A DNA stretch of 64,000 bases from Ascoidea asiatica JCM 7603 (taxonomy: Eukaryota > Fungi > Ascomycota). A program made the translations under genes and the position numbers. How positions within the stretch are numbered: position 1 is the first letter of the stretch; each line of letters starts with the position of its first letter. The stretch is from assembly GCA_001600695.1 (NCBI GenBank), contig BCKQ01000013.1, forward strand, positions 351,989 to 415,988. Reading direction: 5' to 3'. The notes under the pieces are model-generated. The model worked only from the letters and a program-made list of their open reading frames with translations, made no database searches and had not been told where the DNA came from. Of the stretch, positions 1-64,000 are shown one piece after another.

Positions 1-156
1 AATTGGATTATCAATTGGATTATCAATTGGATTATCAATTGGATTATCAATTGGATTATCAATTGGATTATCAATTGGATTATCAATTGGATTATTAATT
101 AGATTATTGATGGGATTATTGATCGGATTATTAATTGGATTATTGATTAGATTGTT
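1..156. repeat. 12-bp coding minisatellite (AATTGGATTATC)n encoding (DNPI)n inside Doa10
   Basis: Seven perfect copies at 1-84 followed by about six degenerate copies; in frame with the DOA10 ORF. Confidence 0.9.
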
Positions 157-1908
157 ATCATTAATATTATTGTCTAGTATCTCGTTAACATCATCATGAA
201 TAGAATCATTATCAGAATTTTCATCTTCATTAAGATCTTGATTATGATCAAAATCATTATCAAATTCATTATCAGTTTCATTGTCAGGCACCACAACTGC
301 TTCATTATTATCACGATTTAAATTTAATTGATGATTTAAATTTAATTCCTGATGATCTATACGTAATGGCTGATTTAGATCTAAGGGATTAATTAATGGA
401 TTATTTATATTATTTATATTAAATGGATGATCTTGATCAAATTGATTAAGAAAATCTTCATTAAGTTCTCTAATTAAATGGCGATCATTAATTCTATTAT
501 GATGACGAATAAGTGCAGTAATATTTCTAATATCATTTTCTTCAATATTTCTAAAATCATTTTGATTTTGAATTGGATTTGGAATTCCATTTCGATTATT
601 TTGTACAGTTTGTAATCTTCTTAAAACAGCAATAATTTGCTCTCTTTGTAACCTTAAAAATGCAGGATTATTAACAATATTTTGAAGCATTTCAAGATTA
701 TTTGCATTTTCTATATCATCAATATTTGGTAAATTAATATTAATATCAATATTATTATTATTATCATTATTATTGTTAATATTATTATTTGGTAAAATAT
801 TATTATTATTATTTATTGGTAAATTTTCTCTTCTAATTCTTTGAAGATTTACATTATTTTTTTGATTATTACCAATTTTTTTATTAATAATTTTTTGAAA
901 AGATAAATCTCTTCTTATCCATTCATGAACAATAAAGAATAAAATATGAACAATTAAAATAATTAAAAGATACTTTAAAGAATCATAATGAGTACATTTT
1001 AAAAATATTAAAAAATTTAAAATTATATTATTTTTTTTTAAATAGTTTATCACATTAACGTCATTGTAAGTAGTGATATTATTAGTTATATTATTAGTGA
1101 TATTATTGGTTATATTATTAGCAACATCACCAGTAATGTCACTAGTAATATTATGTGCAATACTAGTGAATTTAGTAGTTCTATTTTGAAAATCTAAAAT
1201 GTGATTATAATTATTTATTGGTAAATAATATTCACCAAATAGTAAAGAGTAAAATAAATTTAAATTTATTGGAATTCTAAAATCAATTAACCAAGTTAAA
1301 ACTCTTGAAAAAATTTTGAAAAAAATTGGAATTTGAATAATTATTAAAATTATAAATAAAAAGATTTGAAAAATTTTTATGATAATTTTTTTTAAATTTT
1401 TAAATATTTTTTTGATTATTAGATTTTTTGGAATTTCTTTAGGCATGTTTGGATCATAAATAATTTTAAATTTATATGGAGTATGACAAATATCACATAG
1501 TGGAGGTTTATCAGATTTTATAGTGTTATTGGCATCATTATCGATACCATTATTGTTATTAATATTGATTGGAAATGGAGAATAATTATTTGAATGTTTT
1601 AACCATTGCATTAAACAATCTTGATGAATGAATTTGATTGAACCCCTGCATTTACAAGGATAAAATAAAGGATCTTCATCAGTGCCTTCACAACGACAAA
1701 TTCTACAAGTATTTTCTTCAGCGTCATTATTGTCATCATTGTCATTGTCATCATCATCATCATCATCATCATCAATATTATCCTCAGTATCTTCATTGTC
1801 ATCAATACTTTCTATATCAATATCAGTTTCATTATCAATATTATTGTTATTATCATCATGGATATGTATATGATTGTCTAGATTTTGATTATCTTGAATA
1901 TCTGCCAT
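1..1908 (-). CDS. SSM4: RING-CH E3 ubiquitin ligase Doa10/Ssm4, 5' part; runs off the window start
   Basis: Manual translation from ATG at 1908 gives an acidic N-terminus, then TCRICRCEGTDEDPLFYPCKCRGSIKFIHQDCLMQWLKHS...LCDICHTPYKFKIIYDPNMP (RING-CH/MARCH6 signature), then hydrophobic segments. It is absent from the ORF track because no stop lies inside the window. Confidence 0.93.
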   Translation of the reverse strand, partial: MADIQDNQNLDNHIHIHDDNNNNIDNETDIDIESIDDNEDTEDNIDDDDDDDDDNDNDDNNDAEENTCRICRCEGTDEDPLFYPCKCRGSIKFIHQDCLMQWLKHSNNYSPFPININNNNGIDNDANNTIKSDKPPLCDICHTPYKFKIIYDPNMPKEIPKNLIIKKIFKNLKKIIIKIFQIFLFIILIIIQIPIFFKIFSRVLTWLIDFRIPINLNLFYSLLFGEYYLPINNYNHILDFQNRTTKFTSIAHNITSDITGDVANNITNNITNNITNNITTYNDVNVINYLKKNNIILNFLIFLKCTHYDSLKYLLIILIVHILFFIVHEWIRRDLSFQKIINKKIGNNQKNNVNLQRIRRENLPINNNNNILPNNNINNNNDNNNNIDININLPNIDDIENANNLEMLQNIVNNPAFLRLQREQIIAVLRRLQTVQNNRNGIPNPIQNQNDFRNIEENDIRNITALIRHHNRINDRHLIRELNEDFLNQFDQDHPFNINNINNPLINPLDLNQPLRIDHQELNLNHQLNLNRDNNEAVVVPDNETDNEFDNDFDHNQDLNEDENSDNDSIHDDVNEILDNNINDNNLINNPINNPINNPINNLINNPIDNPIDNPIDNPIDNPIDNPIDNPIDNPI

Positions 1909-2680
1909 TTTTAATCAGATTGAATAACTAGCTGGTCGCTGAGAAATATAGATTGAAAAGATAACTATACAGAATCGTAGTAAGTAGGATAAAATAAAAT
2001 AAAACAGAAAATGCTTAGAAATTGAGTGATTATTTGCTTAATTGATTGATTGATTGATTAATTAATTGATTGATGATTTGATGATAAGATATGAATTACA
2101 AAAAAATTATGAATTTAATTTATAGGGTAAATAATAAGTTTAGTAATGAAATACTAAAGAAAAAAAAAAGAAGCTTTAAATCTAGTGTTGACAGACGTAA
2201 AATAGAGGTGAAGTGACTGAAACAGTAGTAAAGTGGTAATAAGTAAAGCGGAGCAGACCGGGTAACACTAAACCCAGCACAGCCCCACAAGATCTACTTG
2301 CCACAGAATATTTGAAAAGGAATGTGGCGTGTGAAAAAGCACAGAAAAGCATAAAAAATTCCACCGTTTTCCATGGCCTTCCACGCTGACAAAGGTATTA
2401 CAAGGTACACCCATGCAGAAAAAGCCGGATAGATGCAGGTCGGAAATTGTGCAGTCACATGATATATTTTGTTCTCAACGACAATCGAGGCCTGTGTTTT
2501 TACTCAGAGGCACCAGAAACAGCAGCAAAAGAAGCTGTTTCGTCTCTTCCGTTGCTTTTGATCCACTTCTTTTCATATCTTTTCTTCTTTTCTTCACTTT
2601 AATATTTGTTGTATCAATAGGCATTCATTCTTTTAAACTCGCAAATTACAATCAAGTAAAACTTCAAATAATTTAAAATA

Positions 2681-3001
2681 ATGATCAGAAGACAGCCCAC
2701 AGTTATCAAACTTACTCCAGAAGATATAATTCAGTATGACGAAGAGAAACAATTCCAGCATCTTAGATCTTCTGCTCTCGGTACTTTAGATGTTTCAATA
2801 GATCCAAATAATTCAAATTCTAGTATTAATCAAAATATAGATACTTCTTCAAATAATCTTGTTGCCTTAAATACCGCTGGTATATCTTCCTCAATTTCAA
2901 ATCCTACAAATCCTACAAATAAATCTGAAAATGTTAGTATTTTAAATCAATTAAGAAGCTTAAAATCAAGAGAAGATAGAATTGGTTTAAACGATCATTA
3001 A
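2681..3001 (+). CDS. CDC26: Anaphase-promoting complex subunit Cdc26
   Basis: N-terminal MIRRQPTVIKLTPEDI matches the Cdc26 MxRRxPTxxxL motif; small size and C-terminal REDRIG are typical of fungal Cdc26. Confidence 0.85.
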   Translation: MIRRQPTVIKLTPEDIIQYDEEKQFQHLRSSALGTLDVSIDPNNSNSSINQNIDTSSNNLVALNTAGISSSISNPTNPTNKSENVSILNQLRSLKSREDRIGLNDH

Positions 3002-3129
3002 TAAAATACATTCATTAATAGTATTATTTTTAATTATCTCTATCATCTTTAATATTATATTTAGTACATTTAATATCAAGATACTGGTTATGGCTGAATG
3101 CTGGATGTTTTCCTTTGTTGATTTAATTT

Positions 3130-3174
3130 TCGCGTCTTTTATTAATTAATCACAATACTAATTTTATTACGCGT
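3130..3174. promoter_or_regulatory. Two MCB (MBF-binding) elements upstream of IRR1
   Basis: TCGCGT at 3130-3135 and ACGCGT at 3169-3174, about 200-250 bp upstream of the ATG in otherwise CpG-free DNA; cohesin genes are classic MBF targets. Confidence 0.65.
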
Positions 3175-3377
3175 TTTATACTTCTATTCATAAAATTTCC
3201 TTACTGTAACAACAATATAACTACTGTACCATTATGTATTTTATATATTTATCTATCTACATCTATCTATAATCAACTCATTATTTCATCATTAATCATT
3301 AATTCAATTGATAGATCTATCAATAAATCAATTATTTAACAATTTAACGATTCAGTTATTAATTTTTTGAATTAGAA

Positions 3378-6300
3378 ATGAATTCCGAAATAACTGTTAC
3401 TGATTCTTCTGTTCTGTTAATCGATTCCGATTCTAATAATACTGAAAATTTACAAAATATAAACATTCAACAGAATCAAGATATTAATACTGATAATATC
3501 GATAATAATAACAATAATAAAAGACGTTCAAGTAGATTAAGATCTTCTCAACCAAAAAATTATAATGAAAATACTTTACTAAGATTGAATACAACTCTTC
3601 GCTCAACCTCTTCACCAATTAAATCAATCAATAAAAAAAAGAAATCTATAACTTTCAATAATGAAAATCAGGATCAGGGAATAGAAGAAGAACAAAAAGA
3701 ATCTGATGAAAATGCAATTGAAAATTATCATAATGAACTGTCTGGAATAGATTCCGATTCTGAACAAGATGATAATGACAGTGATGAAGATTATACTTTA
3801 AATTCTTCAAATAAACGTAAAAATAAAAGTAAGAAAAGAAAAAAAAAAAATACTCAAAAATCAATACTTAAATCAAACACAAATAAAAGACAAAAGTTAA
3901 ATTCTTCAAATCATGTAACAATAAATTCAAATTCAAATAATAATAATCCTAATGGTAAAATTATTTATTCAAAATATTTAAAAGAATTAGAAGATAATTT
4001 ACCAAGTAATTATTTATATGATGCTTTGTTAGATAATGATACTTCTTTATTAGAATTAGCTAATTCTTGGTTAGATGATTATTTAATAAATAAAATTAAT
4101 TCTTTGAAAAATTTAATTAATTTAATTTTAAGATCTTCTGGTTGTTTAACTCAAGTTAATGATCATGATATTTTGAATAATGATTTATCAAAAGATACTA
4201 TCTTTGAAATTCAAATTTTTTTGAAAAATCAAAAATTTCATGATTTTCCAATTTTTTCAAAAATTTTAAAATTTAAAAATTTCAAAAAAAATTTATTTAT
4301 CTTTTTTGATCATATAATTAATTTATCTTATGAAAAAAATTTATTATTCAGTAATGATGATGATAATGATGATGATGATAATGAAGAAAATAATGATAAT
4401 AATGATCTTTGCGAAAATTTATTAATTTGGTTAGGTGGTTTATCATCTTCTGAAACAAGGCCATTAAGAATAGTTTCAACTTTGATTTTACTAAATATTG
4501 AAACAAGTTTTTGTCAATTAATTATCAAAACTTCAAAATTATTTGAGAAAAATCAAACAAATTTAATTTTAGAAAAAGATAAAATTAAAAATTTAAATAA
4601 AAAGTATAATTCAAAAAAATCAACAAAATCTGAAAAATCTAAAATTACAAAAGAAATTAAAAAAATTAATAAAAGATGTGATAAATTCAATGAAAATTTA
4701 AATTTATATCATTCTCAAAAATCAATTTTGAATAAATTTATTAAAGATATTTTAAATACAAGTTTTATTCATAGATATAAGGATATTGATAAAAAAATTA
4801 GAATTTCATGTATTAAATCTTTAGGTATTTGGATGGATTTATATCCAGAATTATTCTTTGAATCTTCTTACTTAAGATATTTCGGGTGGTTATTAAGTGA
4901 TGAAGATCATCTTGTTAGATTAGAAGTTTTAAAACCTTTAATAAAATTATATAAAAAGGGTTTAATCGTTCCTGGATTTAGACAATTTACTGAAAGATTT
5001 AAAAATAAGATTATTGAATTAGCAAATTATGACTCTGATTTAACTGTAAGAATTAATTCTATCCATTTACTAACTGAAATTAATAAAATTGGATTTCTAG
5101 AACAAGATGAAATTGTTAAAATCTCTTCTTTAATTTTTATTGATTTAACTTTTGAAAATGAAAGACTCTCAAATGAATTAGTAAAATTTATAAATTTAAT
5201 TGAAATTGAAAAATCAAAAGATTTTAAATCTCAGTATAAACAAGAAATCAAGGAAATAAATCAATTATTACCTTTTGATTTGAATGATATTATGAAATTT
5301 AAAAGTCTAATTGAAGTTATTAATGACGCATTTGAAGAATTTCAAACATCAAAAGAAAATGAAGATTTCAATGAAGATGATATAGATGAACAATTCAATC
5401 TAAATCAAGAAAGTAATAATAGTAATAATACTGAAAAGGAAAACAATTCTAATATTGATAGCACAGATACGAATAATTATGAAAATTTTCAAGATTATGA
5501 ATCAAATTTAAAAGAAAAGCAAAAAAATTTGCAGATTCTAAAACATAAAAAAAAGTTGGAAATAATTTCTAATTTTAAAAACTCTTTAACCAAAATGAAT
5601 CCAATTAAATTGCTAACGGACTTAAATTTATCTTCTTTAGCTAAAGTTGGAAAAATGTTTTTCAAAAACTTATCTTCATATAACTCTTGTTGGAAATTTC
5701 TAATTGATTATTTATTATGGGATTCATCATCTGTCGAGATTCCAAATCCTGCAATTAAGGAAATGATCGATCTTGAAAATAATGATAATCATGATAATGA
5801 AATAATTTTATTAAATTTTCTACATGGGGTCTTACACTCAATTATTAATGAAGAAAAGCTCAATTATGTTATTTTAAAAAATAATAAGTCTACAAAAGTC
5901 AAAGGGCGAAAATCAAAAAGACAAATAGAAATGGAAGCTGAAGCTCTTGAAGAACAAGAAGAACAAGAGGAAGAAGAAGAAATTGAAAAACATAATGATA
6001 ATGATGACAATGAAGAAAATGAGGAAAATGACAATGTAGATAAAGAAGAAGCAGAGGAAGAAACAACTGATTCAATTTTGAGCAAGCTAATTCTTAATTT
6101 ACCTTCATTAGTTAATAAGTATTGCACAATATCTTCTAGTACTTTGAAAATTGGGTTTAAAATATTTGGATTAATTGATTTTGAAAAATTTATTTCTAAC
6201 AATGAACAGAAAATTATATTCAAAAAAATTGTAAGTCAGCTTTTAAAGATTTTTAAGGAAGATAATATATTTGAAGTAAAAGAGAGTGAAGAATCTATTG

Positions 6301-8210
6301 CAAGTGAAATAATTGATAAAGATTGTGAATTATTAGAAGATGAATATGTTTCGTTATTTGTAACATTGAAAAATAATGATTTGATAAGTGATGATATGAA
6401 AATTGATTTACAGAATTTAATATTAGAAATAGTTGCAGAATTGAAGAGTGACTTTGATAATGATAAATCAAATAATTTGACTTTTGAATTTATTGATATG
6501 ATAAGTATAAGTATCAAAAAACTACTCGTTATTGGAAAATCCTCCGATATATCTGATTTTTTATCTAATGATTTAATTAAAGAAATAATTGAAAAATTCA
6601 TGGATTCCTTAGCATTTCTTGTTGACGATACAATGATGATGAATAGTCAAGTTGATATTAAGTTACATTATAATTCTATTTGCTCCATTTTTCAATTATT
6701 ATCGTGCCACTGTTCATGGAAGCTTGAAAAATTATTAGCATTTGCATTAGGAGAATCAAGCGAGGGCCTTTTAGATTCTAGCAATGATGATGATAACAAT
6801 GATGAGAATAATAAAAGCAAAAAGAATAATGATAATGAACATGAAAATGAAATGGAAAATGAAAATGAAAATGAAAAAGAAATTGAGAATGAGAATGAGA
6901 ATCAAAATGAAAATCAAAAAGATGATGGGAATAATAAAGACAATGATAATATTATTAGCGATGAAACTAATATTTTGAATTCGAATAAAAGTGATAATAA
7001 AGATAAAAGAAGATCCATTCATTTTTATTTAAAGAGTTATCATTTAATTTTAACATCATTCAAAAGCCTTATAAAAGACGATAGTTTAAAAAACTTTGAA
7101 CTTAAGTTCAATTGCTCAAAATATTTTATTGATATAATGGTTTCATTTACAATTTTTTTCGTCAAGTTTTCAAAAAACTCTAAGCTAAATGAATTCTATA
7201 ACGATTTCGAATTTTATATTAAGAATGAAATGGAAGAAGAAACTGAAATTGATGAAGATCTTCAAAAGTCATTAATGGATATTTTTTTGAATCTTGAAGC
7301 AGATTTGGGTGAATTATTAAATATTCAATTGGACAGATATGATGACGAAGATGTTAATTATGGTACCATACATAAAAACCTTGAAAATGAAGATGCTTTA
7401 ACACAACGTGAGCTTAATTTTGAAAAGGAAAATGAAACGGAAGATGAAAAAAATATTAAATTAATGGAAGCTGAAAAAAAATTATATGATGTCACTATAA
7501 AATTACAATTGTTAATGAATTGTGGATTGGGAGAAGACGAAGGAAGTTTCTCAACTGCAAGGTTGATCTTGAATCAAGATAAATTAGGAGATGTTTTTAA
7601 GAATATCACTGAAAGTACCATTTTTAATAGTGAGGACTCTAATAAAGATGCTCGAAGTGGAAATGTAGACTCTAATTCTGTTACTGCTAGTCCCGGTCCA
7701 TATTCTCCTGCTAATGAAGAGATTGATAATGAAGAAATGGAAGATCCGGTGGAAGACGATGATGAAAATAACCATCAAAATGAAGATGGTAATGATAATG
7801 AAAATGAACAGGAGAATGGCCGTGAAAAGGAAGCTGAAGATGAAGAGGAAGATGACCATGAACACCAAGATGAGCCTTCAAAAGAAAAAGAACTTGAAAA
7901 CGAAGTTGAAAATCTAGAGAGGCGTGAAGTTGAAAATTCATTACAAGCTGAAAACAAAAGGGGAGTTGTAGAACCAATTAAAGAAATAAATTTAGATAAT
8001 ATTCATTCTCAAGATAGTAATAACATTGATGAAGAAGGTGATGAAATCATGAAAGATGTTTCGAGTCAAGAGAAAGGTAAATCTAGTGAGCTGGACATAA
8101 ATTTAGAAGAATCTGGTCTTTATGATTTTCCAGCTAATCCTTCTTCAACTGCTATAGAAGTTGAAGATTCAAGTATGTTCACAACAACTACAACTACGAG
8201 TGAACTGTGA
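3378..8210 (+). CDS. IRR1: Cohesin subunit Scc3/Irr1 (STAG domain)
   Basis: STAG/SCD motifs LSSSETRPLRIVST and FIHRYKDIDKKIRISCIKSLGIWMDLYPELFFESSYLRYFGWLLSD; lengthened by acidic/Asn-rich insertions. Confidence 0.95.
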   Translation: MNSEITVTDSSVLLIDSDSNNTENLQNINIQQNQDINTDNIDNNNNNKRRSSRLRSSQPKNYNENTLLRLNTTLRSTSSPIKSINKKKKSITFNNENQDQGIEEEQKESDENAIENYHNELSGIDSDSEQDDNDSDEDYTLNSSNKRKNKSKKRKKKNTQKSILKSNTNKRQKLNSSNHVTINSNSNNNNPNGKIIYSKYLKELEDNLPSNYLYDALLDNDTSLLELANSWLDDYLINKINSLKNLINLILRSSGCLTQVNDHDILNNDLSKDTIFEIQIFLKNQKFHDFPIFSKILKFKNFKKNLFIFFDHIINLSYEKNLLFSNDDDNDDDDNEENNDNNDLCENLLIWLGGLSSSETRPLRIVSTLILLNIETSFCQLIIKTSKLFEKNQTNLILEKDKIKNLNKKYNSKKSTKSEKSKITKEIKKINKRCDKFNENLNLYHSQKSILNKFIKDILNTSFIHRYKDIDKKIRISCIKSLGIWMDLYPELFFESSYLRYFGWLLSDEDHLVRLEVLKPLIKLYKKGLIVPGFRQFTERFKNKIIELANYDSDLTVRINSIHLLTEINKIGFLEQDEIVKISSLIFIDLTFENERLSNELVKFINLIEIEKSKDFKSQYKQEIKEINQLLPFDLNDIMKFKSLIEVINDAFEEFQTSKENEDFNEDDIDEQFNLNQESNNSNNTEKENNSNIDSTDTNNYENFQDYESNLKEKQKNLQILKHKKKLEIISNFKNSLTKMNPIKLLTDLNLSSLAKVGKMFFKNLSSYNSCWKFLIDYLLWDSSSVEIPNPAIKEMIDLENNDNHDNEIILLNFLHGVLHSIINEEKLNYVILKNNKSTKVKGRKSKRQIEMEAEALEEQEEQEEEEEIEKHNDNDDNEENEENDNVDKEEAEEETTDSILSKLILNLPSLVNKYCTISSSTLKIGFKIFGLIDFEKFISNNEQKIIFKKIVSQLLKIFKEDNIFEVKESEESIASEIIDKDCELLEDEYVSLFVTLKNNDLISDDMKIDLQNLILEIVAELKSDFDNDKSNNLTFEFIDMISISIKKLLVIGKSSDISDFLSNDLIKEIIEKFMDSLAFLVDDTMMMNSQVDIKLHYNSICSIFQLLSCHCSWKLEKLLAFALGESSEGLLDSSNDDDNNDENNKSKKNNDNEHENEMENENENEKEIENENENQNENQKDDGNNKDNDNIISDETNILNSNKSDNKDKRRSIHFYLKSYHLILTSFKSLIKDDSLKNFELKFNCSKYFIDIMVSFTIFFVKFSKNSKLNEFYNDFEFYIKNEMEEETEIDEDLQKSLMDIFLNLEADLGELLNIQLDRYDDEDVNYGTIHKNLENEDALTQRELNFEKENETEDEKNIKLMEAEKKLYDVTIKLQLLMNCGLGEDEGSFSTARLILNQDKLGDVFKNITESTIFNSEDSNKDARSGNVDSNSVTASPGPYSPANEEIDNEEMEDPVEDDDENNHQNEDGNDNENEQENGREKEAEDEEEDDHEHQDEPSKEKELENEVENLERREVENSLQAENKRGVVEPIKEINLDNIHSQDSNNIDEEGDEIMKDVSSQEKGKSSELDINLEESGLYDFPANPSSTAIEVEDSSMFTTTTTTSEL

Positions 8211-8389
8211 TATAATTGAATCAATAACCTTTTATTTGTTTTTCTTTATGTTTCATGCTTTGTGTATATTTTGTTAGTTTGCTTTGGCTGTCTTTGATAC
8301 CCTTTTATTTTTTATATAACTATATTATATTATCTTATCTAATTGCTGTATATTTTTGCTTTGAATCGTTCCATAGATATTTAGCTTTA

Positions 8390-9122
8390 TTCCTATTTAA
8401 TAATGAATTTCTTAAAAAAGCTTTTGTTCATGACGTGAGATGAAATAAATGCTCCTAAAAAACATTGAGTGAAATTGAAAGAATTGTAGATGAGGAAGCA
8501 AGAATTGCGAAGGTTTATGCCGTCTGATAGAAACAATCTTTTAAGATGAATATTATGTGAATTATAATGGTGTCATACAGATTTTTCTCAATTTTATTAG
8601 AAACTTGGTCTTCTAATTGTGCAGGGTTTTTTTGGCTTTTGGGTAAACTGTTCACTCTTGTAGATTTTCTCTTTCTGATAATATTATTGTTATGTGAGAA
8701 TAAACCATTAGCTTTTTTTATTTTTTCGCGATCTTCTTCAATTTGAAATTTAGAGAGTTCTTTTCATCGTTTAAGATTTCAGTGCATTTATTAATAGGCT
8801 CTATAGTGATCAATTTTCATTCTCTGATTTAATTTTTATAGACTCTATTGCATGAGGACTTGAAAATGTTGGTGATTTTCCTCCCAGTGTATTTTTCAGA
8901 TCAGATATTTCTTTCAAAGGTGATTTAGTTGTTTCCTTCGAAATAAAAAGATTATTAAGATTATTTGAATTTTTAAAAGTAGTTGAGTTTTCAAAAGGTC
9001 CAATTCCGGGAGAGAGTAATTTGAGTGTTATTCAATTTTTTTTATCCAGTATATTATTTTTTTTATCTGAAGTATTGCTTTCTTCTTTTTTCTTATTGGG
9101 AGAAATAAGTTAAGAAATTTTG
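8390..9122 (-). pseudogene. Decayed 3' coding remnant of the PWWP gene
   Basis: Protein-like stretches (e.g. SPLKEISDLKNTLGGKSPTFSSP; EILNDEKELSKFQIEEDREK) continue past the stop but are broken by several frameshifts and stops. Confidence 0.55.
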
Positions 9123-9891
9123 TCATAAGGTGCAGCAGAAATGTCCCTTTTTCTGAAATATTTTTACTTGTACTTCATTTTTTTTACTTGAATTTTGTTT
9201 TCTTTTTCTATTCAAAGTTTCTCTTCTAGGATTTTTACTATCAACATTAAATTCTGCTTCAACAGAAGCAGTTTTTCTTGTTTCAATTTCTTCACCTTTT
9301 TTTGCTATTTTCTTTATTTTTTGAGATTCAGTTACTTTAGGCCCAGATTTAACATTGTCAATTTTATCACTAGAATTCAACTCTTGTTCTGAAGAATTAT
9401 TTTGTGCATTTTCTGTATAAAATAAATTTTCTTCAAATGGAATTATTTGTTTATATTTGTAAAAACTATTGATATCTTTATATTTTATCGCATCTTTTAG
9501 TCCTTTTATTACAATTTCAACAATCGATCTTCTCTTTGATTTTTTTTTTTTAGGTTTTTTTGATAGTTTATTTATAAGTTTGTTAATCTCTTCATCGTCT
9601 AAAATTATATAGTTACTTGAGTTGACCCATCCAGCAGAATTGTGATTATAAAAACAAGAGAAGTAAAGATTATCTCCCTTGGGAAGCTTATCACTTTGGC
9701 TAGCAAACGTTTCAGGAATAATCTAAATATTTGAAAAATTAGTTTAATTGTTAGTCCGAAGTTAAATCTCAAATAATAGCTAAGATTATATAAGTTAATG
9801 AAAAAAAACATACCATAGCAGGCCAAGGGTCATACCCTGGAATAGTTAAATATATTCTAGTTCCAATAGGTAATTCATTGCTTTCAACCAT
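9123..9891 (-). CDS. PWWP-domain protein (Ioc4/Pdp3-like); exon 1 9891-9814, intron 9813-9723, exon 2 9722-9123; 225 aa, apparently C-terminally truncated
   Basis: GTATGT donor, GGACTAAC branch point (9750-9757) and TAG acceptor. The spliced product reads MVESNELPIGTRIYLTIPGYDPWPAM|IIPETF...NLYFSCFYNHNSAGWV, a PWWP signature, and continues in frame into track ORF 9123-9380. Confidence 0.78.
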
Positions 9892-10439
9892 TTAGAGCGA
9901 TTAAGTGTAAAATCAAACAAAATCTTTTTAGCTTTGAGTAAAACACCTTTATAACCCAGTGACAATATTAAAGGTTTTTTACTTGATGAGTTTTATTTAA
10001 AAAGAAAATATGTCTGAGGATATATATTTTTTTCAGTTCATCGATAGTTTGTTCTCGCAACTCCCCCCTTGAGTATTTCTGGATGCTTTATGCCCTTATT
10101 TATACTGTATTTCAAAATAGAGTAAGATTAAAATTCTATTTCATATTCTATTTCGCTCAATCCAATTGTTGCCTGATTTGATTTTACATTTTTTTATAGG
10201 CTTAGAATATTTTACTTTGCTGTTTGAGTTTGACTTTAATGAACCTGGAAAAACTAATTCTGATTATAAATACTCTGAGTTTGAATTTACTCATAATCAT
10301 TATTTTTTATTTGATTGAACAAGTTATAACTGTTTTATAATTTTTTGTTAGGCTTTTATATGCTATGAAAAAAAAAAACTTATATATATACATATCACTT
10401 TACACGATCACATAGACTAAAAAGCCACGAATAAGAAGC

Positions 10440-11560
10440 TATTTTACTAGAACCACTAACATTACTATCATCCTCATATTCCAATAAATCAAATTTAGAT
10501 AGTTCTTCAGGCTCATTATATTCGCAATCGCTTCCATCATCTTGATCATCATTTAGTAAATAATATAGATTGTTTTTCCTTTTTCCATTTCTGCAACTTT
10601 ATTTTAATTTTAATTTTCTCTTTTGAATTTCTTTTTCAATTGATTGAATTTCTTTGTCTGAACCTAAAGATTCAATTATCCATTTTGCATATCTTAAAAT
10701 TTTAATAATTTGATCATGATATTTTATTAACAAAGGTCTATGACTTAATGTAATAAAAGTTATTTTTTTAGTTTTTTAAAGCTCAAAAAAATAATTTTCA
10801 ATATCTTCAGATATTGCATTTGTCGATTTATCTAAAATTGCAAATACTGGTTTTTTGAATAAAATTCTTGCAAATCCAATTCTTTGTTTTTCTCCACCAC
10901 TTACTAAATCTTGCCATTCTTTAATAGAATTAAAATTACTCATATTATAATAATCAAAATTATTTAAATCATTATCTATTTTCTCATCTAATGATTTTTT
11001 TCCATTTGGATCTTTAATCTTTAGAGATACATCATTTGATTCAAAATGACATTCCAATAAATAATCTAACTTAACTTCTTTTTAAATTCAAAGATAAATT
11101 TTTAATTAAACATTCTCCATCAGAACCCAATTGAGATAGAATAATCACTAATAATCATTTTTAACTGTTCCCTTTCTATCATAACCATATTTATGACCGT
11201 AATTAAAAATTGAAGAATGAGCTTTATGAAGTAAATCTAATGAATTAAATATTCTATTTGTATATGCCAATTAAATTAGAGATATCTTTAATACTATTAT
11301 ACATTAATCGACAACATTAATCTTTTGTTAATTATAAATTGTCTCAAATTTTTTGATTGCATTGAAGCTTTGTTTTCATTTTTATCAATTTTTCCAACAA
11401 TTTTAGTTTGACTGGTACCACCAGATTTTATTGAAGAAAATAACAAGGTAAAGTAGCTTAACGGTGTAAATAAAGTATCTTCTTTTCCTTTCATTTCTTT
11501 ACTTCTTTATTTCTTTCTCTCTTTCTTCTTTTTGCTCACCAATTATTATATTCAATGGTC
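10440..11560 (-). pseudogene. PXA1: Peroxisomal ABCD transporter Pxa1 pseudogene with large internal deletions
   Basis: ABC signature VSGGEKQRIGFARILFKKP, mutated Walker B (ILDK instead of ILDE), STNAISEDIE, in-frame stop at 10776, then FITLSHRPLLIKYH; upstream fragment AYTNRIFNSL. The transmembrane domain and Walker A are missing. Confidence 0.8.
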
Positions 11561-11646
11561 ATCAGAAATTCGATTATTACCTTCAGAGCCAATAGAGAAT
11601 TGGATTGAGTTTACAGCTTTTATTGAGTTCCTTTTATTTACCAATC

Positions 11647-13833
11647 ATGTCGAATAACTCGGAAGAAGACTTTAATTTGGCTTTGGTATGTTTTTAATTT
11701 AGAGAATTATAATAAAAAAATTGAAATTAATACATCTTTTTAGTATTAATAATTCACTAACATATATTTTATAAAGGCGCTGAAATTAATCCAGCTTAAA
11801 CGTTTATCTCATGTTTTTAATGAGTGTTCAATTTCAGGTACACATTACCTTTATTTTACAACTTAACTTTTTATAACCGGATGGATAAATTTGATTATAA
11901 TACTAACTAAATTCTCTTGACAGATTTCATCGATGCTTTCATTTTAAAGACTAAATCTCTTCCTACTAGAAATCCAAGTTCACAGCTGTTATTAAAAGAT
12001 ACTAATCTAAAAGAATTGAAAAATGAACAGCCTCTGAAAAGGAAACTCGCTTTGGAAACTAATGATGTTGAAAATACTTCTGTTTCGAAGAAAGCTAAAC
12101 AGGATGAGATAAAAATTTTAAAAGAAAAACTTGTTGATCATTCCCCCATTAAAAATAAGTTGATAAATCTTGAAGAAAAGTTTGTTCAGAAAAAGTCAAA
12201 TTCAAATGTAATTTCATTAAACAGTGAATTCTATGCCAAAATCGGCCTTAATAAAAGAGAAACAAAGGTTCCATTATCTTTCAAATTCAATGAAAAACTA
12301 GAAAAAGTTATGAATATAGAATGTAACCAATTAAATCATTCTCAGCAAAGTAAAGAACACAATTTAGTTTCTTTAAATAATTCAAATTCAAAAATTCCAA
12401 ATAGTTTAACTGAAAAAACAAAGAAGTGTTATAAAAGAACTAAATTAACAAAGTCTTGCTTAGAGGCCTTAAGACTTTTGAATTTAAATTATAGTAATAT
12501 TATAACTTTTACAAGATTTAAGCAAAATAATGATAATATTAATGAAAATATTATAAGAAATTTGAATTTCGACAATTTTTTGAAAATTTTCAATCTTATT
12601 ACTTTTTTAAATACAACTCCAATAATTGCAAAAGAATACTTAAATCATTTGAATTATTATGAAAGTATTGAATATAATAAGGATATTGAAAGATTAGTAA
12701 AAGATGAAAAGGAAGCTGATAAAAATTATCAGTTATTTGAGATAGTAAATGAATTTATTATAAATATTCTAAAACAAAATAATTGGAAAAAGATCTACTC
12801 AAAAAAAAATATTAAGGAAGAGATTTTAAAAATCAATAATGAAAAGAAAATTTATGTCTTAAAGATTCCATTAAACAATAAAGAAAATTTTGAGAAATTT
12901 GATAATTTATTATTTGAAAATTTGATTAATTCAATCAAAAATAAACCAAATTGTTTATTTATAATGAAAAGAAATATAAAAAATCACTCATTAAAAGGTA
13001 CTTTAAAAAAATTAAATTCAATTTTTGAAATCTTTAGGTATAATATTTTAAGTTTTATAAAAATTAATTATAAGAAACTAATTCTATTAAAAAAGAGTAA
13101 TTCATATTTGAAAAATTACAAAATTGTTTCAAATGATCAACTTTTCAAAATATTTTTCAATTATTGTTTTAGATTAGAGCATATACTTAAAAACTTTATT
13201 GAAATAATTCAATCTTATAAGTTATTCAACACAGGTAGATATAAAAGATTTAACAAAATTTTAGATGTTGATAATTCAAATATTTTTAAAAATAGATTAA
13301 ATGAAAGAAATTTTTATGAAATTTGGTATAATAGATCTGAACAAATTACAGAAAAAGGATTGAAATATTCCAGACAATTTTCAATAATTTTTGAAATTAT
13401 AAACTATGATGGTTATGATATAATTTTAAAAAATGATATAAATATTTTAAATTTTAAAATTATCATTAGAATTATATTGAAAATCATAAAATTTTTAATT
13501 GAAGATATTTTTATTAAAAAGTTAAAAGTTAAATTTTCAAATAAAGAAAATATTTACAACGACTATAATTATTATAATGATGGTTTCAATGATAATAAAG
13601 GAATTGAACTAAAACCAGAACCACAACAAGAAGAAAAATTTAAAAAAATTGATAAGAAAAAATTGAAAGATAATTTAAGTATAAATGAAATTGAGGAGAT
13701 TAAAAAACAAGAAATTTATTCAATCTCTATTAATGAAATGAAAAGGATTTTAATGTCATATTTTTTAATTTTGAATGATGATGAATTAATAGTTTTATTC
13801 AATAATATAAAATGGGAAGAGCTTTTATATTAA
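11647..13833 (+). CDS. Two-intron orphan gene (exons 11647-11685, 11777-11837, 11924-13833; about 669 aa), possible Mei4/Rec24-like meiotic protein
   Basis: The track ORF starts at a TTG. Intron 1 is GTATGT...CACTAAC...AAG and intron 2 is GTACAC...TACTAAC...CAG; phases 0 and 1 join exactly into the long frame, giving MSNNSEEDFNLALALKLIQLKRLSHVFNECSISDFIDAF. The functional call is tentative. Confidence 0.7.
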
Positions 13834-13957
13834 AAACATAAAGTTTTTACATTAATGAGTAAATTATCAAATTTAATGTAATAAATTGAAAAATTAGTTA
13901 GGTAAATAGATATAGTTGTGTATATACTGTATAAGTTTTAAAAAGTTTTAGTGATTA

Positions 13958-14968
13958 TTATTTTTTATTATCAACTTTTAATACATTAAACCATGGATGA
14001 TTCATTGCTTCTTCTGCAGTTAATCTTTCTTGATGGTCATATCTTAATAATTTATCAATAAAATCTAGTATATCTTCATTAATAAATCTTGAATTTGCAG
14101 AAGTTCTAAATCTATACCAAGGTCTTTTTGAATATTGACCCATATTTTCATATTCTTGACCTAATTGAATATTATATTTTCTTAAATATTTATTTAAATC
14201 AGCAGTACCAAGTACTTTAACAATTTGAACTAATTGATCAGTATTTGATTTACCATGAAAAAAAGGTTCTTTTTTAAAAATCATTGAAGCTAACATTGCA
14301 CCAAATGACCACATATCTAAAGAATAATCATATAATCTAAAATCTACTAATAATTCAGGACCTTTAAAATATCTTGAAGCAACTCTAACATTATATTCAG
14401 TACCTGGATGATAAAATTCAGCTAAACCCCAATCAATTAATCTTAATTGTTTTAAATTATGATCAATCATAACATTATGAGGTTTAACATCTCTATGCAT
14501 TATACCCATTGAATGTGAATAATTTAAAGCTTTTAATAATTCAAACATATAAAATCTAATATCTAAATCAGTAAATTGTGGATATAAAGTTCTAAAATCA
14601 ATATTATTAACATGTTCAAAGATTAAAGCAGGATTTTTACAAATTGGATCTCTAACAACATCTAATAATTCAATAATATTTGTACCATGATTTAAATTTT
14701 GTAAAATTTTTATTTCTCTTTTAATTTTTTTACGTTTAACTGGTTTTAAAACTTTCATTACAACTTTTTTACCATTTACTAATTCAACACCTTGAAATAC
14801 TTCAGAATATTTACCTCTACCAATTTTTTTAACAATTTCATATTTTTCTTGAGATCTCCAAACTATAGATACATTTTCATAATCCCAATATGATTTTGGT
14901 TGTGTTTGATTAATATCTGAATAAACTCTTGAGATTGATATTTGAGTATTATTTTCATCAGAAGCCAT
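13958..14968 (-). CDS. CKA1: Casein kinase 2 catalytic subunit alpha
   Basis: [57 protein letters not shown]; the HNVMIDH variant fits Cka1 rather than Cka2. Confidence 0.95.
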
Positions 14969-16227
14969 TTTTTAAAGTAGATAAATATTTGAAAGGTATA
15001 TAAATGATATGATATAATATAAGATATGAAATGATATGATCCAGTCTCTCTTGTTATTCTTCTCTGATCAATAGTAATATATCTATTTCTTTGTTTGTTT
15101 AAAACTTAAAAAGAAAAGATTAATGAATCAACTTATTACAATATCCAAAATCCCAATATCCAATATCCAATACTTGATATTCAATATTCAATATTAAATA
15201 TTCAAATCCTGAAGTAGTTTAAATAATGAGTATTATTTCTTTAGTCTCCTCTGGCTTGTTCCGTGGTTACACTGCGTAAACTCACCAAAAACTCTGAAAA
15301 CAGCGAAAAGTCTGAAAATATCTTTTTCTCTGACCAAAAACCAGCCAGGTGCATCACGGGTCTATACGAGGCCACTTATATGGGTCTCTTAAAAAAGCGG
15401 ATTTAATACCGGATTAAAAAACTAAAATCCATAGTAATTTCCGTATTTGTGTTTTCCTTGCCGTGCTACGGATAAAATCCTTATGTAAAAATATGCATGC
15501 TCTACTCATGCATACATGTTCCAATTTACTGGTAGAGTCCGTTTTTATGGGTCTTGAATAAAGAAAACTAATTATTGTGGTTAAATTGATAAATTGTGGG
15601 ATTAAATGAATAAAATAATGTGGTTGGCAATAGATATTGATATTGAAATGATTCAATTTCCTTTATTCAAGGATATAATCCATATTGAGAGAGTTAAAGT
15701 TAGGTCTTTTTTTGTTTTATTCTCATGTTGCTCATAATCATGAATGACGATCATTCCCAATTTTAAATTCAATATAGCTTCGTTTAATCGATATTTAAAA
15801 AATTAAATTTTATATATTTTCATCAGATTGAAAAAAAAGGATAGGAAATTTCCTAATTGGGTCATTTCAATATAAATATTTTTTGAAAGTTTAAAAATCA
15901 ACGTACGGATAAATAATTAGGTAGTTAAGTAATTTTTGTTAATTACAAATTTGAAATATTGTTTTTGTTAAATGATTGGATCTAATATATTCATTTCATA
16001 GTTTGTTCTTTTTGTGGGTTTCAAGATAGGGGTCTCAATATCTTGAATGAATTTTATTCTATATTTTTTTTGATTTTAAACAGAATAGAATACGACAAAA
16101 ACTAAATAACTAGAGATCAATTCTTTTTTATATAAAAGAACTGATTCATCATGATAATTCTTTTCATTTTCATTTTTTCGTTTCGAATTTTTATAATCAA
16201 GATATTTACTGATAATTTTTTATAAAA

Positions 16228-17553
16228 ATGATTTTTACAATTAATTTTCTTATTCTCACTTGTTTATTTTATAATCTTTTAACATTAGTTGAATGTATTC
16301 CAATTTCAAATTTTAAAAAATTTCAAGAAGAAAAATTAAAACATTTAAAAAATTCAATTAATAAAAGAAATTCAAATTTAAAAAATTATTCAAGTTTTAA
16401 ATATATTAAAAAACCTTCAAATGATAAAACTGGTTATATATCTTCAAATATTTATGAAATTGAAGGAACATGTTATGTAATTTATATTGATATTGGTACA
16501 CCATCACAAAAAATTGGTTTAACTATAGATACAGGATCATCAGATCTGTGGGTAATTTCACCAGAAGCTTGTGAAGCACAAACTGATGATTATATTTATG
16601 GTATTGATGAATATAATTGTTCAAGTTTTGGTACATATAATTATAAATTATCAACAACTTTTAATGATACAAATAATAATGAAACTTTTGATTTTGAATA
16701 TGGTACTGGATATTCAACTGGAAATTGGGGTAATGATGATTTTAAAATTGATTCAAAGAATATTGAAAATTATTTTTTTGGAATTTCTAATGAAACAAAT
16801 ATTAATCCTGGAATTTTAGGATTAGGATTAAAAACAAATGAACTTAGAAGTGAGAAATATTCTAATTTTCCTGCTAGATTATCAGAAGATGGAATTATTG
16901 GTAGAAATCTTTATTCATTGTTTTTAAATAAAGGAGAAGATGCAGTTGGAAAATTATTATTTGGAGCCATAGATCATGAAAAATATGAAGGTGATAATTT
17001 ACATACATATTCAATTTTAACAACAAATTCAATAACTTTAAACAATATTACAATATATTTAAATGAAGTTGATGATGAAGATAATAATTTAAGTTCAAAT
17101 TCATATTCAAATTCAAGTAATATAAGTTTAAGTACAATTCCTGGTAGAGGATTATTTGATTCAGGTACAACAGCACCATCATTTCCATTAATTGGATTTA
17201 ATAAATTATTAGATTATCTTAATATTGATGAAGCTTATGGATTGACAGATTGTTCAAATAAAGCAAATTCAACAATTTCATATAAATTTGAAGATGGATT
17301 TATTATCAAAATTCCAATATCTGCATTATATTATGATAATGGAGATGGAACATGTACATTTGTTGCAAGTACAAAAGGTGGTGAATATGATTTCACATTT
17401 GGTATGGAATTTTTAAAATATGCATATGTTGTTTTTGATTTAGATAATAAACAAATTTCAATTGGAGAACCTACATTTTCAGATAATGAGAATATTGAAG
17501 TTATTACCTCTGATAGTTGTTTTCCCAATTGTTCAGGCTCTTCATCCAGCTGA
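16228..17553 (+). CDS. Secreted pepsin-like aspartic protease (yapsin/Sap/Bar1 family)
   Basis: Signal peptide, propeptide with KR site, catalytic motifs DTGSSDLWV and FDSGTT, plus GILGLG, LLFGAIDH and FLKYAYVVFDLDN. Confidence 0.92.
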   Translation: MIFTINFLILTCLFYNLLTLVECIPISNFKKFQEEKLKHLKNSINKRNSNLKNYSSFKYIKKPSNDKTGYISSNIYEIEGTCYVIYIDIGTPSQKIGLTIDTGSSDLWVISPEACEAQTDDYIYGIDEYNCSSFGTYNYKLSTTFNDTNNNETFDFEYGTGYSTGNWGNDDFKIDSKNIENYFFGISNETNINPGILGLGLKTNELRSEKYSNFPARLSEDGIIGRNLYSLFLNKGEDAVGKLLFGAIDHEKYEGDNLHTYSILTTNSITLNNITIYLNEVDDEDNNLSSNSYSNSSNISLSTIPGRGLFDSGTTAPSFPLIGFNKLLDYLNIDEAYGLTDCSNKANSTISYKFEDGFIIKIPISALYYDNGDGTCTFVASTKGGEYDFTFGMEFLKYAYVVFDLDNKQISIGEPTFSDNENIEVITSDSCFPNCSGSSSS

Positions 17554-18257
17554 TAATAATTTTCTTCTTTTCTTATTTTTTTACTTCTTCAAAATTATTT
17601 TTCTATTTTTTTAAATCTTTTTTTTATAACTATTCAAGCACTAATAATCCATGAACCAAATATAATCCAAATTAATAAACTTCTCTATGCTATGCTATAA
17701 TTTAGCCCAATGTAATAATAATTAATAATAATAATTAATAATTATTGAAATAATCCCCGCTCCAGGGACTCGAAACCAGCCCCATATACCAAAGTGGCAC
17801 ATTAAGTGGCGGAGATGTGGCAAGTGTTATTGTGGCTAGAGAAGCGTTTAGTCGCGTGATCCTGTGTTTTATTTGTGCAGCGTTTTGCCTTGCTCTGCGT
17901 GCGCCCGGCAGTGCCAGAGGAAAGAGTGTTGCTCCTGCTCGCTCGGCTTCCACAGGCTGTTTTGTATTGTGTTTTTACGCTGTTAAAAATATATCAGCTA
18001 TCAAAAGATTAAATAATAATAAATTTGAAATATCAAAGAAGAAAAAAAATAGTCTGATATTCTAGAGTTATTTATTAGTGAGAAATCAAGAAGAACAAGC
18101 ATTAAATATTTAAATTTCAAATGGAAAATAGGTCTCATATTTTTCAAACAAAGCAATCAGTTTATTCTCTTTTTTTCTTTTTTCTTTTCAATCAAATTTT
18201 CAAAATATAAGGCTCAAAAGAAGTAAATTACTTTATAATTTTAAGTGATAAAGAAAA

Positions 18258-19859
18258 ATGATTGTTTCTCAATATAATATACAAAATAAACCATTACCAA
18301 AACCAAAACCAAAAGAAAAATTAAGACTTATAAAAAATCTTAATTATAATAAAATTCCTGAAGATTTTGATAATATTAAACAAAATAATGATCGAAATAG
18401 TATAAATTTAAATCAAAACTCAATTTCATTCAATCCAAAATCAAATAATAATAGTAATAGTATTAATAATTCAGTAATAAAACCAAAACCAAAACCTAAA
18501 CCAAAATTAAAATCAACTCCTCCTATATTACCTAATCCAAAACCTAAACCTAAACCAAAATCAATAATACTGAAAAATTTACATGATGATAATACTAATT
18601 TAAATAATCAAGATAAACCAAAAATTAAACCAAAGATTAAATCTAAACCAAATTTAATTCTGAGATCAAATTCTTTACAAATTAATCAACATGATTTTGG
18701 CTCAACTCAAAATTCATCACTTAAAACTTTAAGTAAATCCTCACCTAAACCATTATCAAAACCATTACCTAAACCAAGACCAAAATCTTTAATTACTCCA
18801 ATAAATAGAAATCAATATTCAAATAAACAATTACCACCTCCACCTCCAATTAAACCAAAAATTAAACTAAAACAAAAATTAAAGCAAAATTCAAATTCAA
18901 ATTCAAATCAAAATCAAAATATATCTTCTTTATCAAGAACTCAAACTTTAGATTCTTATTCTTATTCTTATGCTAAAAATCATTCAAAAATTACTTCTAA
19001 TTCTTTATTATCTTTTTCTACTTCAAATACTCCAAATAAAAATTCAAATTATCATCATAATCAACATTTTTCGAAATCAAGTTTAGATTTATCTGAAAAT
19101 GAAATTAATAATATAAATAATATTAGTAGGATTAATGAAGAAAATGACAACGGTAGTGATAATGATAATTATAATGATAATGATAATATTATCAATAATG
19201 ATATTGAATTTGAATTCAAATTAAAACCTTTTCATATTTCAAGAAATTCTTCAATCTCAAGAAGATCTTCTCCAAATTTATCTTCTCATTCTTCAAGAAG
19301 ATCTTCTTTATTAATTTCTCCTTCGACTAATACAAATTTTAAATATGATGCTTTAAATTCTTATTTTATTCCAAAACCAATTTCAAAACCAATTTCAAAA
19401 CCAAAACCAAGACTGCTGAAACCATATATCATGAATAGTAGTAATAGTAATAATAATAATAATAATAATATTAATAACAATATTATATCTCATCAAAGTA
19501 ATTATTCAAATGGATTTACTTCACCTACATCTCAAATTGAAGCAAATTTAACTGGTTCAAGTGGTTTAAATTTAGATTATAATAGTGTATTAAATGCTGC
19601 TTTAGCACTCAGAATCAATTCAAATAATATAAATAATTCAAGTAATTCTGTGAATGATGAGTCTTTTACTAATAATATAATCAGTTATACGAGTACCACT
19701 ACAACTACAACTACAATTAGTAATAATAATTATAATGATAGTAATTCAAACAATAATTTAAATACAACTAAAAAATTATCTAGTGTGAATAAGAATAGAA
19801 CTAAAGGACCAAAACGTCGTTTACCAAGCTCACTTACAAATTCCTCAATTTCTTTATGA
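18258..19859 (+). CDS. Bsp1-like proline-rich actin-patch protein with C-terminal capping-protein-interaction (CPI) motif
   Basis: Many PKPKP/PPPIKPK SH3-ligand motifs in a disordered chain; C-terminal KLSSVNKNRTKGPKRRLPS fits the LxHxxxxRxKxxxRRxP CPI consensus except for the His. Confidence 0.6.
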   Translation: MIVSQYNIQNKPLPKPKPKEKLRLIKNLNYNKIPEDFDNIKQNNDRNSINLNQNSISFNPKSNNNSNSINNSVIKPKPKPKPKLKSTPPILPNPKPKPKPKSIILKNLHDDNTNLNNQDKPKIKPKIKSKPNLILRSNSLQINQHDFGSTQNSSLKTLSKSSPKPLSKPLPKPRPKSLITPINRNQYSNKQLPPPPPIKPKIKLKQKLKQNSNSNSNQNQNISSLSRTQTLDSYSYSYAKNHSKITSNSLLSFSTSNTPNKNSNYHHNQHFSKSSLDLSENEINNINNISRINEENDNGSDNDNYNDNDNIINNDIEFEFKLKPFHISRNSSISRRSSPNLSSHSSRRSSLLISPSTNTNFKYDALNSYFIPKPISKPISKPKPRLLKPYIMNSSNSNNNNNNNINNNIISHQSNYSNGFTSPTSQIEANLTGSSGLNLDYNSVLNAALALRINSNNINNSSNSVNDESFTNNIISYTSTTTTTTTISNNNYNDSNSNNNLNTTKKLSSVNKNRTKGPKRRLPSSLTNSSISL

Positions 19860-20057
19860 TTCTATGTTACAGAATTTTAATTTTTTTTTCTTTTCTTCAT
19901 TTTCCCTTCTTTTTATTTATTTCAAAAGTTAAATAGATTTTACTTACATTTCTTATTTCAATCCATCAATATTATCAATCATAATAACAATAATAATAAT
20001 AATCATTAGAGTTTATATATGTTATATATTATTTATATATGATGTTTAGTTTATTTA

Positions 20058-21329
20058 CTATATAAGCTTATTTAAATAATTTGATCTTTCTCTACTTAAT
20101 TTAAAAGCATCTTTGATAGATTGTTCTGTGATTTCAGAACCACCACCAATTATATTTATGTAACTGAAAGTATTTTCATTTATATTTTTTGAATCACCAG
20201 TATTAATGATATTAATTCTTGAATAACATTCAGTTTCTTCAACATCTCCTTCTATATCAGCTAATAATTTTTGTTGTTTTAATTGAGAATTTTGAGAATT
20301 TTCAATATCAATAAATCCAAAAGTTGTTGAGAATAATTTTTTACTATTATTATTTAATTTTAATTTATAATTTTTTTTTGAATCACAAATTATTTGATTT
20401 TTTTGAGAATTTGAAAAAAGATTATTATTTCTATTTTTTAATTTTGAGGAATTACTTGAATTTTGATTTGTATTTGAAATTGAATTTTTATTTAAATTTG
20501 AAATTAAAGCATTATGTTCATTAATATAAACATTTGGTAAATTTAAATTATTTAAAGCTTTAATAATACTTAACCAAATTAAATCAAATAATGGACCATC
20601 TCTTGAAATTATTTGAATATGAGCATATAAAATAAAAGAATAATTTTCTTTTGGTTTAAATTCTTTTAATAGATCATTGTTAGTATTATCATTATCATTA
20701 TCAAAATCATAAATTATTATTTCTTCATTTTTTTCATTTATTGTTTTTATACCAATATTTATATCTAAATTTTTTTTTGGAATTAATTTTGAAACTAAAA
20801 TTGATTCATATAATTTTTGAGATAAAGTCATTTCTTCAATAGTTGGAGCACCAACTCTACCTTTTGAAATATCAATTATTGGATAAATTGAAGTATAATT
20901 ATTTAAATCATTATTTAGATCATTATTTGAATCAGTATTTGATTCTTGATTTGAATTATTAATTAAATCTTTATAAATTTCATTATATTCTTTATTATTT
21001 GATAATAAATTTTTATCATTAGTTTTAATATTTTCATTAATTCCAGCAGTTATTGTACAAATTATATTTGTATTACCATTTTTTATAATAGATTTAGATA
21101 AAATTGAAGAATTTAAATTATTTTTATTATTTTTATTATTATTATCATTTTCTTGTATTAATAAAGATTTAAATTCATTAAAAGATCTTAAAGAAGGTCT
21201 TAAATTTAAATTTAAATAACGTTGAAATAATAAATCTGGAGCTATTTTTGAAAGAACTTCAGGAGTAAAAGCCATTGGCTTTAGTATTATTTCTTCTTTT
21301 TCTTCTTCAATATCCATTTTTTCTGTCAT
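20058..21329 (-). CDS. RRP43: Exosome core subunit Rrp43 (RNase PH-like)
   Basis: N-terminal PMAFTPEVLSKIAPDLLFQRYLNLNLRPSLRSFNEF, plus IYPIIDISKGRVGAPTIEEMTLSQKL, SRDGPLFDL and LLADIEG. Confidence 0.9.
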   Translation of the reverse strand: MTEKMDIEEEKEEIILKPMAFTPEVLSKIAPDLLFQRYLNLNLRPSLRSFNEFKSLLIQENDNNNKNNKNNLNSSILSKSIIKNGNTNIICTITAGINENIKTNDKNLLSNNKEYNEIYKDLINNSNQESNTDSNNDLNNDLNNYTSIYPIIDISKGRVGAPTIEEMTLSQKLYESILVSKLIPKKNLDINIGIKTINEKNEEIIIYDFDNDNDNTNNDLLKEFKPKENYSFILYAHIQIISRDGPLFDLIWLSIIKALNNLNLPNVYINEHNALISNLNKNSISNTNQNSSNSSKLKNRNNNLFSNSQKNQIICDSKKNYKLKLNNNSKKLFSTTFGFIDIENSQNSQLKQQKLLADIEGDVEETECYSRINIINTGDSKNINENTFSYINIIGGGSEITEQSIKDAFKLSRERSNYLNKLI

Positions 21330-21471
21330 TTTCTTTAATTGGTGAATGAATATAATTTTTATTTAATTTGATATTGATAAATTGATAATTATTTCAATAA
21401 TATCTTAATATTTTAGTATTTTAATATTTTAATATTTTCTATATTCTTTTTTTTTTTTTGAAATATTCCAG

Positions 21472-21479
21472 CACGTGAC
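21472..21479. promoter_or_regulatory. Cbf1-type E-box (GTCACGTG on the minus strand) in the RRP43-REX2 divergent promoter
   Basis: CACGTGAC next to a poly(T) tract in the intergenic region. Confidence 0.5.
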
Positions 21480-21835
21480 TTTGAAGGAAACGCATGAGAA
21501 AAAAATGCGTGAAGATCAGAGACAGAAGAAAGAGTAATAAACAGTAAATAAACTTAGTTCAAGAAGAGAAACTATTGAAATATTCTGATTTTAAGAAATG
21601 AAGTTGTATTTATTTATTGAATAAGGAAATGTTTAATTTATTAATGAAGATTAGGAAAGAATATATGGAAATTGAATGAATATGATAAGAATAATGATTA
21701 TATATAAATGGACATGATTTCATGATTTCATGATTTCTATAGTTTTTAGATTGGAATATATTATTATATTTTTACCGGTAGAATAGATTGAATAATAAAT
21801 AATAATAAATAAAATAAAATTAAAATAAAATTAAA

Positions 21836-22591
21836 ATGGATTGTGGAAAGAATTATTCAATTAATGGTAACATTTTAAGTTACAAATGTAAAAAAGTTTC
21901 AATGTTAGATAAAAGTATTATTTATGATAAAATTAAAAATATAAATTTATATGAAAGCAAAAATAAAGATTATAGACCAATAGTTTGGATTGATTGTGAG
22001 ATGAGTGGATTAAATATTGAAAAAGATAAAATTTTAGAAATTTCATGTATTATTACAGATGGAGATTTAAATATTATTGATCCAATTGGATTTGAATCAG
22101 TTATTCATTATTCAAAAGATTTTTTAGATAATAATTTAGATAATTGGTGTAAAAATCAACATGGTAAAAGTGGATTAATTGATAAAGTTATTTTAAGTAA
22201 AAAAAGTTTAGAAGAAGTTGAAATTGAATTATTTAATTATATTAAAATTTTCTTAAAAATTCCACAAATTGGAATTATTGCAGGTAATTCAATTAATAAT
22301 GATAAAAATTTTATGATTAAAGAATTTCCAAAAATTATTAATTATTTATCATATAGAATTTTGGATGTTAGTTCAATTATGGAAATTGGATTTAGACATA
22401 ATAATGACTTAATGTCTTGTCAACCAAGAAAAGGTAATTCACATAAATCTATGGAAGATATTATGGAAAGTATTATTCAATTAAGATTTTATAGAGATTA
22501 TTATTTTAGAAGTAGAGAAGAAACTAGAAATGTTGTTGATAGATTTAATAGAATTAAGAGAAACAATGATTTTGCTCATTTCTATACTTAA
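21836..22591 (+). CDS. REX2: Oligoribonuclease Rex2 (DEDDh exonuclease)
   Basis: PIVWIDCEMSGL, ITDGDLN, WCKNQHGKSGL, AGNSI..D..F, YRILDVSSI and H....DI.ESI motifs. Confidence 0.92.
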   Translation: MDCGKNYSINGNILSYKCKKVSMLDKSIIYDKIKNINLYESKNKDYRPIVWIDCEMSGLNIEKDKILEISCIITDGDLNIIDPIGFESVIHYSKDFLDNNLDNWCKNQHGKSGLIDKVILSKKSLEEVEIELFNYIKIFLKIPQIGIIAGNSINNDKNFMIKEFPKIINYLSYRILDVSSIMEIGFRHNNDLMSCQPRKGNSHKSMEDIMESIIQLRFYRDYYFRSREETRNVVDRFNRIKRNNDFAHFYT

Positions 22592-22762
22592 AAGATCTTA
22601 TCTTCTTATACAGTTCAACTATTATCCTGTTGTTATTCAGTTGTTATTCAGTTGTTATTTAGTTATTATCCTGTTATTTCATTATCTTTATATAAGTAAT
22701 ACCAATGGATTAAACTAAAGCAACATTAAAGTAAAGCATCCTAAAAAATGGAGCCATAGAAG

Positions 22763-22878
22763 CACGTGCAAAAGTAGGTTTTCCAAGCAGCAGGTGGAAG
22801 TTTCCGCTGCGTTAAATCTGCAGACAGTACATAAAGTCCGTACACGTGGTAAACCCAGACACGTGTGACTTGCACGTG
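22763..22878. promoter_or_regulatory. Cluster of four CACGTG E-boxes (probable Pho4 UAS) upstream of PHO91
   Basis: CACGTG at 22763, 22843, 22860 and 22873 within a GC-rich island about 1 kb upstream of a phosphate transporter gene. Confidence 0.7.
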
Positions 22879-23454
22879 TGTCTCCACAATTGAAGTACTG
22901 GAAGAGCCCCGGAAGAAGAAAAACAGCGTAGGAGCATACACCGCAGTGGTCATTGGCAGGGGAGTCGTGTGAGCAGAGACTCGATTCGGCGGGATTCGAG
23001 TCCACGCGATGGGCCTGGCTGGTTTGGGGCTGGATCAGGAGGCGAAGACAGTGTTTGACAGTGTTTGACAGTGTTTGTGTGGCGTTAAGTGGCGTTGAGT
23101 GGCGAGCGCAAAGCCCAGCAGCAGAGGCAGAAGCAGAAGCAGCAGAAACAGCAGAAGCTGCGTGCAAACGGGTGGCACTCGGTGGAACTGGCGCTTTCAC
23201 TTCGCTTGTTGTATGCATATGGCAAAAGATAATGGAATATCATAATATTATATATAATATGATATATTATGATATATAATGTATAAAGTAGATAGAATAT
23301 AAAGATAATATAAAGATAATAGACAATAGTACAATAGATAATAAAGATAAAGATAAAGATAAACGATAAAAGATCAGTGAAGAGAAGACATAATAAGAAA
23401 ACATCATAATCATTAGATTTACAACACTTTATTTCACTTCTTTCCTCGTCGGTT

Positions 23455-23505
23455 CATATCATATCATATCATATCATATTATATCATATCATATCATATC
23501 ATATC
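23455..23505. repeat. (CATAT)n microsatellite in the PHO91 upstream region
   Basis: About ten tandem 5-bp units visible directly. Confidence 0.85.
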
Positions 23506-23828
23506 ACCTTCAATATCAATTTTCAACAACTTTAAAGATCTTCTTGAAATGAAACATACATAAACAACTATAAAAATAGCCAAAAACCTTTCAAAAATAC
23601 ACTTAATTTCATTGTGCTTATCTTCTTTCAAGACTTATTTCTATATTCTGTATTCTTTATTTTCACTTACATATCTTCATTTCACTTCACTTCACTTTAT
23701 TTCATTTCATTTCAGATCATATAATATCATTTCACTTCATTTTATCTTATTTTTTATTCACTTAATTCATTTAATGAAATCAAAAAGAACAATAAAATAA
23801 AAAAATTGATTAAAATCGAAAAAAAAAA

Positions 23829-26726
23829 ATGAAATTTTCTCATTCTTTAAAATTTAATGCTGTTCCTGAATGGTCTTCAAAATATTTATCATATTCTTCT
23901 TTAAAAAAATTAATTTATAATTTACAAAGAGAATCTTTATTAAATTCTTCTCCAAACTCTTCTTCAAATGATTTAAATCATTCAATTACTCAAATTAATT
24001 CAAATCATGAAAATACTTCTCTTTTAAATAATACTAACAATAATAATGATAATTATAATAATAATAATGATAATGATATTAATAAAAAAAAATCTCCAGA
24101 AGATATTTTTAAAAATGTTTTAGATGAAGAATTAATTAAAATTAATAATTTTTATAAAGAAAAAGAATCTTCTTTATTTAATGATTCTGATACTTTAATT
24201 AATGATATTAATGATTATTTAAATAAATTAAATTTAAAAAAAATTAAATTAAAAGAAAGAAATAATATCTCCAATACTAATAATAATAATAATATTAATA
24301 ATAATAATAATAATAATAATGTAAATAATAATATAATTAATAATAATCAACAACAAAGATCAAACTTAAATTCAATTTCAAATTCTCCTATAAATAATGA
24401 TTTATCAACATCTCCTTCTCTTTTAAACTTAAATAAATTATCAAAAGAAAGAGAAATTAAATTATCTTCAAAAATTCCTTCTGTTACTTTTGATGATTCT
24501 TTTGAAAATTTAATTCAAGATTATGAATCAAATAAATTTTCAAAATTAAAAACAAGTTTAAATTCATATTCAAATTCAAATTCAAATTCAAATTCAAAAC
24601 AAATTTTAAATTCAATTCCTCATACAAATTCAAATGATAATATTTCAATATCTTCTTCAACTATTTTAAATGATATTAATGATCCATTTTTAATATTATC
24701 TGATTTAAGAATAACTTTGAAAAAAAGATGTATATTATTATATACTTCTTTAAATGAATTAAATTCTTTTATTGAATTAAATAAAACTGGTTATAATAAA
24801 ATTTTAAAAAAATTTGATAAATCTTTAAATTCAAATTTAAAAAAAACTTATTTAAATTCAAATTTTTTTAAAAATTCTTATATTTTTAAACAATTAACTT
24901 CAAAAATTTTAAATAATTATATTAATAAAATTATTTCAAATTATTCTTTAATTTCAACTAATGGTGATTTTAAATTAAGTAAAAATGAATTAAAATTACA
25001 TTTAAGAGAACATTTAATTTGGGAAAGAAATACTGTTTGGAGAGATATGATTGGTATCGAAAGAAAAACTCAAGCAACAACTGCTAATAATAAAATTCCA
25101 TTTAATTTTAAATTTCATAATTTTTTAACTAATAGTAATAATAATAATAATGATAATGATGATGATGAACTTAATGTAACTAATAATTTTCATTATGGCA
25201 CAACTTCAAATAATAATTTGAATAATACTGATCAATTTTCAAATGATATAAATGAATTAATTGAATTTAAAAATTTAAATCAAGTTTCTGAAATTTTTTT
25301 AAAAGATTTATTAAAATTTTTATTTACTGGAAATTCATTAAAATTAATTATTATTACTTCAATTACAATAATTTTATTAAATTTTTCTCCCTTTGAAGAA
25401 GTTGAACAAAAAAATTGTTTTGCATTATTAATTTGTTCTTCTTTGTTATGGGCAACTGAAGCAATGCCATTATTTGTAACTTCAATTTTAATTCCTTTAT
25501 TAATAATTATTTTAAAAGTTTTAAAAAATGAAAATGGTGAACCAATGACTGCTGTTGATTCTTCAAAATATATTTTTAGTACAATGTGGTCAAGTGTTAT
25601 AATGATATTATTAGGTGGATTTTCTCTAGCTGCCGCCTTATCTAAATATTCAATAACTAAAATTGTTTCAACTTATGTTTTATCTCAAGCTGGTACTAAT
25701 CCAAAAATCGTTTTATTAACCATAATGTTTGTAGCTCTATTTGTTGCAATGTGGGTAAGTAATGTGGCTTCTCCAGTTTTATGTTATTCAATTGTTCAAC
25801 CTTTATTGAGAACTTTACCTCCAAATTCTCAATTTGCTAAAGCATTAATATTAGGTATTGCTTTTGCTTCTAATATTGGTGGGATGGCATCTCCTATTGC
25901 TTCTCCCCAAAATATTATTGCTATTGAATCAATGGATCCTGCTCCAACATGGGGTCAGTGGTTCGTAATTTCTTTACCAGTTTCAATTTTATCTGTTGTT
26001 ATGATTTGGATTGTGTTGCTTATAACTTTTCCAGATGAAAAGGGTAAACGTACAAAACTAGTTCAAATTAGAGTTGTTGATGAAAAATTTAGTTTTGTTC
26101 AATGGTATATTACTATAGTTTCTGTTGGTACTATATTATTATGGTGCTTGGCTCATCAACTAGAATCATTCTTTGGTGAAATGGGTGCAATTGCCATAAT
26201 TCCTATGGTTTTATTTTTTGGTACAGGACTTTTGACCTCCGAAGACTTCAATAACTTTCTTTGGACTATTGTAATGCTTGCAATGGGTGGTATAGCGTTA
26301 GGGAAAGCAGTTTCGTCTTCAGGACTATTATCAACCATTGCCCTTACCATTCAATACTCAGTGAAAGATTTTCCTCTCTATGGTATATGTTTAATTTTTG
26401 GACTATTAATTTTAGTTGTTGCTACTTTTGTGTCACATACTGTTGCTGCTTTAATTATTTTGCCATTAGTTAAGGAAATTGGAAATTCATTGCCTGAACC
26501 ACATTCTAGGTTATTGGTCATGATTTGTGCTCTTTTATGCTCAGGTGCAATGGGATTACCCACTTCTGGTTTCCCAAATGTGACTGCCATATGTATGACT
26601 GATGATCTAGGCAAACCATATTTAAGTGTATCGACCTTCATCACTAGAGGTGTGCCAATATCCTTTTTTACATATACAATTGTGGTGACAGTAGGTTATT
26701 CTATTATGAGAATAATTAGTTTTTAA
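23829..26726 (+). CDS. PHO91: SPX-domain low-affinity (vacuolar) phosphate transporter Pho91
   Basis: SPX start MKFSHSLKFNAVPEWSSKYLSYSSLKKLIY, LREHLIWERNTVWRDMI, and SLC13-type membrane domain (SNIGGMASPIASPQN, GLPTSGFPN). Confidence 0.92.
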   Translation: MKFSHSLKFNAVPEWSSKYLSYSSLKKLIYNLQRESLLNSSPNSSSNDLNHSITQINSNHENTSLLNNTNNNNDNYNNNNDNDINKKKSPEDIFKNVLDEELIKINNFYKEKESSLFNDSDTLINDINDYLNKLNLKKIKLKERNNISNTNNNNNINNNNNNNNVNNNIINNNQQQRSNLNSISNSPINNDLSTSPSLLNLNKLSKEREIKLSSKIPSVTFDDSFENLIQDYESNKFSKLKTSLNSYSNSNSNSNSKQILNSIPHTNSNDNISISSSTILNDINDPFLILSDLRITLKKRCILLYTSLNELNSFIELNKTGYNKILKKFDKSLNSNLKKTYLNSNFFKNSYIFKQLTSKILNNYINKIISNYSLISTNGDFKLSKNELKLHLREHLIWERNTVWRDMIGIERKTQATTANNKIPFNFKFHNFLTNSNNNNNDNDDDELNVTNNFHYGTTSNNNLNNTDQFSNDINELIEFKNLNQVSEIFLKDLLKFLFTGNSLKLIIITSITIILLNFSPFEEVEQKNCFALLICSSLLWATEAMPLFVTSILIPLLIIILKVLKNENGEPMTAVDSSKYIFSTMWSSVIMILLGGFSLAAALSKYSITKIVSTYVLSQAGTNPKIVLLTIMFVALFVAMWVSNVASPVLCYSIVQPLLRTLPPNSQFAKALILGIAFASNIGGMASPIASPQNIIAIESMDPAPTWGQWFVISLPVSILSVVMIWIVLLITFPDEKGKRTKLVQIRVVDEKFSFVQWYITIVSVGTILLWCLAHQLESFFGEMGAIAIIPMVLFFGTGLLTSEDFNNFLWTIVMLAMGGIALGKAVSSSGLLSTIALTIQYSVKDFPLYGICLIFGLLILVVATFVSHTVAALIILPLVKEIGNSLPEPHSRLLVMICALLCSGAMGLPTSGFPNVTAICMTDDLGKPYLSVSTFITRGVPISFFTYTIVVTVGYSIMRIISF

Positions 26727-27360
26727 TTTCAACATTTGTTTTACTTTTGAATTTTTATGATTATCATTTTTATAAATGTTTGTATTTTCCTATAGACTTT
26801 CATTATTTCTCTTTTATAACTTCCTATTTTTTTAAGGTGAGAAACTACTTTCCCTAATTTAATAATTTGAGAAGCCGGTAGAAACTAACTACTATATCAT
26901 TATTTTTTTAGATTGTATCTTTTATCAATGCATTTTCATTTTTTCAAAATCATACAAATGCGACTTTCACTCTATGGGCAATTAATATCAATATTCTGTT
27001 ATTTTCAAAATGCCTATTCACTACTTTTCCAATGTAAAATTCGCTTTAAAAATCAAGGTTTATCTATTAAGAAGAAAACAAATTTAAAAGTATTAAGGTA
27101 TAAAATAAGTAACTAAAGGTTTAAGAGACATCCAAAGAGTGACACCAGAAACGAATCAATGAAATATAAAAAAGAAAAAATTTTGCAGCCAAAAAAGTTT
27201 CATAAACAAAAAATGTATCATAACGGTAAAAAAAAATCTTGAAAAGAAAATAATATAATAAAAAATAGTCGTCACTCATTGTGTTATTAACGAAAGCTTT
27301 CAACAGCATGAAATAAATAAGAATTATCAAATCCAAAATAAAGAAAAGCTAATGTTTTCC

Positions 27361-29505
27361 TTAATGATTAACGGGAATAAAATTTCCAACTATGCAGCTG
27401 GGAATATTATATCTATCTCTTCTAATTGTAAAGCTAAAGCAGCAAGATTTTTTTTTACGTCCATCCTTTGTTCTTAAATTGCAGCTTGTTAAGACAGCCT
27501 TTTGACCCTTATCAAAAGCTATTGCTCCATATTTTTCCCAAAAATTGACAGCACTCTCTTCGCTCATTAACTCATAAATAGTTAATTTTCCCTTTTTCAA
27601 ATCATCCGTATGAACTTCAACAAGACTTGCAAATTCTTTGTTGCCTCTATATATTTCCCCTGTTCTTCTCCAAAGACATGCAGGAATTGCCATACTTGTA
27701 AAAACTCTATCATAATCTAATAACATGCGTTCAAAATTTTCTTCCACTATAACCAAATCTACATCTTTCAATGTTTTTGCGATAGCTCTAAATGCGGGTC
27801 TGAAAATACATAAAGGTTTTAAAATTCTTTGTCGGGATGACTGATTCATAAAATCGTCCATATAAGATTGCAACCTAGAGTAACCCTTTGCATAATTATA
27901 TGGATGTAATAGACCAGCTTCCAACTTTGCATTAATAACTTCTTTTAGTCTTTCTTCAGGAGAAATTTCAACTGAAGGATCAGCAGCTGTAAGAAAAAAC
28001 TGATTTTTAAAATTTTCATTTATTAAAGTTTGGCTTAACTTATTTTTTATTGAAGGCGAACTTTGTCTTTGATTCTCATTAGTAACTTCGTTTGTTTTAT
28101 GAGAAACGATACACATATTACTAACTTTCTGTTCCTCCAATTTTGATATACCCGAAGGAACCAGACGTTTTTCATTGTTCAAACCATATTGAGGATTTGT
28201 TTTAGAATCTGTATTTTGCTCTATATTAGAGCTGGAGTTATTAATACTAAACCCATCACTTGGCCTATTGAAATTATTTGATAAGCCAGGATCATCGATC
28301 ATTTTTAAAAATTCGTTAATAGAAGCAAATTCTGAATTGAGATGCTCAGAATAAAAGAAAGGCTGAAAAGAGTTTAAGTTACTAGAGATATTATCACTAC
28401 TGTTGAGTATTCCTTTATAAGCGTATGAATTAAGGTAATTATCATTATTGTTATTACTATTATTTGAACATACATTAATGTTGTTTTCGGAATTACCGTT
28501 AAAGAACTCATTCAATAAACTATTGGGAACTAGATTATTGATCGAATTACTCTGATTGAAAGATTGATACTTTCCTGCAGTGGGATCCTGATTTAGAGTT
28601 CTAATAACTGATTGACCCATGGGTAGACCCATTATTTGATTCACAGATATACTCTGCGATTGACTTGCCAATATTTTGTTTGATTGGTCGAATGACAGAA
28701 TGAATGGTTGACTTTCTGAAAAATGATCGATTGTAGACTCTTTAGAAATATCACCATCCATTAAGGTACTATCCTCATTCATATTAGACAAACCACTTTC
28801 ATTCAATATATGTCGTTTTGAAGATCTGTTAGAGGTTCGAGAAGCATATAACCCATCTTGAGCATGTGAAGGACATATACCACCTGTATTTGACGCAAAG
28901 TTAATATTGCTTACATTATGATTATCTTCTAATGAAGAGTCTAAATCAAGAGAAGGCGGGGCAGTTATAGTAGTAACAGACTGAGGTATGTTGAAAGTAT
29001 TAGTTGGCTGAATATTATCAGTAGATTTTTGAGTATAATCTTTTGGAACACCTTCATTAGTATTACTAATTTCGGTGATTACTTTTGAATTATTAGCAGT
29101 TTTATACAAAGTCATATCTTTAAAATCCGAATTTGAAAAAATCATTGATTTACTGTTACTCTTGATGAACGTCTTCTGTCTGGTACTAATTAACTCGTCA
29201 TGACATAAATGCCCAATATTTCTTTTAAGACATCTTAAGCATGGCCTTTTATCTTCACATATCATATGGGATCTTCTACAATAAACACAAGCCATTTGCA
29301 CTTTTCTTTTTTTCTTTTTAGAATTGCTTACGGATTTTCCCATGACTTTTGAAGTTTTGTCAGATTCTGACATTACAGCAGAATTGACTGAAAGAGATGA
29401 TTTTAAATTTAAAGAGACACAAGATGTCAAGGATTTATCTGTAATCTTGAATTCTGAGATAATACTCTCATTTTTACTATCTTTGAAAAAGTCTAATCTT
29501 TTCAT
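27361..29505 (-). CDS. RDS2: Zn(II)2Cys6 transcription factor Rds2 with C-terminal PAS-like domain
   Basis: ACVYCRRSHMICEDKRPCLRCLKRNIGHLC zinc cluster and conserved C-terminus FFLTAADPS...CFSFTIRRDRYNIPSCIVGNFIP. The first in-frame ATG is at 29505; the track start is a TTG. Confidence 0.9.
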   Translation of the reverse strand: MKRLDFFKDSKNESIISEFKITDKSLTSCVSLNLKSSLSVNSAVMSESDKTSKVMGKSVSNSKKKKRKVQMACVYCRRSHMICEDKRPCLRCLKRNIGHLCHDELISTRQKTFIKSNSKSMIFSNSDFKDMTLYKTANNSKVITEISNTNEGVPKDYTQKSTDNIQPTNTFNIPQSVTTITAPPSLDLDSSLEDNHNVSNINFASNTGGICPSHAQDGLYASRTSNRSSKRHILNESGLSNMNEDSTLMDGDISKESTIDHFSESQPFILSFDQSNKILASQSQSISVNQIMGLPMGQSVIRTLNQDPTAGKYQSFNQSNSINNLVPNSLLNEFFNGNSENNINVCSNNSNNNNDNYLNSYAYKGILNSSDNISSNLNSFQPFFYSEHLNSEFASINEFLKMIDDPGLSNNFNRPSDGFSINNSSSNIEQNTDSKTNPQYGLNNEKRLVPSGISKLEEQKVSNMCIVSHKTNEVTNENQRQSSPSIKNKLSQTLINENFKNQFFLTAADPSVEISPEERLKEVINAKLEAGLLHPYNYAKGYSRLQSYMDDFMNQSSRQRILKPLCIFRPAFRAIAKTLKDVDLVIVEENFERMLLDYDRVFTSMAIPACLWRRTGEIYRGNKEFASLVEVHTDDLKKGKLTIYELMSEESAVNFWEKYGAIAFDKGQKAVLTSCNLRTKDGRKKKSCCFSFTIRRDRYNIPSCIVGNFIPVNH

Positions 29506-30289
29506 TTTTTTTTTGAGCAATTTGAATTACCTTTCTATGAAACAGCACTGCAAGTCTTTAACACATCAAACAAAAGTGTAGATATATTTACTACCAAAAC
29601 ACAGGGGTCATTAGTTCTGTCTTTAGAGCAGATTCAAAATTGAGTGAGCTAATATTTAACCAGTTTAAGGTGATGAACAGCAACTAGGGAAATATAATCA
29701 CACTATGTAAGGATTAGTACAATATCCACCAAATGAATGCACAAATTTTTATTAAAAGCTAAGCTTTACAAAACACAATCATAACTTTTTTGCAAGAGGT
29801 CCTAAAGAACTTCAGTCTCAGACTCAATAACAAAAATCTCTAATTTCTGGTAAACATATGTTAATACATTCGAAAACTGTAGCTCCAAATTAAAGTAATT
29901 TTTCTCCAAGACACGTGATAAACTTTTTAGAAGCTATTAGCCTAAGGCACCATCAATTATTCCACACTTTTATGCACGGTTGGGGTAAAATGAGGTGTGC
30001 GTGATGCTGCATTAATACTTACCCTGCTTCTACATCTAAAAAAATATGTCATTATTATTAAAAAGATATCACACTCAAATTATAAACACTTGATAATTAA
30101 AACATAAAATTTATAAACGTTTTATTGAACGTACGGGACACGTTGACAGAAACGGCTCTTGAAACATTTATGACCTCATCAACTACAATAGACAATTAGG
30201 GTAATTTTTTAAAGAATTTTATTTTATTTTTAATAAAAAGTTACCTCCTTATTTTTTAATTTTTTAATAATTTGTTTTTATTTTTTTGC

Positions 30290-31620
30290 CATTTTTGTAA
30301 TACATATTTGGATCACTTGCATATAGGATACTGCATCAGTGATTTATTTTTATTTTTCAATACTTTTTTGTACCCCAAAAATGTATTTTTAGATACATTT
30401 TTGTGTTAGTTTTAGTATTATCATACACTTTTGGGTTACCTTATAATCCCACAATAATGCCGTGTTTCATTTTGTTTTCATGATACATATTGTCATCATT
30501 ATCCCAGCGGTTTACATTTTGAATATGTTATTGTACTGTTGTGATACAGTGTTGTATTATTGTCAACTTTTATGAAAAGTAATTAAGTTCAGATTTACTC
30601 TGTGTTCTTTTTTTTTTAAATGTTATTCTTATTATCAAATCAATTTTTACACATAAATTAATGGAAGGATTGCATCATCTACCTCAGTCATTCGCATTCA
30701 AGTTTGGAAAACATGATGTCCACTAGTCACATATTGCTCCAGAATTTCACATTTACATTGGGATGTTAATGAGACTTTGATTCATAGCTTTGCGTTTTCA
30801 ATTCAAACCATTTGTTTAACTCGCATAACCGATAGCGGCAATAATTCCCCTATCACATGTTCGTTTGTCAATGTTGACTTATGAGGTTCGACTGAAGATA
30901 ATTTCTTTTCATATAAAGGAAAAATCACATTTGATTAAACTATTAAAAATGTAAAGTTTGATTAAATTATTTTCGTCCCGCTAAAATTGAAATGCTTAAG
31001 ACTAACATATATAGTTCAATTATTTATTTTCCTTTCGATCGTCATATTCAATCAACAAAGTTTATATTTATTTCGCATTCAATTTTACTTCCAGCCAGTC
31101 AATATCAATTAAATTATCAAAAACAAATTCCCGGAACTATTTTTGAATCGTCCTAGAAACACATGAATATAACAGATAATCAAATATTAATTCACATTAT
31201 CATTGATCATCATCAAAACTCAATAATCTTGGAGCAGCACAATGGAGCTAGGAATTATTACTCAAAAAGGTATTACGTCATCAATTTATAATATTGTCAA
31301 AAATGAACTGGAGGAAGAAATACGATTCCTTAGCCGTCCTCCCCGTATTACGGTATACAAAATTTAAATAATAAAATTTACAATAGGAAAGCCAAATCCG
31401 AAATTGGAAAAATTTTAATTCATCCAACAAAGTAAACTGATAATGTTTTTCACATTTTTTTTGTTGAATCCAATGGACAGGTTCTATGAAAATTGAGTAA
31501 TGTAGCAAAATTAAAGGTAAGTATCATAACATTTCCACCCGAGGTTCGAAAAGATATTTCCTAAATTTTATTTAGTAATTGAGGTTTCAGTAGAATCTGA
31601 TTCAGATGAGCTTATTATGG
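30290..31620 (-). mobile_element. Probable old piggyBac transposase relic
   Basis: Correctly ordered degenerate motifs on the minus strand: IDDVITFLS (about 31280), FVFDNL (about 31120), SNM*LVDIM (about 30720, cf. YNxxMGGVD), then R*MMQSF..FM and a Cys-containing tail. Many stops, so the call is weak. Confidence 0.35.
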
Positions 31621-32094
31621 TAAATTAAATTAATTTTCTATTTGTTTCTACTTCTTTTTTGTTTATTATTATTTATTAATATTTATTACTATTTATTACT
31701 ATTTATTATTATTCATTATTATTTATCACTATATACTACATTGTTTTTTATATAAATATGCCCAAAATATCTTTTTTTTTTATTTCAACTTTAGTTTTAT
31801 TTTTATAAGGTTACCAATTCTTTATTCTTAATAAATATTAAATTGTTTTTTAAGTGAATATCAGTGGTTATATTTTTATTAATATACATCCATAGCCAGT
31901 GTTTAAAAGTTAGGTTAAGATATAACCTAACTTTTAGACTGCTAAAATTCATAACTTCATCCACCTAACTTTTCACGTGCCTAAAAAAAATTGCTAAGAA
32001 CGACTTCGAACGCTCTCAATCACTCGCTCAGCTGAAAGTGATTGCCACCACGTCATATCCTAACCAACAAATAAAAAGCAAAAAGCTTCATTTA

Positions 32095-32193
32095 TAAAGC
32101 AAAAAAAAGCCAAAAAAAAAGAAAGCCACTAACGGGAGGTCGAATCATACACTCCCACCTAGCGGCCGCTCCTTGCCACTACACTAAGGAACG
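32095..32193 (-). ncRNA. tRNA-like Pol III cassette, left copy inside hAT-1 (not a canonical tRNA)
   Basis: Minus strand reads GTTCCT-TAGTGTAGTGG (A box)-CAAGG-AGCGGCCGCT-AGGTGGGAGTGTATG-ATTCGACC-TCCCGTTA followed by T9 and T8 runs. Confidence 0.55.
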
Positions 32194-34766
32194 GTTTACT
32201 GAAATCACAAAAAGATTCCAGTGCTTCAGCCATAGAAAGTCACATGTTCAAAAGCGAAATCTATAGATTCAAATATTTTTGTTGCCATTGTTTTTAATAA
32301 AATAGTGTTATTTATATTAATAATCTAATATAGAAGCTACGATTTTTTTCAAAGTAAAAATCAAGCTACTTATTACTAATTCCTCTATTCAAATGGCCCA
32401 ATGGATTTACCAAAATTTCACCAAAAAAAATTACGAAAGATCAGAGCTTCCACAAAAGTTTACTGATCAAAAACCATCCTCAATTTTTAAGTTCAAATGT
32501 GGCTCGTGGCAAATAAATTATTTTGTAAACAGTTCTGTTGGGTATCAAGCTCCCATCAAACATGCAAAAGCTAGGCATAAAATCAGAAAATCATCTCCTC
32601 AAACAATTCAAAATAACCAAACTTATTTTCAATTATCAACAGCAGTTGCAGAATCAACTAAAATTGCACAATTTAATGGGATATGATTTTTAGAAAATAA
32701 AATTACTCAAACATCCGAAATAAAATTAAAAGAATATCTCCATCCCAAAGAGCAATTTGAAAAGGTTATTGTTAATATTTTTGCACAATGTCATCTTTCA
32801 TTCAACATAGCAAATCATGACTACTCCAAAAATATTTTGGAATTTTGTGGTTGTCCTTTTAAGGTATCTTTCTATAAGTTATCAAAACTTATTATAGACA
32901 GTACGAATTTGATATAGCCAATTAGAAAAATATCATATCAAATGTTGATGGCATTTCTTTAACAACGGATCTTTGGACTTGTCCTTCCAAAACGTCAATG
33001 TTAGGTGTAACAATGCACTTCTTAAATAGTAAACTAAAATCAAAAAAGTTTATTATTGGTTTTAAAAAATTTCATGGTCCACATTCAGGTGCCAATATTG
33101 GTGATGAAATCAAGAGGATAATGATTAATTTTGGTTTAGAAAAAAAATTGGTTATTATTACCGATGATAATGCTTGTAATTATTCTTTAATGTGTAGTTC
33201 TATTGACAAATTTCTAACTTCTGAAGGTTCGAGCTCTTCTATTGCAGCGTTTCTAAGATCGCTGAATAATGGCTCAGTTAGTATTAGATGCTTAAGTCAT
33301 ATTATTAATTTGGTTGGTTCTGATGGCTGTAAAAAATTGTTTGAAGATCATATCACTGAATTTCAAAATGGTGGTGGAGAAGTTAATTCTTTGTTTTCCA
33401 ATTTAAATGCCGAAGAAGTAGAATCTGAAAAAGCTATAGAATCAATTTCTACAGTTGAATCACTACTTCAAAAAGCCAAATATCTAATTAACAACATTTT
33501 GAAGAGTCCACAATCAATTGAAAAATTTGAAGAGATAGTAGAATCTATTTATGATGGTACTAGCAAATCCTGTGGGTGACTTGCAATTGGCAAGAGAAGA
33601 TGGAATTCAATTTATTTATCATTCCAGAGATTTTGTGTTTTCAAAGAAGCTTTTATTGAATTTGCTGCACAAAATTCAAATGATTATCAGCTTTATGATT
33701 CTGACAATAAAAACATTAAACAACTGACAATAAAAACATTACACAATTGTTTGAGGTATTGAAACCATTTTATAATGTAGCAATGGATATCTCTTATGAT
33801 AAAATCTCCATTCATCAAAACAATAGCATTTTGGATCATTTAAAAAGACATCTTGTAAATTGAGATCTTATAATGCAGATGAACATTTTTTACTTAGTTC
33901 AGTCAGCACTATTTACAAACAAATTAGAAAGTATAATAGTGAATTGGTAACAGAAAATTATTTGCTTGGTTTAGCATATATGTTAGCTGGAGTTGGATCA
34001 ATTGAAGAATTTGCTGCTGATAAAAAAGATATGTATAACTATCTTTTAGAAAATTCAAAAGAGTTAATTAGATCAATTCCAGACTAAAAGTTTGCTGAAA
34101 GCTCTAGTATGCTGTCAAGATTGAATTCATTAAATTTTACAGGAAAGCCTATTACTCAAAAAGCTCGCAATTTTAATGAGGTTGATGTTTTTATTGCTGC
34201 TGTCGGTTTTCGTGAACAAGGACCAATTTTTTACCAAAGTCCAGAAATTTTCTGGAAAGAAAATAGAGCTAGATTTCCAAAGTTATTTAAAATTGCCAGA
34301 GTAATTTTTGCTGTTCAAGGTAGTAGTGTTGGAAGTGAGCGGTTGTTTAGTTCTGATTGAATGGTGTACAATTACTTGAGAAATAGTGCTTGCTGTTGAA
34401 AAAGCTGAAAAATTAATTGAAATTTGTATTTCTTCAAAATGAAACTTTGAGGAAGATATTGAGTGGGAAGATTCTGAATCAGAAAATAATACTGACTATG
34501 AATTTGATATGTCATTTGAAATTTAGGTTTGCTTTTACAATCTTATTGAGCTGTTAATTGATTTTATCTTTTTTATTATTTTTGCCTTTTTTTTTTTTTG
34601 TTTTAGTTTTTAAATTATTTTTTAATTAGGTTATAGCTTTATAATAAATGTTTTTTTCGTTCAAATAAATGTTTATCTTTAGTTTAAATTGGTATATGGA
34701 CCTATCGTTACCGAGCTGGTAAATCTGGTTTTAAATGTTTTTAATTGTTAAGGATTTTAGCAATTC

Positions 34767-34868
34767 GTCCCTTAGTGTAGTGGCAAGGAGCACCAGGTGG
34801 TGCGGGGGGGGGGGGGGGTGTACGGTTCGAGCTCCCGTTATCAGTTTTTCTTTTTTTGGCTTTTTTTT
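34767..34868 (+). ncRNA. tRNA-like Pol III cassette, right copy inside hAT-1 (inverted relative to the left copy)
   Basis: GTCCCT-TAGTGTAGTGG-CAAGGA-GCACCAGGTGGTGC-G15-TGTACG-GTTCGAGC-TCCCGTTA followed by T5, T7 and T8 runs; clearly homologous to 32095-32193. Confidence 0.55.
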
Positions 34869-35839
34869 GGAGTATGTTATGCTGGAAGGTTTTCCCGCTT
34901 CGGCGATCTACAGGTGGCCCAGTGGATTAGTCTTCGTTTAACGAAGAACTGATTTGGTTTCGAATCGTGATTGAGGAAAAAAAAGTTGAACAGGTGAGAT
35001 GTTTCTCACTTTTCCTAGCTTTTTTGAAAAGTGGCCTGAAATTCCTGACTTTTTTAGGGGGGTTAGAAAAATTAAAAAACACTAGACATAATTGCCTTTT
35101 TAATATTGTTAGTGAGCTACGGAAAGAAAGGGTATGGCTTCGAAAAAAAAATTTTAAAACTACACTACAAGCATTGATGTAAATAGGTGGTCGACAATAC
35201 TTTAAATTATACTCTTGTTTTGACTTGTTGTATAACTCGCAACAATCCTACTCAGCCAATACCATAATCAATATTACCAAGTGTCGGCGAGTTAATAAAT
35301 ACCTGCTCAAAATGCTTACTATCAAAAACCAAAGGTACACCCAACGAAGTATAACAAACAAAAGGCGGTGATGCAAAAATTTAGATTTCTCTATTTAATT
35401 TTACTATTAAATATATTGATTCAAAATCTTTTTTTGTTTATTGAGTTTTAAGTCTAAAAATTAATCAAAAATCTGCTTAATTTACATGATAATTTGAAAT
35501 AATAAAAAAAGAAATCTATAAGTATTTATAAAGATTTTGAAGCCATACATTTGCCCAAAAGTAAGTGTTGCAATTGTAGCAAAAGTAATCAGGAAGAGAA
35601 TTGGTGAAATTGTAAAATTGTGAAATGTAATAATAAAAAATAATTTTCAAATTGTCAAATTAACCATTATTGTTTAAACATAAAAATAGATAAAAATAAA
35701 ACAAGATATTAATTAGTTAAAGATAGAACAGAATTGTAATTACTATATACAAAATATGAAGTTTCAATAGTCTTCAATGTAAAATTATAGCATGTTGCAT
35801 TAATTAAAGGAAATCCTTTTTTTTTTATTTTTAATTATA

Positions 35840-36720
35840 TTTTGCAAAACGAATTTAATTGAAGTTGTAATTGCTTGATTTGGATTGAAGACTTCTTTTT
35901 TGCTGACATGATAGATCGTTTTGTATTGAAGTTTATAAGAATAAATATTTTTCTTCATATTGTGAGTAAATGCTGGAAGCGGAGTACCATTCTGTCCATT
36001 TGAAACAAAATTTTAATGAGCAATATTAAAGGTAACATTATTTTCTTGGAAATAATTAAAAAAAGTTTTGATTCTTTCATTATTGCTGAACTCATTTTTA
36101 ATTGATTTAATATTTTTTCACCTCTATTTGTTTAAAGTTTTGAATAAATAATATATTTGAAATCATAATTGAAACCATTTGAAAATAACTGGTATTTGTA
36201 AATGAATACTTTCCTGATCTTGATGCTTGACATTATAAATAAGAAATTGAAAAGTTAAAGAAAAATTATGAAATGAAAGTTTATTTAATTGGGGATTATA
36301 ATTTTTTAGTTTAATAGATTGAAGTTTAATTTGTTTACAAAAAGATCTTGATAATTGTTTATAAATGTTTTGAACTAAAGGATCTTGAAATTGAAAATTG
36401 AGTAATTCAAGTTAATTTTTATAAACTTTAATAATAAAATTAGTATTAAAAGATACTTATAATATCTCTGATTGCATCCCAGTGGTAATACAATTAGCTA
36501 AAAAAACCTTCAATATTTGATTCCTAAATAGAGCTTTTGAAGAGATTAAAAGTTTATTATCCTGTTGAAGAATTTTGAATATAATTTGTGATGTTGAAGA
36601 AATAAAATCTTGTTCTTGTAGACCTGATGTAAAAGTTTCTTGATTATTTATTAAACAATTTGCTGAATCTGGTTGAGAAGAATCTGAATCACTAATATCA
36701 ATAATTGTAAGCTTATGGAA
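35840..36720 (-). pseudogene. Decayed AT-rich coding relic of unknown origin
   Basis: Protein-like stretches on the minus strand (IIDISDSDSSQPDSANCLINNQETF...) interrupted by frameshifts and stops; no family recognised. Confidence 0.35.
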
Positions 36721-37749
36721 AAGAATAATTTAATTTGATTGAATAATATAGAATATAAAAGAAAATATAATTGAAAATATGTGAAATTCAGCTTTAATTT
36801 TATGGACTAAATTACTGAACATTGGTAATAATGGTTGTTTTTGCGAGAGGCCTAATTGTTGGATTTTGAGCCTGAAAACTTGACCAAAAAGGAGAAATTA
36901 TTGATTTTGGGGAGATATTCTGTGAAAATAACAGATGAATTTGAAGAAAGGTTTACTCGGAGGAGATGCATAAAGATGCTGGTAATTTGATAAAAAAATT
37001 TAAGAGAGTTAAATGATAGGCTGGGACTGAGTATATACGGAAACTGAAACCGTCGACGGATAAAGGAGAAATAGACGTAAGTGATTTCAATTTAATTTGA
37101 ATCGCTTCCTTACATCCTCCATAATTCTCCCTCCAAATAAATTAACCATTACTTATAAAATATCTTATAGAGATCAGGGTACACATTTTTTCACAGTTCG
37201 CAAAACCAGCAACACCAAGCAAAACAGATTAACAACGTATAACGACTGTTTTCCTATCCTTTTAATTCAAGGATCGGTGCCTCCCACTTTACGAGCATTT
37301 AGTGGTCTAAACGAGCTTTGGCCGTTAGGAAAACACAAGGGGACATTAACCAGCCAGTGCTAAATAACCGGATGGATTAATACCAATCACGTGAAAAAAA
37401 TTTGTTGCGCGGTGCAACGCTCTGTTTACTATTGCGCAAAAAACCATTTCCCTCACTACACGAACAGTTATTGTTGAATTCAAATTAATATAAAAGAATG
37501 TAAAATCGCAAAACAAGTGTTAATATTTAAGCAATAATATTAATAAGTAATATAATTAGTAGTAATCCAATTAATAATAAATAATTTTATTAAAAAGTCT
37601 ATTAACCGCAAAAACCTTTGATGAACTCATTTGAAAAAATTAAAAAGTTTATCAGTTCGATACCTGATATGTAGGACAATCTGTTAAATGTTAACATTAA
37701 CGGACTGTGCGGCAAACAAGATATTTGTATTCACTATCCGGTAACTGCT

Positions 37750-39601
37750 GCGGAAATGGATCTTTATGAACTCGCAATGGAATTTCCGGTAGAGCGTTTT
37801 TGCTTTCCTCATCCGTGTGATTCTGTTAATTTTCGGACAATTGAGGAAAGAATCCATTGTAAACGTACTCCTTGCGAGCTATGCCCGGCTAACACACTTC
37901 AAACACTTTTGCTGTTGTTCCGCAAACAAATGGTAACCAATGGTTCTGGTCTCAACTAATAAATACATTAAGATTATGCAAACACAAAAAAAAAGCTGAC
38001 ACACAAAAGTGGCTCCGCATGAATTTTAATTTTTTTTGGCTGTGGTTACTACATTAGGAACAAATAAAATTACAAATATCAATCATTTTTATTACAAAAA
38101 TCAACAAAACTTTAAATTAATTAGGTCAACAATGGGATATTTTAGATTTAATAATCTTAACACGTTTTTGCATGTTTCTCTCAGATAACCTAATACATTA
38201 GGTTTATCCTGTTTATCGTTGTACAGACAAATGTCCGGATTAGGAATATTGTGCTATATACAGTCCTTGTTTATCCGAGGCTTTTCCGTTGGTACGCATA
38301 ACGGAGGCTGAGCCTCCCGGTTGTTTGGCAAGTTGCACGTCTGTTCAGAATTTCCAAAACCACTATATAGTCTATGAATTCCTGTATTATTCTCATCTTC
38401 AATAATTTAATAAAATAAATCATAGTAAATTTGACAGTTTCTGATCCAGCGGAGACCCTATTTTAGCTTACTCTTCATTAGGACAAGGTAGCCTCTTTAG
38501 GGGATCATATTGTTAGGACAAGTCAGAAACGTTTCAATTTAGGATCAACCGTGCCGATAGATGAACTGGTCGTCAAGTTTAAAGGTAGATCCCGTGATAC
38601 TACAGTCGTAATGAATAAACCAATTAAATGGGTTACAAGGTTTTTTGCTCTCGCGGAAGCCGGATACACTTTTTCCATGGTTTACAGTTTAACAAATAAG
38701 TCAGGCGAATTAATTGATGTCCAAATACTTGGAACTTTTAACGGCACAAAACATCTTGTGGCTAATTTGGCGGGTGAAATTCAATACACTGCAGGACGGT
38801 TCTTTACATGGATAATTATGTTACCTTGGTGAAACTTTTTCAATGGTTTAAATCCCAATTCAATATGCGTGCTACTGGTACTGCAGGACCTAGCCCATCC
38901 TATCCTAAATGGTTTTCCGAAATGAAATCCAAAAAAAATAATTTACAATCACAAGAATTTAATTATAAATATGTGGAGGATATTGGATGTTTTGAGTACA
39001 TGGATAGAAATGTGATTTCAGGAGTTAGTGCAGCGCATGACCTCAATGATGTTGTTATTAAAGAAAAATACAAACCTAACACCAGAACATTAGGACACCT
39101 TAAGTCCGCAATTGGTGTAATTTGCATGGAAGTTAGTAAGGCCGATTCCTATTCCAAGGGTACTTAATGATTAAAACTAAGACGCGGGTGGTGTTTATAT
39201 ATCCGACCAATTCCGGCCGGTTATACCTCCCATTTAAGGGCTCACAGAAGTTAGTTAACTATTTTTTTATTTGTGGTTGATGTGGGTCTTATTAGTAGCC
39301 ACGGACTTTACAAAAATTCAAAAAGCGTAAACCTATCCTATGTTGAATTCCGAAATTTATGATTATCAATTGCCTTACTAGGTAATTATCAGAGACAGCT
39401 GTGCTTTTGCGTACTTCTAATGAAACTCCCGGAACTCATGGCCGGATTAAAGCCCAAAGAAAAAGTTGTTTCCGGTATTGCTTCAGTGCAAAAACGGAAT
39501 CAAAAAAAGGGTTTTCCTCTTTTGAGTTCCGTAGCTGTTGTTTAGACCTTTGTGCTCAGTGCTGGGATGAGTTGCTGTTGAGAAGTACTCATACTGTTTA
39601 A
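37750..39601 (+). mobile_element. piggyBac transposase pseudogene
   Basis: RFNNLNTFLHVSD, VPIDELVVKFKGRS...NKPIK (first Asp), MDNY (second Asp), PIPRVLND*N*DAGGVYISDQ (third motif with D>Y) and a C-terminal Cys-rich domain (RKSCFRYC...CCLDLCAQCW). TTAA termini were not identified. Confidence 0.9.
38179..38436 (+). mobile_element. 258-bp solo LTR inserted in the piggyBac transposase
   Basis: Flanked by a perfect 5-bp GTTTC duplication (38174-38178 and 38437-38441); ends TCTCAGAT...ATTTGACA form an imperfect inverted repeat; internal TATA and AATAAA. Removing it restores LHVS|DP. Confidence 0.8.
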
Positions 39602-39639
39602 ATCTTGAGGCTTGTTATCACTCATTTTTATTTATTTAA

Positions 39640-40350
39640 TTGTATCACTTTTTGTTATATAATAAAGATCATTTACACATATTAGCATTTAATATTATAA
39701 AAATTGATTATCAATCTGATTCAAAGAATATATAAAAAATAAAAATAGAAATAAGAGAAAAATAGATCATTTATATAAGTTTGCATTTTTAAAATTCATA
39801 AGAAAATACCAATAAACGAATGGGAGAAATTCATCTGATGGCCCTTTAAAAATATTTCCAATTTTTTAGTTCCTCATGGAAATTCATTTCTGAACTTAAC
39901 TAAATTGTATTGTACCATAACAGTAGTTTTACAGTTTTCCTCATCTCTGTTACGATTGTAGCATAAGGATTTATCTTCACCAAAATATTTGATAGCTTTC
40001 GATGAAAGATTATTGATTTTTTTCTGGAGCTGGCTTTCTATCGGGCCTTTTAATTTACAGTTCTTTTAATCTTCATTTCGGATTCAATTTGATTAATATC
40101 TTCTAACAGATGATCACCTTGATCTAATTCTAATTGAGAGTTTTCAGTGACTTGTTCTTGCTCAGTAGTAGCTTCAGGAGTAAATAAAGTATTCATTTTG
40201 AATTGTTGTTTAAGTTGAAATCACGAATAAAGATAAAAATCAGTAGAAAATAATTAACTTTCCTTTGGAAGAAACATGCAATTTAAATACTATCTCAATT
40301 GACATAATTCGTGGAGGGGTAAACTTAAATTGATATCATTAAAGATAGGT
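39640..40350 (-). repeat. Orphan ORF cassette, copy A (inverted homologue of 46260-47245)
   Basis: ATG at 40196; peptide KYFGEDKSLCYNR...MVQYNLVKFRNEFP; upstream and downstream non-coding flanks also align with copy B. Confidence 0.75.
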
Positions 40351-42544
40351 AGCCTTTATTACACAAAGGCAATGTAACTATTATTACTTCAACAGTCGCA
40401 CCTTGATAGCGAACATTGTTGGTGGTCTCAAGTTCAACTAATCAGAAATTCGGGCATTGGTTATTCAGGGGAGGAGTTATCTAGTTACCCTACCTCTTTC
40501 TTAACTGCAATTTTGTTTAATAGTTGACTTTTCTATAAATATTTAGTTTTTCATTACAGAATAACACATGGTCGTTCTGACGTTTTATGGTCGTATAAGG
40601 CAGGGCACAGATCATTGAATTAAAGGGATAGTCCGCAGCTTTGTTCACTGGGTCTGTTAGTTTTATCTAATCGGACACTATGTGCTTGTTGCATAGTGCT
40701 TACGGGCTTCGAAAAATGTCACCGTTTTCAATTTGCTAATACTTGGGTAAAATTGTGCACTGCATTTTTATTTTTGTGGCCAATTTTATTTTAAGTTTTG
40801 GCTATTTCAGATTTACCTGTTTTTGAGTGAAATATTTCAAAAAATGCTAGTGAAGATTTTTCAAAGGTTGCGATTTAAGATTGCATTGATGGAGTTACAT
40901 AGATATTGGGAGGAATCCGTTTGCGATATTACGACATATTACAGAAAGAACGTTTCCATCGAGCTTTAGCTTGGTTGATGAATACGCAAGCGTTGGCACT
41001 GTCAAAAGCCGTAATCGAGCAGTGGTTAAAAGCATATTTGATAGTACAATTGGCTTCCAGTGGCAATTGATTTTTACATTTTAAATGCTTTAATTCGTAA
41101 GTCAATTCTACCAACCTCCATATGATTACTGCTCCATGTATGGTAAAAAAGGTACATAAAACCAAGAAGTGAAATTAAATCCAACTATATTTGAACTTAA
41201 ACACCCATGAAAAGATAGGTCTGCTATTAATGACCATTTGATGCTCTTCGCTAAAAATCGAACCTCCCCACTTATACTTCACTGGGGACTAAATGCTAAT
41301 AAGTTAAAACATTTTAAATATGAAGAGGCATTAATAGAACGAGAATGTTAATTTATTTTATGCTCTAAAACATAGGTCTCCAAACAGAAATTTATAGCTG
41401 ACCAAGTAATAGTACAAGTAAACCAATTAAATACAAATATGAATAATTTCAAAGCGTTAAATGTTATTATTTAACAATGTGTATTAGAAAATCATTTTTC
41501 GACTTCGCATTCAAATAAAAGCGCTTAATTAAATTCTTTAACCAAACTCCAATTATTTAAACTTTTTTTACATTCCGAGAATACAATTTTATACCGATCA
41601 AAGAAAGTTGTCTTAGGCCGAGTGGTTATTACCCGACAAATTTATGTTTTACATTTGGAAAAAAATATGCAATTAAAATGGCAAGTCCTAATTTTTACTC
41701 AACAGCAAGTTTGGATTATCATTAAAAAAGGAAATATCCTAATGTTAGTAAAAGCAAGTTTTCCCAACTTTACAAAATCATTTGTATGTAATTGTAATTT
41801 CCAATGGTTCAGGCTCTTCCTCAGCATCTGTTCAATATACTGGTAGTGGTAATAAATCTCCTTAAGCAAATAATTGTTTTTTGTATCTTTTAAGAGTATT
41901 CATGTTTTCGAATGGTGTAAATATGTCGTATTATTCTTGTTTTTCTTTATTGTTTCTTATTTTGGTTTGGAATTATCAGACACTAGACTAACCAATTAAT
42001 TACTTTATTACTATCAGAGTTACATTTTTTGTTTCTTTGTTTATTTATCAGTAATTTTATAGTGTTTCCTATAATAAAGTTATAATCTGAGGGTAGCAGT
42101 TTGAATATCTTATTCAAATTTTATTATTTTTTTCTACAACCATTTAAATTTATATTTGCAACTGCTCCCTTTAATGTTTACTTGTAGGTTTGAGTAATAT
42201 CACTAATCAACTCGTATTACACCGTGGTAAGGAGTTAGATCCCTTTCAGAAGAAACCAGGATATTTCCACATCCCAGTTCATTACCATCATCCTGGTTTC
42301 GTTTGCACCCCTCCTATTTTTTTAAATCCTTTTTTTTCAAGTTTCCAATTTTCCTATTTAAGTTCTTATTTACAGTATTTATTTATCCGTCCTGGCACTG
42401 CGCCTCTTTGCACGTGCCTCATCACCACACCCACTTTGAAGGCCCATTACGGTTAAGAGAGGTCGTACTAATTTACTATGAGGGCTCATTTTGGTTCACG
42501 CGTGTGTGGCCCTATTATCATTATCAATCTCAAATATTTCTACA

Positions 42545-42950
42545 TTATGTCATCAATATCAACTGATATTCTTTTAATATTAACTTATCATTATTAATTT
42601 CAATTATTTCTAAATTGGTTCATCAATATAAACTTATAATCGATCAATATTAACTTATAATCTTTCAATATTAACTTATAATCTTTCAATATTAACTTAT
42701 AATCTTTCAATATTAAGTTCTAATCTTTCAAAATTAAATTACCTTTATCAATTTCAATTACAGCTAAATTTCTTCATCAAAATAAACTTATAATCTTTTG
42801 ATATCAACACATCATTATTTACTCTTATTGTTGCTAAGTTGCTTCATTAATATCAACATATAATCCTTTAATATTATCTCATCGTTATTGATTCTTGCTA
42901 TTTTTATATAGCTTCATCATTATCAACTTATAATATTTCTAAATTGACCT
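42545..42950. repeat. Hierarchical minisatellite (21-bp CAATATTAACTTATAATCTTT units within degenerate units of about 70 bp)
   Basis: Near-perfect 21-bp tandem copies at about 42625-42730, flanked by longer degenerate units starting CTTCAT. Confidence 0.8.
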
Positions 42951-42956
42951 ATCATT

Positions 42957-45294
42957 ATGGCTGTCCCCTCTACATACAGGATTGCTCGGGCTATGTCTAC
43001 ATCTGATACCACTACAACTGCTGCTGTTTCAGAAACCAAAGCGAAGGCTATGGTTAAGGCCACTCATTAGTATGGTGAGTATGATATTGACATCTCCTCA
43101 GATGAAGATTATACAGAAGAAAATATTGATTTCGCTCTAACTGCTCCAAAGCCCACAACTGGTGCATCAGCTGTATTAGATACCATGCCTACACTGATCA
43201 AAAGTACTCCCGAAAATTCTAGTGTTTACTTTCATGAACACAATGATGCCAATATGTTCGGTCATGACTTTGAAGCAACTGAAAAAGTTAGGCGAAGAAG
43301 TGTTTCTGTTACTGATGCAGGACCGCTAGGTTGGTTATTCGTATTGTTAAGGGTTTTCAATCAATACTTAATTAGTACTGTTAGGGATTATCTTTTCACG
43401 ATAGTAAACCCTGAGGAAGTTGAAGACGGTAGGATTATTAAACGTCTCTTGGAAAGCTCTGGGGATAATTGGTGCTACATATACCATCATGATATGGATG
43501 TTTTTCTGGGATTTAAAGAATCGTTTTAATTTACCCTTTTTCAACCAAATTTTGGTACAATCAAGGCTGTGGATTTATTAATTGATGATATTGTAAACCT
43601 ATCCCATTCTGTTACTCCTACTCCAATTAAGGTTGTGCACCTGGTTGTTTTCATAGAGCTAATCCTAGATTCAAGACGTTACCCCTACAAGTCAAAATCA
43701 TGATTACCATCTACGCTGGTACTTGATGGACTAGATTCGATAGCCTTATCTGTTGGAAATAATAGAGATCTATATATATGCTAGGGCATATATGGGTACT
43801 AACACCATAGGTGGTGAAGGTCTAAAAGACACGTATCTATAGTAAACATAAAAGAATTGTGTATTATACAACAATGTGTCTACACTATCTAAAATTATGC
43901 ATAGAGATGCATAATTGGGCATAAATATACATATTGTTGCATAAAGTTGCATTAAGTTGCATGAAGAATACATCAATTTACATGACCTTGCATGAGTCTG
44001 TGTACAGGTACATAGATAGTGGGACATCATGTGATCTTATAGTCACATGTCATAGGTCATGTGTGCTTGCGTCAGGCATAGCGTACAAAGTAGAAAAGAC
44101 CTTGAGATTGGTACCAGCCATAGTCGTATAACCATTAAGAGCATATGAAAGCTTAGCCACTCCGTAGGAGGTGAATTAAAGAGGAGTTAGGATTTAACGT
44201 CTATCCGGATTGAAGTTAAATCCGAAAGGCCAATCGGATCCAGGCAGGAACGCCTTCTGGATGGCTGGATTGGCTAAGCCTAGTTTCATGTGAGATAAGG
44301 TATAAGTCTCACTGCGTATACCGAATTGTCTCGGAGTAAACAGGAGACTAGTGGAGATAGTCCCGTAAGAGATCTATCCCGAGTACAGCTTCGGGATTAA
44401 ACATTATTCCCGGAAATTAGTGCGATTGTCTACCCCACTGAAAAGTGGGCTGATTGGTTTTACTAGGGTAAAATTGAAATCTGAATTTCAATTGATTTTT
44501 AATCAAGTTTTCAATCCTTTTTAGAAGGTAAAGTTGATTCCCACACTGATTGTACGAAGGAATCCAGGGAGTTTTGGGAATTCCCGAGAATTCTCGATAG
44601 TTCTGCGGGACCCCGTAGGAATCCTGAATTAATATAAAAGGAATCGATTTCCTCTGATTTTTTTATATAATTTATTTAGTTTTCTTTTTAGATCATCGAT
44701 TAGCACGAGTTAATTGATTAATACATAGTAAGTAAAACATTTGATTATATAATTCGAAATTGTAAATTTGTAAAATCGATGAGAATTTATAACATTAGCA
44801 GACTCGATTATCTAGATTATTTCAACAAACAATTTGGTGTCAATTTTATGTACGAGCAGATTACTGATTATATTTTAAGTCTAGTCAAAAAGTCTATTAA
44901 AGACATTTAAACAGATGTTTCTATCCTTACAGATCATGTTATGTTCCCTATGGCACAAACTACATAGGATGCCAATGTTTATGAAATCAAAGCCAACCGT
45001 ACCTTTCTAGGTTCTCGCTGTTTCTCGGATCCAGTTGTGCAAGATCTATTTTATGGTAGAACTTCGGATATGGTTAACGATCCAGCAAAACGTTGGTTAG
45101 CAATCAATCCACAGGATGCTACTGATTTAGTGCTTGACTTTATGCGTTCAAATGAGCCTAATAACTTCAAAAGTATGAGATCTTCCTTTATGGCTAAATT
45201 CTTTAATGGCCCAAAACTACTAGTTGCAAGTGTCTATAATACTTATTCTTTGGAAAAGACTAAATCTGAGATACATTCCTCATTCCAAGAATAA
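42957..45294 (+). mobile_element. Decayed gag-like ORF (probably Ty3/gypsy type) split by a 1-kb solo LTR
   Basis: One reading frame from ATG 42957 with scattered stops continues across the LTR junction (DSIALS|DSII); helical gag-like motifs LGWLFVLLRVF and PAKRWL...FKSMRSSFMAKFF. Confidence 0.45.
43751..44794 (+). mobile_element. 1044-bp solo LTR
   Basis: Begins TGTT and ends AACA; flanks TTATC / TTAGC (4 of 5 match); TATAAAAG near 44633; about 700 bp is homologous to 50505-51198. Confidence 0.75.
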
Positions 45295-46259
45295 ACACTC
45301 TATTATAAGAATTTCCATTTAACCGCTGTCAACACCCTATACCGTCCGCGTGTTTGTTTTTTACTTTATATTTCCTGAAATCTATTTATATGAGTCATTA
45401 TTATATGTCCCTTTAGGTTACTTGCCCTTTTGTTTTATGTTGGGTAATTTTACTCGACTAACCTATGTTAGCTTTAAAATTCTGAAATGATATAAATACT
45501 GTTCATTGCAACTCTTTTTTTATATATATATATTTGTGTTATTTTGCTTTAACCCACCCAATTTTTACTCAAGAAACAGAAACAGCTAGTTTCAAATAAG
45601 TCGGTAATACCCTACAGATTATATTACAGACTATTCGACTATTTTTCCCTAACGTTTATTTTTATATTTTTTACTTCTTTTATCTATCTACCTAAGATCA
45701 GTCTTACTGTTTCTTGTTATTATGTGTCTATTAATCTTAACTCTTGTTAATATACTTGTCATTTTTTTCATCACTCAAATCTTTTAATTTATTAGTAGAC
45801 TGTTTCAAACCCTAGCTCTAGCTACAAAATTTAGAAACCTGGTGTTTCGTTAGTGTTGTCCAGCCAGGCTCACTAAGTCTCCATATTTAAGACAAACTTA
45901 AAATACAATTGTGTTACATAAAGTGCTAATTTATTTTAGAAATGAAACAGTATAAGTAAGTCTTATAGGAAGACACACAGAGGTTTGCAAAACACAAATT
46001 TCAAACAAAACAAATTTGGTACTTTGAATATACTGTCGCACATGTTTACCGCGCGTAAAACAATTGTCCAAAAATAATTTATCCACTGTCCGACAGTTTG
46101 TCAATTCACTGCCATGTGTCGCGACCGCTCTACAAACTATTCAAAAACCTGACAATTTGTGCCAGAACCTCTGTTTCTCAAAAAGTAGCCGGTGTATGTC
46201 GTAATTGATTGTGTCAAACCATGTTGAACTAATAATGTCTACACTGTCTTTGAATCATT

Positions 46260-47245
46260 AAGGGAAGCGCTCTTTTACCTTATCAGTTCAATGTCACCTT
46301 ACTTTTTTTATACCAGGTGGAATAGTATTTAGATTGCCTGTTTTGTATAAAGGCAAGTTAATTATTTGCTTCTAATTCTTATTTTTATTTGTCATTTCAA
46401 TTTAATGAACATTAGAAAATCAATACATTATTTATTGATTAACCTATTCCCGAACAAGAACCATTTACTCAACATCCTATATTAGAATTAGAACAACCAA
46501 TCACCGATAATCTTTTAGAAGATACTATTCAGATTCAAACACAAATCCAGATCCAAATAAATATAATTAAAGGGCCTAATAAAAAGCTAGTTCCAATTAT
46601 AGAAATTGGTAATGTCTCATCAAATGGTAGTAAATATTTTGGACAACTTAAATCATTATGTTACAATTGAAAAATAGATGGGGAAAATTATAAAACCAAT
46701 ATTATGGTACAATACAATTTTGTTAAGATCAGAAATGAATTTCCATTAGGAACTAAAAAAATTGGAAAACTTTTTACCAGGTCATCAGATGAGTTTCTCC
46801 CATTCGTTTATTGATCAATCAATTAAAGATTCTAAAACTATACAATGACAAGTTAAAGAAAAGGCCTCATTTCATCAACAAGAATCAGATGATTATGGTT
46901 ATTCTCAAATTGGTTATGGTTTGTATAATAAAGATGGAACTTCAAATGAGTTTTACATTTAGTTTAAGTTTTGTTTTTGATTAAATTTTTTGTTTTTATT
47001 TAATTTTTATTTTTCTTGTCTATACCTCCAAATTTCTTCTTTTTGTTCTTTCAATTTTTTTTTCATAAAATTGATTGTTTTTTATTCATTTTAAAATAAA
47101 ATGAAATTTATATAAATTGATCAATATTTCTCTCATTTTTGTTCTTTTTTTATGTATATTTTTGAAGAAAATTGATTAACTATATTTATAATATTAGATT
47201 CTAAGATTTATAATTTATCTTTATTATATAACAAAAAGTGATTAA
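46260..47245 (+). repeat. Orphan ORF cassette, copy B
   Basis: Peptide SKYFGQLKSLCYN*KIDGENYKTNIMVQYNFVKIRNEFPLGTKKIG...DEFLPFVY*; shares the 3' flank CTTTATTATATAACAAAAAGTGAT with copy A. Confidence 0.75.
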
Positions 47246-47899
47246 ATAAAATTCATACAATGGCAGAAAGTACATCTCCAGATTTTAACAGTATATATGC
47301 TTTTTAACAAAACACAAACAATGTCTTCTACTGGGATAACCCAGATAGAGTCGTAGTCTTAATAAGTCTGAATAAACCGTAGAGTTTTTTAATATGTTTA
47401 ACCACTGGAGCTGCCATTATGGTTACCTGTGTGGGACGACTGGTGATATGTGTGATCACCTTGAGATTACCCGAGATAAGTATTTGTTGACAGAATATCA
47501 GGTGTATCGGGAACCGGTTGTTAACGAGCGAAAATGTATATTATGCTTCGGGGATCCCATGAAGGCTTAAACACAATTGTGAGTGCTACCCATTTAGTGG
47601 GAAAATGAATACCATACAGTAGGGGTGAATGAAGTAGAACTTCAAAAGAAACACATGAATTTTATTTTTTAACTTATATTTATTAAGGACACGTCTGCAG
47701 AACCGACTATAGGTAGTTCTTACATTAATTTTTATTTATTGAACTAATCATTTCATTAGCTACTGGTATACCTAATCATTAATATATTTTTTATAACCTT
47801 TACCATTACCACTTTGAAGTTAACAGGAAGTTGTATGTTCACATTCTGGTTTACCTTGCAGTCCAACATCTTTTTTATGTCCAATGCCGTGTACTGTAG

Positions 47900-50150
47900 A
47901 GAGATATTGCTCTAAAACTAGATGATAAATTATATTCGGCCATAGATTGGCTGCTGGTTTCACAGTTTATATAAACCCCCAGAGAAATTATCTTTTATTG
48001 GTGGTCTCTTTTGATCAAAAATTTAGTGATGAAAGGTACTATTCAGTTTGCTAAAGAACGATTAAAAAAATAGTTTATTGAATTCAAGCATAATAAGGAT
48101 GGGGTATATTTCTCTACTTAGTTAGAATTATCGTGAGAAGCAGTCTTTTCGTTTTAATGCAACATTCTGTTTGAAATGCTATTGTTTTCGAGATGTATAT
48201 GAAGCCAACTGTATGATATAACAGGTTTAAACAAACGACTACTATTTAAAAGTTCTGTCAGGTATTCATAATTAAATTCCTATTGCTGGCTAAAAGTAGT
48301 ATTACCGGTAGCAACTTTTATTCTGGTTCAAACACAAAATATAATGCGGTTGAGGTTTACGACTGAATCCAATATGCACTTGGATCTACTTGGCCTACAT
48401 GGAAACTTTTCTACTTAATTTAGCTAAAGACTAAGCAGCTTAAGGGAATTGATTCCGAGAATCAACAATAAGAAAGGATCCTTCCAGATCAACTAATTCG
48501 GTACCGATGATGGTAAGAGGTTGAGAAATCTTCTGTCAAAATTAAATATCGACCACTTTGACCGTAAGACGATTAAGACTGATGTTCCTACAGTCTCAAA
48601 AAGTTCAAAGATGTTCACTATAAAATAGTTGATAAGAAGAGTATGATCCAATACAAGCCTGTACTGGTTTTCCTATGGTCTTCATTGCACGTCGTGGATG
48701 TAAGAAGCGAAGTCTTATGAAACTTATTTTCCGTGAGAGAAACACTTTCAAAAAGTCATCGAAGCGAGTCAAGAACTAGTAGCAGAAACTCAATGTAAAC
48801 AAAATCATTACTGAAACAAATGATTATTCGGTAGTTGAATATCAAATTTCCTCTGAAGATTATTTTCTGCATCTAGCTCAAAATGCTAATCGATTTTATG
48901 TTGATTTATTTTTTTCTGAAATATCTATAGAAGATAGGTATGTTAGTTAGGGTGGTGCGACAATACATTTTACTATCGATGACTAGCTTTTAATTAACAA
49001 TAAACATGGTAAAGTGGATGTTCTTGCCGGTAACGCATATTATATTTTGTTCCGAAACGTAAAATGGATCAATTTCTCATTAAAAGATGTTCATTTTATC
49101 GAAGGTTTCAAGATTTTTATTTCTGCGACAATTTGTCATATTCTCGCTATAATGTGAATTAATGAGCTAATGGTGTCCACATCAGCGACAAATCTTCTGG
49201 AAAACCTGTAGTTAAAGCTACCGGAACAAAATGCTTGAGTATTTGGATAACGAAAGGGGTCTGCCTCAAACAGTTTCTGCGGAGAAGCAGATAACTTTAT
49301 TTATGATGCCATGGAGGCTTATGGTGAAACTGGTCACCGGACGGCTGGAGAAGGTGTCAGGATTTGTAGTTATTCCCATTGGGATAATACTAGTCCACCA
49401 CAGCCTGGAACTACAAGACCTGCTTAGAGCGCAGTATTACATGCCCTCGTGATAAGACCTTGTACCAATGATGACTTAAGGAGAAACGCAGGCCTTTTTG
49501 TATAGTGTCTTAGCGATAGTATTCGCGCAATGCCAAGCTACTGACTCAGGACTCTTGTTGTAAAGATTTAAACGTTCTTATGTGAAACAAGTTTGCCCTG
49601 TGGTTTTTAGATGACTGGTGAGTATAAATTATCTACATACGAGTTTAGCGATGTAACAGGCTGGATCTTGAAGTATTGTCGAGGTACAATTTTCGGCGAC
49701 ATTTGCGGGATACACTGACCTGGTCCGGAGTACGTAAGGGATTATGTAATCAGAAAGGCCGGAAATTGAATGATGTAAAGTCGAGTAATTCGGGTACACC
49801 GAAAGGAGAGAGGGGTCGTTTCAAGTTCCAATTATTAATAGTTTGAAGCAGTTATTAGATCATTGTTTTCTGCGAGGGACCAAAATGCGGTAGTAGAGGA
49901 CGTGATATCCTGCCATACAGAGCTGTTCTGGGCGAATAAGGTGATGTTACGGGGCTTGATGGGGTGTAATTGATTACTGATTAGCGACCAGAAGTGCATC
50001 AACTAGTAGGACAGCCGAATGTACAAATTGAACCAAAAAGTCCGTATAGATTCTGTCAAAGCGAAATTCTATTTGTACCGTTTATCAAGCTGAATATCAA
50101 CAAAACGGACTTGTAGATTGAGATCACGAGATCTAATTTCAATCCCAAAT
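47900..50150 (+). mobile_element. Ty1/copia (possibly Ty5-like) retrotransposon relic: gag, protease and integrase; RT not seen
   Basis: Protease motif GGATIHF (48951), SLKDVHFI (about 49080), then integrase remnants KTCLE, RPFCIVS, TD.GPEY, GTP and ELFWANKV...N (49919) in copia order. Confidence 0.7.
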
Positions 50151-50504
50151 AGTACAGGTACGAAGTGTTATCCGTATTTTGGGTTCCCCAGTAGCAACTT
50201 TTTTTTATACGTATGGCAAATAGCTAGCAAGATTTATGACATATATTTCTTGTCGATCAGGGTCGAAATTAATATAAATAGACGTTGATTGTTCATAATC
50301 CTTTTTTTATAGAAATTTTTATACAGAGATTATGGAAATGTAAAAATATGAATAGGAATAATAATATTCAACTAATTATTCATATCGTTCGATCAATAAT
50401 ACATCAATTCAAATGGCCTTGCAACAGTGTGTGTACTGTTGAACAGATCATCGCATAGGATATTCTAGAGGCGTAAAATAGGACATGTCTGCTTACGGCA
50501 GCTA

Positions 50505-51198
50505 AAGCGTACAAAGTAGAAAGAGCCTAGGACTGTTACAAACCATAGTACTTGTGTATTTAAGAGCACATTGAAGCTAAGCCATTCTGAACGAAAAGCA
50601 CGCAACAGGCGTTCTTAGCGTCTTAGGATATATGTCAAATCCCAATAATCAATGGCATCCAGACACGGCCGCCTTATGGATGCTTGAATTAGCTAAGCTT
50701 ATTTTCATGCGAGAGAAGCTATATTTCTCACTGTGCTTACCGAATTCTCTACCAATAAACAGGAGATGATTGGCTATTCGGTTAAGAATCTATTCCGAGC
50801 GGAGTTTAAGAATTAATAATTATCCCCCTCATTATTTTGCTCCCCCACTAGAGAGTGGACTGATTAGTTTACTATGATGAAACTGAAATGTGAACTTCAA
50901 TTGATTTCTAATCAAATTTTGACCCCTTTTTACTAGGTAAACTTGATCCCATCTTTATTCTACCCAGGAATTCTTGAATTTTAGGGACTTGCCTCCGAAC
51001 TACAGAGGTTTCTCCGAGACCTCGTATGAATCCAGAATCATTATACAACGAGTCGATGAATTTTTATTTTTTTAATCAATTTATTTAGATATGTGTTCAA
51101 AGATCATAGATTTCCCACGAATAAATTGATTATTATATAGGTTCGAGAACAGTAAATTATATATTTCGAAACCGTAAAATGAATAAAAATTTAGAATA
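50505..51198 (+). mobile_element. Second, diverged copy of the long LTR (3' part)
   Basis: Aligns from AGCGTACAAAGTAGAAA to TTATATATTTCGAAA with 44080-44794; 5' boundary uncertain (candidate TGTTA at 50166) and no duplication found. Confidence 0.75.
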
Positions 51199-52057
51199 TG
51201 TTTTAGGTGATACTGTTCAGGACTAGGAGAAAAGAAAGTTTATATTATTCCCCCATATATCGTGGAGTCTAATGTTCAAAAGAAAACAACAATGGAAATG
51301 CTTGTTTTTTCGCATGAGAGAATCAAAATGTTATCATTGGGAAACCCATATGACCTTGGGTACACGCCAGTGCCCAAAACAGGGGCATCTAAATTTTTAA
51401 CGAAAAGCTAGGGTTTGGTGAGGTATATTAGTAAACTAGATGATTCGAACCATTTAAAAGATGAAAGCAATGGAAGAAAACGAGTGTAGATTTTTGGTCA
51501 AACAATAACTAACCACCTATCAGACTGAGGTAAAACACGAATAAATAGATAGAAAGTAATGATAACTGGTAATAAATATATATTAAAAGATAATAATAGG
51601 TAACATAAGTTACTGATTGGACTGAAGCATCTGCACTAATTTGTTTGAGACTCGTGGTTAACAAATTGGTAACTAAAAAAGTAAAGTATAACTTAAACCA
51701 AACCCCAGACGTCCAACGGCAGCATCTATACAGTAAGAGCTTTTATATAATTTTCCAAAGCAAAAAAAGTTGGTACCGAAGCGAGGGCTCGACATTATGA
51801 CAAAATGGACAGATATTTTACAGAATTCAACGGTTCCCGATGACATGGGATAGTCAGGCTCGGATTATGCTAAAGGCTACAATCATAAACAGGGGTAATG
51901 ATGCGGAGCTTGAGGTTTACTCTCCGGAACAAATTGTGTCAATGAAGGTCATCCGAAAGGTTCTTTTAAATGGCACCAAGCATGTGGATAAAATTGTTAG
52001 GAGCGTTTGACCTTTGAATAACATTGATATCCAAACACTAGTTGTCGTTGGTGGATT

Positions 52058-54720
52058 TACTTTTTAAATGTCAGGTTGGGTCCTAAGCTAACTTTTAACG
52101 TGATCAATTTCGTAACCTAACCTCTTAACCTTTCAACTGACTGCAAACAAAAGTTTGAAAAAAGGAAAATTACGATAGAGGCACTTCCAGCACTAACAGT
52201 TTTTTCCAAAGTTCCAAGCATTTTCTACTTTGCCGAACCCCAAACTCTGGATAAAAACAAACAATGTGATTCTTTATAATACAAAAATAGTCAAAAAAAT
52301 GCCCATAATGGGAGGTCGAAGAATACACGTCCCCAACAGAGCTTTGGCTCACTCAAAAGAACAAAAACAACATTACAATCGTGATAGAGTATGTGATTGT
52401 ATAGGAACATCCTATACTCTACCTTTTTGTCGTGGTTCAACCTTCGTAAAATGCTATTATTTGTTAAACAGAACATCAACATACTAACCAAAACACAAAA
52501 TGCTTGAATAATTTCACTATTAACAGAAATCGAGTTTAAAATGCAACAATGGATTTATAACAATTATATCGAAGATGTGTATGAAATGTGAGAGCATCTC
52601 AAAAATTCTCCAATCAAAAGCCTTCTTCCGTCTTAAAATTAGGATGAGCAACGTGTCAAAACAACTTGTTTGTTAGAACGTTTGTTGATTATCAAAGTCC
52701 AAAAAATTATGGAAGGTCGTCACACAAAATTAAGAACCAATCGTGCTAAGTATTGTAGAGACTTTAACGTATTTTCAATTACCAACAAGTGAATTAGAAT
52801 TCATTAGTATTTCAGACGACCATGAAAACTTATAGTTACAAAATAAAACTAGTTGTACATTAGAACCCATTTTTTAGCAACAGTCTAATCGAAAAGAAAA
52901 ATCTTCAAACATTATAGCTCTGTTTTTTGCTCAGTCTAAGCATTCTTTAGAATTGCAAACCAATAATCCTTTAAAAAATTTTTACCGTTTTGTGGATTCC
53001 ACTTTTTAGTTTCCTACTATAAATTGCCAAACCTAAAATATAAGCACTATGATTATGATATAGATTATGTTAAAAATATAATTTCGAATGCAGATGGCAT
53101 TGCGTTATCAAGTCATCTCTGGACTTCGGCTTACGAAATATTTATTTTTGGTGAAAATATGCATTCTTTAAATAATAAAATAAAAAGTAAAGACTTTATC
53201 ATTGCCTCTGAAAAAATTCATTATCCTCATTCAGGAGCAAATAGTGCAGATGAAATTAAAAACATAATAGTTTTTTTGGTTTTAAAAAAATTGGTTAGTA
53301 CTACAACAGATAATATGTCGAATACCTCGTTATGGTATGGCTCCATAGAAAGAGGTTTAAACAGGGAAGGTTCAAACTTTCCTGTTTCAACCTTTTTAAG
53401 ATCCTTCAAAAATGGAGCCTTTGGTATTAGATGTTCAACTCATAATATAAATTTCGTTCTTTCTGATGATTTCAAACAATTACTTTAGAGTGACCTACCG
53501 AAGTTCAACATTATGCTGGAAAACTAAACTATATGTTACCAATTTCAAATACTGGGAATCGAATGTAGCAGATGTTATTTGTCCCATTTCAGCCTTCCGC
53601 TGATTACCTCAAAAATAAAAACAGCTTATCAACAAAATTTTAACTAGTCTCCTGTCAGTTGCAAAATTGAAGATATAGTTGAAAATATTTATGAACGCTG
53701 AAGTAGATGTTTCAGGGCAGTTGGAATCGCAAACCGATGACGGAATTTTACTCATTTGGGTTTTCAGGATTGTTTGGTATTAAAAGAAGCATTTATTCAG
53801 TTTTCAGGTAAATATGCAACTAATTCTCAAATTGATGACTCTGTTGTTTGTAAAATTCCACAATTCGCTTAGCCTTTGAAACGTTTTTACGAGGTTACAA
53901 TGATCTTCCGCATGAACTTATAGGTATTCTTCAATACAATTGTATTTTGGATTATTTAACAAAAAATATCTAAAATTATATAAGGTCCTATAATGCTGTA
54001 AAACATTTTTGGGTTAGGTTAATTTAGATTTGGTACAAAAAAACAAAAGAATATACAACTGAATTGGTTACAGAAAATCAGTTAGCTCACTTACCGTACT
54101 TGCTAACTGGCGCCGATGCAAATTGGGAGTTTACAGCTGATAATAATCATAAAGCTAAATGTCTTTTAACAAATGTAAAAGAATTAATTGCTTCAATGCC
54201 AAATGAGGAAGCAATTACTAGTTCAAATATGCTCCTAAGATTAGAGACATTAAATTTCGGAGGAGATCCTACTAATAAAAATTTCCTTGATTATAATCAA
54301 CTTCGCTTTATGTTTTCATTGCAAATGTTAGGCTTGAGAAACGTTAAATTTTGTGTAAATGTGCACAAATCTTTTGGGAAGAAAATCAAACCCGGTTCCC
54401 AAAATCATACCAAATTGCTAACCTACTTTTTTCCTTTTAATCAACCAGTGTCCCAACGAAAAATAATTAAGTTTTACCCGAGTGGTTTACAAACTGTGAA
54501 GACTTACACTTTCTATTCAAAAATTATAAAAATTAATTGAAATTCTTATATCTCTACAAGTTAATTTTCGGGAAGATGTGGAGCTGGCTGAATCAGATTA
54601 TTGCGATGAAACCTTTTTTGACTCAAATCTATTTTTTAAATCCGATTTTGGTTTCACTTTGTTTATTCTATTTTTTTATTTTGTTCATTTTTTTTTTTTT
54701 TACTTGGGAATTGTTTTTTA
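52058..54720 (+). mobile_element. hAT-2: older, heavily decayed relative of hAT-1
   Basis: Left end resembles the hAT-1 terminus; ATG 52541 MQQWIYNNY (cf. MAQWIYQNF); ALSSHLWTS, HSGAN, TTTDNMSN, IRCSTHNIN and LVTEN are colinear with hAT-1. Right end not defined. Confidence 0.88.
52293..52362 (-). ncRNA. Decayed remnant of the tRNA-like cassette in hAT-2
   Basis: CCATAATGGGAGGTCGAAGAATACACGTCCCC aligns with CCACTAACGGGAGGTCGAATCATACACTCCC of hAT-1 at the equivalent position. Confidence 0.55.
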
Positions 54721-55073
54721 CTGATGTTATAGTCGAATACTGTAACAGGCATTGTGACAGGTTTAAGTTCCGTGCTTACACCGATTGAGTCTCGGCTGTG
54801 AGAAGTCAAACAACCTAACACTATAGGTGTGGTAGCAAACCACTCAATAAATCAAATACATCGCTAGCCCTCTTCCCATTCTATCCCAAACATCCTTGTA
54901 AAATTATAATTTTCCGCCCACTAATATACGTATTCCTTGGCGATTCCCTATATTGGTTAAGCCAAAAAAAATAATTGAACACTCAAAATAAGCAAACAAC
55001 CTATCAACAAATTAATAAAACAGAGTATTATAATCTCAATAAAAACGTAAATTAACAGCTTTCTATATCAAAG

Positions 55074-56500
55074 ATGCATCCTCCAGACAATCCACAAGCA
55101 ACAGATCGCACAACCAAAAGGTCGCAGAACCAACATATTTGAGAAACAATAAATGGTTCAACTGAAAAGCAACAAGAACAAAATCAACCAACCGAAGTTC
55201 AAGATGATCAATCAAAAAAACATCCAGATGATCAACGAACAGAAAACCAAAATAAATGATTCCCCAGAGGAACCAGCAACAGATACCAAGAACGAATCTG
55301 AATCGAACTACTCACCCTCAAAAGAAGAATCAAGTGATTAAAACTAAACCCCAGAAACTGACATAACTCCATCATTTCCTCCACCAGAAATCAAATATAT
55401 TAGATCAAAACAAGAACAGATGTGGATGGAATACAATACTGTGAATCTGAAATAGAAACGTTTAAAGGAATGATCCACCCAATTATTTTTGAAGGACAAT
55501 TATCAATTACTAGACAGTCTATCCAAAGAATACTCAATGCTATCGATGTACAATTTATTTCTTTATTATGTAAAAGAAGAGCTGATGAAAATATCACTTT
55601 ATTGCTCTGCTCAACAAAATTTGGCTATAGGCAAACACTAGATTTCTTTGCAGAATCAGCAAATAAGAATCAACCATTTAGTTCGGACTTCTTTTTCGAT
55701 CCTGAAGGTGAGTATTTAATTGGAATAATGGAATCTTCCATAATTACTCTCACCAATCCCAAAAATGAAAAAGGATGATTTTTCTACAATATTACAATTA
55801 TGAAAGCGTTTTTTATTAGAACCTGTAACAAAGAAAAAAGCTTTAGTTCCGTCCTACAACACAAAAATCCATATTCCTTTTCATAAAGGAGGTTGTAAAT
55901 ATCAAGTTTGATGCCTAATTTATGGATTATCTTATGGTCATGAATCTGAATTCTTTAAGAATTTAAATTTCATTCAACCGTTTAAACTTTGGATCAAAGG
56001 TATCATTTCAACTCTCGTAAACCATCAATTAATCTTCGACCATATTGATAGCAAAGTTCATGTATTAAAAACTGAACTAAATAAAAAACTAGCGCATGCC
56101 CATTCACAATTTCAGACAAGATTAGTCAAAATATTTACAACCCAGACTCCCTTTTACTGGTAAACTAATCAATCAAAGAATTTTAAGAGTTGGTATTGCT
56201 TAATATAAACATTAGACCTCCATGTTAAACATTCATTAGAACTGAATGGCCTCGCATTGTCCCACTATCCGAAGTCCCTGATATTATAACTGCATTTTTA
56301 AATCAAACAAATATAACAAATGGAACAACTGGAAGAGCCGAAATCATTAAGCTGTTTTGCAATACTCCAAGTGCAGTTTTCTTTTCAGTATTTCAAATAA
56401 GAAAAAATTATAAACCATAAATCTTACAATTCCATTTTTTTTACTACCAACCAATATACGTGATCCACAGGAATTACTTATATTGGTGAAACCTCTAAAC
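55074..56500 (+). pseudogene. Decayed A-rich ORF of unknown family
   Basis: ATG at 55074, a disordered N-terminus and ORF fragments 55153-55341 and 55422-55778 separated by frameshifts; no diagnostic motif seen. Confidence 0.4.
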
Positions 56501-57018
56501 TTTATTTAGTTTGCAATCAATTTTTAACCAATCAAATTCGAGCTATTATTATTTTTTTTACTTTAACTTTCTTCAGATTTCCCCAGTACAATTAGCCAAG
56601 GCTCCTATACAAAACTATCAAAACACAAAAACTGTATGAATCCTTTACTTCCCTTCAAATGTTTAGTTTTTTCAGATCTTTCTTTTATTACGGCGGAAGT
56701 ATATTAAATTTTGGTATATAACACTATCCAAATTTAAAATTTCTACTATTGGATACTTATTTTATTTTATTTCACATTATTGCTTTTATACTGTAATTAT
56801 AATATACTATAGATTCCTTTATCTTATTGTTGATCTGTACAGCCAATTTCCGAAGCTCCCCCGATCTTCTTGGGCAATCCTAAGTCATGCTGTAATTTTT
56901 AAAGTTTATAAAAATTACCTCTTCGAAATCTCAAACTGGAGTTTTTAACTCGAGAATGGGGCTGGAATGTGTGTTTTGTTCTCATTTTCTGTTATAAGTA
57001 GAAGTAATACCTTCCTTA

Positions 57019-58050
57019 ACGTTGGGCAAGCACAAGCAGCGGGTGATAGAGTTTCTGGTTAGAACTCCTATAATGGTGTTTTTTCTTTGTATCTAGTTCG
57101 CATCTATTGTTGAGAATATTTTTGCCGACTTTGCGGCCGACTAGTGGGTACTTAGTGTTTCTTGAAATGAACACCTGGTTGCTGATTGGGAGGAAAAATA
57201 TGACCATGTCAAATTTTTACTGACGTTTGCTAAGGTTTTGAAGAGTGGTATCAAATTCTACCCTTTTTTAGATGAGAATAGGAATTTTTAAAAGCACGTC
57301 GTGACTGTGTGCAGTTTTAATCCTTTGCTTGTTGATCTTAGGAACATTTTAATAGAAAAGAACAACTTGAAGAGGTTGCAAATGATAAAAAAAATTTATT
57401 CTAGGCTCCCAAACGAATTTATTACTGACATTTACCTAAATTTTGCCACTAAAAAGTCTTGCTTTACTTATTTCCATTACTTGGATCTTAGACAGCTTGG
57501 GAATAGAGAAAGCATTTTCACTTTTAATAAGTTACTTACGAAGGGTTCCGGTTTGTGAATGCTACGCTTGACAGACCGAAAAATATACTTTGTTTCTGGA
57601 CAAACAACAAATTCTACACGGATTCACCGATTAAACTATTGTCAACAGCCAGGTCTTATAAGTTTGTTATTACTGTCTAAAGGTGCATGTAAACCCATCA
57701 TGAGTATTACGACCACGATAATGAAGCTCTTAAATATTGGCTTCAGCGACTGAGTTACCGGCGAATAAACAGTCTCGCTCTAACGTGATTACACGGTGGG
57801 GATGATTGAGTATATCACCATTACTTCTTTGTTACTGGACAAGAAGAATTAGTCCCGGTTGCTATACAAAACCGTAGTCGAACGCCGTACAAGTAAGTAC
57901 AGTTATTCTCTCGTGATTAGAATTCAACTACAGAAAAAATGACGCTCTCAAAAGTTGCGGATGCGTTGTTTGTTTGTTCGGTTATTATGAGTGGGACCTG
58001 TACATTATATTTGTGTACAGGTACAGCCTATTTGTAAATAGGAACTTAAT
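57019..58050 (+). other. Endogenous totivirus-like (L-A/L-BC) RNA-dependent RNA polymerase relic; may extend to about 59200
   Basis: Ordered degenerate RdRp motifs: RWASTSSG (57020), KYDHVK (57196), FTYFHYLD (about 57470, motif A), KG-x7-ITT-x5-LN (57679, motif B), INSLALT*LHGGDD (57765-57806, motif C), TTEKMTLSKVADALFV (57927) and YLCTGTA (58008). Confidence 0.72.
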
Positions 58051-59499
58051 AAATTTCTTGAAATATTTACAGGCGACAATTGGTAACAGACCCGCCTTAG
58101 TGGTAGTAATTCGAACCTTAGCAATACCTGTATTCTTTCATTGATGTATTCGAATCCGGTTGATTGTTGAGTTATGACGGGATTGCGATTTATTGCATTG
58201 CCATATTTTCTTAATAGGTCTTTTATATGAGCTGTAATACTTTACTCTGTCATTAATACTTCGCGAACCGGCAGCAGAAAAGCAGCGTAAAGAATAAATT
58301 AGTGAAACGTCATCTGTGTATAGTTCAAGGTCCGAACCAGGACCCCTTAACAATTGGCCTTTCCATCACCGGGCCTAGAAGAGTGGTATTTAGAAAGTAT
58401 TATGCAGACAGAACGAAGGAGTAATTGACTGAAGAGTGGTTGTGGTTAGTAAGAGTGAAATAACTTGTATACAGCCTGTAGTCCAAAGACGACTTATGTC
58501 TTCTGTAACTTCAAAAATTACACGAGAATTTGAGGCTTTCTTGATATTTTATATAGGAAGTTAGAAGGATTAACGTAAGCGGTGATGGAATCTAGCGCCG
58601 GTACCGAGCCATGAAGGTGAACATGTCTGGACGAACGCTTAACTGGTGCGTTAGTGGAATCTGTGACGTATATTCCATTTAAAATATAGAGCACCGTGTA
58701 AAAGGCACTGTTGAAAGGCGAGTGAATACATTCAGAGACCTTACCCATAGTAAAAAATGGACAATAATATGATAGTGATAATAGGGAAGATAGCCTTGCA
58801 GGAAAAAATATTCAACAGAATCCTGATAATGTCACCGGCGGAAGGTGATTTTCATCTGGCCATGTTCTGCTTGATAGATAGCTGTCGTGACTCTGAAAGT
58901 AGTTGGCTTTATAGATTCATTATAAATAATTTAACGGTTCAATGGCTAACTTAAGTTGTAATCAAGAGTATTTTAAGTTGTAAAGCAAAGAACCCTTTAA
59001 ATATACATTGGAAACAAACGTCAAATATAATTCCCACCAGCTTGACAGTACAAACTTTGAATATTGATTCTTGGATAGAGGAAAGATTAGAAAAGACCAT
59101 ACATAATCGGGTAAGGCAGGGTACTAAATATTATTACAAGATGAATATAGGCATGCCAGATGCGATTGAGTCCATGTAGGTGTATTAACAATAACGGAGC
59201 CCTTATAAATTAGTATGCTAACCACTTTGAACGAAAATGGACTAGCCTCAATTAGTATGCTAGCCGTTTTAAAGTATTGAGACAAATGCTTCAAGTATAA
59301 TTTCGGACCTATATTCTTATCATATTAAATTAAAAGAAAGTTCATTTTAAAATAAGTTTCATTTTTTATTAGGTGCTTCTCTTTTGATATGTGTTTCCAC
59401 TTTGGTTATGATTACCTTATTTATTGTTCTTGTTTGTGTATATATTTCCCCTAGGAAGCTAACTTTTTTTGCATTTTAGTAACAAAATTAATATATAAC

Positions 59500-60600
59500 A
59501 GACCTTGAGGCACTTTTATTTATATTTTTTTAAATTAACGTTAACTATTAGATTATTATTAAATTTTACTATTTATATTAAATGTCCATTTAACTCAATT
59601 AATTTAAATTCGAACTCTTTAAATGAAATAATTGGCCAATTTGAAAATAAGTTGCGACTGTATCTCGCTCTCATCTTAGATATTTATGTTCAACATGATT
59701 AAAAAAATTTTTTGTTGATGGTTGATCAGATATTTCAATTGCTAGTTCAGTCATAACGATTTTTGAAAACATAATTAATGGAAGTGCAAATCATATTATA
59801 CTTCCAATTTGTATCTGCAAATTACAGTTAATTATTTCATATAAAGAACCAGCAACGATTTATATCCGCGTAAATTATAGCTTTAGTTAATAGTTAGTTA
59901 TTGTCAATTATTTTTGGTTTAACATTATCCTTTTTTCAATTTTGTTTATTTATAATTTAACTTTTAACTCATAATTTAAGTTATGTATTAAGTCAACACG
60001 ATTTATTTTTTTTATTCGGTCTGTTTGATTTTGCGAAATACAAAAACATATTATTTATGAAAAATAGTTTTCAAAAATTATTTGTCAGATAATTTTACTA
60101 CTGACAAGGATAAGCTCAATCAAAATGGCTTTGCAGCTAAACTAGGTCAACATTCAACATTAATTAGTAATATTAGTCATAACATTGAATAAATTAAGGC
60201 TGTGCTTGAAATAGAAATCAGTAAAGAGCTGCATAGAAGAATTAAATATAACAATGGACATAAACATCAACAGTTATCGAAAACTCAAAAATTTTTGTAT
60301 CATTATATCGATGGTACAGTTCTCGATAGACAAACCAATTCCCCTTGGAAAATTTATTATCAATACTAATAACTGTCAAATTGCTGTTTTACACAAATGA
60401 ATCCATATCAAAAAATAAAATTTAAAGTTTTTCGAGACTTTTGGAGATTGGTTCACCGTAATTGTTTTGATTTTTCTTATTTTACGTTTATTACGAGATT
60501 CAAAATGTTTAATGAAGTTATTCTTCATTGCAGTAATGCTTCTGTGTCTAACGGAGAGCCTAAGTTCACTGGTACGTCTTAGCTACAATTATGTTTTTAA
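59500..60600 (+). mobile_element. Probable third, unrelated hAT transposase relic
   Basis: FVDG*SDIS at about 59712 (DxWS/T first catalytic motif with W>stop) and C-terminal DFWRL...VILHCSNASVS..E resembling the hAT dimerisation domain. Confidence 0.4.
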
Positions 60601-61045
60601 TACTAGTTTCAAATATTCATTTGTTTTCAATATAGTTATGTATTTAATTTTCTGCTATGAAGCCCTTTTATTTATTGTATAAGTTATTTTTTTGTTCAAT
60701 ATTAAATTTCCGTGATTCTTAATCTTAGCGATTTTTCAACGCGTTCTTTTAGGTAAATATTTCTTTTAGTCTATCTTATTTAAAACATAGGCCTGTAAGA
60801 AACCAGAACAAGAAAGGCGATTTGTACTTGCTCATACGACCGGATGAATTAAAGAACCGCAGTGTGGTTAACCAAAATTTCCCGGTACTTTAGTAATTGA
60901 TTTAATTAGCTGAAACCCAGTTATACATGTGGATGTCATTGGGCGAGATTTATATCGACCGTGTCTCGTCCAAAAAAAAGAATTTTCAGGTTTCTGAGCG
61001 AAACACGCTCAGTTAAAAAATCGTTTCTTTCTGATCGAAGCACGC

Positions 61046-62113
61046 TCAGCTAAATGGAATTGCGTTTATCTGAGCGTGATTTGAAAAGAGCCTGTAGGTT
61101 GTTTTTAGCTGCCTAAAAGCATTTAAAATTTGGCAAGCAGGTTGTTTGAATCCAGGGTTTTTCGGAAATTTTTTTTCCTTTTGAAAATATGCAGAATTGA
61201 TCGAGCTGGTAGCTATCAAACAATACTCTCTCCTAGCCTCATCGTGCAATATCCTGGGGCAGGCTGTAAGGTGTGGGGCTTTGCACACTGTGCGCCACCG
61301 ACTTTTTTCGGTCGCTCGCAAAACCACAAACCTCGCTCGTGACTTTTCAGTCGCTAATTTCTTCGAAGAACAAGACAAGCCTAACTTATTTAATATGTAG
61401 CATAATTGATTGTTCTGTATAAGAAACGGAAACCCAATGTCGTTCATCAGATCCCCAATCCTCACCAGTGCCACATGCAGTTTCATATCCGTCCTCATGT
61501 GGAATAATAAGATTTTTCATGGAAACCTCTTTGAAATCCTTCCGGCGCATCGGTGTCACTTTACTGGGGAAAGCTTTAACCTTTTTTGTTTGTAGTTGGC
61601 ATCGGCTACCTCTAACTTGGCTTTATAGTCAATTTTTTGTTTAAGCTGTTATAACTAACGTTAGAAACAGAGAGGTGAGTTTTTTTTTTTAATGATGTTT
61701 AGCTCCTCATATTTTGTTAGTATTTTATTTTTCAAATCCCTTCATTCTCTAGCAATGCTAATTCGTTCTTCTTTTGAATATTTTACATCGACTATCTCAA
61801 AAGCAGTTAGCGACTTATCGGAACAGCGGTAAAAATAATACTTTACATGTAGCTTCACCCTCAACCAAAATTCGACGATCTACCATAACCTTGGCGACAA
61901 GATAGGGGTTACAGCTGACCAACTTTTTCAAAACAAGAGCCCAAAATCATTCTTCCCAACGCTGACAGGAATTAGAGCGCTTTGACAAAACCTTTTCAAA
62001 TCGGCAGAATAAACATACTTGGCGAAGTCATGTGACCATAATACAATAAAGTTTCCTTGCCCCACTGACAAAGGTAACACCACTTTTTTAAATGGTTCGA
62101 TTTTAAAAAACAT
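61046..62113 (-). pseudogene. Decayed ORF of unknown family, divergent from the Ulp1-like ORF
   Basis: ATG at 62113 with a frame that continues through several stops; GC-rich upstream island with TCACGTGACGCGT at about 62218. Confidence 0.35.
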
Positions 62114-63103
62114 AATATAAGTAAATTGTGAAAAGCAGATGGAAATATTAATCTACCTCTTTTATATGGGAGTTAATATGTTGAAAGACTAAATTGCATG
62201 GATTCAGCGCATATAGGTCACGTGACGCGTGACCGCAAGAGGAGCTCCTAACCTGATGCAGATATTTCTATACCTGGTAGGCCACAACACAAAGGAAAAA
62301 CTTTTTTTGTTTTTATCTTTTTTTTGTTGTCTTTGCTCCTCACACTTATCAGATTTTTCAGATGACTCGTATCCTAAATCTATCTTTGAAACTTTCGGTC
62401 GTACGTTGACAACAACGCGAGCAAACTAAGTTTGTAAGTCAAGTTTGGGAAAACGAAAATTTGATAACTGTAATAATAAAAATAATAATAATAATAACTA
62501 TCATAATACTAAATAACTGTTATACTATACAATAATCATTTAAAATATAATAGTAAGAGGAGTCTCACTAGACAATGTTCACAATGATTATAAAAATAAT
62601 AATCCTAGTTTCAGTATTTATACTTGTAAGCTTAATTAATATTGCAATATTAAATTTAACTAATACCATTAATAGTAATATTTTTAAAAGTAAAACAAAT
62701 TTCATATCTCATAAAAGCAGTATAGAATCATAGAACCACTAATTTGAAATATAATAATATTATTACACAATAATAAGCAAACTCATAAAAAGTTTTAATA
62801 TAATTAATACTAAGAATTTCTATTCTAATTTCAGAAAATAATATTCTAAAAGCTAAGGAACCACTTCGCAACCCACAAAAAAACTCTTATAAAACATTTC
62901 GTTAACAGTATTGCTCGTTACAAGTTATTATTCAAAGGAAAAAGTTAGTTGGTATTTTAGGAAACTAAATTAATAATATTACATTACATCTGTTATTAGA
63001 GAATTTGCTACTATAATTGTGTTTGTGTTCAAAAATAATATATACTTCTTTCCATTACTGCGTTGCTCTCCTCAACATAATACAATTTTGGGTTTTAAAA
63101 TGA

Positions 63104-63781
63104 TTGAACCCTACTTTGATTGAGTCTAACGGATCACGATCTGCACACCCTAATGAGGACAGCTTGTCGACTATAATTCCAAAACGTTGGCATGATGACA
63201 GTTTAGTGAATCTGTTAATTAAATATCTTCCAAGTTCAATTCCAGATACATATTGGTCAGAAGGCGCTAATGACTATTTGCTGCAACCCTTGTACTGGTG
63301 CAATAGTTTTGTTTTGTATTTGAATCCAAATATGTTTCCCTTAATTTCATCCAATGGGGTGTTAAATAAATTAACGCCGAATTTTCTAACATCGGCCAGG
63401 TGGTCTACAGAATCTGCTACTGATGATCTGCTGCAAATTGTTTTAGTTACGGCGTATTTCTACCACAACCACTGGCTCACAGTGTTCTCCCAAACTAAAG
63501 TGAATCCCAATGATTCTTCTTGTTATATTGTAGCTTCGTTATCTGGGTCAAAAAAATTAGAACCATTAGAAAAAGATCAAATGATGCTTTCATGCTTGCT
63601 CGGCTGCGCTTTTGATTCAATTAATATGAAGCAAACATTTACGGACTTTGACAGTCAAAAGAACAGTTATTATTGTGGTTATTTTGCAGCCTCATACTTC
63701 ACTGCTCTCGTTCAACTAATTCAAACAAAAACTTCAATTACTGGAACTGATGTTTTTAAAACGCGCCGACAAATATCGTAA
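63104..63781 (+). pseudogene. Ulp1-like (peptidase C48) cysteine protease relic, probably transposon-borne
   Basis: PKRWHDDSLVNLLIKYL (cf. Ulp1 PxxWLNDxII), NHWLTVF (catalytic His), YIVASLS (catalytic Asp replaced by Ala), QKNSYYCGYF (oxyanion Gln and catalytic Cys). No ATG start; flanks are frameshifted. Confidence 0.75.
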
Positions 63782-64000
63782 GATTCCATTGACACTCTAA
63801 ATGAGAGCTTCTAGAAGTTCATCGATACAGATATCATACTTCCTAAAAATAACAAGTGCTCTTCAATAGACTATGACGTCATTTCCACAATAGCAGATAT
63901 TTAAAAAAGGGAGTTGGATACAGAAAGTCATTCTAGTCAAGAACTGTGTAAGAAAAAAAAATCAATGATTCTCATGAATTGGCAGACAACCTTTAGTCCT

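What the first reader, a model, noticed from the sequence alone, without database searches (positions are those of the whole stretch)
31897..35084. hAT transposon whose transposase is bracketed by two outward-facing tRNA-like Pol III cassettes
Seen: two homologous units of about 100 bp (32095-32193 minus, 34767-34868 plus) form an internal inverted repeat. Each ends about 200-215 bp inside a terminus, and the DNA between cassette and terminus is not shared between the two ends. Each unit has a perfect A box (TAGTGTAGTGG, as in tRNA-Gln/His-type genes), a GC palindrome where the anticodon arm would be (AGCGGCCGCT versus GCACCAGGTGGTGC, different sequence but both self-complementary), a B-box-like TTCGA motif inside a GGG(A/G)G/CTCCC stem, and poly-T terminators. 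They do not fold as a cloverleaf, and the B boxes deviate from consensus (T at position 61). Known: tDNAs and TFIIIC sites act as chromatin barriers in yeasts and attract Ty integration; tRNA-derived heads define SINEs, but I do not know them as paired parts of hAT elements. Inference: the element carries its own insulators to shield its transposase from surrounding silent chromatin, or makes small Pol III RNAs toward its own ends.
Basis: partly seen in the sequence, partly recalled or inferred. Interest (0 to 1): 0.85.

Follow-up and report, generated by a model that had tools for sequence, protein, structure and literature searches.

The report
Yeast hAT transposon with tRNA-promoter-like ends
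A dead cut-and-paste (hAT) transposon in an AT-rich budding yeast carries, about 200 bp inside each end, an outward-facing 110-bp unit laid out like the internal promoter of a tRNA gene; the unit belongs to the whole family and occurs nowhere else in the genome, but it is not a tRNA and no data show that it is used.

Summary
Window 31897-35084 is a decayed hAT element with a hAT dimerisation domain, a TAGTG terminal repeat and 8-bp target duplications, which are proven on three derived MITEs. Two about 110-bp units (32100-32206 minus strand, 34753-34869 plus strand; 73% identical, E 1e-13) lie 200-216 bp inside the ends and face outward.

Every sufficiently complete family copy has them at the same places: C11, C4, C3, C10, C37 and a second diverged copy in this window. 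A profile search of the 20-Mb genome found no free copy.

Scored with matrices built from this genome's own tRNA genes, the A-box/B-box pairs reach 18-27 bits. No own-genome background position among about 235,000 starts reached 15, and real tRNA genes have a median of 32.

Limits:
- ARAGORN, Rfam and a tRNA profile see no tRNA.
- The "anticodon" GC palindromes are private to this copy.
- The boxes are no better conserved than their neighbours.
- The MITEs moved without the units.
- All transposase copies are broken, and no RNA data exist.

The Pol III/TFIIIC reading is plausible (about 0.35) but unproven. The scan had noted this same stretch once before, in an overlapping window, and not on other DNA.

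The parts
31889..31896 (.). Left copy of the decayed 8-bp target-site duplication (TCCATAGC). Its partner is 35085-35092 (GACATAAT); 4 of 8 positions match.
   Evidence: Read. The 8-bp duplications are clear on the MITEs L031, L032 and L033.
31897..31975 (+). Left terminal inverted repeat (CAGTGTTTAAAAG, ancestrally TAGTG...) and subterminal CCTAAC(TTTT) repeats. This is the part shared with the MITEs.
31984..32051 (-). L2, a weak outward module with degenerate A-like (GTGGTGGCA) and B-like (CGTTCGAAGTC) motifs followed by a run of 8 T.
   Evidence: E 0.74 to the cassette profile. One search gives a consensus hit for the C11 copy. Its matrix score is below 5, so it is weak.
32100..32206 (-). 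L1 cassette. It holds a conserved leader (CAGTAAACCGTTCC), the A box (32176-32186), the B-like box (32136-32146) inside a GGGAG/CTCCC stem, and T9 and T8 runs (32112-32120 and 32101-32108 on the plus strand).
   Evidence: 81.7 bits; A+B 18.4.
32393..34526 (+). Broken hAT transposase gene. Open pieces are 32393-32686, 32998-33579, 33860-34087 and 34109-34360. There are stops, frameshifts and a 23-bp tandem duplication at 33701-33746.
   Evidence: D10; Dimer_Tnp_hAT, 2.8e-10.
34753..34869 (+). R1 cassette. It holds the A box (34773-34783), a copy-specific palindrome and a G15 run (34804-34818), the B-like box (34824-34834), and T5, T7 and T8 runs (34845-34868).
   Evidence: 77.3 bits; A+B 26.7.
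34915..34985 (+). R2, a second outward A/B module. It holds the A box TGGCCCAGTGG (34915-34925), a perfect 17-nt palindrome TCTTCGTTTAACGAAGA (34931-34947) and a B-like box GGTTTCGAATCG (34956-34967). The next T runs come only at about 35010-35027.
   Evidence: 21.3 here; 20.3 in the C11 copy.
35002..35084 (+). Right subterminal repeats and the right terminal inverted repeat (...AAAACACTA). This is the part shared with the MITEs.
52053..57297 (+). hAT-2, a second and more diverged dead copy with the same layout. Its left cassette is at 52293-52353 (minus), its transposase remnant at 52924-54732, and its right cassette at 57003-57085 (plus), 212 bp from the end. It also carries 2.1 kb of subfamily-specific internal DNA.
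   Evidence: (E 9e-8 and 5.5e-5).
30142..31888 (+). Repeat X, a 1.75-kb dispersed repeat with TG..CA ends that abuts the hAT target duplication. It is not part of the hAT. A sister copy splits the right cassette of the C11 hAT copy.

Best explanation
Window 31897-35084 is an extinct autonomous hAT transposon of a budding yeast. About 310 bp at each end are conserved across the family. Within that stretch each end carries an outward-facing module with the layout of a type-2 RNA polymerase III promoter: a conserved leader, an A box identical to that of host tRNA-Gly and tRNA-Gln genes, a B-box-like motif 40-51 nt further on, and then oligo-T terminators. There is no tRNA body.

The most likely reading is that these are tRNA-gene-derived promoter modules taken into the element's ends. 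In the active ancestor they would have recruited TFIIIC, and possibly Pol III to make outward RNAs of about 90 nt ending at the T runs. That would keep the ends open or shielded from neighbouring chromatin and from transcription running into the element.

Shown:
- hAT identity.
- The position and orientation of the modules.
- Family-wide presence and absence of free copies.
- Promoter-like scores far above background.
- The left and right units were near-identical in the last active master. Left against right within this copy is 76% identical, the same as or higher than the same side compared between copies.
- The modules are not needed in cis for transposition, because the MITEs lack them.

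Inferred: the tRNA-gene origin, TFIIIC or Pol III binding, and any insulating role.
For: - The hAT dimerisation domain is present, with TAGTG repeats and 8-bp duplications.
- The inverted units match at 73% over 118 bp, E 1.4e-13.
- A whole-genome profile search finds the unit only inside hAT copies, at the expected side and strand. This holds for seven hAT-1-type cassettes plus the diverged C37 and hAT-2 copies.
- The 11-mer A box equals that of the genome's own tRNA-Gly(UCC) and tRNA-Gln(UUG). It occurs 17 times in 20 Mb, at least 7 of them in tRNA genes, against 5 for the reversed control.
- A+B matrix scores are 26.7, 21.3, 20.3 and 18.4. No own-genome background position among about 235,000 starts reaches 15, and the 5th percentile of real tRNA genes is 18.1. 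All hits are in the outward orientation and none inward.
- The block of left-right homology starts about 20 nt before the A box and stops right after the second T run, which is the extent of a Pol III transcription unit.
- A second module (R2) shares little with R1 beyond the two boxes and their spacing.
- The identity matrix is star-like.
Against: - No tRNA is detected by ARAGORN or by the Rfam covariance model, even on 151-nt slices, nor by an nhmmer profile of 33 own tRNAs.
- Local alignment to 42 tRNA sequences (a partial sample of the genome's tRNA genes) is significant for only one of seven cassettes.
- The B-like boxes break the invariant C61, or carry an extra base.
- The left outer module L2 is weak.
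- Among copies, the boxes are no better conserved than the leader or the outer subterminal DNA. hAT-1 and hAT-2 align at about 61% across the whole terminal 260 bp.
- Folding is better than shuffles only for one copy: z is -4.1 for the left cassette of this window and about 0 for the others.
- The 11-mer GGTTCGAGCTC also occurs by chance inside the ORF, near 33228.
- There are no RNA or ChIP data, and every copy is dead.
Confidence: 0.35

Rival explanations
1. The units are ordinary cis-acting subterminal repeats of this hAT family. They would be binding sites for the transposase (BED or DNA-binding domain) or for a host architectural factor, and would help pair the two ends. On this reading the likeness to A and B boxes is incidental.
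For: - The units lie inside the roughly 310-bp terminal regions, the only non-coding parts conserved between hAT-1 and hAT-2.
- hAT elements of other yeasts have CG-containing hexamers such as GATTCG repeated in their 200-bp subterminal regions (PMC4316626).
- From my own knowledge, not tested here: Hermes subterminal repeats contain GTGGC, which also occurs in the A-like box here (AGTGGC).
- The leader CAGTAAACCGTTCC is as well conserved as the boxes.
Against: - MITEs with clean 8-bp duplications lack the units entirely and share only the CCTAAC and CACGTG-rich terminal 80-100 bp.
- The A-like and B-like motifs occur once or twice per end and in one orientation only. Typical transposase-binding repeats occur many times.
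- The match to host tRNA promoter matrices is far beyond background.
Confidence: 0.25
2. The units are neutral passengers. A fragment of host DNA, for example from a tRNA gene cluster, or the relic of a once longer terminal inverted repeat, was fixed in the master copy and had no function. The boxes would survive or appear by chance.
For: - DNA transposons often pick up host fragments.
- tRNA genes in this genome sit in dense clusters 100-200 bp apart, like R1 and R2.
- There is no excess conservation of the boxes among copies.
- There is no tRNA fold.
- The family died out anyway.
Against: - A neutrally decaying tRNA pseudogene should not keep a perfect 11/11 A box while every other tRNA feature is erased.
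- The pair is present in subfamilies that differ by about 35-40% in DNA sequence.
- Left and right units were still near-identical in the last master, although the flanking end DNA is unalignable.
Confidence: 0.25
3. The units act on RNA polymerase II. The left one would be an upstream activating or nucleosome-excluding element for the transposase promoter (poly(dA:dT) tracts, about 190 bp before the ATG). The right one would be a terminator or an antisense promoter.
For: - The left unit ends 187 bp before the ATG at 32393, and the right unit starts about 230 bp after the stop.
- Both carry A8-A9/T8-T9 tracts.
Against: - Nothing requires the same 110-bp sequence at both ends for these two different jobs.
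- The spacer between the unit and the ORF is not conserved between subfamilies.
- This reading does not explain the box pair at tRNA-like spacing or the second module R2.
Confidence: 0.1

Closest known systems
hAT elements of budding yeasts (Rover, Roamer and their MITEs; PMC4316626)
   Same: - A single transposase gene with short terminal inverted repeats and 8-bp target duplications.
- About 200-bp subterminal regions with short repeats.
- Internal-deletion MITEs of about 350 bp.
- Mostly decayed copies.
   Different: - The paper's text, searched for 'tRNA' and 'Pol III', mentions no promoter-like module or internal inverted 110-bp unit for those families.
- The transposase here has no close relative in 1.8 billion representative proteins; the best hit is 28-33% identical.
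tDNA and TFIIIC chromatin barriers: the tRNA gene next to HMR in S. cerevisiae, ETC sites, and the B-box-bearing IR-L/IR-R inverted repeats around the fission-yeast mating-type region (from my own knowledge)
   Same: - Boxes of the tRNA-promoter type used without need for a tRNA product.
- In fission yeast, a pair of inverted repeats with B boxes brackets a chromatin domain.
   Different: - Those are host sequences at fixed loci, whereas these are carried by a mobile element.
- The B-like boxes here deviate at C61.
- No occupancy or barrier data exist.
tRNA-derived SINE heads, and the leader promoters of RPR1 and SNR52 (from my own knowledge)
   Same: A and B boxes at tRNA-like spacing in a sequence that no longer folds as a tRNA, followed by an oligo-T terminator.
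   Different: - SINEs are retroposed, dispersed, free-standing copies. These units have no free copy and sit only at two fixed places inside a DNA transposon.
- No downstream functional RNA is evident.

Membership tests
hAT superfamily DNA transposon | hAT C-terminal dimerisation domain in the encoded protein | tested here: met
   PF05699, E 2.8e-10, on the ORF at 34109-34360. Distant homologues carry ZBED1_RNase-like plus Dimer_Tnp_hAT.
hAT superfamily DNA transposon | 8-bp target-site duplication and short terminal inverted repeats | tested here: met
   The MITEs L032 (AGTATGAA on both sides), L031 and L033 (7 of 8) share the TAGTGTTTAAAAG ... AAAACACTA ends. This copy keeps 4 of 8.
hAT superfamily DNA transposon | Intact transposase reading frame (autonomy) | tested here: not met
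   The frame is broken in this copy. All five protein-level matches in the genome have stops or are fragments.
tRNA gene or tRNA pseudogene | Cloverleaf secondary structure recognised by tRNA models | tested here: not met
   ARAGORN finds 0 genes in the window and in all copies. Rfam RF00005 gives no hit at E<=10 on 151-171-nt slices of L1, R1 and R2.
tRNA gene or tRNA pseudogene | Sequence similarity to host tRNAs beyond the promoter boxes | tested here: not met
   An nhmmer profile of 33 own tRNAs gives no hit at E<=100. Local alignment is significant for the right cassette only (P 0.007), and that match is driven by the B-box region. Only a partial sample of the genome's tRNA genes was available.
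Type-2 Pol III promoter (A box, B box, oligo-T) | A box matching TRGYNNARYGG | tested here: met
   11/11 in L1 and R1, and identical to own tRNA-Gly and tRNA-Gln. TGGCCCAGTGG in R2 also matches 11/11.
Type-2 Pol III promoter (A box, B box, oligo-T) | B box GGTTCRANNCC at 30-60 nt, including the invariant C56 and C61 | tested here: inconclusive
   R1 has 1 mismatch (T at position 61), L1 has 2, and R2 has a 1-nt insertion here and 1 mismatch in the C11 copy. Spacing is 40-51 nt. The combined scores still exceed all own-genome background.
Type-2 Pol III promoter (A box, B box, oligo-T) | Terminator of five or more T shortly after the B box | tested here: met
   T5, T7 and T8 after R1; T9 and T8 after L1; present in all copies. 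R2 is followed by an A run, and its next T6 lies about 55 nt on.
Type-2 Pol III promoter (A box, B box, oligo-T) | TFIIIC or Pol III occupancy, or a transcript | not testable with these tools
   No RNA run holds the stretch, and read laying returned nothing.
tRNA-derived SINE | Dispersed free-standing copies made by retroposition | tested here: not met
   The profile search of the whole genome places every significant match inside a hAT copy.

The most novel reading that the evidence does not exclude
A family of DNA transposons built tRNA-promoter modules (TFIIIC or Pol III sites) into both ends as its own portable chromatin boundary or end-opening device. This would be a mobile counterpart of the B-box inverted repeats that bound silent domains in fission yeast. 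The modules might also have been a source of small end-directed Pol III RNAs.
Probability: 0.2. Interest if true: 0.8.

Novelty: new variant of a known kind. Interest (0 to 1): 0.55.

Why it matters
If the modules bound TFIIIC, this would be the first DNA transposon I know of that carries its own tDNA-type boundary elements. That would link two well-studied fields, Pol III factors as genome organisers and transposon self-regulation, and would offer compact natural insulator parts for yeast engineering.

If they did not, the case is still a useful warning. Box-level likeness to tRNA genes can be statistically strong without any tRNA being present.

Either way the family is extinct here, so the biology has to be tested on rebuilt cassettes or on active relatives.

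Tried and rejected
- **tRNA detection.** ARAGORN, Rfam (whole window at gathering thresholds, 5 kb, and 151-171-nt slices at E<=10), an nhmmer profile of own tRNAs, and Smith-Waterman alignment against 42 tRNA sequences gave no tRNA.
- **Covariation and folding.** The consensus has two hairpins with the boxes in their loops, but there are few compensatory changes and only one copy folds better than shuffles. Because all copies are dead and drifting, covariation and box conservation say little.
- **Relatives.** The representative-protein search found only hATs 28-33% identical. Two of them, fetched with flanks, have no cassette and no tRNA. An exact 20-mer search of metagenome contigs gave 0 hits.
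- **Retroelement targeting as a natural reporter of Pol III activity.** Repeat X splits one cassette and abuts this copy, but its other copies are not near the listed tRNA genes, so this idea was dropped.
- **The 2.1 kb before the hAT-2 right cassette.** It looked like an insertion but is subfamily-internal DNA.
- **Homology of the outer modules L2 and R2 to the cassettes.** The profile does not support it.
- **Literature.** Four full-text searches found no report of A/B boxes in DNA-transposon ends.
Full report
**Host and element.** The window comes from a 20.3-Mb, roughly 28% GC genome. Its genes are fungal and nearly intron-free, including a Zn2Cys6 factor with an ERT1/acuK PAS domain, an SPX transporter and a cohesin STAG subunit, so it is a budding yeast.

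Positions 31897-35084 are a decayed hAT transposon:
- The ORF piece at 34109-34360 carries the hAT dimerisation domain (E 2.8e-10).
- The reading frame from the ATG at 32393 to about 34526 is broken by stops, frameshifts and a 23-bp tandem duplication.
- Three MITEs of 320-395 bp elsewhere in the genome share the terminal 76-83 bp. They show the true ends (TAGTGTTTAAAAG ... AAAACACTA) with 8-bp duplications that are perfect or match at 7 of 8.

At this copy the duplication has decayed to 4 of 8.

**The two units.** BLAST and the repeat finder pair 32100-32206 with 34753-34869 as an inverted repeat, 73% identical over 118 bp (E 1.4e-13). The units end 203 and 216 bp from the termini and read outward. 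The outer DNA of the two ends does not align: local score 19 against 17.7 +/- 2.5 for shuffles.

Each unit has these parts, in order:
- a conserved leader, CAGTAAACCGTTCC;
- TAGTGTAGTGG;
- a variable middle;
- GGGAG...[G(G/A)TTCGA]...CTCCC;
- two T runs separated by GGC.

**Family-wide presence and no free copies.** Homologous units sit at the same place and in the same orientation in the copies on C11 (both ends), C4 (right), C3 and C10 (left).

A sequence profile built from six units and run over the whole genome found those, plus:
- the interrupted right unit of C11;
- the right unit of the diverged C37 copy;
- both units of a second diverged copy in this window, hAT-2 at about 52053-57297, with its left unit at 52293-52353 (minus) and its right unit at 57003-57085 (plus), 212 bp from its end.

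Nothing convincing was found elsewhere. The one marginal match outside a known copy, C11:627.9 kb (E 0.02), could not be fetched and read. The MITEs have no unit.

**How tRNA-like are they?** As tRNAs, not at all:
- ARAGORN finds nothing in the window or in any copy.
- Rfam's tRNA model gives no hit at E<=10, even when only 151 nt are searched.
- An nhmmer profile of 33 of the genome's own tRNAs finds nothing at E<=100.
- Local alignment to 42 tRNA sequences from this genome beats shuffles for the right unit only.

As promoters, the likeness is strong. The 11-mer A box is identical to that of the genome's tRNA-Gly(UCC) and tRNA-Gln(UUG) genes. I built A-box and B-box weight matrices from 41 own tRNA genes and scored the best A+B pair at 30-62 nt spacing:

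| Sequence | A+B score |
|---|---|
| Real tRNA genes, median | 32 |
| Real tRNA genes, 5th percentile | 18.1 |
| R1 (this window) | 26.7 |
| L1 (this window) | 18.4 |
| Own-genome background, about 235,000 start positions | none reaches 15 |
| Best background overall (a locus from another fungus) | 18.5 |

The background comprised the rest of the window, the other TE loci and the tRNA flanks. Hits occur only on the outward strand.

**A second module.** It lies in the right outer segment: TGGCCCAGTGG at 34915, a perfect 17-nt palindrome at 34931-34947, and GGTTTCGAATCG at 34956. It scores 21.3 here and 20.3 in the C11 copy, where the B box reads GGTTCGAATCG. The profile does not relate it to R1, so the two share little beyond the boxes and their spacing. 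A matching left outer module (31984-32051) is weak.

**What the comparisons can and cannot say.** The copies differ by 20-50% and no transposase is intact anywhere in the assembly. Differences among copies are therefore mostly neutral decay. This explains why the boxes are no better kept than the leader or the outer subterminal DNA, and why covariation is uninformative.

More telling points:
- Between hAT-1 and hAT-2, the only alignable non-coding DNA is the terminal 260 bp or so on each side, up to and into the cassette. The spacer towards the ORF is not alignable.
- The left and right units of one copy are as alike (76%) as the same side in different copies (62-71%). The master element therefore carried two near-identical units, although the surrounding end DNA is unrelated.
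- The block of left-right homology runs from about 20 nt before the A box to just past the second T run, which is the extent of a Pol III transcription unit.
- The MITEs transposed without the units, so the units are not required in cis.

**Reading.** I put about 0.35 on tRNA-gene-derived promoter modules that recruited TFIIIC, and perhaps Pol III, in the active ancestor.

The rivals:
- Ordinary subterminal cis elements bound by the transposase or a host factor (0.25). Yeast Rover1 elements have GATTCG hexamers in their subterminal regions (PMC4316626).
- Neutral captured DNA or a relic of a long terminal repeat (0.25).
- A Pol II promoter or terminator role (0.1).

Points against the Pol III reading are the deviant B boxes (T at position 61, or an extra base), the weak L2 module, the chance recurrence of GGTTCGAGCTC inside the ORF, and the complete lack of expression or occupancy data.

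- No RNA run exists for the organism.
- No close relatives of the transposase exist in the protein library. Two distant hATs fetched with flanks lack any cassette.
- Four literature searches found no precedent for A/B boxes in DNA-transposon ends.

**Verdict.** The element is a new variant of a known kind, a hAT family with promoter-like end modules. Interest is moderate to high and depends on a TFIIIC/Pol III occupancy test.

Noticed in passing
window 30142-31888; L028 2660-4378: Repeat X is 1.75 kb with TG..CA ends and a roughly 200-aa ORF in the C11 copy. It has at least 15 copies, two of them 99% identical on C11. One copy abuts the hAT target duplication here. Another split the right cassette of the C11 hAT copy at its B-like box, with a 4-5-bp duplication (GTGC).
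   Followed up: partly
window 30016-30138: A repeat of about 100-120 bp is present in at least 25 places in the genome at about 80% identity, directly left of repeat X. It may be a solo-LTR fragment.
   Followed up: no
L031 4292-4636; L032 3737-4011; L033 3755-4099: The hAT MITEs have clean 8-bp duplications, and L031 and L033 look almost identical by eye. They therefore probably moved long after the full-length copies decayed, yet no intact transposase is present in the assembly.
   Followed up: partly
window 54760-57000: The diverged copy hAT-2 carries 2.1 kb of extra internal DNA between the transposase remnant and the right cassette. It is shared at 70-76% with C3:27446-29654, so it is subfamily cargo of unknown content.
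   Followed up: partly
window 31901-31939 and 35040-35070: The subterminal repeats are CCTAAC(TTTT)/AGGTTAGG, which resemble a TTAGG-type telomere motif, together with CACGTG. A 17-nt near-perfect palindrome sits just inside the left end.
   Followed up: no
window 34804-34818: A run of 15 G lies in the right cassette and is absent from all other copies. It could not be checked against reads because read laying returned nothing.
   Followed up: no
L070, L071, L072 (GCA_003357145.1): A distant fungal hAT (P0002, 949 aa) occurs in three places. Each time it is preceded by the same histone-fold gene and a 316-aa gene, so it may be a cargo-carrying hAT.
   Followed up: no
L051, L049, L055, L056: tRNA genes of this genome sit in dense mixed clusters, up to five in 1.5 kb.
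   Followed up: no
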